Both the position numbers and the translations under genes were made by a program. Under the pieces are notes generated by a model. That model was not told the DNA's origin. It saw only the letters and a program-made list of their open reading frames with translations, and did no database searches. A DNA stretch of 64,000 nucleotides, from the sequence record NC_054928.1; one strand, 5' to 3'. Of this stretch, positions 1 through 64,000 are shown in pieces. Within the stretch, counting starts at the first letter, position 1; each line of letters opens with the position of its first letter. The stretch comes from Escherichia phage vB_vPM_PD112.

Positions 1-650
1 TGTTTTGAATTACTACGAATTGAACTACATCCGCCAGGAGCTTGTGCTTTTCCGGATACAACCAGATATTTGAACAAGGCCAAATGCGGATAACCTTGAT
101 TAATTAAATTGAGAAATGCATACATATCTTCGCATAAATCAATTTTTCCATACCCAATTTGTTCTGTTGTAAGTTTTCCAAGGTCATACCATGTATTCGT
201 GAATCCATATGAATTTTCACGATAATTACCCCAAGATGAAGTAATTTTAAAAATAGGTAGACGAGCATGGCCATGATAATACCCGCAATCCATGGCATCT
301 TCAACGTATTGAATCAATTCATAGAACTGTTCACGAGTTAATTGATTAATTTTATCTACGCAGCGACGATCATCTTTCTTTCGCATTGAACTCATACGAA
401 TAGTAGTATCATCATCGATCATCCAAATTCGTTGACCTGCATACATATCAGTAATTGCTTTACGAGTTCCAGCAATTCCATTAACATCATCAGGAATAGT
501 TACAATTTTAGCTCTAGACCCGTAAGCGTCATAATAAGCTTTTTCTTCATGTTCACGTACTACAATATGAGGTTCATAATCAGTCGGAAACATATCAAGG
601 GCAGAAACTGCCCCTACACGTTGATAGCTTGGAATTACGAATTGAATCAT
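1..650 (-). CDS. glycosyltransferase, N-terminal ~216 codons (gene runs off window start); DxD motif; occupies the T4 beta-gt locus but does not match T4 beta-glucosyltransferase
   Basis: Hand translation of minus strand from ATG at ~648-650 (MIQFVIPSYQRVGAVSALDMF...IWMIDDDTTIRM...), open to position 3; start overlaps gene 42 stop. Confidence 0.6.
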   Translation of the reverse strand, partial: MIQFVIPSYQRVGAVSALDMFPTDYEPHIVVREHEEKAYYDAYGSRAKIVTIPDDVNGIAGTRKAITDMYAGQRIWMIDDDTTIRMSSMRKKDDRRCVDKINQLTREQFYELIQYVEDAMDCGYYHGHARLPIFKITSSWGNYRENSYGFTNTWYDLGKLTTEQIGYGKIDLCEDMYAFLNLINQGYPHLALFKYLVVSGKAQAPGGCSSIRSNSK

Positions 651-1387
651 TTCCACTCACCGTTATAATCTTTTTTCGCAATATGAGTTTCACCAGTTTT
701 CCACCAATGGTCAACTAAATAAAACTGATTTTCGTAAACATGAAGACTTCCAACGTTCCATATAATAGAACCTGCTTTATATTGCCGCGATGGGTCGCCT
801 GCATTCAAATCAGATACTAATTTATCTAGTACGTATTTTTGCCATGCATAATCATTACGATAGCCTGCCCAGCAATCATTGCTTCTCATGTTAACAACCG
901 CATTGATTTTCTTGTCACGAATCAGGTACTGTACTGTATTCGTACACATGAAATCTGACATGCCATCTTTATTGTAGTCAAACTGCATGGATGGACGAGT
1001 ATAAATCATGATACCACGTCGAGAATCAGGATTTTGACCAAGTTCAGCTAAACACATGTCATACTGAGCATAGTTATCTTCTGACCAGATAGCCCAACCA
1101 TAATTCGAGTTAATTTCACCTTTAGAAGATGCTACCTGCTGCCAAATCTTTGGTGTTTCACCTGGAATATCTTTAACAAACAGACTTTGAGACTTATACC
1201 ATTCAAGTTCACGCTGAATGTATTCATCATTAAGAGCGCCAAAAATAAACGGTTCATCTGCTACAAATGATGCGCCAATAATTTCAATAGTTTTAACGCC
1301 AGTTTTATCAACTACGAAATCTTTTTCCTTTAATGCAAGCCCCAAATGAAGACGGATTTCTTCAACTGTCATAGAGTCACTAATCAT
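647..1387 (-). CDS. 42: dCMP hydroxymethylase
   Basis: 246 aa, same length and recognisable sequence as T4 gp42; synteny next to imm/43. Confidence 0.9.
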   Translation of the reverse strand: MISDSMTVEEIRLHLGLALKEKDFVVDKTGVKTIEIIGASFVADEPFIFGALNDEYIQRELEWYKSQSLFVKDIPGETPKIWQQVASSKGEINSNYGWAIWSEDNYAQYDMCLAELGQNPDSRRGIMIYTRPSMQFDYNKDGMSDFMCTNTVQYLIRDKKINAVVNMRSNDCWAGYRNDYAWQKYVLDKLVSDLNAGDPSRQYKAGSIIWNVGSLHVYENQFYLVDHWWKTGETHIAKKDYNGEWK

Positions 1388-1540
1388 TTAAACCTCAATT
1401 GATACATTCATATTTAACTTGTAACAGTAATAAACTCCAACCTAAAACAATAGTTGGAATCATAAGAGGAACCGTTACACTATAGTATATACTTATTATA
1501 ACCATCAAGATTAAAAGCAACACTGCTATAATTTTGCTTT

Positions 1541-1792
1541 TCATTCCTTCTCTCTGATGATAATTACCTGATTTGGCTGCGCAGACTTTTTAGTTTCACC
1601 TGCAATTGACCAAATAAATGTAATAAACCAACCAATAATTGACCAGTTAAACAGTAAAGATGTGAAAAAGATTCCTACTGTCGATTTTGACCCACGCATC
1701 AAGGCGATAAACCATGGAAGCATGTATATAATAATAGCCAACACGCCTGAAACTAAAACCATAAAAATTGAACCTGCTACTAAAGTTTCCAT
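1541..1792 (-). CDS. imm: superinfection immunity membrane protein Imm
   Basis: 83 aa, two hydrophobic segments, T4 Imm length and position. Confidence 0.85.
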   Translation of the reverse strand: METLVAGSIFMVLVSGVLAIIIYMLPWFIALMRGSKSTVGIFFTSLLFNWSIIGWFITFIWSIAGETKKSAQPNQVIIIREKE

Positions 1793-1799
1793 GTTTTCC

Positions 1800-2180
1800 T
1801 CACTTAGTCAAATTTTTTACACATGAATTATAAGAATTTACTACATACTCCATCGGAGCATTTTTACCAGTACGCCATTGGTAATTATTAGCCCAATTAG
1901 CCCAAAGCTCGGCGCAGTAGTTTTCAATTTTTTCTTCGCGTGTAATTACATCCGAATTACGATATGCTTGAGCAGATTCATCTGGACGAATAGCTTCGTC
2001 AAAATTCGCCTGCATTTGTTCTACTGTCTGTTTTGGAGCTTCTTTATAACACTTGACGTTAGGATTATAAAATTTGCTTGAACAGTTTACAATTTTTCCT
2101 ACATCAGACTGATTTACTACCGGTCCTTGAGCTACACAACCAGTAAGACCCAATGCAATAACCAAAATAGCGATTTTCAT
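1800..2180 (-). CDS. predicted lipoprotein (lipobox LTGC); probable ATG at 2180, track ORF extends to 2192 with TTG
   Basis: Signal peptide MKIAILVIALGLTGC; early promoter immediately upstream. Confidence 0.55.
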   Translation of the reverse strand: MKIAILVIALGLTGCVAQGPVVNQSDVGKIVNCSSKFYNPNVKCYKEAPKQTVEQMQANFDEAIRPDESAQAYRNSDVITREEKIENYCAELWANWANNYQWRTGKNAPMEYVVNSYNSCVKNLTK

Positions 2181-2214
2181 TTCATTCTCCAAATCCGTAT
2201 CAGTAGTTGATAGT

Positions 2215-2247
2215 TGTATAGTACCATGGAATAACAGGGATGTAAAC
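2215..2247 (-). promoter_or_regulatory. T4-type early promoter (-35 GTTTAC, 17 bp spacer, TG-extended -10 TACTATAC)
   Basis: Minus-strand read ...cacaaaactGTTTACatccctgttattccatgGTACTATACA; same motif recurs upstream of many minus-strand genes. Confidence 0.6.
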
Positions 2248-2330
2248 AGTTTTGTGAAAAAATTTTTAGGGAATCCAAAGGGTCCAGAATCATCTCTTTT
2301 TCATAAGTATAGATTTATATTACTTGTATG

Positions 2331-2351
2331 AAAAAGGGACCTGGAGGTCCC
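2331..2351 (-). terminator. stem-loop terminator downstream of gene 43
   Basis: gggacctggaggtccc inverted repeat followed by T-run on minus strand. Confidence 0.55.
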
Positions 2352-2364
2352 TAGATTTATTCTA

Positions 2365-5061
2365 TCAGCCAAACAGGAAGTCTAACGAAGCTTTTTCTTC
2401 ATAGTCCATGCCAGCCGATTCACACATACCCGCAAGCGGTTTAACAAACGATTTTTGGAACAAAGTTGAGTGGTCAATCCAAGATAGCACATCAGAACGA
2501 ATTTCTTTTGGAAGTTCTGTACCCGATGGCCAAGCAATGCACTTGTCACCAAATGGATTTCCCTCACGTAATGGAAGAACCATTACCTTATTTCCATCCA
2601 AAATTGGAGCTACACCTAGACCACTAACAGCTCGACGATAAGTTAGCACCCCACGAATATGGAACGGGCATTTAAATCCTGGCCAACCTTTATCATCATA
2701 TTTCGCTATATCATTCGCAGTTTTTACTTCAGCAATAACTTTATAGTCAAGTTGACGATATTCTTTCTCGAAGTTCTTGTAATATTCTTGGACAGACTCT
2801 TCACCTTCCTGAAGAATACGACGAATACTTTCTTCGAGAGCTTCTTGCACTGCTTTTGGTGTTGAACTCTGCTGAGTTTCCATACCCATGATTTTTAGAT
2901 GTGGTTCAGCAAATCGCTTATCTTCCATATCATAAACGTTCAGAGCATAACGTTTTTTCGCTTTCCAAAATCCACCGACACCCTTTGAACCAAGCGGAGG
3001 ACAAGAAATAGCTTCACGGTCCATATGCATCAGATGCTCGCGATTATTCATATAATCACATAACTCACGATATGCAACATCAATCATAGGTTCCATCTTT
3101 TTCTTACCGAACTGATTCATGAATTCAACTAAATCATTTTGTTCTTTAAAGCGGTCAAGACCTACTTTTTCAATAACTTTATCTACACAAACATATACCG
3201 AATCAGTATCACCCGCGGCGATGAAATCTTCATCATTAGTTCCGCATACTTTATTCAGATATTCGTTAATTTTACGAGCAATCCACTGAATACCAACTTG
3301 ACCAAAAATTGTGATAGCAGTAGCATTTCGCAAATCATAGTAACGGAAATGAATGTTACCAAGAGCACCATAAAGACTGTTAATAAGAATTTTACGGTTC
3401 AGCTGATTTGTGTTAGCAAGTGTAGCTGCTTTTTCACATTCTTCAATCAGACTATTGAGAACGGATTCGGTGTAATTCGATAGTTCATTTAAGAAATCAT
3501 CATTGAACTTAACATATCGTTCAACTTCTGGTTTAGTTGAACAAGACCCTGCGCCTTTCATAATAATCTTTTTAATAGCTTCGGCATTCATTTCTTCAGC
3601 GAACATTTTCTTTTTCCAATCTTTACGCTGGAAAAATACTTTAGCGATTTCCTTTGGAATGATACCTTCTTGATGCTTATCATACATCCATCCATTCGGA
3701 GAACAAGAATATTCATCACTCGGTTTAGGAGCTGTTCCTGCAATATATTCATGAATTGGATGAACTTTAAACTGCCCACGAATAGTCTCAGGACTAATGT
3801 TAACCTGACGAATAATGCTAGGATACAGAGACGTCAAGTCAAAACTCATAATATATCGACGAGCAATTGGTTTAGGTTCAAACACAAATGCACCCGGAAA
3901 ACTTTGTTTAACGTGCGAACCCTGTTGAGGAATAACCTTATGTTCACCTTTCAGTGAGTTAAAAATAATAGCGTCCCAAGTTTTAATAGGACTCATTACG
4001 CCAGAAAAAGGCATTTTAGCGTAATAAGACATACTTAAAACTAGATCGATAAACCCACGAATTTTATCAATTGCTTGAACTGATTCTACGTCAATGATGT
4101 TATAACTAATGTATCGTTGATGATTAGTCTCACGAAGTTTATTAATAGGACCATCATACGGTAATTTACCTTTTTTGGTTTCATGCTGAGCAACTGATTC
4201 CAAAGAGAATGACGGCAAATTAGTAAATGCGAATTTCTTATACAAATCTAAATAATCAAGAATAGATACGCCATCAATAGAATAAATTTCTTTGCTACCG
4301 TACACATTTTGAATTAGTTTAGATTTTACCCGACCGATTGGAGAGAAGCGTTTCATACTACGTTCGCCAAGAACCATTTTAACACGATTCATGATATACG
4401 GAACGTCAAATCCCTCAATATTCCAACCAGTAAAAATAGCAGGTCGTTTCTGTTCCCAGAGATTAATATATTCCATGAGCATATCACGCTCATTATCAAA
4501 TGGCATATAAATTACTCGGTCAAGAATTTCTTGAGGAACTTCATCACCACCTTCACAGTCAAGCTTAGCAGCTAACTTTGCATCCCATTTTGATACTGAA
4601 CCGTACATTGAATTCAAAAGGTCGAAAACATAAAAACGGTCATCAATTGAATCGTAATGAGTGATAGCATCAATTTCATATTCTGCTTTCATTGGGTCAG
4701 GAAATTTATCACCAGTAACCTCAATGTCACAGTTAGCTACACGAACAAATTTTCGGTCATAAACAATTTCTGAACCATATGTATCACTGATATAAGCGAG
4801 TTTAAAATCGTTCATACCGAGAGCTTCGAGACCGATGTCTTCCATTCGTTTCATCCAATCTCGTGCATCTTTCATTGATGGAAATTTTTGAGGAGCGCAA
4901 TTTTTACCATAAATGTCTTTGTATTTTGATTCTTCCTTACAGTGTCTAAACATAGTCGGAATATATTCTACTTCACGAGTACGTTCCTTTCCGTTTTCAT
5001 CAATATAACGTTCAACAATGTTATTTCCGACTGTTTCAATAGAGATATAAAATTCTTTCAT
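2365..5061 (-). CDS. 43: DNA polymerase (family B)
   Basis: 898 aa, T4 gp43 length and N-terminus MKEFYISIETVGNNIVERYIDENGKERT. Confidence 0.95.
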   Translation of the reverse strand: MKEFYISIETVGNNIVERYIDENGKERTREVEYIPTMFRHCKEESKYKDIYGKNCAPQKFPSMKDARDWMKRMEDIGLEALGMNDFKLAYISDTYGSEIVYDRKFVRVANCDIEVTGDKFPDPMKAEYEIDAITHYDSIDDRFYVFDLLNSMYGSVSKWDAKLAAKLDCEGGDEVPQEILDRVIYMPFDNERDMLMEYINLWEQKRPAIFTGWNIEGFDVPYIMNRVKMVLGERSMKRFSPIGRVKSKLIQNVYGSKEIYSIDGVSILDYLDLYKKFAFTNLPSFSLESVAQHETKKGKLPYDGPINKLRETNHQRYISYNIIDVESVQAIDKIRGFIDLVLSMSYYAKMPFSGVMSPIKTWDAIIFNSLKGEHKVIPQQGSHVKQSFPGAFVFEPKPIARRYIMSFDLTSLYPSIIRQVNISPETIRGQFKVHPIHEYIAGTAPKPSDEYSCSPNGWMYDKHQEGIIPKEIAKVFFQRKDWKKKMFAEEMNAEAIKKIIMKGAGSCSTKPEVERYVKFNDDFLNELSNYTESVLNSLIEECEKAATLANTNQLNRKILINSLYGALGNIHFRYYDLRNATAITIFGQVGIQWIARKINEYLNKVCGTNDEDFIAAGDTDSVYVCVDKVIEKVGLDRFKEQNDLVEFMNQFGKKKMEPMIDVAYRELCDYMNNREHLMHMDREAISCPPLGSKGVGGFWKAKKRYALNVYDMEDKRFAEPHLKIMGMETQQSSTPKAVQEALEESIRRILQEGEESVQEYYKNFEKEYRQLDYKVIAEVKTANDIAKYDDKGWPGFKCPFHIRGVLTYRRAVSGLGVAPILDGNKVMVLPLREGNPFGDKCIAWPSGTELPKEIRSDVLSWIDHSTLFQKSFVKPLAGMCESAGMDYEEKASLDFLFG

Positions 5062-5120
5062 AGATATTCCTTAGTTTATAGCCCGAGTTATTAGGCTCTT
5101 GATATATTATACTCCAATTA

Positions 5121-5136
5121 AGGGGCCGAAGCCCCT
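5121..5136 (-). terminator. GC-rich hairpin (gggccGAAGcccc type) downstream of regA
   Basis: aggggccgaagcccct perfect stem with GAAG loop; no strong U-run. Confidence 0.4.
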
Positions 5137-5139
5137 TGC

Positions 5140-5508
5140 TTAATTACCAATCGTATATTTAGGAACGAGTTTCCATTCATGTTTTTGTTTAAAAGAAATA
5201 ACTCGGAAGTTATTAGTTAAATCTTTCATAAAAGTTCTTTGACCAGGAACGATTTCAATTAGTCCCCAATCTTCTAATAGCCATGCAATCGAATCACGAC
5301 GAACTTCATCTTCTTCTGTCATTTCAACCTGGCGACCATCCATACGAAGCATTTCTTTAAAATGAACGATATAGTATAGTCCTTTTTTCTGGAGAATATG
5401 ACAGGATTGATACAGAACTTTATCTTTATTATTAGCAATTCCCATACGAGTCAGAGTTTCTTTAACTTTCAGAAAATCTTCAGGTTTTTTAAGAGTAATT
5501 TCAATCAT
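5140..5508 (-). CDS. regA: translational repressor RegA
   Basis: 122 aa, matches T4 RegA (MIEITLKKPEDFLKVKETLTRMGIANNKDK). Confidence 0.9.
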   Translation of the reverse strand: MIEITLKKPEDFLKVKETLTRMGIANNKDKVLYQSCHILQKKGLYYIVHFKEMLRMDGRQVEMTEEDEVRRDSIAWLLEDWGLIEIVPGQRTFMKDLTNNFRVISFKQKHEWKLVPKYTIGN

Positions 5509-5509
5509 T

Positions 5510-6073
5510 TTACCATTCCAATGCTAGTTTTTTGAGTTGTTTCTGTTCTTTTACATTCTTAGTCACTTCTTTCAAAAAATCATCCGTGACTAAACCTTTT
5601 AGTTCTTTTAATACTAAAGGAAGTTTTCCATTTTTAGTAAGAATTGATTTATAGTTAATTGCATCGTTTGTATTAACTTGATACCGCTTAGCAAGTAACT
5701 TAATAATCAATACTTCAGTAGAATCTTCGACCAGTTTTGCCCATTTACCATATCTTTTACCCCGAGGAACAGCAGCCATCAGATAATTAAAATGGGCTTC
5801 ATCGCTTAAACCTGATCCAATTAAATTCATAGCATATACAGCTGGCATGCACTCAGGAAATTGTGATAATGCATTCTCAACCATGTATTTTGAATAATCT
5901 TTTTGAGCAATAGAGCATTTAGTTTTATTATTAATAGCTCCAATTATTTCAAAAAACTCATTTTCAGCTTTTTCCTTAAAAGAATCAGCAGCAGATTGGA
6001 CAGCTGTCCAATCTTTTGAATACCAAGCAACTTGATGCTCGTTTAATTGAATATCATCTTCAAATAAGCTCAT
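5510..6073 (-). CDS. 62: clamp loader small subunit
   Basis: 187 aa, T4 gp62 length, between regA and 44. Confidence 0.85.
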
Positions 6074-6074
6074 A

Positions 6075-7034
6075 TCACTTCCACTGCATTTCGCATGCCA
6101 ATTGAATGAAAAGATATGCTAAATGTAATTCCGTATTAGCCGCAATTCCATGATACTGGTTATTTTCACCAACAATTTCATACATACGAATAATACTTTG
6201 CGGAGTTACGCGTGTATAAATTTCTTCGGCAAGTTTACCAACGAACCACGAATAATCAGCCGCATATTTTGGTGCTAAAGCTCTGAGTTGTTTAACATCT
6301 TTATTTTTGAGAGACTCAAGAACATCATCAATAGCACCACGATCGTTAGTAACCAGTGATAAAATACCAGCATCCAAAACACCTTTAGATGAATAACTAT
6401 CGAGCTCACCAATAGTTTTACGAAAATCAGGAAAATTCTTTTTAACCAAAGCTGCTACAACTTTCATATCAGCTATAGCAATTCCTTCACGCTTGCAGAT
6501 TTCAGTCAATCGACGAATCATCTGCTTCATCATTTCAATTTTATCTTCATCGGTCGGTTGACCGAATGTGATAACTCGACAGCGTGACTGAAGCGGTTTA
6601 ATAATACCATCAATATTGTTAGCAGTAATAATAATACTACAGTTTGAACTATAAGCTTCCATAAAGGAACGAAGATGTCGCTGAGATTCTGCTAACCCTG
6701 AACGGTCAAATTCATCAATAACGATTACTTTTTGACGACCATCAAATGAAGCGGCGCTGGCAAAATTAGTCAAAGGACCACGAACGAAATCAATTTTACA
6801 ATCTGATCCATTCACAAACATCATATCAGCATTTACATCATGACACAATGCTTTTGCTACAGTTGTTTTACCTGTTCCTGGAGAAGGAGAATGAAGAATA
6901 ATATGTGGAATCTTACCTTTACTTGTAATAGATTTAAAGGTTTCTTTATCAAAGGCGGGAAGAATACATTCATCGATAGTAGATGGACGATATTTCTGTT
7001 CAAGAATGTGTTCTTTTTCATTTACGGTAATCAT
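6075..7034 (-). CDS. 44: clamp loader AAA+ ATPase subunit; probable ATG at 7034 (MITVNEKEH)
   Basis: Walker [11 protein letters not shown], Walker B VIVIDEFD; T4 gp44 synteny. Confidence 0.9.
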
Positions 7035-7066
7035 AATTTCCTCATTCAAGTTTTAGTGTAAATTAT

Positions 7067-7084
7067 AAAGGGCCGAAGCCCTTT
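7067..7084 (-). terminator. hairpin terminator between genes 45 and 44
   Basis: aaagggccgaagcccttt inverted repeat immediately after gene 45 stop. Confidence 0.5.
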
Positions 7085-7085
7085 A

Positions 7086-7772
7086 TTAAAAATCGTGGGT
7101 AGAATCAGCTTCAAGAGCTACCACATAATTCGCGTGTTCACCTTCAAATTTAGCAGCACCTTGTTTACCTTTTGCCCAGAGCAGAAGTTTATAATTTCCT
7201 GGTTGCATTTTCATATTTGCCATATTGATAATGAAATTAAATGTATTTTCACCATCATAATCGCCAAGAGTCAAAGAATATTTAACACGAGTCAAAGCAG
7301 AATCTTCTACTTTATTAAAACCGTTAATTACGATTTTACCTTCTTTTACCGTGATAGCAATTGTATCAATTTGCAGACCACGAGATACACGCAACAGTTG
7401 TTGAAGGTCTTCAGCTTTAATTTCAGTAACAACAGATGCTACCGGGAATGGAATTGGTTTATTAGGAGCAACTACTGTACTCGGATCGGCTGCTGGCCAA
7501 AAAATTGTTGAGCGAGCATCAGCAATTTTAATATTACCATCTTCTGACTGGGAAATTTCTGCATCATCATTAACTAGAGACAGAATACCGAGAAAACCGT
7601 TCAAATCGTAAATTGCTACATCAAAATCAATAACGTCAGAAATATTTGCTTCAGCATAAGTTGTACCATTAACTGCACGAGTCATAATAAATTGACCAGA
7701 TTTAAGCATAATACCGGAGTTAATAGTAGCGAAATTTTTCAAAATATTCAGTGTATCTTTAGACAGTTTCAT
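7086..7772 (-). CDS. 45: sliding clamp
   Basis: 228 aa, T4 gp45 length and sequence. Confidence 0.9.
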   Translation of the reverse strand: MKLSKDTLNILKNFATINSGIMLKSGQFIMTRAVNGTTYAEANISDVIDFDVAIYDLNGFLGILSLVNDDAEISQSEDGNIKIADARSTIFWPAADPSTVVAPNKPIPFPVASVVTEIKAEDLQQLLRVSRGLQIDTIAITVKEGKIVINGFNKVEDSALTRVKYSLTLGDYDGENTFNFIINMANMKMQPGNYKLLLWAKGKQGAAKFEGEHANYVVALEADSTHDF

Positions 7773-7801
7773 GTAATTTCCTTCAATTCAAATGAGATTT
7801 A

Positions 7802-7827
7802 ATTTTATAACTAATTTAATAAAGCAA
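7802..7827 (-). promoter_or_regulatory. T4 middle promoter (MotA box TTGCTTTA, 12 bp spacer, -10 TAAAAT) upstream of gene 45
   Basis: Minus-strand read TTGCTTTAttaaattagttaTAAAAT. Confidence 0.5.
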
Positions 7828-8217
7828 TTAACGATTAAAATCAGCAGCAATTGTTTCCGCAACAATTTGAGCAGCAACAATTAGACGTTCATCTGCATTA
7901 CCGCAATAACCATCTTCAAGGCGTTCACCACATGAAGTCATAATAAATTTGGCACCAGCGTTTAGGGATTCTGTAGTATGTTTGCGCATTAGTTCAATCC
8001 ATTTATCACTCACTTCACGATCGATAGCTTCATAATACGCATGACGAGCAGGTGCAGATTTAATTTTGTTCTGAATAACTTCCATTGCGTTATCAGAAAG
8101 AGACAAAACCCATGCTCGACGAATTTTATTTTGGTTTTGTGGATTTGAATCAGAACGCACGTGTTTTGGCTGAATATCTTTTACATCAACAGTATAATTC
8201 ACAGTAATTTTAGTCAT
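7828..8217 (-). CDS. rpbA: RNA polymerase binding protein RpbA
   Basis: 129 aa, T4 position between 45 and 46. Confidence 0.8.
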
Positions 8218-8226
8218 AATACACCT

Positions 8227-8415
8227 TTAGTCATAATAATCAGTAACAGTCCAAGCTTCATTTCTATTGGACATTATTTTTGTATATTCTGATTTAAATG
8301 CATTCCTAAGCATAGATTCAGTAACTATATGCTCTTCATTAGAAAAATTATTTCTCAGAATATATCGTTTTATTTCAGGAATAGTTAATAGATGCTGTCC
8401 AGTTGAATATTCCAT
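8227..8415 (-). CDS. hypothetical protein (T4 45.2 position)
   Basis: 62 aa ORF, synteny. Confidence 0.5.
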   Translation of the reverse strand: MEYSTGQHLLTIPEIKRYILRNNFSNEEHIVTESMLRNAFKSEYTKIMSNRNEAWTVTDYYD

Positions 8416-8470
8416 GTTTTTCCTCCATAGAGATTATACTCTAATAAATTAAAGCATAATCTCTTATAAA

Positions 8471-10153
8471 TTAAACCATTACAGTAAATCGACCAACTTT
8501 CTTCATTTGAAGATGCTGACCATATTCTTGCGGGTCATGGTCTTTATGCGAAATTATAAAGACATTAGTGTTTTTCATTGAATTTATAATATTAGCTACA
8601 CCTTTAATACCTTCGGCATCAAATGACCCATCAAACACTTCATCAAGAATTAATGTACTAATACTAACACCAGATACGATAGAAGCAATATCACGCCAAG
8701 TAAATAAAAGAGCAATATCAATTCGTGCCTTTTCGCCTTCACTAAATGAAGCATAACTAAAATCTTCACGACCACGGGATTTAATTGTCTCATTAAATTC
8801 TTCATCTAATGTAAACACATAATCCGCTTCCATTATTTTAAGATAATGGTTAATCTGCTTATTAAATAATGGAATGTACTTTTTAATAATAGCACCTTTA
8901 ATACCAGAATCTTTGAGCATATCAGTCAAAATTCCTCGGTGGTATTTTTCCATTACTAAATTAGTTTTTGTCTTAACAATTTTATCAAGTTCTTCTTGAA
9001 GCAGTGCTATTTCATCAGCATGGTCAATAAACTCAGAAGATGCTTTTTCTATAGCCGCTTTAACCTTTTTGGCTTTATCTACCGTCGTGATTAGAGATTG
9101 CTTTTTATTGCGAATATCATTTGCCAACGTCTGCTGGGTTTTAATATTATCTCGGTATTCATCAACAAGAACTTTTAAATTATCACGATGCGTTGAAAGC
9201 TGTTCAAATGAATGCGTACATTCAGAAACTTTATCTTTAATTTTAGAAACAACTTTATCACCGGAACTTAATTGTGACAAACAGGTTGGACATAATCCAC
9301 CTTCGTGATACATATTAATGACTTTATTATACGAATCAATTTTTGATTTAATTAAAAATGCTTCTTGACCAATTTTATTAAATGCATCAGTCGGGTCTTC
9401 ATCTAAAACAATATTAACTAATCTTTCGTTAGCTTCTTCTATTTCCGATTTTAGTGTTCTAGCTTCTTTTGCCAAATCATCATACATATTTTGCAGACGA
9501 GTAAGGTTTTCACCAGACAATTTTTTCTGGCGTTCAACATTATCGTTATATATTTTAATTTGTTGGATAATACTATCTTTTTTAACATCAAGCACTTGGT
9601 TTTGTGAATTTAATTCACGTATTAGTGCTTTATTAAGCTTATCCATTTCAGCTAATGTTCCTACTTCGAGCAGGTCTTCGACGAGTTTTCTTCTTGCAGG
9701 AGTGGATAGGCCCATAAAAGGGGTATATCCAGCCGTGCCGAGTACGACGATCTGTTTGAAACTGGCGTATGACATTCCGATAAGCTGTTCAAATTCTGCT
9801 TGGAAATCTTTACTGCTGGCAGATTCATTAAGACGTGTACCGTTAACGGTGATTTCGAAAACATTTGGTTTTTGTCCTCTTTTGATATAGTACTTTTTCT
9901 CATCATATTCCATCCACAGTTCAACTAAAAGTTCTTTCTTATTTGTGCTGTTTATTAATTGGCCTTTCTTTACATCACGAAATGGCTTGCCAAAAAGCCC
10001 AAATGTGATGGCTTCTAACATAGTAGACTTACCACCGCCATTTCGTCCAGTAATAAGAGTTTTTTGAACCTTATCTAGTTGAATGTCAATCCCATTTTGA
10101 CCAACTGACATTATATTTTTATATTTTACTCTATTAAGTTTAAAATTCTTCAC
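8471..10153 (-). CDS. 46: recombination endonuclease subunit (Rad50/SbcC-like ATPase)
   Basis: 560 aa; P-loop GRNGGGKST, long coiled-coil, C-terminal ABC signature; T4 gp46 length. Confidence 0.9.
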   Translation of the reverse strand: MKNFKLNRVKYKNIMSVGQNGIDIQLDKVQKTLITGRNGGGKSTMLEAITFGLFGKPFRDVKKGQLINSTNKKELLVELWMEYDEKKYYIKRGQKPNVFEITVNGTRLNESASSKDFQAEFEQLIGMSYASFKQIVVLGTAGYTPFMGLSTPARRKLVEDLLEVGTLAEMDKLNKALIRELNSQNQVLDVKKDSIIQQIKIYNDNVERQKKLSGENLTRLQNMYDDLAKEARTLKSEIEEANERLVNIVLDEDPTDAFNKIGQEAFLIKSKIDSYNKVINMYHEGGLCPTCLSQLSSGDKVVSKIKDKVSECTHSFEQLSTHRDNLKVLVDEYRDNIKTQQTLANDIRNKKQSLITTVDKAKKVKAAIEKASSEFIDHADEIALLQEELDKIVKTKTNLVMEKYHRGILTDMLKDSGIKGAIIKKYIPLFNKQINHYLKIMEADYVFTLDEEFNETIKSRGREDFSYASFSEGEKARIDIALLFTWRDIASIVSGVSISTLILDEVFDGSFDAEGIKGVANIINSMKNTNVFIISHKDHDPQEYGQHLQMKKVGRFTVMV

Positions 10154-10413
10154 AAAAGATTCCTTTTAATGTATCTTTTAGACCATTCTATCATATCATC
10201 ATAATCTAAAAAGTATTCATCAAATTCAGCCATGCAAACAACACCTTGTGCTGCTTTTGATGTGATATAAATTATTCCAACATATCTAGAATCTTCTTCG
10301 GTGTAATCAATATTTGCTATGAATTCATCGTTAATGTCAAATGTCGAAAACTTCACAGTATGCATCCTTAATACAAGATACAGCCATATCTCGTAATGAT
10401 TTAGGTGTGTCAT
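10150..10413 (-). CDS. hypothetical protein (46.1 position); start uncertain
   Basis: 87 aa ORF overlapping neighbour. Confidence 0.4.
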   Translation of the reverse strand: MTHLNHYEIWLYLVLRMHTVKFSTFDINDEFIANIDYTEEDSRYVGIIYITSKAAQGVVCMAEFDEYFLDYDDMIEWSKRYIKRNLL

Positions 10414-10600
10414 TATCTAAAATGTTGAAGTTAAAAGATACAGCCCAGTCAGTGCATACCGTAACCTTTTTAATACAATTATCTTCAACCTCTAGCGGTT
10501 CAAACCAATATTCAATAATTTCTTTATGCCCAATATCATCTTTTACTTCGCATTCAAAATGCTGACTCATCATAACATTTTTAAATTCATCAAAAGTCAT
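10337..10600 (-). CDS. hypothetical protein (46.2 position)
   Basis: 87 aa ORF. Confidence 0.4.
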   Translation of the reverse strand: MTFDEFKNVMMSQHFECEVKDDIGHKEIIEYWFEPLEVEDNCIKKVTVCTDWAVSFNFNILDNDTPKSLRDMAVSCIKDAYCEVFDI

Positions 10601-11616
10601 TGTGTTGCCTCTACATATAACTGATTTGCATATTGAATAAGTGCTTCGCGGTCAGAATCAGTGATGTCTGGAATTGCATTAATGTATTCTTCCATCAACG
10701 TCTGAAGAGATTGAACTTCTACTTCTTCGCTATCATCTGACTCGACAGAGTTATCAATCTTTGACACAACTCGTAATGAATGCACAACTTTTTCTAGTTC
10801 AGATTCGAACTTCGTTAGATTTTTGTCTACTTCAGTTACTATAACACGTACTGATAGATTTGTAAAATCTTTATAGTCAATTTTTCCTTTAAATGGATAA
10901 TGAATTCTACGATGCCAGGTAGTATTGTTTGGAATAAATTCCATTCGTTCTGTTTCTGTATCAAACATCCAGAACCCACGAGGGTCATTCTCGTCACCTG
11001 CAGTTAGTGTCCATGGTGTCCCAATATATCTGACGTTAGCAGCCTCAGAGATAGTATGGAAGTGACCAGACCACACTTCTTTATAAGTCTTAAGGAAATC
11101 AGGTTCAAGACCGTGAGATTTCATTCCTTTATAAAAATAAAATCCATTCAGTTCCCAGTGACCAACACAAAAGGAAGCAGATGAAGTTTTAATATGTTCA
11201 AGAATTTCACCGGTATTTTCTTCACACATCCAAGGAATTAAATCAATCAAACACCCGTCAAAATCTACTGTAGTAGGCTTATCATATACTTTAACATTAG
11301 GATATTTAGCCAAAAGCTCAGTAGAAGCATTTGGATGCATTACATTTTTATAGTGGAGATCGTGATTTCCTACAATAGTATGTAATGTGATTCCAGCGTC
11401 ATCAAGCATTTGAACTATTTCACGGGCAAACTCCATAGTTTTATGCGTGATCGCTTTTCGTACATCAAAAATATCACCGTATTGAATCCAGGTAGTAATT
11501 CCATTTTTCTTAGAATATTCTATTGCTTGTTTAATTCCATCAATTTGAATACCGCGAATCCATTCATCATCAGCTTTAACGCCTAAATGCCAATCACCTA
11601 AATTTAAAATTTTCAT
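10597..11616 (-). CDS. 47: recombination nuclease subunit (Mre11/SbcD-like phosphoesterase)
   Basis: 339 aa; metallophosphatase motifs (GDWH, GNHD); T4 gp47 length. Confidence 0.9.
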   Translation of the reverse strand: MKILNLGDWHLGVKADDEWIRGIQIDGIKQAIEYSKKNGITTWIQYGDIFDVRKAITHKTMEFAREIVQMLDDAGITLHTIVGNHDLHYKNVMHPNASTELLAKYPNVKVYDKPTTVDFDGCLIDLIPWMCEENTGEILEHIKTSSASFCVGHWELNGFYFYKGMKSHGLEPDFLKTYKEVWSGHFHTISEAANVRYIGTPWTLTAGDENDPRGFWMFDTETERMEFIPNNTTWHRRIHYPFKGKIDYKDFTNLSVRVIVTEVDKNLTKFESELEKVVHSLRVVSKIDNSVESDDSEEVEVQSLQTLMEEYINAIPDITDSDREALIQYANQLYVEATQ

Positions 11617-11777
11617 ATATCAAGAACCGTCATTGAAATGCAAAATAAAATTATTGAAATAAACCCATCTGGTGTGCTAAAGAACCCAATCCAACACGCT
11701 CTGGTGAACAAATAAAACGCGAGAAAAAGTATCACATATCCAAGAAATATCATTATATCAAACTCCGTATAAAGCTA

Positions 11778-11794
11778 AAGGGCCGAAGCCCTTT
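11778..11794 (-). terminator. hairpin at end of a-gt
   Basis: aaagggccgaagcccttt overlapping the a-gt stop. Confidence 0.45.
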
Positions 11795-12995
11795 ATTTTG
11801 TAATAATGTCAAACTGCTCTTTAAAGCAGAAGCTTGAATCTTGGTGCTGATACAAAAATTCATAAGCTTTTTCGCGTTCACGGTCATAAAGAGCTCGGTC
11901 AGATGACAGTTCTTTAATACGTTCAAATGTTGATTCCATGTCATTTTCATCAAACCAAACGATACCGCTATCGTGCGAAATTAATGGAGTATTATCAACA
12001 CGGAATTTTAAATTTTCGCCAGTAGATTTCCAAAATACTGGAATTGTTCCACATGCACCAAGCTCGAGATGAGTATATTCTAAAGAACGCTGTAGATATT
12101 TTTTATCTAATTTACTCAGCTGATAACCAAATCCGGATTTACTCATGCGTTCAAGCATTTCGCTATTTACATAACGGTCGAGAATTTGCGTCGGCAAATT
12201 AGGAGCAATTTTAATTTGGTCTACTTGATGAAGACGATAATACTCGTATGGAATTCCTTTTTCTTTAATAGGAATGAAAGCTGGAGAACGTTCCAGACCT
12301 TCCATAATAGTACTTAGTCCTGCAGGTTTAAGATGTTTTTCGTGAAAATCAAACATCTGATAAAAGCCTTTCCATGTAGTAGTACGACCAATCCAACGGT
12401 TGATATTCATGTTAATTTCAGAAACATCTTTCCAGTAGGTTGATCGAACCTTCGCAATATCCATAGGAGGCTGAAAGTTATATACGGTCGGTGCTTCTTC
12501 AATATCATCAAACAGAGAAACAGTTTCCGGATACCATTCTTTCATCAAAACTTTATTAAAGTCACCATTATCAGAATGGCTAAAAATAACATCAGCTCGA
12601 CGAACAGTTTCTTCTAATCCCAAATTTCGGCGTAAAGAAAGAGAAGAATGGTCATGCTGATAAACTACAACACGAACCGAAGGTTTAATGTTATCAATAA
12701 TTTTTTTATAGTTATTAATAGTGTCTTCTTCTACTGAAGTAGCAGGAACTGAATTGATAATTAGAATATCACAATCATTTACCAACTTAAGTGTTTTATC
12801 GTATTCTTTTGCCAATAAAACCGGAATTGAAAATGACTTATAATCATGCGCGCAATTACGAGTAAATGATTTATCTTTAGCATAAACCAAAGTTACTTCA
12901 TGACCATTTTTAATAAACCAATCACGCTGCTCAAGAGAAAATTTAGTTACACCGCAACCTTCAAGACCTCGAGCCATAAAAATACATGCTTTCAT
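11793..12995 (-). CDS. a-gt: alpha-glucosyltransferase (HMC-DNA glucosylation)
   Basis: 400 aa, near-identical to remembered T4 a-gt with a few substitutions. Confidence 0.9.
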   Translation of the reverse strand: MKACIFMARGLEGCGVTKFSLEQRDWFIKNGHEVTLVYAKDKSFTRNCAHDYKSFSIPVLLAKEYDKTLKLVNDCDILIINSVPATSVEEDTINNYKKIIDNIKPSVRVVVYQHDHSSLSLRRNLGLEETVRRADVIFSHSDNGDFNKVLMKEWYPETVSLFDDIEEAPTVYNFQPPMDIAKVRSTYWKDVSEINMNINRWIGRTTTWKGFYQMFDFHEKHLKPAGLSTIMEGLERSPAFIPIKEKGIPYEYYRLHQVDQIKIAPNLPTQILDRYVNSEMLERMSKSGFGYQLSKLDKKYLQRSLEYTHLELGACGTIPVFWKSTGENLKFRVDNTPLISHDSGIVWFDENDMESTFERIKELSSDRALYDREREKAYEFLYQHQDSSFCFKEQFDIITK

Positions 12996-13019
12996 TTAAT
13001 ATCCTCATTGTTTTGGTTT

Positions 13020-13044
13020 ATTTTACCAAAAATTTATAAAGCAA
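13020..13044 (-). promoter_or_regulatory. candidate middle promoter for a-gt (MotA box TTGCTTTA, -10 TAAAAT)
   Basis: Minus-strand read TTGCTTTAtaaatttttggTAAAAT about 25 bp upstream of the a-gt ATG. Confidence 0.4.
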
Positions 13045-13046
13045 TA

Positions 13047-13064
13047 TAGGAGCCGAAGCTCCTA
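13047..13064 (-). terminator. hairpin (ggagccGAAGctcc)
   Basis: Inverted repeat taggagccgaagctccta. Confidence 0.4.
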
Positions 13065-13238
13065 TCCACATAATACACCATACAGAGGCTCATTAGAGCT
13101 TCTAAATTTTATACGTTTATATGTTATAGTTCCTTCTGCTTTAGCTTTATCATGAGACTCTTTAAAGCGCCTCATCATTTCTACTTTAGAGGAACGAATT
13201 TTATTATAATCTATTTCAGAAGTCTGGGTGTTCATCTT

Positions 13239-13445
13239 TCACAGTTGCCACCATTTTTTGACTTGATAAGAATCAACCCACACTTTCATATTAGGGTCTG
13301 CTCTTACAATAGGAGGATTAACTTCTTTAATTGAACTATCATGGTATTCTTTTTCAGAAATTTTCACGCAAAGATGACCATTCAAAGATTCAGTAAATCC
13401 TGCATTAATTTTAAGACGCTTGAATTTTACGTGTGTAAGCATCAA
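13239..13445 (-). CDS. hypothetical protein
   Basis: 68 aa ORF. Confidence 0.35.
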   Translation of the reverse strand: MMLTHVKFKRLKINAGFTESLNGHLCVKISEKEYHDSSIKEVNPPIVRADPNMKVWVDSYQVKKWWQL

Positions 13446-13728
13446 TCATATCCTCAATCTGCGATCTAGTAGTCTTCCAAAGAATACTGATGAGTTCATC
13501 GTTATATGGCTGTTTTAGAATATCCCGACTTTTCTTGATAGCATATTCGTATTGAGCAAAATTATTATTTTCAGCTGCAATCTGAGCGTGCTTATAAAGA
13601 CGATTCAGTTCGCGTTTGTTTTTAGACAATAACTTATTTGCTTTTCTTTCTGCTTCAAGACGGTTCTTTTCTTCAATAGAAGAAATAAGCTTTTCCACTT
13701 CATCATTAATTTCGGGTTTATCAGTCAT
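13411..13728 (-). CDS. hypothetical protein, coiled-coil
   Basis: 105 aa ORF. Confidence 0.45.
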   Translation of the reverse strand: MTDKPEINDEVEKLISSIEEKNRLEAERKANKLLSKNKRELNRLYKHAQIAAENNNFAQYEYAIKKSRDILKQPYNDELISILWKTTRSQIEDMIDAYTRKIQAS

Positions 13729-13729
13729 A

Positions 13730-13948
13730 TTATTTCTCTAATATAAAATAAAAATCATCATCTGTTAAATGATACCGATAGTTTAATTCTACACCATTAG
13801 ATTTAAAAGCGGTATCATACGGATTTTCTGGATCAATATCAATGTCAAGAGCTAAAACTTCCCTGAGATACATTTTAAGTAAATAGGGAATAGCTTCAAC
13901 TTCAGGTATTTCTTCCAAGAATCCGGAGAGGTTAATCGTTAGCCTCAT
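13730..13948 (-). CDS. hypothetical protein
   Basis: 72 aa ORF. Confidence 0.4.
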
Positions 13949-14489
13949 ATAAAAAATCCAAACTAGGAGAATCGTCTACAACACTTTTCTTTTCAGCCCC
14001 CGGTGTTCTATAGGTTGATTCTTCGTAATGCGTCATTTTATCGTAGATGTCTTGAATAAAAGTTTCATCTACTAACGCAACCATATCGTCGTCACGACTG
14101 TCATAGACATTGTGAACGAAGTAACTATATTTCTTTGCAACTTCCTTACGTTCTTTTTTAATACGCTGGACGAATGCATTAAAACAAGCTTGAGTTATAT
14201 ATGCATGTGGGTTTTTATATTTCGTTTCATCAAAATTATGAAGCCCCTTAATAGAAGCTTCTATACCATCTGCAATCATTTCTTGTTTCCAAGATTGGGT
14301 GTATCCTGAAAAGTTGAAACGTTTAGATAAGCCTTCTGCAATAAGCATAATGGCTAATCCGATAGTATCATTCTGACGAACTACTTTATTTGGGTCTTTA
14401 TTATTTGCTAATTCTGTTTTCCAATCAATAATAGCTTGTAAAAGCTCTTTATTGTTTACGTAATTATATTTAGGCTTAGTTTCTGACAT
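13932..14489 (-). CDS. 55: late transcription sigma factor gp55; probable ATG at 14489 ([10 protein letters not shown])
   Basis: Matches T4 gp55 (185 aa). Confidence 0.9.
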
Positions 14490-14567
14490 TTTCACCTCTT
14501 AGCTCAATTCATAGATCTATTATATCATAATATTTTAAGATCTATCTTAAAGCATAGAGGATATCAG

Positions 14568-14837
14568 TTATCTAAGTAAACAGTATGCTTGGAACACTTT
14601 CTCCATCATCTTTTTAAATTCATGAATATCTATGTAATGATCATTAATATCAGCACGATATAAAAAGTCTAAAAACTTTTCATGTGTGCTAACATATTCA
14701 CTTTCATTTAATTCAGAAACATGGCTTTCCCAATATCCAACACCAGTCTTATTTGGGAAAAATGAAATTTTCATATATTGGTCAACATAGAAAATTCCAT
14801 AATTTTCAATAGTAATAGAAATATTAATAAATTTCAT
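14568..14837 (-). CDS. hypothetical protein (55.x block)
   Basis: 89 aa ORF. Confidence 0.4.
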   Translation of the reverse strand: MKFINISITIENYGIFYVDQYMKISFFPNKTGVGYWESHVSELNESEYVSTHEKFLDFLYRADINDHYIDIHEFKKMMEKVFQAYCLLR

Positions 14838-15055
14838 GTATTCATCAACTTAGCCGCTTCAAGAGCTGCATCTAGTGAATCAAATTGATCGACATATTCA
14901 ATCAATTCGCCGTAATTAGCGTATAACCACCATTGGCTAAATTCATACTCAAGGATGAATCCATTTCCTTCAATTTGAGTTAAACCAATGCCGTTTGTAT
15001 TTACTTCATATCCGGCAAGACGCAAATCGTTAATAAGAGCTTCGTTCATATTCAT
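14834..15055 (-). CDS. hypothetical protein (55.x block)
   Basis: 73 aa ORF, coupled stop/start. Confidence 0.4.
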   Translation of the reverse strand: MNMNEALINDLRLAGYEVNTNGIGLTQIEGNGFILEYEFSQWWLYANYGELIEYVDQFDSLDAALEAAKLMNT

Positions 15056-15378
15056 ACCTTAGCAATTTTCAGGTCAGCAAATTTTTTCTTGCGTTGATTT
15101 TTCATACGACGAATAGTTTTATCAGAAATTTCATGCTTTTGATAAGCTTTAGATTCTACGCCAAAAGCTTTAACATCAAATTCTGACAAGATATATTGAA
15201 CCAACAATTCACGAATAGTATTTCGTCCAATTTTCTGATCATTCTGTTTCATCATCTGATGAAGCTCTTTTTCCCATTTATCCAAAATTTGAGGAGTTAC
15301 AATATCGCCTTTTTCTAGCAGAGAAACTACTTTATCATATGCATAAGAATTGATGGCGTTTTTAATTTGAATAGTCAT
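15052..15378 (-). CDS. hypothetical protein (55.x block)
   Basis: 108 aa ORF. Confidence 0.45.
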   Translation of the reverse strand: MTIQIKNAINSYAYDKVVSLLEKGDIVTPQILDKWEKELHQMMKQNDQKIGRNTIRELLVQYILSEFDVKAFGVESKAYQKHEISDKTIRRMKNQRKKKFADLKIAKV

Positions 15379-15416
15379 ACATTATCCTCAATTGCGTTAA
15401 AATTTTATTATCCAAA

Positions 15417-15432
15417 AAGGGCCGAAGCCCTT
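15417..15432 (-). terminator. hairpin (gggccGAAGccc)
   Basis: aagggccgaagccctt inverted repeat. Confidence 0.4.
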
Positions 15433-15631
15433 AGCTAAACTGTTTGGCGCCCTTCCAGCCTTCGTACATCATTGCGGCTGATATTAATATTGCCCCTGAA
15501 CAGCTTGAATATTTGTGATTCCAAAACCAGTTCAGAAAAACTTCGTCATCAATACCTTGGGCTATCATATTTTCAAAGAACTGACGACGAGCTTCGGCAA
15601 TTCGTTGCGATAATTTAGATTCAGGATTCAT
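15431..15631 (-). CDS. hypothetical protein
   Basis: 66 aa ORF. Confidence 0.35.
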   Translation of the reverse strand: MNPESKLSQRIAEARRQFFENMIAQGIDDEVFLNWFWNHKYSSCSGAILISAAMMYEGWKGAKQFS

Positions 15632-15847
15632 TTAAATTTTCCAATTGCCGTTTTCATCAATGAATTTAATCCAGTCATTTACTGACCACTTGGTCGTATC
15701 ACCTTTTGGAGCAACATTTAAAGTGTATAATCCTTGTTTAAAAAGCATACGTTTGATATTCATATTTTCCTCAGCTGTAACGATAGCACTCGTTTGATTT
15801 ACGTTTAGCAACTCGTTGAGAAGTATTATAATCAAAATCGTCATCAA
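15632..15847 (-). CDS. hypothetical protein
   Basis: 71 aa ORF. Confidence 0.35.
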   Translation of the reverse strand: MMTILIIILLNELLNVNQTSAIVTAEENMNIKRMLFKQGLYTLNVAPKGDTTKWSVNDWIKFIDENGNWKI

Positions 15848-16064
15848 TGTAAACTGATTTTTTCAACTTTCTTACTTCACTACGTAATTGACGATTTAAC
15901 TCATCTTTAACTTCTGAATCAATGCCTTTCATTCTACGCCATTTATCTGAGCGAAAAATGTTTTCAACCATATCTTTATGACTTACGCCATCAGGAGCTT
16001 TGCGCTTTCCAAAATAGTCATAATCACGTACTTTTAAATCTTTACGACGATATGTTTTACCCAT
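15771..16064 (-). CDS. hypothetical basic protein; start probably internal (MGKTYRRKD)
   Basis: Lys/Arg-rich ORF. Confidence 0.4.
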   Translation of the reverse strand: MGKTYRRKDLKVRDYDYFGKRKAPDGVSHKDMVENIFRSDKWRRMKGIDSEVKDELNRQLRSEVRKLKKSVYIDDDFDYNTSQRVAKRKSNECYRYS

Positions 16065-16239
16065 GGAGTTTAATTTCCTTAGCAACTGAACTAAATACAG
16101 CACGATCACAAATCATCTGTTTATGTAACTTAAGTATAAGATAATAAACTTCAAAACCGTTTACATAAGTAACACGAACAACATTACCATTAATAAAATA
16201 ATATTGTCCCTTTTTAATTTCTTTATCAACCACAACCAT
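16057..16239 (-). CDS. hypothetical protein
   Basis: 60 aa ORF with early promoter upstream. Confidence 0.4.
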   Translation of the reverse strand: MVVVDKEIKKGQYYFINGNVVRVTYVNGFEVYYLILKLHKQMICDRAVFSSVAKEIKLHG

Positions 16240-16265
16240 ATCAATTCCTCAAAGGTAATTCATAT

Positions 16266-16299
16266 GTTAATAATACCACAGTTTGAACTTGTTGTAAAC
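16266..16299 (-). promoter_or_regulatory. T4-type early promoter
   Basis: Minus-strand read GTTTACAacaagttcaaactgtgGTATTATTAAC. Confidence 0.55.
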
Positions 16300-16380
16300 A
16301 ACTTTGTGAAAAATATTTTAGGGAATGATAAGAAAGGAACGATAGCTTAGAATGGTAATATACAGAATGTGAAAAAGAAA

Positions 16381-16394
16381 GGCCCAGAGGGCCC
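16381..16394 (-). terminator. hairpin terminator followed by U-run
   Basis: ggcccagagggccc; minus-strand downstream tttcttttt. Confidence 0.55.
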
Positions 16395-16397
16395 GTC

Positions 16398-16718
16398 TTA
16401 ATCTTCTATGATATCTCTATCATATCCAAGTGAAATGAGAGTTTCTTTGAAGTGTTTAATGTTCTTTTGTCTAGAATCATTAATGAAAATGACTGGATAA
16501 CGAATGTTAAGAGATGTGAATCCAGCGCGTTTAGCAAGAGATACAATCAGTGGACGATCATACTCAATCTTACCATTATTTGTAAGAACTTTATAGAAAG
16601 TAAAAGGAGCATTGAGCTCCTTTAGAAGTTTTGTAACTGATTGACATCCAGGACAACGACCTACTTCATCTGGAATTCCATAGACTTCAATCTTATTCTT
16701 TGAGTTCGAGTTTTGTTC
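16398..16718 (-). CDS. nrdH: glutaredoxin-like NrdH; start uncertain (GTG at 16718 suggested, track ORF extends to 16850)
   Basis: CPGC redox motif and cis-Pro region YPVIFIN typical of glutaredoxin fold. Confidence 0.6.
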   Translation of the reverse strand, partial: EQNSNSKNKIEVYGIPDEVGRCPGCQSVTKLLKELNAPFTFYKVLTNNGKIEYDRPLIVSLAKRAGFTSLNIRYPVIFINDSRQKNIKHFKETLISLGYDRDIIED

Positions 16719-17004
16719 CACGAGAAATAATTCCTTGATAAGCCCAGTATGGCGGGTTAACAGAATCATCGCCAGAATTTTCTTCAGGAAAATAAACCTG
16801 GATAACAAATCCAGATGCATCAAAGGTAAAATAAACCGTAGGCAGTTCACCTAACAATTCAGCACGAGCATTAATTTCTTCGAGATCTCGTTCACGTCCA
16901 GCCCAAAAACTAGGATTTAGACTACATTCATAGAAATAATAGTCATTACCGAACATATCAAAACCCTTCCAACTCTCTACCACATATCGCTCAAAACTAA
17001 TCAT
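16693..17004 (-). CDS. hypothetical protein
   Basis: 103 aa ORF. Confidence 0.4.
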   Translation of the reverse strand: MISFERYVVESWKGFDMFGNDYYFYECSLNPSFWAGRERDLEEINARAELLGELPTVYFTFDASGFVIQVYFPEENSGDDSVNPPYWAYQGIISRGTKLELKE

Positions 17005-17006
17005 AA

Positions 17007-17222
17007 TTAGGCCTTTTTATCAAGAACAGCATTTAGTTTGTTAGTAATTTTATCCAGACGCTCATTGAACTCGCTAGAAGATAGTCCTTTTTCTGGAGAA
17101 ATTAAGCTAATCACGAAAAATATAGCAATAAAAGGAATAAGAAAAATAGCACCAACTGCCATAAACAAAAAGAACGTTACAGTTGTAAGAAAATCAGCTA
17201 AACCTTTACGAAATTTATACAT
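17007..17222 (-). CDS. small membrane protein (two TM segments)
   Basis: 71 aa, hydrophobic hairpin. Confidence 0.45.
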   Translation of the reverse strand: MYKFRKGLADFLTTVTFFLFMAVGAIFLIPFIAIFFVISLISPEKGLSSSEFNERLDKITNKLNAVLDKKA

Positions 17223-17337
17223 ATTTTACCCTTAATTGATTAACCAAGCATTGATAAGCACTAAACTATACTGTGAATAAAATTCTGGACCAAAATGAAA
17301 AATCATATCATTTATAGTATCCATAATGTAATTCAAT

Positions 17338-17808
17338 TTAATCATGTTTCCACACCCCATCGGTATTTGACCAAAGTCGCTGATTATCTGATCCTCGCCA
17401 CAGCTTTTTGGTCGGAAGATTTTTCTCATACTTCCCATCAATAATAACATCAACATATTTAAGCATTTCTAGTTGTTTAATATCTTCAAACTTATATCCT
17501 GTCCACAACCAAATGCTTTTATTGGGATAAAGATTTTTTACTGTTTGAACAATGCAATGAACATCATCTCGGTTATCAGGATAAAGAGGGTCTCCTCCAG
17601 TTATAGTTAATCCTTCTATATAATCATTATTCAAACATTCAATTAATTGTTCTAGTGTTTCACCAGTGAATGGAACGCCATTTCTAGCATTCCATGTTGA
17701 TTTATTATAACACCCTTCACATTTATGCAAACACCCCGTAACGAAAAGAACGACCCTGCATCCAGGGCCATTTACAAAGCAGCACGGGTATATTCTGTCA
17801 TAATTCAT
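17338..17808 (-). CDS. nrdG: anaerobic ribonucleotide reductase activating protein (radical SAM)
   Basis: Cys cluster CxxxCxxC (GCLHKCEGCYN); adjacent nrdD. Confidence 0.85.
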   Translation of the reverse strand: MNYDRIYPCCFVNGPGCRVVLFVTGCLHKCEGCYNKSTWNARNGVPFTGETLEQLIECLNNDYIEGLTITGGDPLYPDNRDDVHCIVQTVKNLYPNKSIWLWTGYKFEDIKQLEMLKYVDVIIDGKYEKNLPTKKLWRGSDNQRLWSNTDGVWKHD

Positions 17809-18047
17809 AATAATATCCAATTTTTCCAAGCTTCATCAGTAGAATTACAGCGTTTTAGTATAAGATGTCTAGAAACTTTTATGGCATTTGAGCACTTTTT
17901 AATTGAATCATATTTTAATAAAGCGGCACGAATCAATGTTCCTGACCCCATATAACCGTCATTTATGTTATCGGTGCTATGCGCACCGATATATTCCTTT
18001 GAATTAATTATATTTGTTATTTTATAAATTATATAATACCTATGCAT
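17805..18047 (-). pseudogene. truncated GIY-YIG homing endonuclease remnant (segB-like N-terminal half only)
   Basis: YIIYKITNIINSKEYIGAHSTDNINDGYMGSG parallels segB N-terminus; 80 aa, no DNA-binding domain; fills nrdG-nrdD gap. Confidence 0.5.
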
Positions 18048-19857
18048 GTTTTACTCGTTTTACCATTTCTTTCATTTTACCTAAATTCCATGGAACAACG
18101 CTAGGAGTTCCAAGATATCCGCATGTTCTTCTTATGGTGTTCATCTTTTTAGGATCAGTTTCTCCACAAATAGAACAAACAAATCCGTTCTCGGTTGGAG
18201 TCATTTCATGGGTACTTCCACACGTAAAACATTTATCTACTGGCATATTAACGCCAAAATAATCTAAATGTTGTGCAGCATAATCCCATACAGCCTCAAG
18301 GCCTTTTAGGTTATTTTTCATATCAGGAAGTTCAACATAAGAAATGTGACCGCCTGTCGCGATGAAATGATATGGGGCTTCGCGAGAAATCTTTTCAAAT
18401 GGAGTAATATTTTCTTCTACTGAAACGTGGAAACTGTTAGTGTACCAGCCTTTATCAGTAACATCTTTTACACTTCCATATTTTTCGGTATCAAGTTTAC
18501 AGAAGCGATAGCACAGGTTTTCAGCAGGAGTAGAATACAAGCTAAAAGCAAATCCGGTTCTTTCAGTCCACTGCTTAAGATGAGTATTCATTTTAGTTAA
18601 AATTTCTTGTCCAATATCACGACCGACAAGAATATTCAATTCGTGAATACCAATGTATCCTAGGGACACTGAACTTCTACCATTTTTAAATAACTCAATT
18701 ATATCGTCATCAGGTTTAAGACGAACCCCGAATGCACCTTCCTGGTAAAGAATAGGAGCAACAGTAGCTTTAACTCCTTTTAAGGAACTAATTCTACACA
18801 TCAATGCTTCAAAACATAAATCCATTCGTTCATTGAACAATTCGGCAAATTTCTGTTCATTGAACTGTGTTCCAATATAAGAATCTAATGCAATACGAGG
18901 AAGATTCAGTGTTACAACACCAAGATTATTACGTCCATCAAGAATTTCATTACCAGTCGAATCTTTCCATACGCCCAAGAAACTACGGCAACCCATTGGA
19001 GAAACAGGAATAGATGAACCGGTGATAGCTTTATTGTTCTTAGCCGAAATGATGTCAGGATACATTCTTTTGCTTGCGCACTCTAAAGCAAGCTGCTTAA
19101 TATCATAGTTCGGATCGTCTTTATAAAGATTAACACCTTCTTCAACGAACATAACAAGTTTAGGGAAAATAGGAGTTATCCCATCACGACCGAGACCTTT
19201 AATACGATTTTTCAGAATTGCTTTCTGAATCATTCGTTCAGTCCAGTCAGTTCCCGTACCAAATGTAATTGTTACAAAAGGAGTTTGTCCGTTTGAACTA
19301 AAGAGAGTATTTACTTCATATTCATAAGCTTGGAACGCATCGTATACGTCTTTTTCTGTTTTAGATTGGGCATAATTCAACGCATCAGTGATTTGCCATT
19401 TTTCCGCGTCCTCAATATGTTTCGCATAGGTGCGTTTAACATAAGGAGAAAGTACTTTATCTACATTCGCAAAAGTCGTTCCGCCATATTGATGAGAAGC
19501 AACCTGTGCAGTAATTTGTGCCATAATTGCAGTAGCAACGCCAATTGATTTAGGAGTTTCAATCTGTGCATTACCGAGCTTAAATCCGTTCTCAAGCATT
19601 CCTTTTAAATCTACTAAACAGCAATTAGTAAAAGGCAATGATATACTGTAATCTAAATCATGAAAATGAATTAACCCGGCATTATGAGCATTTACAATAT
19701 GGCTTGGAAGAATACTGCAAGCGATATGTTTAGAAACAATACCGGCCATTAAATCTCTTTTTGTTGGAAAGACACGAGAATCTTTGTTGGCGTTTTCGGT
19801 ATTTAATTCTTTATCTTTATTTGAAATAAAATTTAAAACATCTTTCTCTAAAGACAT
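18040..19857 (-). CDS. nrdD: anaerobic ribonucleoside-triphosphate reductase (uninterrupted, no intron)
   Basis: 605 aa contiguous ORF, T4 NrdD length; C-terminal Zn-ribbon CxxC...CxxC and glycyl-radical region. Confidence 0.9.
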   Translation of the reverse strand: MSLEKDVLNFISNKDKELNTENANKDSRVFPTKRDLMAGIVSKHIACSILPSHIVNAHNAGLIHFHDLDYSISLPFTNCCLVDLKGMLENGFKLGNAQIETPKSIGVATAIMAQITAQVASHQYGGTTFANVDKVLSPYVKRTYAKHIEDAEKWQITDALNYAQSKTEKDVYDAFQAYEYEVNTLFSSNGQTPFVTITFGTGTDWTERMIQKAILKNRIKGLGRDGITPIFPKLVMFVEEGVNLYKDDPNYDIKQLALECASKRMYPDIISAKNNKAITGSSIPVSPMGCRSFLGVWKDSTGNEILDGRNNLGVVTLNLPRIALDSYIGTQFNEQKFAELFNERMDLCFEALMCRISSLKGVKATVAPILYQEGAFGVRLKPDDDIIELFKNGRSSVSLGYIGIHELNILVGRDIGQEILTKMNTHLKQWTERTGFAFSLYSTPAENLCYRFCKLDTEKYGSVKDVTDKGWYTNSFHVSVEENITPFEKISREAPYHFIATGGHISYVELPDMKNNLKGLEAVWDYAAQHLDYFGVNMPVDKCFTCGSTHEMTPTENGFVCSICGETDPKKMNTIRRTCGYLGTPSVVPWNLGKMKEMVKRVKHA

Positions 19858-20669
19858 AATTCTAATTTATCCTTTTGAAATTCTTCGTCTAAATATGGGT
19901 TCCAACCCATTTTAAACCTTTTGATGAAATTATCAATTCTAAATTTCGGTAAGTTTAAATCCGCAAAAATAGATGATTTACTTTTAAAATCTGGACCTAA
20001 ATAATCATATAAAATTTCTGCGTATTTTAACCATAATATATAAGTACCAGATTTAATTGCTCTCGGAGTTTTCCAAGGTTTTACACCATACATCGGATTT
20101 CCACTTCCTTTATGCCTGATAGAAGATGAAATTCCAATTTTAATTTTAGCTTCCTCTGTATGCGAAAATCCATGATGTGGATTTTCTTTCCAGTATTTTT
20201 TAGAAGCTTCTGATATTTTCTTTCTGGCTAAATTAGTATGATGCTTTCCATAAAATCCATGATTTTTACCTTTATTACGATTTCTTTTAATCATGGTTAT
20301 TGATTGCTTTTTTCTAGTTTCTTTAGAAGGAGAAACACCGTATGTTGTAAATTGACCATTAGCATATGCTAAATTAAAATACTCTTTATTCCATATATCT
20401 TTTTCTATATTCTTTTGAAATTCAGCTTCAATGCTAGTTATTTGCTCATCTCCGACTAATTGAAAATATAATATTTCAACTTTCGGCGTTTCTTTCAACA
20501 GGGCTTTTTGAAATTCGGAAGATGACGAAGACGAATAATAAAATTTACCATTTTTATCAATAATATTCGTTCCGTCAAAAGTGCAATTGGTTTTACTTCC
20601 AATATAATAATACGGCGGGGTTTTAGCATTAATTCTACTAATAAATGATAGTTTATATACTACATTCAT
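19848..20669 (-). CDS. free-standing GIY-YIG homing endonuclease with NUMOD3-like DNA-binding repeats
   Basis: N-terminal VVYKL...YYYIGSKTN; repeats GKHHTNLARKKISEASK and GFSHTEEAKIKIGIS; wedged between 49 and nrdD with coupled overlaps. Confidence 0.65.
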   Translation of the reverse strand: MNVVYKLSFISRINAKTPPYYYIGSKTNCTFDGTNIIDKNGKFYYSSSSSSEFQKALLKETPKVEILYFQLVGDEQITSIEAEFQKNIEKDIWNKEYFNLAYANGQFTTYGVSPSKETRKKQSITMIKRNRNKGKNHGFYGKHHTNLARKKISEASKKYWKENPHHGFSHTEEAKIKIGISSSIRHKGSGNPMYGVKPWKTPRAIKSGTYILWLKYAEILYDYLGPDFKSKSSIFADLNLPKFRIDNFIKRFKMGWNPYLDEEFQKDKLELCL

Positions 20670-21139
20670 TTTAAACTCTTTCTAAGCTGCTTCTTAAATG
20701 AAGCTATTAATTGTGTTTTGGTGTCAGATTCATTATATTCAAATCCTCTTTGAAGCATCTCAGCCATCATTTCCTCTTTTCCTAAACGAGAAAATTCCTT
20801 TGATTTATCTCCAACGAAGTTAGGGTGAATATTATTTTGGGTGTAATCGGATTTTAAATAAGTAAGTAAATTTTCTAACCATTCAAGATAATCAACGCCT
20901 TGTCCCTTTAAGCCAGAACGATTAAATTTGTGTTTCATTTGACCTTCTGCAGCATTACACAGATTACAAAGCAATCCACGTACCTTTCCAGCTTTCGGTC
21001 CATTTAATTCATGGTCATGGTCAAGGTGATTAGCTTGAACATCAGGATTTAGTTCTCGTTGGCAAATTAAGCATTTACCGTTTTGTGCATTATAAAATTT
21101 TTGTTTTTCTTCTTTGTATAATTTGCCAGTCAATAACAT
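20666..21139 (-). CDS. 49: endonuclease VII (Holliday junction resolvase)
   Basis: 157 aa; matches T4 gp49 (CLICQRELNP...HDHELNG). Confidence 0.9.
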   Translation of the reverse strand: MLLTGKLYKEEKQKFYNAQNGKCLICQRELNPDVQANHLDHDHELNGPKAGKVRGLLCNLCNAAEGQMKHKFNRSGLKGQGVDYLEWLENLLTYLKSDYTQNNIHPNFVGDKSKEFSRLGKEEMMAEMLQRGFEYNESDTKTQLIASFKKQLRKSLK

Positions 21140-21357
21140 AATAAAACCCTTACCTTGAATAGATAAGGGTATTTATTATTTTCAAGTATTGTAAAACATT
21201 CGATGCAATCGCTTATATTGTCGAATCATCTTTTTAGTAGGACGAGAATAAGTTCCTACACAAGTGGTCATATTAGGGTCAGTAGGACTTCCTTTAATAA
21301 AAAGTTTCCAGACTTTACCACCATTTAACTTTTCAGTATAAATCAATTCAGTTTTCA

Positions 21358-21822
21358 TTAAAATGCTCGGTCAGAAAAAGAAATTTGAGTTTCAAGCCAT
21401 TCAATATATTCTGCCGCAGCTTGCATCAAATTTCCTTCATAACCATCGTTATTTTCTTGTGCAGCTAATTTAGCTAATGCATATGAAATACGTTCACCCT
21501 GAAAAGCGGCTTTAGGTTTATGAATAGCTTGATCAACTCGTTCTACGACTTCTTCAATTTCGCCATTTTCTACTGATTCAGTGTTCCACAAGCACCAATA
21601 GGCAGTTGGCTTATCGTAGATGTTAATAATCTTTCCATCAGAAAGTTCAATTTCAATAATTCCAATATCAGGTTCTATATCATCTTCACATTCTTTTACA
21701 AGTTCACGAACTTTAAAGACAGTACCTGCACTAAGTTCCGGCCAGTAATTACACAGCTCTTTATCAGCACGATTAATTCTAAACCACTTATCTACTGCAA
21801 TCATGTCCCATCTCCATATCAA
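21358..21822 (-). CDS. pin: protease inhibitor Pin-like
   Basis: 154 aa, T4 pin position after 49. Confidence 0.6.
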   Translation of the reverse strand: MIWRWDMIAVDKWFRINRADKELCNYWPELSAGTVFKVRELVKECEDDIEPDIGIIEIELSDGKIINIYDKPTAYWCLWNTESVENGEIEEVVERVDQAIHKPKAAFQGERISYALAKLAAQENNDGYEGNLMQAAAEYIEWLETQISFSDRAF

Positions 21823-21926
21823 TTATGTCATTTATTGTAGGTTCATTATATACTGTTTCTTCATCAGTGTAAACCGGTTCTTCCGGCTCTGGCTCTACAG
21901 TTTCCCATCTAACCGCCCACCAAGGT

Positions 21927-22136
21927 TTAACCCCGAAGCTTATTAAGTTCTTCATAATCAATCCAGGATTCTAGTCCTGATGGCAAATCATATTCAATTT
22001 CCCAAAGAAGTTCTTCAATTTTCTGAAGACGATCTAATTCTTCAGCTGGAATAGTAACCATTGACGGAGCTCTTGCTACATTAATATCGTAAATCATATT
22101 TACCCCAGTTTGACCATACAATCGCCGTATTTCCAC
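21927..22136 (-). CDS. hypothetical protein
   Basis: 69 aa ORF. Confidence 0.4.
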   Translation of the reverse strand: MEIRRLYGQTGVNMIYDINVARAPSMVTIPAEELDRLQKIEELLWEIEYDLPSGLESWIDYEELNKLRG

Positions 22137-22315
22137 TTAGAAATAGACTTTTCACCGTTAGAATAATAAACTTCGAGTTTAGCACGGTTATTTTTAATTT
22201 GAATAATCTTTGCTGTCATCAAAGTTCCATACCCATAATAAACTGCAACTTCATCACCTACATATACCGCGCTTCCGCGGTAGTCATGGATATAATCAGT
22301 TCCTTCGAGCATCAT
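22100..22315 (-). CDS. hypothetical protein
   Basis: 71 aa ORF. Confidence 0.4.
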   Translation of the reverse strand: MMLEGTDYIHDYRGSAVYVGDEVAVYYGYGTLMTAKIIQIKNNRAKLEVYYSNGEKSISKWKYGDCMVKLG

Positions 22316-22575
22316 TTAAAGTATTCCCGCAATTGGTCAAATCCACCAATATGACTTCCATCAGGAGCAAATACTTGTGGCATTGTCAAACCAATTTGAG
22401 TATCACGACCTAGTTTCGTCAGAAGCTCAGCGATTTTCTCATCATCAAAAACACCTTTTTCCGGCATAATATTGATAAATTCAAACGGCTGTTTCTTCAC
22501 AGTCAAAAGACGTTTTGCATTATCGCAATACACACATTTGTGTATGTTGCTATCATAACCATATACTTTAAACAT
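22312..22575 (-). CDS. nrdC: thioredoxin/glutaredoxin NrdC
   Basis: 87 aa, CVYC active site; T4 NrdC length. Confidence 0.85.
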   Translation of the reverse strand: MFKVYGYDSNIHKCVYCDNAKRLLTVKKQPFEFINIMPEKGVFDDEKIAELLTKLGRDTQIGLTMPQVFAPDGSHIGGFDQLREYFK

Positions 22576-22643
22576 ATTATTCCTTAATTCCTAATACTTG
22601 TTTAAAAGTCTCGTCGTAATCAAGACTTTGGCCCGTTTGTTCT

Positions 22644-22865
22644 TTATGTTTGTATAATATCACTTACTTCTGATAGCATATTTTTATATGAACGAGTTAA
22701 AGCTGATTTAAGCACGCTGTATCTATCAGGAAATTTACCATGTTCATTATAATAAGCTATTGCTAATTCACGGACTGCCTTTTCAGCAGTCTCCATATAT
22801 TCTTTACGCTTGGTCATTTTCTTCTCGGTTAAATCGGTGTTTGCAATGACGACATTTATATTCAA
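22644..22865 (-). CDS. hypothetical protein; start uncertain
   Basis: 73 aa ORF. Confidence 0.35.
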
Positions 22866-23121
22866 GCTCTGGTTTACGCCAGTTAATCAATTGGACCTGT
22901 TCAGTACCACATTTTGGGCAGTTCGGAACATTCTTAGAAGCCCTTTCGCGGCGTTCAACCATAACCATAATGGCATCCCAAGCAGGAGGTTTAAAGTCTA
23001 GATCGTCACAGCCATGAATCTTTCCACGCATTTCCAGATCGTCTTCTTCACCAGCCATAATGATTTTAATTAGACTGGAATTACTTGAAGCTGCAATATC
23101 TTCTAATAGACGCTTTTTCAT
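22804..23121 (-). CDS. zinc-ribbon protein
   Basis: CPKCG...CRHCKH four-Cys motif. Confidence 0.45.
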
Positions 23122-24044
23122 TTCAATACCTCAATAGCATTACGTAAACCATTTGCTTTTGCATTAAGAGCTTTTAACAATTTGGTATGTTCGGCAATCT
23201 GGACTTCAACTTCAATCAAACGAGCATTGAGATATTCGCGTTCTTCGCTCAAGTTATCAATCTTTTCTACTTTAGGTTCTTTTACAACTGGCTTATATGT
23301 ATTAGGGTTCTTCAGTTTAATTAGAATGCGTGAACTGTATAACATTGAACCATTATCTTCGGTTTCATCATACATTTCCACTACGTCCATCATCTCCACC
23401 ATCGTGCAGAGTTTATAAGACAGCGAACGAATAGTTTTGTTATGCTTATTAATTTCTCTAGCTGTCATGGTGCCGAGATTACGTGAGTAATAATAAGGAA
23501 CCTGGATATTAATTAATACTGATGAACCACCTGGCTTGTGTGTTACTTCATCAGCAATAACCCAGTCCTTAACATGAACTGTATTTGTACGGTCATCGCC
23601 CGCGGTAAATAGTTTACGAGCATGCTTAAAAAGCATATTCACTTGGTCATTGAATTGACAAGCGAATTTATCAGCAAATTTAGTTTCAGGAATGGTAGAT
23701 AACCAATCAGCTAAATGGGTCTTTTTAACATCGTTAACAATAGTAAATTCAACCAAATCGGTTATAGATGTCGCAGTTTTAATGAATCTCGGCTTCATAA
23801 AGTTTTTAATGTTATCGCGAGCTACAGTAGAAGATAACAGACGAGAACGTTTAAACCATTGAAGCAAATTGCCTAACGAATGAGAATAAGCGTTTTGAGT
23901 ATCTTTACAGATATGATTTTCCTGGCCAACATATTGAAGGAAATCACGAAGAATATTATTGATTACTGCTCTGTGCCCAATCTGATAATTACGGTGTTTA
24001 GTAATAAGACTGTCAAAATAATCAATATAATGTTTACGAGTCAT
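23118..24044 (-). CDS. hypothetical protein with C-terminal coiled coil; probable ATG at 24044 behind GAGGAG RBS
   Basis: ORF; RBS read on minus strand. Confidence 0.5.
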   Translation of the reverse strand: MTRKHYIDYFDSLITKHRNYQIGHRAVINNILRDFLQYVGQENHICKDTQNAYSHSLGNLLQWFKRSRLLSSTVARDNIKNFMKPRFIKTATSITDLVEFTIVNDVKKTHLADWLSTIPETKFADKFACQFNDQVNMLFKHARKLFTAGDDRTNTVHVKDWVIADEVTHKPGGSSVLINIQVPYYYSRNLGTMTAREINKHNKTIRSLSYKLCTMVEMMDVVEMYDETEDNGSMLYSSRILIKLKNPNTYKPVVKEPKVEKIDNLSEEREYLNARLIEVEVQIAEHTKLLKALNAKANGLRNAIEVLK

Positions 24045-24101
24045 ATTAATCTCCTCAGTAGAAAGTAAGAACATTATACCACATCCTTGCGGCAAAGTAA
24101 A

Positions 24102-25115
24102 CTAGTTCAGTGCATTTAGTGCATTGTTCAGTTTAGAACGTTGCTTCGTGAGATTTTTGACTTTTTCTTGAGCTTTTTCTAACATCTTTTCAGCTTCTAA
24201 CACTTCATTAGTTGCTTTAACGAGTTCATCATCTACTGCCTTAAGAGACTTCTCAATCGCGTCAGCGTGCCATTTTTCTACAGGTTTAAAATTTGAATTT
24301 TCAGTAGGAAGAAAATTCACTTTATTGAATTTCCATGCATTTTTATTACCTGAACTATACATCCAAAATTTAGGATCGTTTGATAAGTAATTGGATAAAT
24401 TTAAATTTAAGTTATCTTGCACTTCCTGCTTTTTCTCTTGCGTGACTTCGTCCTTTCTCAAAAAATCGTATTTAAATGAAACGATCATATCAAGTTCATA
24501 TGTTGTGTCTAAGAAATGCTGTGAAATCTTAGACTGAACAGCGGCAACAACATCCATATACTTAAATGCTTCTGTCAACTGCGATTTAAGGCATTCACAA
24601 ATTGAAAGAGAATTTTTTGTATTAGGTTTAAAGCTAATTCGTGCAGTTCTATTATTTTCTTTTAATGGTCTTACTTCCATCTGAAGAGTATAACCATCAA
24701 ATTTCAGATTCTTTAAGTTAATATCAGAACCTTTCAATCGACTCGCAGTTGATAAAATTTGTTTTAATTGTTTACGGAATAGAGCAATAAATCTCCATTC
24801 AAGACGATAATGATTTGGATTAAAAAATCCTGTTGATAAATCGACCTTACTTTGACCAACGCCTTGAACAAATAGAGGATTTTTATAATCAATAGTTTTA
24901 CAGAAATCGGTGAGCTGCTCACGAGCCGTCATTTGCGTAATATACCCTGCTTCGCTAAAATTACGCACCCATTCACTGCTATTCGTATACTTAAAGTGAT
25001 GAATAACACGATTAACTTTATCAGGGTCTAAATTATTTTCACACAAAAATGTCATAACATCACGAGTATAACTGGCATTACGAACCATATCTTCAATTTG
25101 AGAACGAGTTTTCAT
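24102..25115 (-). CDS. hypothetical protein with C-terminal coiled coil
   Basis: 337 aa ORF, AAGGAA RBS. Confidence 0.5.
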   Translation of the reverse strand: MKTRSQIEDMVRNASYTRDVMTFLCENNLDPDKVNRVIHHFKYTNSSEWVRNFSEAGYITQMTAREQLTDFCKTIDYKNPLFVQGVGQSKVDLSTGFFNPNHYRLEWRFIALFRKQLKQILSTASRLKGSDINLKNLKFDGYTLQMEVRPLKENNRTARISFKPNTKNSLSICECLKSQLTEAFKYMDVVAAVQSKISQHFLDTTYELDMIVSFKYDFLRKDEVTQEKKQEVQDNLNLNLSNYLSNDPKFWMYSSGNKNAWKFNKVNFLPTENSNFKPVEKWHADAIEKSLKAVDDELVKATNEVLEAEKMLEKAQEKVKNLTKQRSKLNNALNALN

Positions 25116-25123
25116 GGTGTTCC

Positions 25124-26014
25124 TTAAGATTTAAGTAAATCAACAATTTTAATTAACTTTTCACGCTCAGATTTAGCTTTACTACTCAATCCAGATAGTC
25201 TGAAAATTTCATCGTCATATTGTTGAATAGAAATATTCAGCTCTTCAATTTGCTTATTAAAATAATCAATTTGTTCAGAATGTTTTTCGTTACTACGAAC
25301 TGGTACAGGTTTTGTAGGCAATTTAGTTGAACTGGATTCATCCGGGCGATAAATTAAAATACAACTTGAACCAATCGGACATTTAGCACCAGACACATAT
25401 TCTAATGTTCCGGCTTCTTTTAAAACTTCAAAAGCTAAACAGAGATGATGACCCATATTGGCATAATCTGTAGAGTGAGCTCTGATGTAATAATCATCTC
25501 CACGAGTACTAAATTTAAAGCATTTAAGGTCTTCTGTATTATTGGTCTTAAAAATCATTTGTTTATCTAGACCTTTAGCTAATCGAGCGCCTAATGCTAA
25601 TAATCGTCGTTGATTTTCCCACAAATCCGCAATCATTTGGTCAAATGATAATTTCGGCATTAGTCGACCATAAAGGTCATATCCTTTATTATAATTACGA
25701 AGGATTTCACTCGCATTAATACGAGACAACGCTCCAATTTTATTAAGGGCTTTCATAATGCGATTAGATAAACTCATTCCAGACCCGTTTGGTCGCTGTA
25801 AATGTTTTTCTAATCCAAATCCAATATCAACTTTAAACTTATCTAAAATTTCGGCATGAACATCTTTATCAATAACATTCAAATCCAAAGTTGGGTTAAA
25901 TCTATGAAAAAATTTATCTGGCTCTCCACGACGAAATACAGTCCATTCATTCATCATTTTTTTATTAACTAAAGATTTAATTACTGTATTGACATTATTA
26001 ATTACTACTGACAT
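25124..26014 (-). CDS. hypothetical protein with C-terminal coiled coil; probable ATG at 26014 (track ORF starts at a GTG at 26050)
   Basis: ORF; GAGGAA RBS before MSVVINNVN. Confidence 0.5.
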   Translation of the reverse strand: MSVVINNVNTVIKSLVNKKMMNEWTVFRRGEPDKFFHRFNPTLDLNVIDKDVHAEILDKFKVDIGFGLEKHLQRPNGSGMSLSNRIMKALNKIGALSRINASEILRNYNKGYDLYGRLMPKLSFDQMIADLWENQRRLLALGARLAKGLDKQMIFKTNNTEDLKCFKFSTRGDDYYIRAHSTDYANMGHHLCLAFEVLKEAGTLEYVSGAKCPIGSSCILIYRPDESSSTKLPTKPVPVRSNEKHSEQIDYFNKQIEELNISIQQYDDEIFRLSGLSSKAKSEREKLIKIVDLLKS

Positions 26015-26021
26015 ATTTTCC

Positions 26022-26429
26022 TCACTCAATTTCAATTTTACTAAATACACAGAATATGATTGAACAGACTACATAAGCACCACACACAGATTGAACTAAT
26101 ACCATCCCAAAGAACCAAACAATATTATCAAACAGTGTCTGTTTTACGTCGAAAGGACGTAAACTTACAGTAATATTATCACCTTTTTCTATTGAAGAAT
26201 ACATCTCTGGGGAAATATATTCACTAAATCTATAACCGTCTTTGAGTTCATATACAGCAATAAACGATAAACTAGACCCCTTTCCTTGTGTTCCTGTAAT
26301 GGTATTAACTACAGTAACATCATAATCTTTATAATGCATATAATCATTAATTGCGTAATAACCGTATGCAACTACTACACATAAACAACATATCAATAAA
26401 TTCAATCTTTTAATTATCAACTGTTTCAT
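26022..26429 (-). CDS. small membrane protein (N- and C-terminal TM segments)
   Basis: 135 aa, hydrophobic ends. Confidence 0.45.
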   Translation of the reverse strand: MKQLIIKRLNLLICCLCVVVAYGYYAINDYMHYKDYDVTVVNTITGTQGKGSSLSFIAVYELKDGYRFSEYISPEMYSSIEKGDNITVSLRPFDVKQTLFDNIVWFFGMVLVQSVCGAYVVCSIIFCVFSKIEIE

Positions 26430-26484
26430 AATAATCTCAATTAAAAGGGCTTAGAACCATTATACCATCCTTGGTATAAAGCGG

Positions 26485-27012
26485 TTATGCGAGTACCGTC
26501 TTTAACCGTTCTTCAAACTTCCGAAGAGTATTTTGGCGTTCAGCTCTTTGCTTTTTGTAAGTTTCAATACGCTCTGAAATGAGAGTGTATCGTTCATTTA
26601 CTGATTCTTTCATAAAATCAGGAATTTCACGAGAAGCTTTAATCTCATCAAATTTATCAATAACAGCTTGCTCTTCAGCAATTAAGTTATCATACATTAA
26701 AATATCTTTCTTGATGAACTCAATATCTTCTTGAGTTACACGAGATAATTTAGATGCTTTATCCTTTTTGTACTGTTCGTTAGTATCACGAGACCAGTGT
26801 AATGTACGATTTTTATTCGTATTCTTATAAATTTCTACAATACCAATCTCATCGATAATAACGATCCAATTCCAATGGGATTTGTAAATTTGTCCTCCAT
26901 CAACCGTGATTTCACCTCCAATTGAGATGTCATTAAAGAACTTGCTTTGTGCTTCAGATTTAAATTTACCATCGTTATAATTTACCAAGTTGAAAATATC
27001 TTTAGCGTTCAT
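26485..27012 (-). CDS. hypothetical protein with C-terminal coiled coil
   Basis: 175 aa ORF; early promoter upstream. Confidence 0.5.
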   Translation of the reverse strand: MNAKDIFNLVNYNDGKFKSEAQSKFFNDISIGGEITVDGGQIYKSHWNWIVIIDEIGIVEIYKNTNKNRTLHWSRDTNEQYKKDKASKLSRVTQEDIEFIKKDILMYDNLIAEEQAVIDKFDEIKASREIPDFMKESVNERYTLISERIETYKKQRAERQNTLRKFEERLKTVLA

Positions 27013-27037
27013 TTTCTGTTCCTCCGTAGTTGATAGT

Positions 27038-27070
27038 TGTATAGTACCACAGAGGAACAGTCTTGTAAAC
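27038..27070 (-). promoter_or_regulatory. T4-type early promoter
   Basis: Minus-strand read GTTTACAagactgttcctctgtgGTACTATACA. Confidence 0.6.
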
Positions 27071-27072
27071 CA

Positions 27073-27387
27073 CTAAAAGAAACTTCTTTCACAATTTTTT
27101 CCACTAAACCATGCGCTCACTGCTTTCTTAGTCTCAGGAGCAGTGTTATCCATAAACCATTCAAAGGCAGCCTTTTTATGATTCTGGAGGGCTTCTCGGG
27201 CTTTAATCTGCTCACGGTCTATTAACACTAACATATGAGCCTTTCTTGTCACCATGGGCTTCTTATGATTTTTTGAATACTCCCAGTCATTTGTCCATCG
27301 CATTGTCGTTGCGAACTGAAATACAGCTTCTTTAATCTTAGTTTCGTAAATTTCACGAGCCTTTGAGTATAACATCACTACCTCCAT
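27073..27387 (-). CDS. hypothetical protein
   Basis: 104 aa ORF. Confidence 0.4.
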   Translation of the reverse strand: MEVVMLYSKAREIYETKIKEAVFQFATTMRWTNDWEYSKNHKKPMVTRKAHMLVLIDREQIKAREALQNHKKAAFEWFMDNTAPETKKAVSAWFSGKNCERSFF

Positions 27388-27477
27388 TCACCAGTTTAAT
27401 TCTAGTCATCTTTTTAATGGCAGTCCATATAATCTATTTCTGAACTGCCTTTTTGTCTTAGAAGGCCTCTTATGAAT

Positions 27478-28446
27478 TTATTTCAGAAGAGTAACCTCAG
27501 CAATTTCTTGCCAACCGTTTTTGTCGGTCATAATAAAGTCAGCAAGATAAAGTGCAGTACGCAGTGAAACATTGCGTAAACGGTTAACATTGACTTTCAT
27601 CCATGATAATGCTTTATAAGTTTCTTCATCAGAAAGACCGCGCTTTTGCATCATGTCGGTTGAAAGAATAACATCTTCAACCCTGACCATAATTTCTTCA
27701 TTAGTGTGAACACCCAAATCCAAATAAACTGAGCGGGATACTAATGCTTGTAAATGTGGAGCAAGTTTAGTACCACGGTCTAATTCGCGGTCAATGTCAA
27801 CGTTTGTGATAAAAACAATCGTTCCTTTAAATTCAAACTCACGCTCAATGCCTTTTTCTTCTAAGTAAGAAGATGCAGTGCTCCAGCAGACTTTACGGGT
27901 CTCTCCAGTGTCCAGAGCGGCTTTTAGAAGATTAAGAATGTCCATATCAGAGAAAACATCCACATCATCAATCAAAAGGACAGAATTCTCTTCACGATTA
28001 TTCCAAAGTTGTTCATAAAGACCGATACCGGAGATTTTACCGTTAATGCTTTTATATTCAATGTATCCATTATCATTTGCTTTATTCAAAGCTTTATCTA
28101 AAGAATACGTTTTACCAATACCTGCTGCACCAGAGATAATTAATGAACGAATGTTTCCGTTAATAATACCATTCGTCATCATTCCCATAACATTAAATCT
28201 TTTATTAATGCGGGTTTTCATATCTTCATACGATTCTTTAACTTCTTCAACTTTTACACCATCATATGAAATGTCTGATTTGTAAACCCAAACACCGCGA
28301 CGTTTACCGTCAATTTCAACAAAAACTTTACCATCTCCTTGTGCATCTACCGGAGCATTATCTGGGAACCATTCACCTAAGAGCTCAAAAGTTCCAGAGA
28401 TTTCTTTACCGAAGTAGATACCCTTATTGATAGTTACAGTTTTCAT
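27478..28446 (-). CDS. P-loop AAA-type ATPase with N-terminal extra domain; probable ATG at 28446
   Basis: Walker A GAAGIGKT, Walker B VLLIDDVD. Confidence 0.6.
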   Translation of the reverse strand: MKTVTINKGIYFGKEISGTFELLGEWFPDNAPVDAQGDGKVFVEIDGKRRGVWVYKSDISYDGVKVEEVKESYEDMKTRINKRFNVMGMMTNGIINGNIRSLIISGAAGIGKTYSLDKALNKANDNGYIEYKSINGKISGIGLYEQLWNNREENSVLLIDDVDVFSDMDILNLLKAALDTGETRKVCWSTASSYLEEKGIEREFEFKGTIVFITNVDIDRELDRGTKLAPHLQALVSRSVYLDLGVHTNEEIMVRVEDVILSTDMMQKRGLSDEETYKALSWMKVNVNRLRNVSLRTALYLADFIMTDKNGWQEIAEVTLLK

Positions 28447-28477
28447 TTTATTCTCCAATTTTACATTTGTTTTGATA

Positions 28478-28512
28478 GGGTAATAGTATCACACTACTAC
28501 CCTGCTGTAAAC
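28478..28512 (-). promoter_or_regulatory. T4-type early promoter
   Basis: Minus-strand read GTTTACAgcagggtagtagtgtgaTACTATTACC. Confidence 0.6.
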
Positions 28513-28515
28513 AAT

Positions 28516-28779
28516 TTATTTTAATGTTCGCCAAATTTTTACTGCTTCGCGACGAGATACTTCTACAGCTCCAAGTTCTACAGCTTTTTGGCGTCGCCGA
28601 GCGTGTAAGTCATAATGTTTAATGCGTTTATCTTGAAACCAAGAACGTTTCATTCCTATTGCTTCTGCCATTTCGTGAAGCTCTTCAATATCTCCATCAG
28701 TGAACATATGACAATTTTTAGTTGGATGACCGCGAAGTTTCCATCCATGATTCATTAAAACATCTACGTAAACTGTCAT
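28516..28779 (-). CDS. conserved hypothetical protein
   Basis: 87 aa ORF (…KHYDLHARRRQKAVELGA…). Confidence 0.45.
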   Translation of the reverse strand: MTVYVDVLMNHGWKLRGHPTKNCHMFTDGDIEELHEMAEAIGMKRSWFQDKRIKHYDLHARRRQKAVELGAVEVSRREAVKIWRTLK

Positions 28780-28959
28780 TGATTCTTCTCCAAATAAGTT
28801 TCGATAATTTTCTGAGCGAGATAAACTGCATTATCTTCAGTTGCATCTTCTAAGAAACTTTCAAAACACTCTGAAATTTCTTCTGTGTCAATCAACTTTT
28901 TTACTTCAATTGGTGTAATTTTCATTTTGTTTTTCCGTTTAAGTGTTTGTTTTGATAGT

Positions 28960-28992
28960 TGTATAGTACCATAAAGCTTTATGCTTGTAAAC
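28960..28992 (-). promoter_or_regulatory. T4-type early promoter
   Basis: Minus-strand read GTTTACAagcataaagctttatgGTACTATACA. Confidence 0.6.
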
Positions 28993-29022
28993 CGTTTTGT
29001 GAAAAATTTTTGAAATAAAAAA

Positions 29023-29040
29023 GGGAGCCCGAAGGCTCCC
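29023..29040 (-). terminator. intrinsic terminator
   Basis: gggagcccgaaggctccc hairpin followed by T-run on minus strand. Confidence 0.65.
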
Positions 29041-29042
29041 TA

Positions 29043-30056
29043 TCATTTATAATAACTTCGGTGGTTTTCAAGATAGACCTTCTCAAGGAAGTCATCCCAG
29101 AAACTCATGTCTACTGTTTTAGGCATACCGTTCTTAGAAGCTTCAGTAGATGCTGCTTCTACTTGATCGACCACATCTTCCAAAAACTCTTGAACCGTTT
29201 TAAATGGATGTTTACCCAACTTCACGTCAAGAATAAATGGAGCGTCTTGAAGTGGATAAACCAAGTCACCAGTTTTGTAAATTTCCAATAGTTGAAGTCC
29301 ACCACGACAAGCATGGCTCAGAGCTTTCCAGTCAATACCTTCGTTGGCTTTGGCCTTACGGGCACGTTCACCATATTCAGCATCTAATTTGTTCAGTGAC
29401 TGCTTAAGCTCAATAAGAGAAAGCGTTGTCTGATATTTACGACCCAACACAGTGTAGAACATTTGCGGGCCTGTTTTCTCATAATTATGGAACACCCATT
29501 CACAGAACTCGTTTTCTGGAAGACGATGCTTAATATCTTCAACTTTAGTGCGACGAAGTCTATCAGGGATTCCTTCTTGATAGTCGACCCACTGGTCAGG
29601 GATTTGATTAACTACTTTCAATACATCACGTAATGCGGCCAAACGAGAACCCTTGACACCGTATTTAGAAGCTTGCTTACGGACATATCCTAAATAGGAT
29701 TTCATGTTAGTCGTATAAAAACGAGAACGGTTGTCTTGAATAAACTTCCACACATCAGGCAAATCAGATTTAACCACTAGCTCAGGTGGAGTGTGAAGCA
29801 TATCTAATGCTACAGTTTCACCATCTGCTGCTAATTTAAAGAAATACTTAAGACTGTATAGTTCATGGTCAATATCATCTTTAGTGTTTTTAGATGATGT
29901 GTTGTTAGTGTTTTTACTCATGTGCTCTTTAACGTTTCCAATAAGAATATCACGAGCAGGAGGAACAAAGATTTCTTTAAAATCTACATCAGATTCTGGA
30001 GTAGAAGTTCCATAAAGATGACTACCAAAATAACTTTTCATTACTGTTTTCATCAT
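29043..30056 (-). CDS. Pol-beta-superfamily nucleotidyltransferase-fold protein
   Basis: N-terminal GSHLYGTSTPESDVDF (G-S...D-x-D) with downstream acidic residue; 337 aa. Confidence 0.55.
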   Translation of the reverse strand: MMKTVMKSYFGSHLYGTSTPESDVDFKEIFVPPARDILIGNVKEHMSKNTNNTSSKNTKDDIDHELYSLKYFFKLAADGETVALDMLHTPPELVVKSDLPDVWKFIQDNRSRFYTTNMKSYLGYVRKQASKYGVKGSRLAALRDVLKVVNQIPDQWVDYQEGIPDRLRRTKVEDIKHRLPENEFCEWVFHNYEKTGPQMFYTVLGRKYQTTLSLIELKQSLNKLDAEYGERARKAKANEGIDWKALSHACRGGLQLLEIYKTGDLVYPLQDAPFILDVKLGKHPFKTVQEFLEDVVDQVEAASTEASKNGMPKTVDMSFWDDFLEKVYLENHRSYYK

Positions 30057-30062
30057 TCAGCC

Positions 30063-30515
30063 TTATATTCCAATAACAGGACACACTTTAGCTTTACGAG
30101 CTTTTAAAAATTCAACGATAATCGATTTCTTGGGTTGAATAGGAGGTAAACCTTTATACGCCCTATCAATGTTTTCTACGTGTAAAGCATAATCCTTTTT
30201 CCATTTATAATCTTTATATTTTTCACGCAAATGTGCAGGAATAACAAATGAACCGATAATAAGTAAAACAACAAAAAGCGCAAGTATAAATGCCGATGGA
30301 AGAAGAATCCATAAACTACCGAAAATAAGCCAACGTTGTAGGCTTTCTGCACAAATAATTGTTAGCCCTACGAGTATAGCACATCCAAAAATAGAAACGA
30401 AAAATGTAGGAATGGCAATAGACCAAAAATATGCGCATAGTGTCTTAGGTCGTTGCCATTCATCGTTAAACAATTTGAATAATTTATAGTGCCAAGAGTT
30501 TTCATTAATAATCAT
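30063..30515 (-). CDS. membrane protein (two to three TM segments)
   Basis: 150 aa, long hydrophobic stretches. Confidence 0.45.
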   Translation of the reverse strand: MIINENSWHYKLFKLFNDEWQRPKTLCAYFWSIAIPTFFVSIFGCAILVGLTIICAESLQRWLIFGSLWILLPSAFILALFVVLLIIGSFVIPAHLREKYKDYKWKKDYALHVENIDRAYKGLPPIQPKKSIIVEFLKARKAKVCPVIGI

Positions 30516-30517
30516 AA

Positions 30518-31039
30518 TTATCCTTTCATTGAAGGTGTAACAGTTGTTAAATACTTAATCATAGCCTCAGCTTCTGATTTTGATAATGAAATTTCTCCAT
30601 TGTTTTGACGAATAGAAATAAAATCCGGATGACGGTCACCACCAGCTTTTAAAACACACATATAAGTATCAGTTTCATCTTCAATATTTGAAATGATTGA
30701 AGCAGTTCCACATGAATGCGGTTTTTGATAAATCAATACAGCTTTTCTTCCGCCATTTGACTGTTCATAAACTTTTAATACATCAAACAAATCACTTCTT
30801 TTATCAATAGCTAAAATGTTATTTTCATCTTCAATGTTAAATCCTTCGGATACTTCATAAAGTGTCACCCATAAATCGCCAATATCAATAACAGCGTTCA
30901 CTTTTCCATGACTTTCAAGAGCATGACAAATTTTCTTGATTTCGTCATAACTCATTTTAATAATATCATCTCCTTGACTAAGAAAGATGTCATTTTTAAA
31001 TTCAACACGAATTAAACCGCTTCCACTTGAAATAAACAT
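30518..31039 (-). CDS. hypothetical protein, paralogue of the next gene
   Basis: 173 aa; shares GFNIE..., IRQ... and C-terminal A-x-x-YL-x-V-P-M motifs with 31046..31609. Confidence 0.5.
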   Translation of the reverse strand: MFISSGSGLIRVEFKNDIFLSQGDDIIKMSYDEIKKICHALESHGKVNAVIDIGDLWVTLYEVSEGFNIEDENNILAIDKRSDLFDVLKVYEQSNGGRKAVLIYQKPHSCGTASIISNIEDETDTYMCVLKAGGDRHPDFISIRQNNGEISLSKSEAEAMIKYLTTVTPSMKG

Positions 31040-31045
31040 ATTTCC

Positions 31046-31609
31046 TCACTTTGAAATCATAGTTGGAATAACAGAATCAAGATAAGTCTTTAGCGCAATA
31101 GCTTCGTCTTTGGTAAATGTGACAATATGTGCTCGAGAATCATCAATTTGACGAATAGTTAAGACATCTCCTTCTTCATAGCATTTTGATACATTTAAAA
31201 CAGTTTCATCATTCTGATCGCACTGATCGCAAGCGTTAGTAATAATAGCATTGCAATTTTTAAGCCATTTTAAACTATGTTTTCTTTCATTAGAATAATA
31301 AAAATATTTAATGTAAGTTATAAAATTATCCCAATTATTAATTGATAAGCATATTGACTCGCTTTCAATGTTAAATCCTGGGCATAAAGAATAGAAATGA
31401 ATTTTATGCTCATCATTAATGCTTACAATTTTATCAGTATAAGGATATTCAATTTGGGTTAAATGAATGATTTCACTAGGCGTAAAATATAGCATATCGT
31501 CTTCTTGCGTCAAACGATACATGTTATTTACTTTTTCTATAGCCAATTCACCAAAAAGCGGACTAACTTCTAGTACTAATCGTTTCATATTAATCCTTTT
31601 TATTGGCAC
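31046..31609 (-). CDS. hypothetical protein, paralogue of the preceding gene
   Basis: 187 aa; shared motifs as above. Confidence 0.5.
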   Translation of the reverse strand: MPIKRINMKRLVLEVSPLFGELAIEKVNNMYRLTQEDDMLYFTPSEIIHLTQIEYPYTDKIVSINDEHKIHFYSLCPGFNIESESICLSINNWDNFITYIKYFYYSNERKHSLKWLKNCNAIITNACDQCDQNDETVLNVSKCYEEGDVLTIRQIDDSRAHIVTFTKDEAIALKTYLDSVIPTMISK

Positions 31610-31868
31610 GAATTTGTTCTAAAATTTTAGAATATTCCTTTGTATCAGATTTACGTACAATTGATACACTATAAGGCATACTATCGGTGTCTTTTATAAA
31701 GCGTTCCAAATGACACTCTAACAAAATTTCTGGATTATAAATCGTGTACATCAAATTACCTGTTGCTCCACGATATTGGCAGATTTCTACTGATTGAACA
31801 CCATTCCATAATTTTGTTAAAACTAAATCACCTACTTCTAATTTAGGAAAGCCCATGTTATTCACCAA
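31590..31868 (-). CDS. hypothetical protein
   Basis: 92 aa ORF. Confidence 0.4.
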   Translation of the reverse strand: MVNNMGFPKLEVGDLVLTKLWNGVQSVEICQYRGATGNLMYTIYNPEILLECHLERFIKDTDSMPYSVSIVRKSDTKEYSKILEQIRANKKD

Positions 31869-32043
31869 TTAAAGTTTCAATATAAGAATCAAGATTTACT
31901 TTAGCTTCTTCCATAAGAGTTTTGTATTTAATCTTGTTAGCATGTCCGGAGAAAGCTGATTCATCAATAATTGTTGATGTATGAACAGCTTTACTATACG
32001 TCTCAATTAATTCTCTTAATTTAAAAGCCTGCTCACTTGTCAT
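31858..32043 (-). CDS. hypothetical protein
   Basis: 61 aa ORF. Confidence 0.35.
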   Translation of the reverse strand: MTSEQAFKLRELIETYSKAVHTSTIIDESAFSGHANKIKYKTLMEEAKVNLDSYIETLIGE

Positions 32044-32171
32044 TACATACTCCTTTGAATAATATCAATAATGTTATTCACCAGATTATAAGTAAACATT
32101 GGGTAATTATATTGAATCATCACATACACAACAAACAAAACTTTCATTCTCTTCTCCTTGGCAGTTGACAA

Positions 32172-32205
32172 GATTACTATACCATAACCTTGCCAACTTG
32201 TAAAC
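32172..32205 (-). promoter_or_regulatory. T4-type early promoter
   Basis: Minus-strand read GTTTACAagttggcaaggttatggTATAGTAATC. Confidence 0.5.
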
Positions 32206-32370
32206 CATTAAATGACGTTTTCAATAAAATTCTGAAGCTTTGTATGAGCATCAACCATGATTTTCATTTCTTCTTTGGCGAAAGCTGTACCTCTTTCCCG
32301 AGCAGAACACTCATAGTCAGAAACTGCATTAGCATATTCTTCAATTAGTTTCATTAAAAACATCTGCTTT

Positions 32371-32565
32371 TCAGTTTTCATTATTCCACCTAATCATTTC
32401 AAGATATTGAACTAACTTAGCTTTGGATTTATCCAAATCCTTTTTAGCTGCTTCTATACCGTCGTATGAATATCCTTCACAATGCTCAACTGCCAATTGA
32501 TATGAATCTATTTCAATATCACGTGCTAATTTAATGATTTTTTCAAACTGTTCGCGTGTTAGCAT
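32371..32565 (-). CDS. hypothetical small helical protein
   Basis: 64 aa ORF. Confidence 0.35.
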   Translation of the reverse strand: MLTREQFEKIIKLARDIEIDSYQLAVEHCEGYSYDGIEAAKKDLDKSKAKLVQYLEMIRWNNEN

Positions 32566-32567
32566 AA

Positions 32568-32786
32568 TTAAACTCTCGTATTATGATCGATAATTTCATC
32601 AAGAAACATATCTAACGCTTCTACAGCATTATCAACTTTAGCTTCAAGTTCTTCAATACCTGATAAGGCAAAGTTAATGCGTTCCTCATCTGCTTTACGA
32701 ATTGAAGCCACTAATTCCTTGATTTTATCCGCTTGTTCGATACTAATCATTATTCCACCACATATGAAAGAGAGAATATTGCACAC
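32568..32786 (-). CDS. hypothetical small helical protein
   Basis: 72 aa ORF. Confidence 0.35.
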
Positions 32787-32938
32787 GCCATGTGAGTTGC
32801 AACTTCATCACACATATTATAACGTTTCTTAAGAAGTTCTACAAGTTCTTCACTAGTAACTTCATCCATGTCGACGAAAAAATCACCATTAATGATGACG
32901 TAGATATTTCCTTCTTGATTGAGTGCTTCAATTTTCAT
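32750..32938 (-). CDS. hypothetical protein; probable ATG at 32938 behind AGAGGAG RBS
   Basis: ORF; track version overlaps the promoter so start moved. Confidence 0.4.
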
Positions 32939-32963
32939 GATGTTCTCCTCTTTATCCGATGGT

Positions 32964-32996
32964 TGTATAGTATCACAGCTCAAATGGAAAGTAAAC
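32964..32996 (-). promoter_or_regulatory. T4-type early promoter
   Basis: Minus-strand read GTTTACtttccatttgagctgtgaTACTATACA. Confidence 0.55.
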
Positions 32997-33011
32997 CGGT
33001 AAAATGAAAAA

Positions 33012-33029
33012 AGTCTCCCGAAGGAGACT
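33012..33029 (-). terminator. intrinsic terminator
   Basis: agtctcccgaaggagact hairpin plus T-run on minus strand. Confidence 0.6.
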
Positions 33030-33033
33030 AATG

Positions 33034-33420
33034 TTATTCGAGGGAAAGAAGATACTTACTCTGGTAAAACATTCCAGTAATATCATCTATCGTGCTTTGA
33101 ATGGCTGGAGGCATTTCTTTATAAATGCTGTTAGATTGGTCTAGTATACGATCAATCATTTTAATTGTGTCGGTAGGAAGTTTACTGGCATCCGGAATTG
33201 ACGGCGTGTATTTTCTACCAGAATACCCCAAATATTGCTCACCAAATTTATCAATCAAATCTGGCAACTCGGAGAAAATAAAATCGTATGCTTTGTGTCT
33301 AGCATAATTTTTAGTTTCAAAATGCGCAGAATGAAAATAAGCTTGTGCAGCCATTAATAAACCTAAGTATTCATCTGCCTTTGAAGGTTTTCCACTTTGT
33401 GAAAAGTCGCTGAATTTCAT
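33034..33420 (-). CDS. hypothetical protein
   Basis: 128 aa ORF. Confidence 0.4.
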
Positions 33421-33710
33421 TCAGTCTCCAATTTAATGTTCATAATTCTAGCGTATGATTGTGCCATCTCCGCGCCTCGCTCTATACATTCAAAATCGGA
33501 AGAGCACGGGTCATTTTTATAAGTCGTTCGCATAAAACTATAGAACTGTTCAGATGATTCTACGCTTTTGTTTTCAAAAAGCATATAAACGTGTCTAATA
33601 CCAGATTCCATAAATTTATCAAAATGAGGATCGACATTCGCTTCAATCGGTGGAGATAAAGCAAACGCTAATCCTAGCATGGCAAATAGTGCCGTTGCTT
33701 TTAAGGCCAT
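33417..33710 (-). CDS. rI: lysis inhibition regulator rI (periplasmic antiholin)
   Basis: 97 aa with signal peptide MALKATALFAMLG; matches T4 RI. Confidence 0.85.
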   Translation of the reverse strand: MALKATALFAMLGLAFALSPPIEANVDPHFDKFMESGIRHVYMLFENKSVESSEQFYSFMRTTYKNDPCSSDFECIERGAEMAQSYARIMNIKLETE

Positions 33711-33722
33711 AAAGGCCTCCTA

Positions 33723-33935
33723 TCATTTTTGTCCTGTATTTACTTTATGCCGATGCACGGCCTTAACTTTATCAAGGTATTTTTCAAAATTTCGCAATCT
33801 AGTATAGTCTGCCGGAGATTGGTTGAGTGATACTTCTCGACGCAAAGCTGAAATGATATTTCCAACTTCCCTACGAATTTCATCTAATTGAAGAACAGTA
33901 AGATTGCGAAGTTGCTTTTCAGTTAATTGTAGCAT
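33723..33935 (-). CDS. hypothetical protein
   Basis: 70 aa ORF. Confidence 0.4.
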
Positions 33936-33977
33936 ATATACCCCTTTAGTTAGATAAACCTATTTATAACTTTTGCA

Positions 33978-34559
33978 CTAACCGAGCTTTTTAGTTAATT
34001 CATTCCAATGTTTTCTACACAAAGAAACATAAATTTCATCACCAATACAGATTTGATTACCTTCTTTAACGGGTGTTCCATCTTCCATTAATCGAGCTGT
34101 CATAATAGCTTTTTTACCACAATGACAAACTGCCTTTAGTTCAATAAGTTTATCTGCAATCGCCAAAAGTTCTTTAGAACCTTCAAATAATTTTCCGGCG
34201 AAATCAGTCCTTAGACCATAGGCCATAACAGGAACATTATATGTATCAACAATTCGGCTCAATTGATGCACCTGTTCAGTTTTTAAAAACTGGGCTTCAT
34301 CTACAAATACGCAATGAATATCTTTTTGTGCTTCAGCCCATTTATAGAACTCGAAAATATCCATATCATCTGTAATAATATTTGCTTCCTGCTTAATTCC
34401 AATGCGAGAAACGACTTCACAGACAGAATCGCGAGTATCAATAGCAGGCTTAAGAACTAATACACTCATTCCGCGCTCTTTATAATTATGCGCAGCAGTC
34501 AAAAGAGAAGCAGATTTTCCAGCATTCATTGCTGCATAAGTAAAAATTAAACTCGCCAT
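33978..34559 (-). CDS. tk: thymidine kinase
   Basis: 193 aa; P-loop AAMNAGKS; T4 Tk length. Confidence 0.9.
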   Translation of the reverse strand: MASLIFTYAAMNAGKSASLLTAAHNYKERGMSVLVLKPAIDTRDSVCEVVSRIGIKQEANIITDDMDIFEFYKWAEAQKDIHCVFVDEAQFLKTEQVHQLSRIVDTYNVPVMAYGLRTDFAGKLFEGSKELLAIADKLIELKAVCHCGKKAIMTARLMEDGTPVKEGNQICIGDEIYVSLCRKHWNELTKKLG

Positions 34560-34568
34560 ATCACCTTC

Positions 34569-34754
34569 TTAAAGCGTATTCACATAAGCTATTAATTCGT
34601 TTTCTTTCTTATCAAACCGATCAGCAAATTCTTCCTGCTGTTCGGGAGATAGCGGGCCGTATTCATCATAAAAGGTGTTTGCTTCTGTATGCTCATCTAG
34701 AAGTTCATGGATAAGCTCAAACAATTTATCTTTTTGTTCTTTACTCAGACTCAT
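34569..34754 (-). CDS. hypothetical acidic protein (tk.1 position)
   Basis: 61 aa ORF. Confidence 0.4.
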   Translation of the reverse strand: MSLSKEQKDKLFELIHELLDEHTEANTFYDEYGPLSPEQQEEFADRFDKKENELIAYVNTL

Positions 34755-34920
34755 ATATTAATTTCCAGGAGTTTTAAAATAATTCGCTTTTGCTTAAATA
34801 TTTCCATAGTTAAATGACCAGTATCTTTTTGACCGATTCCAATGGCAAAACCTTTATTGACAGCGAGTTCAATTAAATTATCAAGCTCACGTAACACTTC
34901 ATACTGTAACTCAGAACTAT

Positions 34921-35133
34921 TCATTTCGGTTTACCTTCTTTAACGAAATCTGGATAAGGATAAAATCCCGAATAAAATCCTTCACCTTTATGATTGATGC
35001 ATCCTTTATTAGAACAATAGCACCAATAATCGAAATCACAAGCCATTTCATCGTTGCATAAAGCAAAAACAACTGGCCATTTACACTTTTCACAATGGGC
35101 ATTTTTAAGAATACTAGTTTGGCTCATAACCAT
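34921..35133 (-). CDS. Cys-rich small protein (tk.2 position)
   Basis: 70 aa with about 10 Cys. Confidence 0.4.
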   Translation of the reverse strand: MVMSQTSILKNAHCEKCKWPVVFALCNDEMACDFDYWCYCSNKGCINHKGEGFYSGFYPYPDFVKEGKPK

Positions 35134-35351
35134 GTAACCTTTAAGCAGTATTCTTCTACATGCTGTTTACGACCTTTCTTATCAATAAAGGTATATTCAA
35201 CGAATGTTCCAATGTAGTCTTTATCTACGTCATGTGGACTATTAATTGGGCATTTAGTACGGCAAATGCGTTCCCATTGACGAATAATTACTGCCTTATT
35301 CTTTGGGTCATATGGATGTGGATAATGTATATTCATAATAATGGTTCCCAA
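35124..35351 (-). CDS. hypothetical protein (tk.3 position)
   Basis: 75 aa ORF. Confidence 0.4.
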   Translation of the reverse strand: MGTIIMNIHYPHPYDPKNKAVIIRQWERICRTKCPINSPHDVDKDYIGTFVEYTFIDKKGRKQHVEEYCLKVTWL

Positions 35352-35800
35352 TCAACAATCACAATTTCTAATTTAGAGGAATATGTATCTAAAATCCCCT
35401 CAATAATATCCCAGTTCCCTTTACCTATGCCTGCACCAATCCTAGGCATATAGATTGTAGGTTTAATCAGTTTATTTTCACCAAACTCATTTAATTCTAA
35501 CATACAATTCATTAAAGCGGAATACTCAAAATTTGGCCCTGGTTGAAATTGAGTATAAAGGTTGAAGCAATACGCTTTATGAGTCCTAAAGTATTTTTCA
35601 TAGACTGAGTAAGAACCAAGTTTAGTTACATCACCCCATTCAGTCTGTAATTTATCAGCTTCCAAAATTTTAGGGAAAGCTTTGGTTAATTGACCCGCTA
35701 CGCCTGAACCCATAGTATGAAAACAATTGCATCCATGCGCAATATTTTTACCTTCAGCGAAAAGGGCGACAATATCGCCCTTGATATATTTTACAATCAT
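35333..35800 (-). CDS. macro-domain protein (predicted ADP-ribose binding/hydrolase; tk.4 position)
   Basis: Macro-domain-like signature AHGCNCFHTMGSGVAGQL and RIGAGIG glycine-rich loop. Confidence 0.55.
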   Translation of the reverse strand: MIVKYIKGDIVALFAEGKNIAHGCNCFHTMGSGVAGQLTKAFPKILEADKLQTEWGDVTKLGSYSVYEKYFRTHKAYCFNLYTQFQPGPNFEYSALMNCMLELNEFGENKLIKPTIYMPRIGAGIGKGNWDIIEGILDTYSSKLEIVIVDWEPLL

Positions 35801-36144
35801 CTAGTACTCAATCCTCGATTATAAGAATCTACCAAACGGTCAACCATTGAATGACAAGCGGCTTTATCTTTCTCCTCCGCAACTGAACATTCTAAGGTAT
35901 TCCACTTTTTAGCATATCGTTTTAATAATGTATCGTTTTTGTATCTGCTTGATTTATCTCTTTCTCCGTCTTTATATGCATATATTAATTTCTGCGCAAA
36001 TTCAGCTTGGCATGCTTTATTTTTCCCACAATAATCTGCCGCAGTGCGATTTACATACTCTCTAATTTCAGTATATGATGTATTTGCTAACGCAGAAGCA
36101 GAAAATGAAATTAATCCTATACATAAAACCAAAATTTTAGTCAT
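35797..36144 (-). CDS. vs: Vs (valyl-tRNA synthetase modifier) homologue, secreted-type N-terminus
   Basis: 115 aa, T4 vs length and position. Confidence 0.55.
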   Translation of the reverse strand: MTKILVLCIGLISFSASALANTSYTEIREYVNRTAADYCGKNKACQAEFAQKLIYAYKDGERDKSSRYKNDTLLKRYAKKWNTLECSVAEEKDKAACHSMVDRLVDSYNRGLSTR

Positions 36145-36682
36145 TTACTATTTCCAAAAGTTTATTATTTTTAAGGTAATTAGCCTTTTCTAGGACTTCA
36201 GAAGCATATTTAGAACCTGCTTTAACATTCCATCCCGAATTATAAGAGGATATTGCCTTTCTTATATCGCCCTTATGTATATTTAACCAATAAGAAAGTT
36301 CAATGTACGCCCAGGAAGCTGAATTGGACCGTTTATTCAACATTCTTTTTATTTCAGCATCGGTCATATTATAACCAAGTTCCTTAACTCTCGCTCGCAT
36401 AGTAGGCAAATAATTTTGGAACATTCCATAAGCGTGATGCTTTGGTTTAGATTTTAAATTAACTCCGGCAGAGCTTTCTTGCCATAAAATAGCAGCCATT
36501 ATATGACCTAATCCACCCTTGTGGATATTTTTATGTGTTTTATATTTTCCATCCTTAGAAAATTGTTCCCCGAATTGATACGCGTAACGCATGTTATCGA
36601 GTTGGACATTACTGAAAGTATGCTCGGAGCTATGTGCCATCATTGAAATGGCCAATAGACCAGCGAGTAGTGCTTTTCTCAT
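36137..36682 (-). CDS. secreted lysozyme/transglycosylase-like protein (vs.1 position)
   Basis: Signal peptide MRKALLAGLLAISMMAHS; 181 aa. Confidence 0.45.
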   Translation of the reverse strand: MRKALLAGLLAISMMAHSSEHTFSNVQLDNMRYAYQFGEQFSKDGKYKTHKNIHKGGLGHIMAAILWQESSAGVNLKSKPKHHAYGMFQNYLPTMRARVKELGYNMTDAEIKRMLNKRSNSASWAYIELSYWLNIHKGDIRKAISSYNSGWNVKAGSKYASEVLEKANYLKNNKLLEIVND

Positions 36683-36689
36683 GCTTACC

Positions 36690-37151
36690 TCATTGAGTTT
36701 TAATTACTGCTTTAGAAGCCTTTCCTGGTAAACGACGACTGTTGATAATTGCCATCCTACATTGAAGTGACGGGTCTTTGAACTTCGCGTTAGGTTTACA
36801 AACTGTAAATCCAAGCCAAAGATTTCCATCTGTGATTTCTAAACGTCCAGGACGATATTCAACCCCATCAATAAAATCCTCGTCAATGTCAGGACGCGGA
36901 GGCATACTCAGGAATTCATTAACTTCTAAAACATGGTCTTTTATTTTGTGGAATAATTCAAAAACATATGTCTCATCAATCTCCCGTTGAATTGCACGGT
37001 CAAGAAGATGCTGAGAATATTTTAGATGAAACGATGAGACCCCTGCTGCTTTTGATGCCTCACGAATCTCATTGTTAATTTGACGAAACTCCGACTCAAA
37101 GTGACGACGGAGCTTATTTCGACGGATAAAAACTTCTGTATTGATAGTCAT
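36690..37151 (-). CDS. regB: site-specific endoribonuclease RegB
   Basis: 153 aa, matches T4 RegB (MTINTEVFIRRNKLRRHFESEF). Confidence 0.9.
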   Translation of the reverse strand: MTINTEVFIRRNKLRRHFESEFRQINNEIREASKAAGVSSFHLKYSQHLLDRAIQREIDETYVFELFHKIKDHVLEVNEFLSMPPRPDIDEDFIDGVEYRPGRLEITDGNLWLGFTVCKPNAKFKDPSLQCRMAIINSRRLPGKASKAVIKTQ

Positions 37152-37175
37152 GTTATTCTCCTCTTAACTGATAGA

Positions 37176-37208
37176 AAAATTATACCACAGTCAAGAGGAA
37201 AAGTAAAC
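37176..37208 (-). promoter_or_regulatory. T4-type early promoter upstream of regB
   Basis: Minus-strand read GTTTACttttcctcttgactgtgGTATAATTTT. Confidence 0.6.
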
Positions 37209-37210
37209 AG

Positions 37211-37531
37211 TTATTCTTTAAATCTAATCAATTTATTCATAGACTTTGAAACTTCTGCACGAACCTCATGTAGATTTTTGAGCTGTTCAAGACGCTGCTC
37301 ATAGTAAGCAATTTCATCTTCTTCGAGACAGTCCTGTGAATCTTCTTTAAGATAACGTGCATAGTCCTGGAAAGCGTTACGGACTACTTCCTGGAAGTCA
37401 TCAAGACTTTGAATTTTCTTAGGAGCAACAGATACACGACGAGGGGCAGTATAATACTCATAACCAAACCCTGCACTTAATTGAGCCATTAATATTTTTC
37501 CTCTGGTTGGAACACAGCACGACAAGCCCAC
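37211..37531 (-). CDS. hypothetical protein (vs.3 position); start probably internal
   Basis: 106 aa ORF. Confidence 0.4.
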
Positions 37532-37755
37532 ATACTGGCTTCTTTGAGTTTCGTTTTAGCAATAGTTAACTGATCAAGACTTTCAGCATAATTCTTCGCG
37601 AATTCACAGTCTTCACAATTATCTAACGCTTCCCAAAATTCATCATATAAAGCATCAAAGATAAGTCCTAAACGAACTTCAGCGTCTTTGATAGCATTCG
37701 CTTTACTGATTTTATCGTCAGTATGTGGCTTATAACCTTTAATGTCTTCAATCAT
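37489..37755 (-). CDS. hypothetical small helical protein at the vs.4 position; possible Acb2-type anti-CBASS sponge by synteny only
   Basis: 88 aa; sixth-to-first ORF count after regB matches T4 vs.3-vs.8. Confidence 0.35.
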
Positions 37756-37969
37756 ATTTTACTTCCTCACCTGTTCCCAAATCATATTCAACTAAACGAA
37801 TAGGTTCATGAATTCCATATCCTTGAACAGAAATTTCTGTCGTAGGATAAATTCCATCAATATCGCCCATATTCCACGCTTCATTAAATTGCTGTTCGCC
37901 TGAATTACTAAACCACTCGGCGAAAGCATTTAGCACATCTTCAGAACCTTCAATAATTATCTTTGCCAT
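37748..37969 (-). CDS. hypothetical protein (vs.5 position)
   Basis: 73 aa ORF. Confidence 0.4.
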   Translation of the reverse strand: MAKIIIEGSEDVLNAFAEWFSNSGEQQFNEAWNMGDIDGIYPTTEISVQGYGIHEPIRLVEYDLGTGEEVKYD

Positions 37970-38331
37970 TACAAACTCTCAGTAAAGGTACGAGCAATAA
38001 CGTCGCGTTGCTGTTCCGGAGTCAGAGAGTTAAAGCGAACTGCGTATCCGGATACACGGATGGTCAGCTGCGGATATTTTTCCGGATGCTTAACTGCATC
38101 TTCCAGAGTTTCACGACGCAGAACGTTTACGTTCAGGTGTTGACCACCCTCAATTTTAACTGTAGGCTGTGTTTCAATTTCAATTTCACGGGCATGCAAA
38201 CCATAGAAAATTTCTGGGTCTACAAAAGAGTCCTCTTTAAAGGTTTTAGAGACAATAATTCGTGCTTGAATACCATCTTCAAAATAAATAGTACCTTTAT
38301 GTGTGCCTTCAAGAATTTGATATGCTTTCAT
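37969..38331 (-). CDS. hypothetical protein (vs.6 position)
   Basis: 120 aa ORF. Confidence 0.45.
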
Positions 38332-38338
38332 ATAAACC

Positions 38339-38719
38339 TCAATTAGAAAATAAATTTATCCAAGATTGTTCTTTAATTAAAAATGGCTCAGAATCATATG
38401 CCATTAAACTCTGTGTGATTAGTCCTTTAAAAGGCCCATCAATAAATTCCATGGTAAAGTATGGAATTTTATTCATTAATCTCGCATTAGGAGCAGTACA
38501 TAAAACTCTGCATCCTTTGAATACGCCTTTTTGCAATTTGTATTGCTTAGGATAAAATTCGCTTAAAATGTTATTTTTTGCCAAAATTTCAAAATGATTC
38601 ACCAATTTATTTTTAATAGTTTTTGGTGAAAAATAAAGATATTCGAAAAGCTGAGTGTCTGTCATCATTGCATTCCGATTACGAAAAACTGTGGACGAGT
38701 AATACCACCAATGCAGCAT
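38339..38719 (-). CDS. hypothetical protein (vs.7 position); start probably internal
   Basis: 126 aa ORF. Confidence 0.4.
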
Positions 38720-39255
38720 TTACTATTGCAGCAGTGTTGCACAGTTTCAATATGAATATCGTAAATTTTATCCATATCAGGAGATTTAACAGGCTCATCG
38801 ATTATATACAAAATTCGAGAAAGCGATAAACCTCTGAACTTGCTACCTCTATTACCAACAAAACTACGGACAGAATCAGTAAATAAACGGAATCGAATAT
38901 CATCGCTAGAATAACGAGAAAATTCTTTTTTAATGCGGCCCGCAGAAATTTTAGCGTAAGCTGAAGTATTAGAAAGAACAATAACTGTTCCACCATCATA
39001 CAACCAATTAGCGGCAAAATTAGTTACTGCAGTTGATTTACCAGATTGTCTGCCACCATCTAAACGAAGTGTACAATATTCTTTAAATAAATGCGACGAA
39101 TCAGGTACATAAAATCCACTATTACAAATTTCTTCTACTCTAGCATCAGAATGGTGTGTAAAAGCATTCATCAGGGATAGATAAGGACCAGTTAAAAATG
39201 TTCTCATTTTATTCTCTCTAAATTTGGGCCATTCCATGGCGCATGAATTGTCCAT
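38665..39255 (-). CDS. P-loop NTPase (vs.8 position)
   Basis: Walker A GGRQSGKST, Walker B ILYIIDEP. Confidence 0.5.
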   Translation of the reverse strand: MDNSCAMEWPKFRENKMRTFLTGPYLSLMNAFTHHSDARVEEICNSGFYVPDSSHLFKEYCTLRLDGGRQSGKSTAVTNFAANWLYDGGTVIVLSNTSAYAKISAGRIKKEFSRYSSDDIRFRLFTDSVRSFVGNRGSKFRGLSLSRILYIIDEPVKSPDMDKIYDIHIETVQHCCNSKCCIGGITRPQFFVIGMQ

Positions 39256-39348
39256 TTCTGTATTTACCCATTACCGCACTTGGGCTCGACCTTATTACAG
39301 GTTGGCGGGAATCCCTCACAGAATCATGAGGTCCAGGTTGTTCCCATG

Positions 39349-39822
39349 TTATTTGAACGATTTAACGTACTGAATAGAACCTTTACTATTCACGAAAGCG
39401 ATTTTACCATTTTTATTATACATGGTAGCAGTACGCTGATAACCATAAGTTTGTTTACCAGATTGATAACCAACTAATGCGAAATTATCTTCACCCATTT
39501 TATTCTGTTTAGCGCGAATACGTTCATGTCCATGCGCCATAAGAACCTTAGCATCACCAGTTGCAATGGATCGACGAGTTTTTTCATCTTCAACTGTATT
39601 AACAAAATCATCAAATGAATCAAATTTAGCATGAGATTTATTATACAGTTTTCCATCTACTGCATAATTATATCCCTGTACATCCATCTCAACTTCTGTG
39701 CCATCATCTAATACAGCAGTAATTTTCTGTCCTTTTTTAAATTTCAAAAGATCAGTAAAAGATTCAGCAATAATTTGAGAATTAATAGCTGCTTCAGTAA
39801 TAAATTCTTGATATGTTTTCAT
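39349..39822 (-). CDS. capsid internal protein (IP) with N-terminal capsid-targeting sequence
   Basis: N-terminus MKTYQEFITEAA is the T-even IP targeting leader; early promoter upstream; 157 aa. Confidence 0.7.
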   Translation of the reverse strand: MKTYQEFITEAAINSQIIAESFTDLLKFKKGQKITAVLDDGTEVEMDVQGYNYAVDGKLYNKSHAKFDSFDDFVNTVEDEKTRRSIATGDAKVLMAHGHERIRAKQNKMGEDNFALVGYQSGKQTYGYQRTATMYNKNGKIAFVNSKGSIQYVKSFK

Positions 39823-39862
39823 ATGTTTCCTTTAAATGTAAATATTTTAATTAGTAACTGTG

Positions 39863-39895
39863 AATATACTATCACAGTTCTAGGAGAAAGTAAAC
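39863..39895 (-). promoter_or_regulatory. T4-type early promoter
   Basis: Minus-strand read GTTTACtttctcctagaactgtgaTAGTATATTC. Confidence 0.55.
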
Positions 39896-39899
39896 AACT

Positions 39900-40430
<531 letters not shown>

Positions 40431-40886
40431 TTAAAAGAGGTTGTTCATTATTCGGTAAAGTGAAGGACCCATCACATATTGCCACTGAGTACGAGGAATA
40501 AGAGCAAAAGCGTCCATCTCTGGAATCATAACGCCATCTTTATTTTCAAAATAAGACTCGCAATGGCAATTTCTAAACATCTCATGCTCTACTGGAATCG
40601 TATAATAAAATAACTGTAAGTCTTTATTACTAGAATATTTAAATACACCTAGGTCTTCTAGAAGGTCTGGATTATAATTGCTAAAACCAGTCTCTTCTAA
40701 ACATTCTCTTCGTGCTGCATCTAGTACGCTTAAATCAGAATTTTCTACGCGGCCCTTTGGGATATCCCAGCGATGTGCCATCATTCCAGGCTTACGAGAA
40801 CCAGTAACCCGTCCCATGAATAAATCTTTATCTTCGGTCATAAAGATAATACCAGCTGATAGTGTTTTCATTTTAATTTCCTGCAT
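40431..40886 (-). CDS. nudE: Nudix hydrolase
   Basis: 151 aa; Nudix box GRVENSDLSVLDAARRECLEETG. Confidence 0.85.
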   Translation of the reverse strand: MQEIKMKTLSAGIIFMTEDKDLFMGRVTGSRKPGMMAHRWDIPKGRVENSDLSVLDAARRECLEETGFSNYNPDLLEDLGVFKYSSNKDLQLFYYTIPVEHEMFRNCHCESYFENKDGVMIPEMDAFALIPRTQWQYVMGPSLYRIMNNLF

Positions 40887-41356
40887 TCAGTGATAAAGTT
40901 ATTTAAATTTTGAGTATATTTCTTTTCATCAAAAATCTTTTGTTGTCTGCGTAGCCGCCATGGCATTTCAATGAACGTGTACCATATCCCAGATAATATT
41001 GCTGCTGTAAAAATATTAACAAGTATGGTTAAAAGAATCCAATCTCCTATTCTGTCCATTGGATTTTTTATAAAAAAGTAAAATACGAATGATGTCACAG
41101 GAAGACTAATAATATACCACAGAATCATAATCTTATCTGTGAACCAATCAGCGTTCGTTAATTTAGCGCGACCATTATGAATACACACGAATTTATCATC
41201 TGTTGCAGTAGATGGCTTAACTGGTTGATATCCCATTCTAAACTCCCTAATCAGCAAATTTTTCATATCTTCGGAACAGCCATTCCAGTCAACTCTATCA
41301 ACTGGAATGCCATCATCCCCATCATCTAAATCATACCAGCGAGTTTTTAAAATCAT
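40868..41356 (-). CDS. membrane protein, member of F-[IV]-x-[ED]-C-R-K tail family (e.2 position)
   Basis: Two TM segments; C-terminus NNFITECRKLK. Confidence 0.5.
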   Translation of the reverse strand: MILKTRWYDLDDGDDGIPVDRVDWNGCSEDMKNLLIREFRMGYQPVKPSTATDDKFVCIHNGRAKLTNADWFTDKIMILWYIISLPVTSFVFYFFIKNPMDRIGDWILLTILVNIFTAAILSGIWYTFIEMPWRLRRQQKIFDEKKYTQNLNNFITECRKLK

Positions 41357-41715
41357 CTGATTTTCCTACAATCACTTACAAACTCTTTCATTGATTCATT
41401 TTCAATATAAGACATGTAGTTATTATATTCTTTTAATTGTATTTTGTAATCCTTTTTTCTTTGCCAATTTATTTTAAAATTATCATAATGAAAATATAAC
41501 ATGGTACCAAAGAATGAAAATAATGAAATCGCTATAGTAAAACGAAGTTCACTCCAAACCTCTGTTATAATTGCTGAACCATCGATGTTTAAAATAATAC
41601 AGTCAATCATTAATCCAATAAGACTACCCGCAAGAGCTGTAAATACTGATACAGCAAGAATTAATAGTGCCTCAGGAAACGAATATTTGACTTTATTTAG
41701 TTTTGGCTTTTGCAT
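41353..41715 (-). CDS. membrane protein, same tail-motif family (e.3 position)
   Basis: Two TM segments; C-terminus KEFVSDCRKIR. Confidence 0.5.
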   Translation of the reverse strand: MQKPKLNKVKYSFPEALLILAVSVFTALAGSLIGLMIDCIILNIDGSAIITEVWSELRFTIAISLFSFFGTMLYFHYDNFKINWQRKKDYKIQLKEYNNYMSYIENESMKEFVSDCRKIR

Positions 41716-42089
41716 CGTGATTCCTTAACAAATTTCATAATTTCATCAAATTCATACGCAGCAAGTTTAAGCTGATGTTCTTTTTTAATCTTTTTGCACT
41801 GGGCTTTCCACTCACGTACGCGTTTACGATAATGTCTTCCTTGATACCAGTATCCTACCCAATTTACAGGTACTAATAAAAGCGGAATTATTAATGGAAG
41901 AATTAGTGTTGCTCCAAATATTGCACCAGATTCAATATCAGTCATAACGTCTATAACCATTCCAGCAATCAGCAGAATCACAAATGATACAGCTACCACA
42001 GGACCTATTAATACATCAGTAGGAATTAGCTGACGCTTTAGTTCATACTTCACAGGTTTACTTGGAAGGTATAGTGATGGCTTTGACAT
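41697..42089 (-). CDS. membrane protein, same tail-motif family (e.4 position); probable ATG at 42089
   Basis: Two TM segments; C-terminus MKFVKESRCKSQN. Confidence 0.5.
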   Translation of the reverse strand: MSKPSLYLPSKPVKYELKRQLIPTDVLIGPVVAVSFVILLIAGMVIDVMTDIESGAIFGATLILPLIIPLLLVPVNWVGYWYQGRHYRKRVREWKAQCKKIKKEHQLKLAAYEFDEIMKFVKESRCKSQN

Positions 42090-42666
42090 ATTCTCTACAT
42101 TCCTTAACAAATTTTTCTAGTAATAAATCGCTTTCAAAATTAGGATTTTCCACGAATTTATCAAAAAGATCATCAACAATAGTCAAGATATTCTTTTTAC
42201 TAAGAATACGCTTATTTTCATATTTTGTTTCAGAATCAACTATAAGAGTAAAGAAATATTTCTTTCCCTGAAATTTTACCGTAGTATCAATATAGAACAA
42301 ATTTGACTTTTGTAAATTACGTTTAAACCATGCGTCACTTAAACTATAAACGCCAAGATAATCATAATCGTCGTTTAAATAACAAACTGTCCATTCAGGA
42401 GAAATGAAATCAGTAAATTCAACATCAAAATCACACGTCAATGAATGAATTGATTCAATACTTTTAATGAGTATTCCAGGGCGTATTAAAGACTTTTTAC
42501 CTCTATAAAATCTTCCAGAAAGACTTTCATCAGTTTCATACGAAGAGCCCCAATAGTAATTACGTCCTTCTGCCATACGTTTAAGAGCATTTAGTAATTG
42601 GTCTGGAACATCAACTTGTCTTTGGAACTCTTCAAACATTGAATTGAAATCATTTTGCATTCTCAT
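42058..42666 (-). CDS. soluble protein carrying the same C-terminal motif (e.5 position)
   Basis: 202 aa; C-terminus EKFVKECREYVKAITIPSK. Confidence 0.5.
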   Translation of the reverse strand: MRMQNDFNSMFEEFQRQVDVPDQLLNALKRMAEGRNYYWGSSYETDESLSGRFYRGKKSLIRPGILIKSIESIHSLTCDFDVEFTDFISPEWTVCYLNDDYDYLGVYSLSDAWFKRNLQKSNLFYIDTTVKFQGKKYFFTLIVDSETKYENKRILSKKNILTIVDDLFDKFVENPNFESDLLLEKFVKECREYVKAITIPSK

Positions 42667-42686
42667 TCCTATTTACTCCAAGTAAT

Positions 42687-42702
42687 AGGGGCCGAAGCCC
42701 CT
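42687..42702 (-). terminator. hairpin (ggggccGAAGcccc)
   Basis: aggggccgaagcccct inverted repeat. Confidence 0.4.
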
Positions 42703-42707
42703 TATCA

Positions 42708-43301
42708 TTATTTCAGAGAATTAATATATTCCTGGACATCGGCAGAGGTGGTTTCAACCCCAGAAATATTACCATTAAAGGTTTCAACTCGAGCAAGAGT
42801 ATCTTCAATATCAACCTTGGTCAGTGCTGCAATTTCAACTACATCATCAGCAGTACTAATTCCAAGGGCATTTGCCGCACGAGTTTCACGGATATATTCC
42901 AATTTAACTGCAAGTTCTTGGCGAGCATCATCTAACTCAACTACTTTCTTGGCGATTTCAATTCGCATTTCAGCATAACCATCAGCTTTAGTAGTCAACT
43001 GCTCAGCTGTTCGACGATATAGTAAACCGAGCTTAGCATGCATTGTTACATCTTGACCTTCGGAAAGAAGTTTGCGAATTTCACGCTCTTTTGATTCGGC
43101 TTGTCGATTCTTTTCGATAACAAGTTCACGAATACGTTTTTCTTCATTAATAGATTTAACAGAAGCAGTTTTTAGGTCTTTAATTTTATCAAGAAGTTTT
43201 GCTGCTGCAGCAGTATACTGTTCTTCGACAGATAGATTTTTAGCCATAGCAGAACCAAGTTTAGTGCGAATAAACTCAACAATTTTCTTCAGTGTGTTCA
43301 T
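42708..43301 (-). CDS. coiled-coil protein, possibly PspA/IM30-like (e.6 position)
   Basis: 197 aa, predicted helical coiled coil throughout; composition resembles PspA. Confidence 0.35.
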
Positions 43302-43344
43302 AGTATTTCCTTAGGTTAATTGAGATTTAAAATCTGCGGAAGAA

Positions 43345-43875
43345 TTATATCCCATTATTTGAGAGATGTAAACTATTTTTAATTTTACAAATTCGTTCAG
43401 CTTCATCGATAGCAGCATTAATAATGCTTTTAGCTATAGGAGTACTAATACTAGTAGCTTTTACACTTAACACGATTTCTTTATCTTTACCAGGCCAACC
43501 CCACGATTTTTCACCGTGAGTGCCTTTAATTACAGCAGACACCTCAAGTGAGCATCCATTATCACATGTTTTTACATTAACAACCCAAGGGTCACTTTTC
43601 TCAATCGGTTTCTCAATCGGTTTATCCCAGTAAATATTAAGAATACGTGGAACATCAAATTTGGCAGGACAAATCTTAACCGTAAGACCTTCGCTTTCTA
43701 GCCAATTAATAAGAGGGCGTTCATACAGGCGACGATGTGGGCTTGGGATTCGACAAGCCTTATGTCCGTTGCTTGCGGCTTCACTAAGCTGTTCTAATAC
43801 CTGCTTTTGCATTATTGATAAAATACCATCAAAAGATTTTTCGGAAGTTTCATTCAGTTCAGTATAAAGAGACAT
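43345..43875 (-). CDS. hypothetical protein (e.7 position)
   Basis: 176 aa ORF. Confidence 0.45.
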   Translation of the reverse strand: MSLYTELNETSEKSFDGILSIMQKQVLEQLSEAASNGHKACRIPSPHRRLYERPLINWLESEGLTVKICPAKFDVPRILNIYWDKPIEKPIEKSDPWVVNVKTCDNGCSLEVSAVIKGTHGEKSWGWPGKDKEIVLSVKATSISTPIAKSIINAAIDEAERICKIKNSLHLSNNGI

Positions 43876-43930
43876 AACAGTTTCCTCAAGTTATAGGCTC
43901 ATAATATCTCAATCATGAGCCTGTGTAAAC

Positions 43931-44194
43931 TTATTTCATATTATTGAAATATTCTTCTGCGATTTCGTCGTTATCGTGGTAAACTTTAGAAGACAGTTTA
44001 ACATAACCTTCTGCTGTGAACATGTTAATCACAACCTTTACAGTATACCACTGACCATCTTCATTACCCATTACTGCGTAAGTTTCAAACATCGGATGGT
44101 CAGGACCGATAACTTTAATATCATTCACTGTACGACCGAAATCTTCTGAAACGCATTTCATAAAGAAGTTGAACAGCTCACCGTAATTATCCAT
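43931..44194 (-). CDS. hypothetical protein (e.8 position); probable ATG at 44194 behind GGAG RBS
   Basis: ORF; track version overlaps the promoter so start moved. Confidence 0.45.
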   Translation of the reverse strand: MDNYGELFNFFMKCVSEDFGRTVNDIKVIGPDHPMFETYAVMGNEDGQWYTVKVVINMFTAEGYVKLSSKVYHDNDEIAEEYFNNMK

Positions 44195-44234
44195 TTCATT
44201 CTCCAAGTTGTTTTCTGTATCAGTAGTTGATAGT

Positions 44235-44268
44235 TGTATAGTACCATGGAAGAACAAGGATGTAAACA
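44235..44268 (-). promoter_or_regulatory. T4-type early promoter
   Basis: Minus-strand read GTTTACatccttgttcttccatgGTACTATACA, near-identical to the one at 2215. Confidence 0.6.
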
Positions 44269-44403
44269 GTTTTGTGAAAAAATTTTTAAAAAGTTTTAGG
44301 GAATTCTAGGGCGGGGAGGGGCAATTAAAAGATAGGATAATATATTATAAAGGGTATAAACTAAATGATGCCTAGAGAGGTCCAGAAAGGCCTAGATACC
44401 AAA

Positions 44404-44427
44404 AGCCCCAACCTTTCGGCTGGGGCT
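44404..44427 (-). terminator. intrinsic terminator
   Basis: agccccaacctttcggctggggct hairpin plus U-run on minus strand. Confidence 0.6.
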
Positions 44428-44434
44428 AAGAATG

Positions 44435-44908
44435 TTATTTGATTTGTTTAGCAGACCAAATGCGGTCTTTGATAATTTTTTGGATGTCTTCAACATATTC
44501 AAGAGAGTGAACATGTGGGTTATCTTTGAAACTATAAGCACGAGCTAACTTTTGGCCTTCAGTTTTGATTACTAAAAGCTCTTTAAGGATAGCTTCATAT
44601 CTGGAGATAATTCCTTTAACGATATTTTTCTCTTGTGTGACTTTAGGATCTGCTTTAGGAGCAGGTTTACCCGAAGCCTTTGCAAAAGCAGCGCCAGTAG
44701 CAACTAAACTTTTCCAGGCCATACTAACTGCATTTCCCGTAAATCCTTCTGCTTTCATGTCGCGAGCAAACTGGAATCGTGATTCGTCAGAAGCATCTTT
44801 ATAGGAATATTTACCCGCTGCAATGGCTGCTTTTGCGACAGCTTGAATTTCGGTGCTAGATGCTTCATTTAACACCGCTTCATTTAAAAATTGAGCATAT
44901 GATTTCAT
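44435..44908 (-). CDS. internal-protein-like gene with capsid-targeting leader
   Basis: N-terminus MKSYAQFLNEA parallels the IP leader MKTYQEFI.EA; 157 aa, Ala/Lys-rich. Confidence 0.55.
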   Translation of the reverse strand: MKSYAQFLNEAVLNEASSTEIQAVAKAAIAAGKYSYKDASDESRFQFARDMKAEGFTGNAVSMAWKSLVATGAAFAKASGKPAPKADPKVTQEKNIVKGIISRYEAILKELLVIKTEGQKLARAYSFKDNPHVHSLEYVEDIQKIIKDRIWSAKQIK

Positions 44909-44960
44909 CTTATTTCCTGTTCTAATTCGTGGATTTAATATATTATATTTATACTAAAAA

Positions 44961-44982
44961 GCCCCAACCTTTCGGTCGGGGC
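44961..44982 (-). terminator. intrinsic terminator downstream of the tRNA/stable RNA cluster
   Basis: gccccaacctttcggtcggggc hairpin plus U-run on minus strand; copy of the 44404 hairpin. Confidence 0.6.
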
Positions 44983-45029
44983 TAAGCCTTGCGGCAACCT
45001 TGTAGGGGTTCCACCTGCTAAGGCAAGTG

Positions 45030-45300
45030 TTTGTACGAAACGCCGGGATTCGAACCCGGTTATTAAGTAGTTGACGCTACTCAATATTTTTAAAAGGCCA
45101 TATCTCGACCATATCCGAACGTTCCGTCAAAAACGCTACTCGGCTTACGGCAAAGATATTTCCTCGAATCGATAATTTGGTGCGCCGTTTCTGCTGTGAT
45201 GTAAGAGGGCATCAACAAATCATAAAGATTTATTAACACAATTCCTTACCCAGGGAACATCAGTCCGACGACTTACCGGTAGCGACCCGGTTTCTTGTTT
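45030..45300 (-). ncRNA. stable small RNA region (T4 species 1/2-like RNAs); boundaries approximate
   Basis: No ORF; tRNA-like T-arm GGTTCGAATCC and long complementary stems between the terminator and tRNA-Arg. Confidence 0.35.
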
Positions 45301-45377
45301 GGTCGAGGCAGAAGGATTCTAACCTTCAACCAACGGATTAGAAATCCGTTGCTCTATACAATTGAGCTATGCCCCGT
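45301..45377 (-). tRNA. tRNA-Arg (anticodon UCU)
   Basis: Hand-folded cloverleaf on minus strand, 7 bp acceptor stem, CCA encoded. Confidence 0.7.
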
Positions 45378-45379
45378 AA

Positions 45380-46045
45380 TTAAAATTTCATTTTTCGACC
45401 TTTAAACCATCCTTCTGGAATTGGGTCAGTTTTCTTAATACGTTTAGAAACTTTTTCATCTAATGAATGAATCCACATCATGCCAAATTGGGAATTCTTT
45501 TCACCTTGTTGGTGTTTATTTCTGGCGTGAGATTCTTTCATTTTATTAATAGTTTCAGGAGTATGATGCTTATTTAAAAATCTGCTATTATTTAAAAATT
45601 TTTCCCTGTATTCAGGAGTTGACCACAAGCGTTTAAATACATTTGAACCATTTTTACGATATTTTTCTTGAAGTAAAATATCATTTTTAAAACGTGACTT
45701 AAACGATTTAGCTCCTTTTAAACTAGCGTCTTTCTTCTGATTTAGCATCTCAGGAATATTTATATGATCCCATCCACCTTCACCGCCAAGTTTTAAATTA
45801 TACACATCAGGTCTATTTAAAAACTCTTCTGTGACAATATTTTTCTCGGCTTCAAGCATAGATTCTTTATCGTCAAAATATTCTAATATTTCTTTAGAAA
45901 AATTTTCTATACCATACCTGTCTTGGGCTCTTTTTAATAATTTACCAGAACCCATATATCCATCATCTAAATTTTCGGTAGAATGCACACCAATATAAAT
46001 TTTATTATTAATTTTATTTGTTATTTTATAAGCGTAATGGAACAT
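45380..46045 (-). CDS. segB: GIY-YIG homing endonuclease SegB
   Basis: 221 aa; YKITNKINNKIYIGVHST...GYMGSG; inside the tRNA cluster as in T4. Confidence 0.85.
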   Translation of the reverse strand: MFHYAYKITNKINNKIYIGVHSTENLDDGYMGSGKLLKRAQDRYGIENFSKEILEYFDDKESMLEAEKNIVTEEFLNRPDVYNLKLGGEGGWDHINIPEMLNQKKDASLKGAKSFKSRFKNDILLQEKYRKNGSNVFKRLWSTPEYREKFLNNSRFLNKHHTPETINKMKESHARNKHQQGEKNSQFGMMWIHSLDEKVSKRIKKTDPIPEGWFKGRKMKF

Positions 46046-46086
46046 AAATATCTCCTATTTCTAAGAGTATTTATGTTCCCAAAATA

Positions 46087-46160
46087 TGACCCAGACCAGA
46101 TTCGAACTGATAACCTTTCCCTTATGAGGGGACTGCTGCTAACCATTGAGCTACAGGGCC
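46087..46160 (-). tRNA. tRNA-Ile (anticodon CAU)
   Basis: Hand-folded cloverleaf; T-loop TTCGAAT; anticodon loop CTCATAA. Confidence 0.6.
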
Positions 46161-46166
46161 TTGATA

Positions 46167-46239
46167 TGCTGATTGACGGAATCGAACCGCCGACCTTCTC
46201 ATTACAAGTGAGTTGCTCTACCTACTGAGCTAAATCAGC
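46167..46239 (-). tRNA. tRNA-Thr (anticodon UGU)
   Basis: Hand-folded cloverleaf; anticodon loop CTTGTAA. Confidence 0.7.
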
Positions 46240-46246
46240 GAAATTA

Positions 46247-46333
46247 CGGAGGCGATAGGATTTGAACCTATGAGTCGCCGGAGCGACTGCCGGTTTTCAA
46301 GACCGGTGCATTAAACCACTCTGCCACGCCTCC
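46247..46333 (-). tRNA. tRNA-Ser (anticodon UGA), long variable arm
   Basis: Hand-folded; anticodon loop CTTGAAA; 87 nt. Confidence 0.7.
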
Positions 46334-46335
46334 AG

Positions 46336-46409
46336 TCTCCGTGGCAGGATTTGAACCTACGACATTCTGCTCCCAAAGCAGACGCTCTACCAAACTGAGC
46401 TACACGGAG
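46336..46409 (-). tRNA. tRNA-Pro (anticodon UGG)
   Basis: Hand-folded; anticodon loop TTTGGGA. Confidence 0.7.
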
Positions 46410-46421
46410 TAAATTAAATTT

Positions 46422-46493
<72 letters not shown>

Positions 46494-46499
46494 AAACTT

Positions 46500-46586
46500 T
46501 GGTACGAGAAGTGGGACTCGAACCCACAAGGAAATCATTCCGCAGCATTTTAAGTGCTGTGCCTTTACCAATTTGACCATTCTCGC
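46500..46586 (-). tRNA. tRNA-Leu (anticodon UAA), long variable arm, CCA encoded
   Basis: Hand-folded; anticodon loop CTTAAAA. Confidence 0.7.
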
Positions 46587-46592
46587 TCTATA

Positions 46593-47201
46593 TTATTTAT
46601 TACGTGAAAAAGATTGTTCTATCAATTCTGGACACTTTCGTTCTATCCATTTTCTAGCTTTTTGTGGGCTTATACCTATTATTTTAGCAGCTTTACTAAC
46701 CCATCCAAATTTAGAATAATCGATTTTAACTAATTCTTCGTAAATTTCATCAGTTAAAATCTTTTCATTAATATTTACCAGTAAATGATATAATTTATTA
46801 TCATTAGCAATTTTAATGAATCTTTTATAGTTTCCGCCTTTACTTAAACCTAATGAAGTAATTGCAGATGATATAGTAGCCGAATTTAATAGTGCGTTTA
46901 AAATTTCTTCATCACTAACATTATAACGCTTTTTATTATTTTTAATATTTTTACCAGCAAAAGTATCAGTTTGCGAATGGCAATTTGGACATAATAATCT
47001 TAAATTTGATTTAAGATGATTTTTGTTATTTCCATCAATATGGTCTAATTGCAGAACAATATGCTTATTTTGCCATTTTGAAATTTTACAAATTGCGCAC
47101 TCATATGGAAAAATATTTTCTTTTATTATTTTATCTTTCAGCTTTCCTGTACTAAAATTTGGATGTTTTCCTTCAAAAATTTCAGCTAATTTAGTATCCA
47201 T
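46593..47201 (-). CDS. HNH homing endonuclease (Mob-like); probable ATG at 47201
   Basis: HNH motif LQLDHIDGNNKNHLKSNLRLLCPNCH; ends 7 nt from tRNA-Leu. Confidence 0.65.
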   Translation of the reverse strand: MDTKLAEIFEGKHPNFSTGKLKDKIIKENIFPYECAICKISKWQNKHIVLQLDHIDGNNKNHLKSNLRLLCPNCHSQTDTFAGKNIKNNKKRYNVSDEEILNALLNSATISSAITSLGLSKGGNYKRFIKIANDNKLYHLLVNINEKILTDEIYEELVKIDYSKFGWVSKAAKIIGISPQKARKWIERKCPELIEQSFSRNK

Positions 47202-47311
47202 AATATGATTCCCAATTATTAACAAAGGCTCTCAAGCAAGAACCCTTGATGATAGAGGGTATTAATCAGTGCGATATGAGTTAATAATAACAAATAATTC
47301 TTAAAGCATAT

Positions 47312-47599
47312 TTACCATTTATAATAATACATATTTACGATGCATTCAAGACCCAAAGGATTCTTGAAAATATCATATTCAAGAGGACCTTTTTCCGTTT
47401 CAATAAAGAAATCAAAATTTACTGTATTAAATTTACGGTCTTCCTTCACTAATTTAACTTGAGAAGATGAACGATCAATGTAAACCTTTTCAACTTCAAA
47501 ACATGTTAAAATGCCATAATCATCAATCAAGACTTTAGCTGCTTCTTGATCATATTTATATCCATTTTCAATGGATGATACTTTCGCATAAAGAATCAT
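47312..47599 (-). CDS. hypothetical protein
   Basis: 95 aa ORF. Confidence 0.4.
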   Translation of the reverse strand: MILYAKVSSIENGYKYDQEAAKVLIDDYGILTCFEVEKVYIDRSSSQVKLVKEDRKFNTVNFDFFIETEKGPLEYDIFKNPLGLECIVNMYYYKW

Positions 47600-47601
47600 T
47601 A

Positions 47602-47985
47602 TCAGCCTTCATCAACAATAGTGTGAGTATGGGCATTTACGATTTGCCACCAGTCAAAACTATCGCCAAATCGTTTTGATTTATTGTCTTCAATAATTTG
47701 GCGTAATTCATCTTCTGTTTCAGCATACGCAATCAAATCATCATATCCACCACGAGGATAATAATTATCACCTGCAAAAAGTAAAAAGTTTGGTTTAATG
47801 TTATTGAACTCTTCAAGAGTAATAACTTTTCCTGACGGTTGAACAATCTCTACATATTTATATCCCAATTTTTGAGCAGCATCTACTGCTTCAAGCAGGG
47901 TATCATGAGCCCATCCAATTTGGCAATCTGGCTTTTCAGATGGATTAGCCTGATAATCCGCGTACACTTTATACATTCTATTCAC
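47602..47985 (-). CDS. hypothetical protein
   Basis: 127 aa ORF. Confidence 0.45.
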   Translation of the reverse strand: MNRMYKVYADYQANPSEKPDCQIGWAHDTLLEAVDAAQKLGYKYVEIVQPSGKVITLEEFNNIKPNFLLFAGDNYYPRGGYDDLIAYAETEDELRQIIEDNKSKRFGDSFDWWQIVNAHTHTIVDEG

Positions 47986-48163
47986 CTTTAGAAATTTTAT
48001 CCATAACGATAGCGATTAAACCAATTAAAAATGCTACTACAAGTGAAAAAACATTTTCTGCTGTAGTCAATAATCCGCATATAAATCCAACAAACATTGA
48101 AAAACTAAAAGCGGAAACAGAAATTGCAATAGCAACATTTCGAATTAATTCACAACGTTTCAT
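47978..48163 (-). CDS. small membrane protein
   Basis: 61 aa, hydrophobic. Confidence 0.4.
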   Translation of the reverse strand: MKRCELIRNVAIAISVSAFSFSMFVGFICGLLTTAENVFSLVVAFLIGLIAIVMDKISKGE

Positions 48164-48187
48164 TTTATTCTCCTCAGTAGTTGATAG

Positions 48188-48221
48188 GGTAATAGTATCA
48201 CAACTAAAACCCTATGTAAAC
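48188..48221 (-). promoter_or_regulatory. T4-type early promoter
   Basis: Minus-strand read GTTTACAtagggttttagttgtgaTACTATTACC. Confidence 0.55.
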
Positions 48222-48233
48222 AACTTTGTGAAA

Positions 48234-48491
48234 TTATTTTAAATCTTCTAATCGTTTCTTCATCTTAGAACCGTTCTTAGCGATTTCGCCTGCATCAGAG
48301 CATAATGCTAAAAGCGCTTTAACTTTAGTTTGGTCTCCTTTAAAAGATGAAGGATCGACTGCAGCAGCAAGTTCTTTAATACGAGAGAAAAGACGCTCAG
48401 CTTCAGCTAAAGCCATTCCAAGCTTTACTTCCATACCATGAGAAGATTCAGTAATAGTAGTTTTTGTAGCAAACTCTTTGAAAGTTTTCAT
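48234..48491 (-). CDS. internal protein at the ipI locus (leader MKTFKEF)
   Basis: 85 aa; IP-type leader; position immediately before 57B as for T4 ipI. Confidence 0.6.
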   Translation of the reverse strand: MKTFKEFATKTTITESSHGMEVKLGMALAEAERLFSRIKELAAAVDPSSFKGDQTKVKALLALCSDAGEIAKNGSKMKKRLEDLK

Positions 48492-48517
48492 TTTATTTTC
48501 CTAATTAATTTTGATGA

Positions 48518-48551
48518 GATAATAGTATCACTACCTCATCAACGTGTAAAC
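48518..48551 (-). promoter_or_regulatory. T4-type early promoter
   Basis: Minus-strand read GTTTACAcgttgatgaggtagtgaTACTATTATC. Confidence 0.55.
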
Positions 48552-48563
48552 AACTTTGTGAAA

Positions 48564-49260
<697 letters not shown>

Positions 49261-49261
<1 letters not shown>

Positions 49262-49974
49262 TATAGTACCTTTAGTGTATTTTTAATTTTAGAAAAAAGT
49301 TCTTCAAGAGAACCATCGTTTGTAATTACTAAATCGCCATCACGAATTGGCAATCCAGCTTCTGTAATATGAGTATCATTGGATTTTTGACCAGGACGAA
49401 CTACATGAATTACTGTAGCACCCATCGCCCTAGCCGCATCCATTTCATGATCTTGACGAGTATCAGGAACGATATAATAATCATAACCTGAGTTAAATTT
49501 ATCAAGATAATCTAAAGCAAATAATTTTACCCAATACATGCGGTCGAAGTTATTAACAATCAAATCCGTACCTAGGGCTTGCATCAGACGACGGACTGAC
49601 CATTGATCTTCAATATTATTTATAACGTCAGCAATCTTGTTAAATGCTACGAAATTAACTGCGTCATCAAAAACAAACACACCTTTAATTGGGCTTTTAC
49701 TATTAAGATAGCAAAATGCTTGTTCCATAATCGTAATTACTTCTAATTTAGTCAGATTTAAATTAGTCTCACGATCATAGTCAATTCCTTCAAACTCTTT
49801 ACGAGTTAAACAAGGATAGTCAGTGTTTGCTGCAAATACACCCCATGCATAAGCCAATGCATCCTTAATAGGACCAGCAAGTTGATATTTAACTGCAGAA
49901 TAATTATTCATAATAAAATCTGCAGTAGTATCTTTTCCACTACGCTTTACACCACTTAAAAAGATTAGTTTCAT
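49261..49974 (-). CDS. 1: deoxynucleoside monophosphate kinase
   Basis: 237 aa; P-loop GVKRSGKDT; close to T4 gp1. Confidence 0.9.
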
Positions 49975-50023
49975 ATGTTTCTCCTCAAATTTAGTTAAGA
50001 TTATAACACATGAAACTGAAGCA

Positions 50024-50554
50024 TTAAACTTCTGCTATAATTTTGCCATCTTTTTCTACTTGAAAATACGTATAAGGAATCGTTGCTGTACATACTAAAG
50101 CCGGGTCTGAATCTTCAGTGTAGCTAAATTCTACTTCAGACAGGTCAGAAACCCAAGGCTTATAAAAATTTATTGACATCACGATTTCAGTTTTACTATT
50201 ATCTAAAATGTAAAGCGTAATGTATTCAGGACCTGTTTTTTGGGCAGTATTTTCGCCTGTAAGATAGTTACTAGTTCCTAGCATCCATTCATACATTCCT
50301 ATCCACGACTTAAGTTCTTCATCAACTATAAATCTCACAATGAGTGGGTCGTACTCAAATGTAACACCTGGACGTTGTGCTCGGCCTAGTCCAAACGGCC
50401 CAGTCACGGTATCAGTAACAGGTATTCTAATTCCTGGAATAGGAACTGATTGAGCATTTAAAGTAAAAGCAGATGTAGTATTACTATGTGGTATTGATAC
50501 TACAAAGTTAGTTGTATTTGCTTGGTTAAAAATTTGTTGTAGTGCTTGTGACAT
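50024..50554 (-). CDS. 3: tail completion / sheath stabiliser gp3; ATG at 50554 (MSQALQQIF)
   Basis: 176 aa from the internal ATG behind GAGGAA RBS; T4 gp3 length. Confidence 0.85.
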   Translation of the reverse strand: MSQALQQIFNQANTTNFVVSIPHSNTTSAFTLNAQSVPIPGIRIPVTDTVTGPFGLGRAQRPGVTFEYDPLIVRFIVDEELKSWIGMYEWMLGTSNYLTGENTAQKTGPEYITLYILDNSKTEIVMSINFYKPWVSDLSEVEFSYTEDSDPALVCTATIPYTYFQVEKDGKIIAEV

Positions 50555-50660
50555 ATATTCCTCATAATGCTTTATAAATGTTGGTGGTATAATGGGTCTA
50601 AGTCCCTTCCATTCAATTCCAATTAGAACAAACAATAGAAAAGAATGGAAGATAATAGAA

Positions 50661-51485
50661 TTAGATATTTGACCAGACTTTGTTTGCAGAGAAACGTTTT
50701 CCTTTTGAAACGAACTGCTGAAGTGGCATCAACACAACGTTCGCCCAGTCTTTCGGGGCGATTTCAACAAGGCTACCCATAATATTACCAGGTATATATG
50801 CCTTAATCATTTGGTCTGCACCCCTAAATCCTTTCACTTGACTCCAATCAATTTTTAATTTTGTTTTATTAGTAATAGTAGGTGTATTTGAATATTGCTT
50901 TAAAAGCTCTTCTAGGAATTGCTGACGAGCTTTAGGTGGAATATAGTGCAAGTTTAATCCATACATTAAATTGTGTTTACCTAAACCGAGGTAAATTATC
51001 AAAGGAAATTTATCCCAGTAAGGAAGAGTTTCCTTGTGTTTAGCATCATAAGCAAAAGCATATATTCGTCCCGGCTGCGGGCGAACAACTTTATGTCCTT
51101 TTACCTGCTTAATAGTTTCAGCAAACCACTTTCTGGTTTTATTATTAATTGCTGCGCCTTCATTACGAATTTTATCACGCAATGTTTGTCTGAATGAATT
51201 TATCATAAGCAGTTGTCTTTCTTGCTTATTGAGTTTATTCATTGGTTTTGATTCAAGCTTTTGAATCTTTTCGGCTGTTTTAATTCCTGAAGCATATTTT
51301 GACATTGCCGAAGTAAACGTAGAGTATTTGATTCCTCTTTCTTCAGCAAATTGCTTTCCTGTCATTCCTTTTGCTTTGGCCTTTTTGTATTCAAGACCTA
51401 TCTGAATCCATTTCTTTTCGTTTAATGATTGCTTAACCTTTGGAACTTGGGGAGTGCTTTCATTAATTATTTGAAAAATAGCCAT
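50661..51485 (-). CDS. 2: DNA end protector gp2
   Basis: 274 aa, T4 gp2 length and synteny. Confidence 0.85.
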
Positions 51486-51937
51486 TATGCCCCCTTAAAG
51501 CCAAGAGCTCGTAATCCATCTTCTGTTAAAATTCTAAATTTTATTCCACGCTTTTCAGCTAAAGCTTGCGCTGCTTTCCATTTGTCAGTATTAACAGAAT
51601 ATGTATAAATTTCATTCATAAATCTTTTCTTCGCTGCAGTTGTTAGATGTGCCGGTTTAACTGGTGGTTGTGTTTCTTTTTTAGGTTTTATTTCAATAAA
51701 AAATTCTTGTCCAGAAGAATCTTTCATCCAAATATCCATGAAGTATCTACGTTTTTTCCCTTCTGCATTACAAAAATAAGGAATTACTGCTGTTTCACTA
51801 CCCCATGCAATAATTTCTGGATTTTTATCTAACCATTCAAAAAAGAATTTTTCCCAATTTGATCTATACGTAATTTTTTTAGGGTCACCTCTATATTTTG
51901 ATATATTTTTAGGAACCCATTTTCCAGAATATGCCAT
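51485..51937 (-). CDS. 4: head completion protein gp4
   Basis: 150 aa, T4 gp4 length and synteny. Confidence 0.85.
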
Positions 51938-51948
51938 TGGATTCTCCT

Positions 51949-51956
51949 TATAAATA
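51949..51956 (+). promoter_or_regulatory. late promoter TATAAATA for gene 53
   Basis: Exact TATAAATA about 30 bp upstream of the gene 53 ATG. Confidence 0.6.
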
Positions 51957-51963
51957 GATAATA

Positions 51964-51971
51964 TATTTATA
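51964..51971 (-). promoter_or_regulatory. late promoter TATAAATA on minus strand for gene 4 (divergent pair)
   Basis: Plus-strand tatttata is the reverse complement of TATAAATA, upstream of gene 4. Confidence 0.45.
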
Positions 51972-51984
51972 AACAGGAGGGCCC

Positions 51985-52575
51985 ATGCTCTTTACATTTT
52001 TTGATCCGATTGAATATGCGGCCAAAACGGTGAATAAAAACGCGCCGACTATTCCTATGACAGATATTTTTAGAAACTATAAAGACTATTTTAAACGCGC
52101 TCTTGCGGGATATCGCTTACGTACTTATTATATCAAAGGTTCACCACGCCCGGAAGAATTAGCAAATACTATATATGGAAATCCGCAGTTGTATTGGGTT
52201 TTATTGATGTGTAATGATAATTATGATCCGTATTATGGATGGATTACTTCGCAAGAAGCTGCTTATCAAGCATCTATACAAAAATACAAAAACGTAGGTG
52301 GAGACCAAATAGTATATCATGTGAATGAGAATGGTGAAAAATTTTATAATTTAATATCATACGATGATAATCCATATGTTTGGTATGACAAAGGCGATAA
52401 AGCTAGAAAATATCCTCAATATGAAGGAGCACTTGCTGCGGTCGATACGTATGAAGCTGCTGTTCTTGAAAATGAAAAACTTCGTCAAATAAAAATAATA
52501 GCAAAATCAGACATCAATTCATTTATGAACGACCTTATACGTATAATGGAGAAATCTTATGGAAATGATAAGTAA
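51985..52575 (+). CDS. 53: baseplate wedge protein gp53
   Basis: 196 aa, T4 gp53 length. Confidence 0.9.
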   Translation: MLFTFFDPIEYAAKTVNKNAPTIPMTDIFRNYKDYFKRALAGYRLRTYYIKGSPRPEELANTIYGNPQLYWVLLMCNDNYDPYYGWITSQEAAYQASIQKYKNVGGDQIVYHVNENGEKFYNLISYDDNPYVWYDKGDKARKYPQYEGALAAVDTYEAAVLENEKLRQIKIIAKSDINSFMNDLIRIMEKSYGNDK

Positions 52576-54331
52576 TAACCTTAATTGGTTTGTTGGTGTT
52601 GTTGAAGATAGAATGGACCCATTAAAATTAGGTCGTGTTCGTGTTCGTGTGGTTGGTCTGCATCCACCTCAAAGAGCGCAAGGCGATGTAATGGGTATTC
52701 CAACCGATAAATTACCATGGATGTCAGTTATTCAACCTATAACTTCTGCAGCAATGTCTGGAATTGGAGGTTCTGTTACAGGACCAGTAGAAGGAACTAG
52801 AGTTTATGGTCATTTTTTAGACAAATGGAAAACTAACGGAATTGTCCTTGGCACGTATGGTGGGATAGTTCGCGAAAAACCTAATAGACTTGAAGGATTT
52901 TCTGACCCAACTGGGCAGTATCCTAGACGTCTAGGAAATGATACTAACGTATTAAACCAAGGCGGAGAAGTAGGATATGATTCGTCTTCTAATATTATCC
53001 AAGATAGCAATCTAGACACTGCGATAAATCCTGATGATAGACCATTATCAGAAATTCCAACTGATGATAATCCAAATATGTCAATGGCTGAAATGCTTCG
53101 CCGTGATGAAGGATTAAGACTAAAAGTTTATTGGGATACAGAAGGATATCCGACAATTGGTATTGGTCATCTTATCATGAAGCAGCCAGTTCGTGATATG
53201 GCCCAAATTAATAAAGTTTTATCAAAACAAGTTGGTCGTGAAATTACCGGAAATCCAGGTTCTATTACAATGGAAGAAGCGGTAACTTTATTTGAACGTG
53301 ATTTAGCTGATATGCAACGTGACATTAAATCACATTCTAAAGTTGGCCCAGTTTGGAAAGCAGTTAATCGTTCTCGTCAAATGGCATTAGAAAATATGGC
53401 ATTTCAGATGGGTGTTGGCGGTGTAGCTAAATTTAACACAATGTTAACTGCTATGTTAGCCGGAGATTGGGAAAAAGCATATAAAGCCGGTCGTGATTCA
53501 TTGTGGTATCAACAAACAAAAGGCCGTGCATCCCGTGTTACCATGATTATTCTTACAGGCAATTTGGAATCATACGGTATTGAAGTGAAAACGCCAGCTA
53601 GGTCTTTGTCTGCAATGGCTGCTACTGTAGCAAAGTCTTCTGACCCGGCTGACCCTCCTATTCCGAATGATTCGAGAATTTTATTCAAAGAACCTGTTTC
53701 TTCATATAAAGGTGAGTATCCGTATGTTCACACAATGGAAACTGAAAGCGGTCATATTCAGGAATTTGACGATACCCCGGGACAAGAACGATACAGATTA
53801 GTTCATCCGACTGGAACATATGAGGAAGTATCACCGTCAGGAAGAAGAACAAGAAAAACTGTTGATAATTTGTATGATATAACAAATGCTGATGGTAATT
53901 TTTTGGTAGCCGGTGATAAAAAGACTAACGTCGGTGGATCAGAAATTTATTACAACATGGATAATCGTCTCCACCAAATAGATGGAAGCAATACAATATT
54001 TGTGCGTGGCGACGAAACGAAAACTGTTGAAGGTAATGGAACTATCCTAGTTAAAGGTAATGTTAAAGTAGTTATTCAAGGAACAGCAGATATAACTGTT
54101 GAACAGGAAGCATACATAACTGTTGAAAAAGACACGACTGTTAATGTTAACCAAAACGCAGACATAAGTGTTAAAAATAAAGCAACTGTTAATGCTGAAA
54201 ATATGGATGTCAACGTTGAGCAAGATTTAAATTTTTCAGCGACAAATATTAATTTAAGTGCATCTAATACTGTTCATATGGATGGCGGGGTTCTTTCTAA
54301 AGTATCAGGTGGAAACGTACAGGTTGGTTAA
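52559..54331 (+). CDS. 5: baseplate hub / tail lysozyme gp5 with divergent C-terminal beta-helix
   Basis: N-terminal OB and lysozyme domains match T4 gp5; 590 aa versus 575 in T4 and a different C-terminal sequence. Confidence 0.9.
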   Translation: MEMISNNLNWFVGVVEDRMDPLKLGRVRVRVVGLHPPQRAQGDVMGIPTDKLPWMSVIQPITSAAMSGIGGSVTGPVEGTRVYGHFLDKWKTNGIVLGTYGGIVREKPNRLEGFSDPTGQYPRRLGNDTNVLNQGGEVGYDSSSNIIQDSNLDTAINPDDRPLSEIPTDDNPNMSMAEMLRRDEGLRLKVYWDTEGYPTIGIGHLIMKQPVRDMAQINKVLSKQVGREITGNPGSITMEEAVTLFERDLADMQRDIKSHSKVGPVWKAVNRSRQMALENMAFQMGVGGVAKFNTMLTAMLAGDWEKAYKAGRDSLWYQQTKGRASRVTMIILTGNLESYGIEVKTPARSLSAMAATVAKSSDPADPPIPNDSRILFKEPVSSYKGEYPYVHTMETESGHIQEFDDTPGQERYRLVHPTGTYEEVSPSGRRTRKTVDNLYDITNADGNFLVAGDKKTNVGGSEIYYNMDNRLHQIDGSNTIFVRGDETKTVEGNGTILVKGNVKVVIQGTADITVEQEAYITVEKDTTVNVNQNADISVKNKATVNAENMDVNVEQDLNFSATNINLSASNTVHMDGGVLSKVSGGNVQVG

Positions 54332-54332
54332 T

Positions 54333-56369
54333 ATGAATTATAACGAAATTGTTGATGAATTAGTTGATACCATACAATCAGCTTGTTCAATTATTCCCGA
54401 AGGTTATTATAGACGAGTTAAATGGGAATTATACAATCCCAATAAAGAAATGATTCAACCCGATAATGGGGTTGAATGGGACACTGAAATTATTAAATTA
54501 GATACCCATCTTTACACCGAAAATCCATTTGGTCATTCTTCTGATACATTTACTGAATCATCTGATGGAGAAACCCAAACTGGTGTTTTTTGTCATAAAA
54601 TCGGCGTGTATTTTCCAACTCAAACTGCGTTAGAAGATTACGTTGAACAAATTGGTGCAACTTTACTTCCAGGTAATACTTGGTATGGTGCTGATTTATC
54701 GAAACGTGAATTTTTTAAAACTGAAATTGAATATGATATGTATCGCATTGAAAATCGCGGAGGTACATGGCATCATACGGGTCCTAGAATAGATGCTAGG
54801 ACAATGATCGGTGTTAACAATGACTATACAATGTATGTTAACTTTAACGGTTTAGGAGATTATAGAAGAGCATATTTAAAATATTATGAAGATAAACCAT
54901 GCACATATGTCGGTTTAACACTAAATTTAAATATAGATACATCAATTCCCGGTATTCCTTATTCACCTCCATCAATTATTGGAGAGCTTCCACTTAATGC
55001 AATTTCATGCGTTAATTTTACTGCCCAATTTCCATACAATGGCTTAACATCTGCAATTATTGAGGCTTGGAACACCTCAAGAGATTCATTTAAACTATAT
55101 TGGGATATGTTGCCTGGTATGCCGGCAATTAGCGGAAGTGATTTTGAAAAATATTTTAATTCGGCATATACACATTTATCTGTAGCAATGGAAGAGCTTG
55201 GAAATTCGGCAATTGCCATGTGTCAATATGTTCAGCAACAAGCCTTTATGGTTTTTAAAAATTCTGTTTCACAAGTTCTAAATATTGTCGGTGGCGGATG
55301 GGATTTATTAAAAAGTTTTTTACCTAAAATAACAATAATGGGCATATCTATTGATATTGAAGATTTATGTACATCAACAGATGGTGTTCAAAAATTGAAG
55401 GAAACCTTTGAAAATTTTAATCTGGAAGATACTATTAGTTCAATTTATTCTGCAATGGGTTCTGCATATGACTATTCTATAGAACGCGTTAAAATGTATT
55501 CGCGGGATTTAGTTGATGCAATAACAGATTTATATGATTGGGCCTGGTCAAAATTAATGATGGCCGGTGTCGCTTTATCAAAATTATGTGTTGATTTAGC
55601 ACAAATCTGGAGCATGCCACCAATTATTCCAAATCCAGTGTGGTCTGTTATCACTTTAGTGAAGGAAATGATGAAACAAATTCCTCCATTAGATATGATT
55701 ATGTCAGGTAATTTTCCTGGATTTACTGCTTCTGATGTATATCAGATGGTTATGTCTATCGTATCTGAAAAAATTAAACAAGTTTATACTAAAATAGAAT
55801 CATTAAAAACCCAAGCATTGGATGTATGGAATGAAATTAAACTAAAAACACAGGAATATAAAAAGCAAACGATTGAATTTAAACAATATTTATCAGGAAT
55901 GGCTGAAAAGGTTGAAGATGAAATAACTATAGCAAAAAAGAAAGCGTTACAAGAAGCTGAATCCGCTTTAAATGTTTTAAAGGATAAATATAACAGTATT
56001 AAAGACTTGATAAAAAATAAACAGATTTCTGTGTCTGATGTATTAGATTTAGCTTTGACTGAATTTCGAAAAATTCCATTAATTTCACAAATGGAATCAT
56101 TATTATCTTTAGCTGGAGCATCTATCGATGATATAATGAAAGTATATGAAAATAGCGTTACTAAAGCAAAATCATTATATCACGAATTCACCGATGGCGC
56201 TCGGTCAATGAAAGATCTATGCAAATCATTATACAATCAAATTTCGACTTTATGTTTGAGTAAGGTTGTGCAATGGATTAATAAAATGCTTGGAATATTT
56301 GGATTAAGTATTACATTTCCAACAGTATCAATATGCATTCCATGCTTAAAAACTCCTATGAGGAATTAA
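54333..56369 (+). CDS. unassigned large late-strand protein (678 aa) between genes 5 and 6
   Basis: ATG 2 nt after gp5 stop; stop 1 nt before gene 6 ATG; internal hydrophobic segments and a Lys/Glu-rich coiled-coil; no match to any T4 baseplate protein I know. Confidence 0.6.
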   Translation: MNYNEIVDELVDTIQSACSIIPEGYYRRVKWELYNPNKEMIQPDNGVEWDTEIIKLDTHLYTENPFGHSSDTFTESSDGETQTGVFCHKIGVYFPTQTALEDYVEQIGATLLPGNTWYGADLSKREFFKTEIEYDMYRIENRGGTWHHTGPRIDARTMIGVNNDYTMYVNFNGLGDYRRAYLKYYEDKPCTYVGLTLNLNIDTSIPGIPYSPPSIIGELPLNAISCVNFTAQFPYNGLTSAIIEAWNTSRDSFKLYWDMLPGMPAISGSDFEKYFNSAYTHLSVAMEELGNSAIAMCQYVQQQAFMVFKNSVSQVLNIVGGGWDLLKSFLPKITIMGISIDIEDLCTSTDGVQKLKETFENFNLEDTISSIYSAMGSAYDYSIERVKMYSRDLVDAITDLYDWAWSKLMMAGVALSKLCVDLAQIWSMPPIIPNPVWSVITLVKEMMKQIPPLDMIMSGNFPGFTASDVYQMVMSIVSEKIKQVYTKIESLKTQALDVWNEIKLKTQEYKKQTIEFKQYLSGMAEKVEDEITIAKKKALQEAESALNVLKDKYNSIKDLIKNKQISVSDVLDLALTEFRKIPLISQMESLLSLAGASIDDIMKVYENSVTKAKSLYHEFTDGARSMKDLCKSLYNQISTLCLSKVVQWINKMLGIFGLSITFPTVSICIPCLKTPMRN

Positions 56370-56370
56370 A

Positions 56371-58350
56371 ATGACAACTCCTGTAAATTATCAATTAACA
56401 AGAACAGCAAATGCTATTCCCGAGATATTCGTCGGGGGTACATTTGCTGAAATAAAACAAAACCTCATTGAATGGCTTAATGGCCAAAATGAATTTTTGG
56501 ATTATGATTTTGAAGGCTCAAGATTAAACGTTCTGTGTGACCTTTTAGCTTATAATACATTATACATTCAGCAGTTTGGTAATGCTGCCGTATATGAAAG
56601 CTTTATGCGTACTGCTAATTTGCGTAGTTCAGTAGTTCAAGCTGCACAAGATAATGGATATTTACCTACTTCAAAATCAGCTGCTCAAACTGAAATTATG
56701 CTAACTTGCACAGACGCATTGAATAGAAATTACATTACTATTCCTCGCGGTACTCGCTTTTTAGCATATGCAAAAGATACTTCCGTTAATCCTTATAACT
56801 TTGTATCTACCGAAGATGTTATTGCTATTCGCGATAAAAATAACCAATATTTTCCGCGTTTAAAATTAGCCCAGGGACGTATAGTAAGAACTGAAATCAT
56901 TTATGATAAATTAACACCTATTATCATTTATGACAAAAATATAGATAGAAACCAAGTTAAGCTGTATGTTGATGGAGCAGAATGGATTAACTGGACAAGA
57001 AAGTCAATGGTTCATGCTGGTTCTACATCAACAATTTACTACATGCGTGAAACTATTGATGGAAATACTGAATTTTATTTTGGTGAAGGTGAGATTTCCG
57101 TTAATGCGGCAGAAGGAGCATTGACCGCTAATTATATTGGAGGTCTTAAGCCTACCCAGAACTCTACGATTGTTATTGAGTACATCAGTACTAACGGCGC
57201 GGATGCGAATGGCGCAGTCGGATTTTCATACGCAGATACATTAACAAATATAACTGTCATCAATATTAATGAAAATCCAAACGATGACCCAGATTTTGTT
57301 GGGGCAGATGGCGGCGGTGATCCAGAAGATATTGAGCGTATTCGCGAATTGGGTACTATTAAACGTGAAACCCAGCAACGATGCGTAACTGCGACTGACT
57401 ATGATACATTCGTTTCAGAGAGATTTGGTTCTATTATTCAAGCAGTTCAGACTTTCACTGATTCTACTAAACCTGGTTATGCATTTATTGCTGCTAAACC
57501 TAAATCAGGTCTGTATTTAACTACTGTACAGCGTGAAGATATTAAAAATTATCTCAAAGACTATAATTTAGCTCCTATTACACCATCAATTATTTCTCCT
57601 AATTACCTTTTTATTAAGACTAATTTAAAAGTCACATATGCTTTAAATAAGCTGCAAGAATCCGAACAGTGGCTCGAAGGTCAAATAATTGATAAAATTG
57701 ATCGTTATTATACCGAAGATGTAGAAATTTTTAATTCATCTTTCGCTAAATCTAAGATGTTGACATATGTAGATGATGCAGATCATTCTATCATTGGCTC
57801 ATCCGCGACAATTCAAATGGTACGTGAAGTACAAAACTTCTATAAAACGCCTGAAGCGGGTATTAAATACAATAATCAAATAAAAGATCGTTCTATGGAA
57901 TCTAATACGTTTTCATTTAATTCCGGACGAAAGGTTGTAAATCCTGATACTGGCTTAGAAGAAGATGTATTATATGACGTTCGTATAGTATCAACAGACC
58001 GAGATTCTAAAGGAATTGGTAAAGTTATTATTGGTCCATTTGCTTCTGGCGATGTTACAGAAAATGAAAACATTCAGCCGTATACAGGCAACGATTTTAA
58101 CAAATTAGCAAATTCTGATGGACGCGACAAATACTATGTTATCGGTGAAATAAATTATCCAGCTGATGTTATTTACTGGAATATCGCTAAAATTAATTTA
58201 ACATCTGAAAAATTTGAAGTTCAGACTATTGAATTATATTCTGACCCAACCGATGATGTTATCTTTACTCGCGATGGTTCACTGATTGTATTTGAAAATG
58301 ACTTACGTCCACAATACTTAACTATCGATTTGGAGCCTATATCACAATGA
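56371..58350 (+). CDS. 6: baseplate wedge protein gp6
   Basis: 659 aa (T4 gp6 is 660), synteny. Confidence 0.9.
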   Translation: MTTPVNYQLTRTANAIPEIFVGGTFAEIKQNLIEWLNGQNEFLDYDFEGSRLNVLCDLLAYNTLYIQQFGNAAVYESFMRTANLRSSVVQAAQDNGYLPTSKSAAQTEIMLTCTDALNRNYITIPRGTRFLAYAKDTSVNPYNFVSTEDVIAIRDKNNQYFPRLKLAQGRIVRTEIIYDKLTPIIIYDKNIDRNQVKLYVDGAEWINWTRKSMVHAGSTSTIYYMRETIDGNTEFYFGEGEISVNAAEGALTANYIGGLKPTQNSTIVIEYISTNGADANGAVGFSYADTLTNITVININENPNDDPDFVGADGGGDPEDIERIRELGTIKRETQQRCVTATDYDTFVSERFGSIIQAVQTFTDSTKPGYAFIAAKPKSGLYLTTVQREDIKNYLKDYNLAPITPSIISPNYLFIKTNLKVTYALNKLQESEQWLEGQIIDKIDRYYTEDVEIFNSSFAKSKMLTYVDDADHSIIGSSATIQMVREVQNFYKTPEAGIKYNNQIKDRSMESNTFSFNSGRKVVNPDTGLEEDVLYDVRIVSTDRDSKGIGKVIIGPFASGDVTENENIQPYTGNDFNKLANSDGRDKYYVIGEINYPADVIYWNIAKINLTSEKFEVQTIELYSDPTDDVIFTRDGSLIVFENDLRPQYLTIDLEPISQ

Positions 58351-61300
58351 CAGTAAAAGCACCTTCAGTCACTAGTCTCAGAATTTCCAAGTTATCCGCA
58401 AATCAGGTGCAAGTACGCTGGGATGACGTTGGTGCTAATTTCTACTATTTTGTAGAAATCGCTGAGACAAAAACAAACTCGGGGGAAAATCTCCCGAGTA
58501 ATCAATACAGATGGATTAACTTAGGATATACTGCAAATAACAGCTTCTTTTTTGATAATGCTAATCCATTGACATCGTACATTATTAGAGTAGCTACAGC
58601 TGCGCAGGATTTTGAGCAGTCTGATTGGATTTATACCGAAGAGTTTGAAACTTTTGCTACAAACGCTTATACATTTCAAAACATGATTGAAATGCAATTA
58701 GCTAATAAATTCATTCAGGAAAAATTTACTCTTAATAATTCTGATTATGTCAATTTTAATAATGACACTATAATGGCTGCATTGATGAATGAATCATTTC
58801 AATTCAGCCCGTCATATGTTGACGTTTCATCAATAAGTAATTTTATTATTGGTGAAAATGAGTATCATGAAATACAAGGTTCTATTCAACAAGTATGTAA
58901 GGATATTAACCGAGTTTATTTGATGGAATCAGAAGGGATTCTATATCTTTTTGAGCGTTATCAACCTGTAGTTAAAGTATCTAACGATAAAGGACAAACC
59001 TGGAAAGCTGTAAAGCTCTTCAATGACCGCGTAGGATATCCTTTATCTAAGACTGTATATTACCAATCTGCAAACACAACATACGTTCTAGGATACGACA
59101 AGATTTTCTATGGCCGCAAATCTACTGATGTTAGATGGTCAGCTGATGATGTCAGATTTAGTTCGCAGGATATAACATTTGCTAAACTTGGCGACCAATT
59201 ACATCTAGGATTTGATGTAGAAATTTTTGCCACTTACGCGACTTTGCCAGCTAATGTATACCGCATTGCAGAAGCTATTACTTGCACCGATGATTACATT
59301 TACGTTGTCGCCAGAGACAAAGTTAGATACATAAAAACGAGTAATGCACCTATAGATTCTGATCCATTATCTCCGACATATTCGGAAAGACTTTTTGAAC
59401 CTGATACAATGACTATAACTGGAAATCCTAAAGCAGTATGTTATAAAATGGATTCTATCGGTGATAAAGTTTTCGCTCTTATTATCGGAGAAGTTGAAAC
59501 ATTAAATGCTAATCCTAGAACATCAAAAATAATTGATTCTGCCGATAAAGGAATATATGTTTTAAATCATGCCACGAAAACATGGAAAAGAGTTTTTGGC
59601 AACACTGAAGAAGAAAGAAGACGTATTCAACCTGGATATGCGAATATGTCAACTGATGGTAAATTAGTTTCTCTGTCTTCGAGTAATTTTAAATTTTTAA
59701 GTGATAACATTGTTAATGACCCTGAAACTGCAGCGAAATATCAGTTAATCGGTGCTGTTAAATATGAATTTCCTCGTGAATGGCTAGCTGATAAGCATTA
59801 TCATATGATGGCATTTATAGCAGATGAAAAATCTGATTGGGAAACTTTTACACCTCAGCCGATGAAATACTACGCTGAACCATTCTTTAACTGGTCTAAA
59901 AAATCTAACACACGCTGTTGGATAAACAACTCTGACAGAGCTGTAGTAGTTTATGCTGATTTAAAATACACCAAAGTTATAGAAAATATTCCGGAAACAT
60001 CACCGGATAGATTAGTTCATGAATACTGGGATGATGGTGATTGTACGATAGTAATGCCAAATGTTAAATTCACGGGATTTAAAAAATACGCGTCTGGGAT
60101 GCTTTTTTATAAGTCTTCTGGTGAAATAATTTCTTACTATGATTTTAACTATCGAGTGAGAGACACTGTCGAAATTATTTGGAAGCCAACTGAAGTGTTT
60201 TTAAAAGCATTTTTACAAAACCAAGAGCATGAGACTCCTTGGTCACCAGAAGAAGAGCGTGGACTAGCTGACCCCGATTTAAGACCATTAATTGGCACAA
60301 TGATGCCTGATTCTTATTTGCTACAGGATTCGAATTTTGAAGCATTTTGCGAAGCATATATTCAGTATCTTTCTGATGGATATGGAACTCAGTATAACAA
60401 TTTACGAAATTTAATTCGTAACAAATATCCACGAGAAGAGCATGCATGGGAATATTTGTGGTCAGAGATATATAAAAGAAACATTTATTTAAATGCTGAC
60501 AAACGTGATGCTGTTGCAAGATTTTTCGAATCACGCAGCTATGATTTTTATTCTACTAAAGGAATTGAAGCATCATACAAATTTCTTTTTAAAGTTCTTT
60601 ATAATGAAGAAGTTGAAATTGAAATTGAATCTGGGGCTGGTACTGAATATGATATAATCATTCAATCTGATTCTTTGACTGAAGACTTAGTAGGACAAAC
60701 GATTTATACAGCTACAGGAAGATGTAATGTTACTTATATAGAAAGAAGTTATTCTAACGGTAAATTGCAATGGACCGTAACTATTCATAATCTTTTGGGA
60801 AGATTAATTGCCGGTCAAGAAGTTAAAGCAGAAAGACTCCCTAGTTTCGAAGGCGAAATTATTCGCGGGGTTAAAGGAAAGGATTTGCTTCAAAATAATA
60901 TAGACTATATTAATAGAAGTCGATCATATTATGTAATGAAAATTAAATCCAATTTACCTTCTTCCCGCTGGAAATCTGACGTTATTCGTTTTGTTCATCC
61001 AGTAGGATTTGGATTTATAGCAATTACTCTTTTAACAATGTTTATTAATGTCGGTTTAACTCTTAAACATACAGAGACTATAATTAATAAATACAAAAAC
61101 TATAAATGGGATTCTGGATTGCCTACTGAATATGCTGATAGAGTAGCTAAATTAACTCCAACCGGTGAAATTGAGCATGATTCAGTAACAGGCGAAGCAA
61201 TTTATGAACCTGGCCCAATGGCTGGTGTAGAATATCCTCTTCCTGATGACTATAATGCTGAAAATAATAATTCAATATTTCAAGGTCAATTGCCATCTGA

Positions 61301-61445
61301 ACGACGTAAATTAATGAGTCCTCTATTTGATGCATCTGGAACAACATTTGCACAATTTAGGGATTTAGTTAATAAACGTCTAAAAGATAATATAGGAAAT
61401 CCAAGAGACCCTGAAAATCCAACACAGGTTAAAATAGATGAATGA
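58347..61445 (+). CDS. 7: baseplate wedge protein gp7
   Basis: 1032 aa, T4 gp7 length. Confidence 0.9.
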   Translation: MTVKAPSVTSLRISKLSANQVQVRWDDVGANFYYFVEIAETKTNSGENLPSNQYRWINLGYTANNSFFFDNANPLTSYIIRVATAAQDFEQSDWIYTEEFETFATNAYTFQNMIEMQLANKFIQEKFTLNNSDYVNFNNDTIMAALMNESFQFSPSYVDVSSISNFIIGENEYHEIQGSIQQVCKDINRVYLMESEGILYLFERYQPVVKVSNDKGQTWKAVKLFNDRVGYPLSKTVYYQSANTTYVLGYDKIFYGRKSTDVRWSADDVRFSSQDITFAKLGDQLHLGFDVEIFATYATLPANVYRIAEAITCTDDYIYVVARDKVRYIKTSNAPIDSDPLSPTYSERLFEPDTMTITGNPKAVCYKMDSIGDKVFALIIGEVETLNANPRTSKIIDSADKGIYVLNHATKTWKRVFGNTEEERRRIQPGYANMSTDGKLVSLSSSNFKFLSDNIVNDPETAAKYQLIGAVKYEFPREWLADKHYHMMAFIADEKSDWETFTPQPMKYYAEPFFNWSKKSNTRCWINNSDRAVVVYADLKYTKVIENIPETSPDRLVHEYWDDGDCTIVMPNVKFTGFKKYASGMLFYKSSGEIISYYDFNYRVRDTVEIIWKPTEVFLKAFLQNQEHETPWSPEEERGLADPDLRPLIGTMMPDSYLLQDSNFEAFCEAYIQYLSDGYGTQYNNLRNLIRNKYPREEHAWEYLWSEIYKRNIYLNADKRDAVARFFESRSYDFYSTKGIEASYKFLFKVLYNEEVEIEIESGAGTEYDIIIQSDSLTEDLVGQTIYTATGRCNVTYIERSYSNGKLQWTVTIHNLLGRLIAGQEVKAERLPSFEGEIIRGVKGKDLLQNNIDYINRSRSYYVMKIKSNLPSSRWKSDVIRFVHPVGFGFIAITLLTMFINVGLTLKHTETIINKYKNYKWDSGLPTEYADRVAKLTPTGEIEHDSVTGEAIYEPGPMAGVEYPLPDDYNAENNNSIFQGQLPSERRKLMSPLFDASGTTFAQFRDLVNKRLKDNIGNPRDPENPTQVKIDE

Positions 61446-62442
61446 TTCAAGTGTTATCTATCGTGCGATAGTTACTTCAAAATTTAGAACAGAAAAAATG
61501 TTGAATTTTTATAATTCAATTGGAAGTGGTCCGGATAAAAACACTATCTTTATCACATTTGGAAGATCAGAACCGTGGTCATCAAATGAAAATGAGGTGG
61601 GCTTTGCTCCACCTTATCCCACCGATTCTGTATTAGGTGTAACTGACATGTGGACTCATATGATGGGAACCGTGAAGGTTCTTCCATCTATGCTTGATGC
61701 AGTTATTCCTCGTCGAGATTGGGGAGATACTAGATATCCGGATCCATACACATTTAGAATTAACGATATTGTAGTGTGTAACTCAGCTCCTTACAACGCT
61801 ACCGAATCAGGCGCAGGCTGGTTAGTATATCGTTGTTTAGATGTTCCTGATACCGGAATGTGCTCAATTGAGTCTTTAACTAATAAGGATGAATGCCTTA
61901 AGTTAGGTGGAAAATGGACTCCTTCTGTTAGGTCAATGACTCCTCCTGAAGGTCGAGGAGACGCGGAAGGAACAATCGAACCTGGAGACGGGTATGTATG
62001 GGAATATCTTTTTGAGATTCCGCCTGATGTATCTATAAACAGATGCACGAATGAATATATCGTGGTTCCTTGGCCTGAGGAATTAAAAGAAGATCCGACT
62101 AGATGGGGGTATGAAGATAACCTCACTTGGCAGCAAGATGATTTTGGATTAATTTACCGGGTTAAGGCAAATACTATTCGTTTTAAAGCATACTTAGATT
62201 CAGTTTATTTTCCTGAAGCTGCATTGCCAGGAAATAAAGGATTTAGACAAATATCGATAATCACGAATCCTCTTGAAGCTAAAGTTCATCCAAATGACCC
62301 AAACGTTAAAGCTGAAAAGGATTACTATGATCCGGAAGATTTAATGAGGCATTCGGGCGAAATGATTTATATGGAAAATAGGCCACCTATTATTATGGCA
62401 ATGGATCAAACAGAAGAAATCAATATTCTGTTTACATTTTAA
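61438..62442 (+). CDS. 8: baseplate wedge protein gp8
   Basis: 334 aa, T4 gp8 length. Confidence 0.9.
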   Translation: MNDSSVIYRAIVTSKFRTEKMLNFYNSIGSGPDKNTIFITFGRSEPWSSNENEVGFAPPYPTDSVLGVTDMWTHMMGTVKVLPSMLDAVIPRRDWGDTRYPDPYTFRINDIVVCNSAPYNATESGAGWLVYRCLDVPDTGMCSIESLTNKDECLKLGGKWTPSVRSMTPPEGRGDAEGTIEPGDGYVWEYLFEIPPDVSINRCTNEYIVVPWPEELKEDPTRWGYEDNLTWQQDDFGLIYRVKANTIRFKAYLDSVYFPEAALPGNKGFRQISIITNPLEAKVHPNDPNVKAEKDYYDPEDLMRHSGEMIYMENRPPIIMAMDQTEEINILFTF

Positions 62443-62447
62443 ATTAA

Positions 62448-62470
62448 GGGAGCCCATGGGCTCCCTTTTT
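62448..62470 (+). terminator. intrinsic terminator after gene 8
   Basis: gggagcccatgggctccc hairpin followed by ttttttc. Confidence 0.7.
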
Positions 62471-62474
62471 TCTT

Positions 62475-62482
62475 TATAAATA
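62475..62482 (+). promoter_or_regulatory. late promoter TATAAATA for gene 9
   Basis: Exact TATAAATA about 25 bp upstream of the gene 9 ATG. Confidence 0.6.
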
Positions 62483-62506
62483 CTATAAACTCATAAGGAA
62501 ACCGCT

Positions 62507-63373
62507 ATGTTCATTCAAGAACCAAAGAAATTGATTGATACCGGCGAAATTGGTAACGCTTCTACTGGTGATATCTTATTCGACGGTGGTAATAAAATTA
62601 ATAGTGATTTTAATGCAATTTATAACGCGTTTGGCGATCAGCGTAAAATGGCAGTAGCAAATGGAACTGGAGCAGATGGCCAAATTATCCATGCTACTGG
62701 ATATTATCAAAAACACTCTATTGCAGAGTACGCAACTCCAGTAAAAGTTGGCACTAGGCATGATATTGATACCTCTACTGTAGGTGTTAAAGTTATCATT
62801 GAAAGAGGCGAACTCGGCGATTGTGTTGAATTCATTAACTCTAATGGATCAATATCAGTTACTAATCCTTTGACAATTCAAGCTATTGATTCAATTAAAG
62901 GTGTTTCAGGTAATTTGGTAGTAACTAGCCCATATAGTAAAGTTACTTTACGTTGTATTTCATCTGATAATTCTACGTCAGTTTGGAATTATTCTATTGA
63001 AAGTATGTTTGGCCAAAAGGAATCACCGGCCGAAGGTACATGGAATATTTCTACATCTGGGTCAGTTGACATTCCATTATTTCATCGTACTGAATATAAC
63101 ATGGCTAAATTGTTAGTTACATGCCAATCAGTAGATGGAAGAAAAATTAAAACGGCAGAAATAAATATTCTTGTAGATACTGTTAATTCAGCGGTCATTT
63201 CTTCTGAATATGCTGTCATGCGAGTTGGGAATGAAACCGAAGAAGACGAAATCGCTAATATTGCATTTAGTATTAAAGAAAATTATGTAACGGCGACTAT
63301 AAGTTCTTCAACTGTCGGTATGAGAGCAGCAGTTAAAGTTATCGCTACGCAGAAAATCGGGGTGGCTCAATAA
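62507..63373 (+). CDS. 9: baseplate protein gp9 (long tail fibre socket)
   Basis: 288 aa, T4 gp9 length (MFIQEPKKLIDTGEIGNASTGDILFDGG). Confidence 0.9.
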   Translation: MFIQEPKKLIDTGEIGNASTGDILFDGGNKINSDFNAIYNAFGDQRKMAVANGTGADGQIIHATGYYQKHSIAEYATPVKVGTRHDIDTSTVGVKVIIERGELGDCVEFINSNGSISVTNPLTIQAIDSIKGVSGNLVVTSPYSKVTLRCISSDNSTSVWNYSIESMFGQKESPAEGTWNISTSGSVDIPLFHRTEYNMAKLLVTCQSVDGRKIKTAEINILVDTVNSAVISSEYAVMRVGNETEEDEIANIAFSIKENYVTATISSSTVGMRAAVKVIATQKIGVAQ

Positions 63374-64000
63374 TGAAACAAAATATTAATATCGGTAATG
63401 TTGTTGATGATGGTACCGGTGACTACCTGCGTAAAGGTGGTATAAAAATAAATGAAAACTTTGATGAACTTTATTATGAACTTGGTGATGGAGATGTTCC
63501 ATATTCAGCCGGTGCCTGGAAAACTTATGATGCTTCATCTGGACAAACACTAACGGCAGAATGGGGAAAATCATATGCCATTAATACTTCGTCTGGAAGA
63601 GTAACTCTACAACTTCCTAAAGGAACTGTTAATGATTACAACAAGGTAATTAGAGCTAGAGACGTATTCGCTACATGGAACATCAATCCAGTTACTTTAG
63701 TAGCTGCTTCCGGAGATACAATTAAAGGGTCGTCATCGTCAGTTGAAATTAATATTCAATTTAGTGATTTAGAGCTCGTTTATTGCGCTCCAGGACGTTG
63801 GGAATATGTCAAAAACAAACAAATTGACAAAATTGTTAGTTCAGATATTAGTAATGTAGCTCGCAAAGAATTTTTAGTTGAAGTTCAAGGACAAACTGAC
63901 TTTTTAGATGTTTTCAATGGAACTAGTTATAATGTCAATAACATCAGAGTAAAACATCGTGGTAACGAATTGTATTACGGTGATGTATTTAGCGAAAATA
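63373..64000 (+). CDS. 10: baseplate protein gp10, N-terminal part (runs off window end)
   Basis: ATG overlapping gp9 stop (TAATG); MKQNINIGNVVDDGTGDYLRKGG; open to window end. Confidence 0.85.
   Translation, partial: MKQNINIGNVVDDGTGDYLRKGGIKINENFDELYYELGDGDVPYSAGAWKTYDASSGQTLTAEWGKSYAINTSSGRVTLQLPKGTVNDYNKVIRARDVFATWNINPVTLVAASGDTIKGSSSSVEINIQFSDLELVYCAPGRWEYVKNKQIDKIVSSDISNVARKEFLVEVQGQTDFLDVFNGTSYNVNNIRVKHRGNELYYGDVFSEN

Follow-up and report, generated by a model that had tools for sequence, protein, structure and literature searches.

The interval between genes 5 and 6

Escherichia phage vB_vPM_PD112 (NC_054928.1) is analysed here over a stretch of 64,000 nucleotides (the window), in which the baseplate hub gene 5 and the baseplate wedge gene 6 are separated by a single gene, here termed gene X. 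The locus comprises the following features:

51949..51956, + strand: T4-type late promoter consensus TATAAATA, found by pattern search, upstream of gene 53
52559..54064, + strand: T4-type part of gene 5, encoding gp5 residues 1-502 with the OB-fold, the lysozyme and the greater part of the beta-helix; identity to T4 gp5, 97-100%
54065..54331, + strand: swapped beta-helix tip of gene 5 (gp5 residues 503-590 and stop), ending ...GGVLSKVSGGNVQVG
54333..56369, + strand: gene X, orf205w-type putative spike-tip protein, phrog_5296, 678 aa
56361..56383, + strand: right crossover zone, comprising the ribosome-binding site and the initial codons (~4) of gene 6, with T4-like sequence beyond
56371..58350, + strand: gene 6, baseplate wedge, 99% identical to T4 gp6

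Gene X extends on the + strand from ATG 54333 to TAA 56367-56369 (678 codons) and encodes a 75-kDa product. A single nucleotide separates its ATG from the gp5 stop codon (TAA 54329-54331), and another separates its stop codon from the gene 6 ATG (56371). The mechanical ORF reaches upstream to GTG 54258, but the start is taken as ATG 54333, since an MNY/MDY start matching this position forms the N-terminus in 59/59 aligned homologues. Gene X differs from its counterpart in phage G8 by 10 synonymous and 4 non-synonymous codons, and comparison with Dhakavirus E33 gives a pN of 0.19 and a pS of 0.76. The codon differences indicate that gene X is constrained by purifying selection, and it is a real gene.

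The TATAAATA motif at 51949 is the established late promoter of T4. The pattern search finds the next + strand copy no earlier than 62475, and no terminator-like site was found on the + strand between 51993 and 58500. With a single promoter copy on this strand before 62475, genes 53-5-X-6-7 are probably transcribed together as one late unit. These data agree with the first-pass annotation of this DNA, which described one ORF filling the gap, tightly coupled on both sides and probably co-expressed with the late baseplate operon.

In T4, the 5-6 interval contains 5.1 (164 aa), segC (140 aa), 5.3 (56 aa) and 5.4 (PAAR, 97 aa), in line with the small ORFs, including a PAAR gene 5.4 of ~97 aa, that the annotation gives for T4. 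Searching the window by tblastn with T4 5.1, 5.3 and 5.4 gave no match (E > 0.7), and the segC matches were confined to seg-like genes away from the interval. Gene X is therefore not a fusion of small T4 ORFs created by frameshifts, an origin that the annotation had raised.

No Pfam or NCBIfam family matches X, and no GIY-YIG, HNH or LAGLIDADG domain was found in Pfam, NCBIfam or PHROGs; X thus lacks a PAAR or homing-endonuclease domain, as had been read from the sequence at first pass. Alignment of the X family profile with T4 gp5.4 by hhalign gives a probability of 0.1%, and the small conical beta-fold of the PAAR/gp5.4 type is not present in X. A cryptic PAAR protein is ruled out by the Pfam, hhalign and fold searches. 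The reported absence of gene 5.4 is likewise upheld: tblastn with T4 gp5.4, a search that covers T4-type gp5.4, found no homologue at E <= 1, neither in the window nor in the remainder of the near-identical G8 genome (T4 positive control, 5e-63).

Family and architecture of the gene X product

X matches phrog_5296 over its full length (residues 1-673, E = 0) and RB43 orf205w (YP_239181) with 41.9% identity at 99% coverage (tblastn, E = 1e-157). The gene had been called unassigned, but by homology it is a member of the orf205w-type putative spike-tip family, whose putative assignment was published in 2025 (PMC12407873). In that preprint (Mattenberger et al., bioRxiv 2025/2026, PMC12407873), orf205w was proposed as a non-PAAR spike-tip protein on three grounds: gene 5.4 is missing, synteny is kept, and a cryo-EM map at 17.7 Å shows additional density at the tip. 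RB43, RB16 and Lw1 all lack gene 5.4, and the tip density in the RB43 baseplate map is larger than in the T4 5.4am virion. An AlphaFold model of orf205w of low confidence fits this density ("possibly", in the authors' wording), while an attempt to co-express orf205w and a gp5 fragment was unsuccessful (PMC12407873).

Family members have a uniform length (660-764 aa) and architecture, with 41 invariant columns across the 59 aligned homologues. RB43, KP15, PM2, E33 and vB_SdyM_006 share this gene order, and on a divergent metagenomic contig the X homologue also directly follows gene 5. At 29% identity, a metagenomic protein is the most divergent member, and it too follows a gp5, one ending ...FTGGTVSVG. 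Besides full-length homology (42% identity), X shares with RB43 orf205w the slot directly between genes 5 and 6, the lack of gene 5.4 in the genome, and a cognate gp5 with the C-terminal signature ...GGxVQVG and a beta-helix ~15 residues longer than that of T4. In both proteins, an N-terminal alpha/beta domain of ~200 residues is followed by an all-helical remainder. The genomic settings differ, since X lies in a Tequatrovirus (G8 group) 96-99% identical to T4, whereas orf205w lies in a Pseudotevenvirus. The AlphaFold models also differ, that of X being confident (pLDDT 87, from a 60-sequence alignment) and that of orf205w being of low confidence according to the preprint.

The modelled X protein is a compact two-domain structure (pTM 0.80) with no structural neighbour in the PDB. 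Its parts are as follows:

54333..54932, + strand: N-terminal alpha/beta domain, residues 1-200, acidic
54933..55184, + strand: residues 201-284, strands and short helices, confident solely in the full-length model
55185..56297, + strand: helical domain, residues 285-655, with weak reciprocal tape-measure similarity
55503..55772, + strand: conserved stretch, residues 391-480, hydrophobic helices with PPxxPNPxW and GNFPGFT motifs
55773..56132, + strand: Lys/Glu-rich coiled coil, residues 481-600, 24% Lys+Glu
56283..56351, + strand: C-terminal hydrophobic segment, residues 651-673, Kyte-Doolittle 1.76

The core of the N-terminal domain (residues 20-200) retains a pLDDT > 90 when modelled alone and contains the invariant residues C18 and C190. 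Fold search finds no PDB structural neighbour for this domain and no fold similarity to any known tip. Since residues 201-284 are modelled confidently only as part of the whole protein, it is probable that they are packed onto the helical or C-terminal part. Long helices are predicted at 285-319, 389-426, 466-520, 529-566 and 622-655. The two best-conserved stretches of X are 391-480 and 631-660, and the most variable in the family is 481-570, inside the coiled coil. Hydrophobic segments lie at 404-426 and, strongest, at 651-673; within the latter, residues 664-673 form a predicted beta-strand and C668 is conserved. The hydrophobic segments and Lys/Glu-rich coiled coil noted at first pass are thus both present. 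An apparent natural deletion of the N-terminal domain in phage phT4A proved to be a 100-N assembly gap.

The helical two-thirds of X weakly resemble tape-measure proteins (e.g. phrog_167, 1272, 4070 and 8927), in which a long helical region with hydrophobic helices is likewise followed by a charged coiled coil. Four tape-measure PHROGs match X with E = 1e-5 to 1.5e-4, far from family level, and tape measures lack the N-terminal alpha/beta domain. When 1.84 billion proteins were searched by profile, 4/6 non-family matches were bona fide tape-measure proteins, and the matches between X and true tape measures are reciprocal (E = 3e-7 to 2e-4). The similarity, although weak, survives shuffling and reversal for most matches: three (P0073, P0075 and P0077) score 36-46 bits with the real sequence versus 4-13 bits reversed and at most 7 bits shuffled, while one tape-measure match (P0074) fails the reversed-sequence control. 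The hydrophobic helices of X align with the transmembrane-like stretch of a tape measure. Both controls are passed as well by P0076, although it is no clear tape measure; this 1,254-aa bacterial protein matches X residues 481-670, but is chromosomal, apolipoprotein-like and without phage context, and is uninformative. Other systems close to X are pore formers and translocators of the alpha-helical type (Hbl-B 2NRJ, YaxB, AhlC and IpaB/SipB).

A gp5 tip and gene X as one cassette

The window follows T4 at ~96% identity as far as codon 502 of gp5 and returns to it at roughly codon 4 of gene 6. Both crossovers were located by nucleotide alignment, in which DNA synteny (96%) stops at 54065 and restarts at 56361. 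Between them, a block consisting of gp5 residues 503-590 and gene X stands in place of the T4 gp5 tip, 5.1, segC, 5.3 and 5.4. Compared with T4 in 30-column blocks, gp5 of the window is 97-100% identical up to alignment column 510 and then drops to 40%, 20% and 14%; the DNA crossover places the first difference at residue 503. The left crossover lies inside a ~50-nt block common to T4 and Dhakavirus (...GTTAAAGGTAATGTTA/AAGTAG...). At the right crossover, the N-terminus of gp6 reads M-T-T-P in the window, M-A-T-P in E33 and M-A-N-T-P in T4.

Identity to T4 is 99% for the gp5 body, 27% for the tip and 99% for gp6, versus 66% for the body, 91% for the tip and 73% for X in comparison with E33, making Dhakavirus the nearest relatives of the cassette. 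For the last 85 residues of gp5, identity is 27% with T4, 91% with Dhakavirus E33 and 41% with RB43. These alignments indicate that a T4-type genome took up gene X and gp5 residues 503-590 together, as one cassette, through a defined recombination that took only these residues along and that sets X apart from RB43 orf205w. The family itself was described recently and its role is still putative; the useful part here is the natural T4 chimera carrying the cassette. The equivalent residues of T4 gp5 form the platform that binds gp5.4 (PMC12407873). A second independent swap in Shigella phage vB_SdyM_006 was considered and rejected, this phage being a Bragavirus, a lineage natively carrying X.

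Across phage records, X is found in 214 and the X-type gp5 tip in 213, with identical organism-name counts; judged by these counts, the two co-occur across about 213 phage genomes. PAAR gp5.4 is found in 1,422 phage records. Like X, gp5.4 and related PAAR-repeat tips (PF05488; PDB 4KU0, 4JIV) are encoded between genes 5 and 6, and both are proposed to cap and sharpen the gp5/VgrG beta-helix. Among the genomes checked, gp5.4 and X appear mutually exclusive.

A putative non-PAAR spike tip and its alternatives

Taken together, it is likely that X is the non-PAAR tip of the baseplate central spike, in place of gp5.4. X would cap the gp5 beta-helix trimer at its blunt C-terminal end, where T4 has the 97-residue PAAR protein gp5.4, and on sheath contraction would be the leading point through the outer membrane, entering the periplasm with gp5. 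The gp5 tip alone moved with X, suggesting that it is probably the one lineage-specific partner of X, as for a protein at the spike end. Just as placement at the tip was inferred in the literature from a 17.7 Å map with a low-confidence fit and a failed co-expression, we infer it here. Of the tip-associated or injected cargo protein suggested at first pass, the tip part gains support from the cassette with the gp5 tip, the co-occurrence, the lack of PAAR and the RB43 density, whereas the cargo part does not, no enzymatic or toxin domain being found.

It is possible, though doubtful, that the tape-measure-like helical and hydrophobic two-thirds of X, together with the conserved hydrophobic C-terminus, are membrane-active in the periplasm, where they could help to open the inner membrane, or dock to it, so that DNA can enter. 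A more specific version, which we regard as unlikely, has X as a tip-mounted, tape-measure-like or alpha-pore-former-like module, in which, once the spike is in the periplasm, the conserved hydrophobic helices (391-480) and hydrophobic C-terminus (651-673) would refold, either into the inner membrane or onto it, and so assist in opening a path for the DNA. If true, X would be a PAAR alternative merging "tip" and "channel-former" in one protein, and T-even phages could exchange both solutions as a cassette needing only the last 88 gp5 residues.

The tape-measure likeness also bears on a different placement, in which X is a virion protein away from the tip, a second, tape-measure-like "pilot" in the lumen of the hub or tail tube that is ejected ahead of the DNA as a conduit. 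The weak, reciprocal similarity of the helical region, including the alignment with a transmembrane-like stretch, suits such a role, and some annotators label X homologues "tail length tape measure". However, the phage retains a normal gp29 tape measure (G8 gp215), gene X is not in the tape-measure gene position, and a relationship to the phage's own gp29 is rejected, hhalign detecting none between the two (probability 0.2%). A protein of the lumen would moreover contact gp27, gp29, gp48, gp54 and gp19, none of which is swapped, only the outer gp5 tip; and the extra density in RB43 lies outside, at the spike tip (PMC12407873). We therefore consider the lumen placement improbable.

A non-structural role is also quite improbable, in which X would be a late protein that serves only the variant gp5 beta-helix tip, as its chaperone or assembly factor, the tip being bare or self-capped in the virion. 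Co-inheritance of X and the gp5 tip suits a chaperone-client pair as well as a structural pair, and X was not detected in any virion proteome found. Against this, the tip density of the RB43 virion exceeds that of the T4 5.4am virion (PMC12407873), a 678-residue protein with a confident compact two-domain model is large for an 88-residue client, and the spike would be untipped, all X-carrying genomes checked lacking PAAR. As regards the virion proteomes, none was found in the searchable literature for Slopekvirus, Dhakavirus or RB43, and a Jiaodavirus paper proved irrelevant as a source. Virion mass spectrometry of Morganella phage MP1, a relative of the X-carrying vB_Mm5, lists no protein between gp2 and gp6, but gp5 was missed too, making it uninformative. 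Counting against the spike-tip reading, the co-transfer of the gp5 tip and X would also be expected of a dedicated folding or assembly factor for the tip.

Very unlikely is an injected effector or cargo (a toxin or host-takeover enzyme) carried on the spike in the manner of T6SS PAAR/VgrG effectors. The spike-gene neighbourhood resembles T6SS effector loci, and X is large, with a distinct N-terminal domain that might be an adaptor; but Pfam, NCBIfam, PHROGs, PDB sequence searches and fold searches find no catalytic or toxin domain, and the family, uniform at 660-764 aa, lacks the C-terminal polymorphism typical of effectors. That gene X is an artefact (a chance ORF or a frameshift fusion) had nothing in its favour beyond the a priori possibility raised at first pass, and is refuted by full-length homologues in 214 phage records and 65 protein clusters, purifying selection, the lack of similarity to T4 5.1, 5.3 and 5.4, and the confident fold prediction.

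PAAR has been regarded as an almost universal tip of the spike. Among T4 relatives, the chief exception is the orf205w family (~214 versus 1,422 gp5.4 records), whose role has so far been based on one low-resolution map. As the putative spike tip, X bears on how contractile-tail phages penetrate the envelope after puncture of the outer membrane. The G8-group phages, represented by the window, are a natural graft, a T4 particle save for gp5 residues 503-590 and the putative tip gene, which narrows the specificity determinant to 88 gp5 residues. T4 genetics, antibodies and atomic baseplate models are directly applicable to these phages, making both the tip assignment and a functional difference between PAAR and non-PAAR tips (e.g. 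on deep-rough LPS hosts) straightforward to test. In databases, "hypothetical protein" and the erroneous "tape measure" could be replaced by one consistent name for the family.

A late gene between genes 5 and 6, and its family

The first-pass annotation described a 678-codon late-strand ORF between baseplate genes 5 and 6, tightly coupled on both sides, and its boundaries agree with this description (the gene is called X here).

51949, plus strand: T4-type late promoter consensus, just upstream of gene 53
54329-54331: stop codon of gp5, 1 nt ahead of the X ATG
54333 (ATG) to 56367-56369 (TAA), plus strand: X, 678 codons
56371: ATG of gene 6, 1 nt past the X stop

The mechanical ORF reaches upstream to GTG 54258, and an MNY/MDY start equivalent to ATG 54333 is common to all aligned homologues. 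X differs from its copy in the near-identical phage G8 by 10 synonymous and 4 non-synonymous codon changes, and comparison with the homologue of Dhakavirus E33 gives pN 0.19 and pS 0.76; by codon comparison, X is under purifying selection. Because the promoter consensus at 51949 has its next plus-strand copy at 62475, and no plus-strand terminator-like site is found within or beside X, X is, as judged from these signals, embedded in a late baseplate unit 53-5-X-6-7. An antisense terminator-like hairpin inside the 5' end of X (54453-54477, minus strand) is probably due to chance, as the regional count of such sites equals the shuffle expectation.

Searches of Pfam and NCBIfam with X give no match, and PHROGs places it, full-length, in phrog_5296 (labelled 'unknown function'). 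At ≥99% identity, megablast matches only 8 phage records (G8, SG1, BYEP01, sutha, JEP6, F26 and RefSeq duplicates). Full-length homologues with 40-72% identity are found by tblastn in 214 records, and homologues are present in RB43, RB16-type phages, Lw1, Miller, KP15 and other Slopekvirus, in Cronobacter and Enterobacter pseudo-T-evens, and in Bragavirus (PM2, phiP4-3) and Dhakavirus (E33, LHE83, Bp7), with the gene 5-X-gene 6 adjacency held in the five lineages inspected. A search of 5.8 billion proteins yields 65 X clusters (full-length ones 664-764 aa), and among 1.84 billion representatives, searched exhaustively by profile, there are only 8 full-length clusters at 50% identity; by these searches, X belongs to a defined, narrow family. 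Its most divergent member (29% identity, metagenomic) has a gp5 C-terminus upstream and gp25-gp6-gp7-gp8 downstream. On the contig of this member, ERZ23488527 scaffold_330 (locus L011, 1-8531), the order is gp5-X-gp25-gp6-gp7-gp8, and gene 25 adjoins the putative spike-tip gene, whereas in T4 gene 25 lies in a separate cluster. In phT4A (NC_055712.1) the homologue is annotated as lacking its N-terminus (485 aa); this truncation was rejected as an artefact of annotation, the record of this partial genome having 100 Ns inside the gene (locus L013, 2400-2500) and the true start, MIMDYESII..., just after gp5.

Exchange of the gp5 tip and X in a T4 backbone

Taxonomically, G8 belongs to Tequatrovirus. 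The T4 5-6 interval consists, as the first-pass annotation stated, of small ORFs (5.1, segC, 5.3 and the 97-residue PAAR gene 5.4). In 30-column blocks, window gp5 is 97-100% identical to T4 gp5 as far as alignment column 510 (by the DNA crossover, residue 503 is the first to differ), beyond which identity drops to 40%, 20% and 14%; over the same end, similarity to RB43 gp5 climbs to 37-46%. Window-T4 DNA synteny (96%) stops at 54065 and restarts at 56361. Three-way nucleotide alignments locate the left crossover inside gene 5, at a conserved ~50-nt stretch common to T4 and Dhakavirus, and the right crossover at the start of gene 6, no more than ~4 codons in. The transferred block comprises gp5 residues 503-590 and X, and replaces T4 gp5 503-575, 5.1, segC, 5.3 and 5.4. 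Because the tip and X are closer to E33 than the gp5 body is, the cassette donor is, on sequence grounds, Dhakavirus-like.

Window proteins compared with those of T4 and Dhakavirus E33 (tip, last 85 aa of gp5)
T4: gp5 body 99%; tip 27%; X absent; gp6 99%
E33: gp5 body 66%; tip 91%; X 73%; gp6 70%

The T4 gp5 fragment carrying gp5.4 spans residues 484-575 (PMC12407873). As far as the alignments indicate, the only T4 baseplate part needing exchange alongside X is the platform under the tip, which argues for the gp5 needle end as the one lineage-specific partner of X. The cassette is a natural counterpart of the grafting experiment done by structural biologists. An origin of X by fusion of T4 small ORFs was rejected because 5.1, 5.3 and 5.4 have no similarity in the window. 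The segC copy of the T4 interval is absent from the window; segC-like GIY-YIG homing-endonuclease homologues occur at 45770-46042 and 17910-18044 (both minus strand; 55% and 51% identity to T4 SegC).

The last 85 residues of window gp5 match 213 phage records by tblastn, and organism-name counts are equal for the gp5 tip and X in every case listed (Klebsiella 113, Escherichia 25, Enterobacter 20, Cronobacter 18, Citrobacter 13, Proteus 7, Salmonella 4, Shigella 3, Raoultella 2, Pseudotevenvirus 2). T4 gp5.4 as query matches 1,422 records, and by tblastn finds no match in the window or the other 106 kb of G8 (T4 control 5e-63), in line with the earlier remark that a PAAR-type gene 5.4 is absent. 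All gp5 endings examined beside X read ...GGxV(Q/S)VG, or ...GANVQVG in PM2, unlike T4 gp5, which ends ...GSRIDIG.

Composition, predicted structure and tape-measure resemblance

The N-terminal third of X is acidic (net charge -17). The hydrophobic and Lys/Glu-rich parts noticed at first pass correspond to residues 261-480 (44% hydrophobic), the extreme C-terminus (651-673, the single strongly hydrophobic segment) and residues 481-600 (Lys+Glu 24%). The best-conserved parts are the hydrophobic helical core (391-480) and the helix preceding the C-terminus (631-660), and the least conserved is the Lys/Glu coiled coil. Four conserved cysteines are distributed over the protein, the first in the N-domain and the last in the hydrophobic C-terminal strand; by analogy with other spike tips, they may bind a metal or form disulfides.

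54384-54386: codon of C18, invariant
54900-54902: codon of C190, invariant
55008-55010: codon of C226, nearly invariant
56334-56336: codon of C668, nearly invariant

The AlphaFold2 model, built on a 60-sequence alignment, is confident (pLDDT 87.2, pTM 0.80), with an alpha/beta N-terminal region, long helices (285-319, 389-426, 466-520, 529-566, 622-655) and the hydrophobic tail as a 10-residue C-terminal strand (664-673). When the N-terminal part is modelled separately, residues 20-200 keep pLDDT >90 and residues 200-284 collapse; the latter therefore probably pack against the remainder of the protein. A PDB sequence profile search gives no significant match, Foldseek with the model finds no similar solved structure (best E = 0.087, TM ≤ 0.18), and the family profile shows no relationship to gp5.4 (probability 0.1%).

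Four tape-measure PHROGs match X (E = 1e-5 to 1.5e-4), and bona fide tape measures make up four of the six non-family matches of the X profile among 1.84 billion proteins. Three of these (P0073, P0075, P0077) score 36-46 bits, against 4-13 reversed and at most 7 for shuffles; the fourth, P0074, fails the reversal control. The alignments set the hydrophobic helices of X opposite a transmembrane-like stretch of a tape measure, with coiled coil after it. No relationship is detectable between X and gp29, the tape measure that the phage itself encodes and that is in its normal place in G8. The resemblance is probably non-random, though weak, and best read as one of kind rather than membership. Homologues are variously named 'tail length tape measure' (Roth22, Roth88, M26a), 'baseplate hub structural protein' (KP1) and 'hypothetical protein'; the tape-measure annotations are wrong as names. 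A further match, P0076, is not a clear tape measure and passes the reversal control (36.8 bits vs 8.1 reversed). It is a 1,254-aa bacterial protein (locus L012, 8001-11765) on a 3.68 Mb chromosomal contig, where its neighbours are WD40 and FHA genes and phage context is lacking; the match covers residues 481-670 of X, takes in the conserved C-terminal helix and shows zero composition bias.

Proposed role at the spike tip

The structure of the T4 gp5-gp5.4 complex comes from Mattenberger, Leiman, Belin and colleagues (bioRxiv 2025, revised 2026; PMC12407873). According to the same paper, gene 5.4 is absent from RB43, RB16 and Lw1, and the 5.1-5.4 locus of RB43 is filled by orf205w (about 690 residues; 1-220 mixed alpha/beta, remainder helical). 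At 17.7 Å, the RB43 baseplate reconstruction has a larger tip density than T4, and an AlphaFold model of orf205w that the authors rate low-confidence fits it; they word the RB43 tip as 'possibly encoded by' orf205w, and their attempt to co-express it with a gp5 fragment did not succeed (PMC12407873). The spike-tip assignment of this family is thus already published, and provisional. Window X is 42% identical to orf205w, and the first-pass label 'unassigned' does not hold. The sole other mention of the family found in the literature is a non-significant Pfam match in a 2006 table. What is new is the defined T4-backbone chimera, which confines the determinant of tip specificity to an 88-residue stretch of gp5 and provides a T4-tractable system for deciding the tip role.

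The tip association suggested at first pass is supported by the cassette with the gp5 tip, the co-occurrence and the RB43 tip density, and X likely caps the variant gp5 needle as the foremost part of the puncturing apparatus. X would be synthesised late, join the hub during assembly, top the needle and lead puncturing; on contraction it should reach the periplasm, by analogy with T4 gp5.4 and P2 gpV (PMC12407873). The T4 spike tip is described as meeting the inner-membrane-anchored PpiD there (PMC7600766). More tentatively, the tape-measure-like helices and hydrophobic C-terminus of X might act on the inner membrane. That X, with its tape-measure-like helices, is a lumenal pilot protein in a phage with gp29 in place is improbable, and a role as assembly chaperone for the variant gp5 tip, with which it co-occurs, slightly more so. 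Effector cargo, also raised at first pass, is very unlikely, and an artefact, for a gene with full-length homologues in so many records, hardly merits consideration. Several homologues of T4 gp5.4 carry the label 'phospholipase' in public records.
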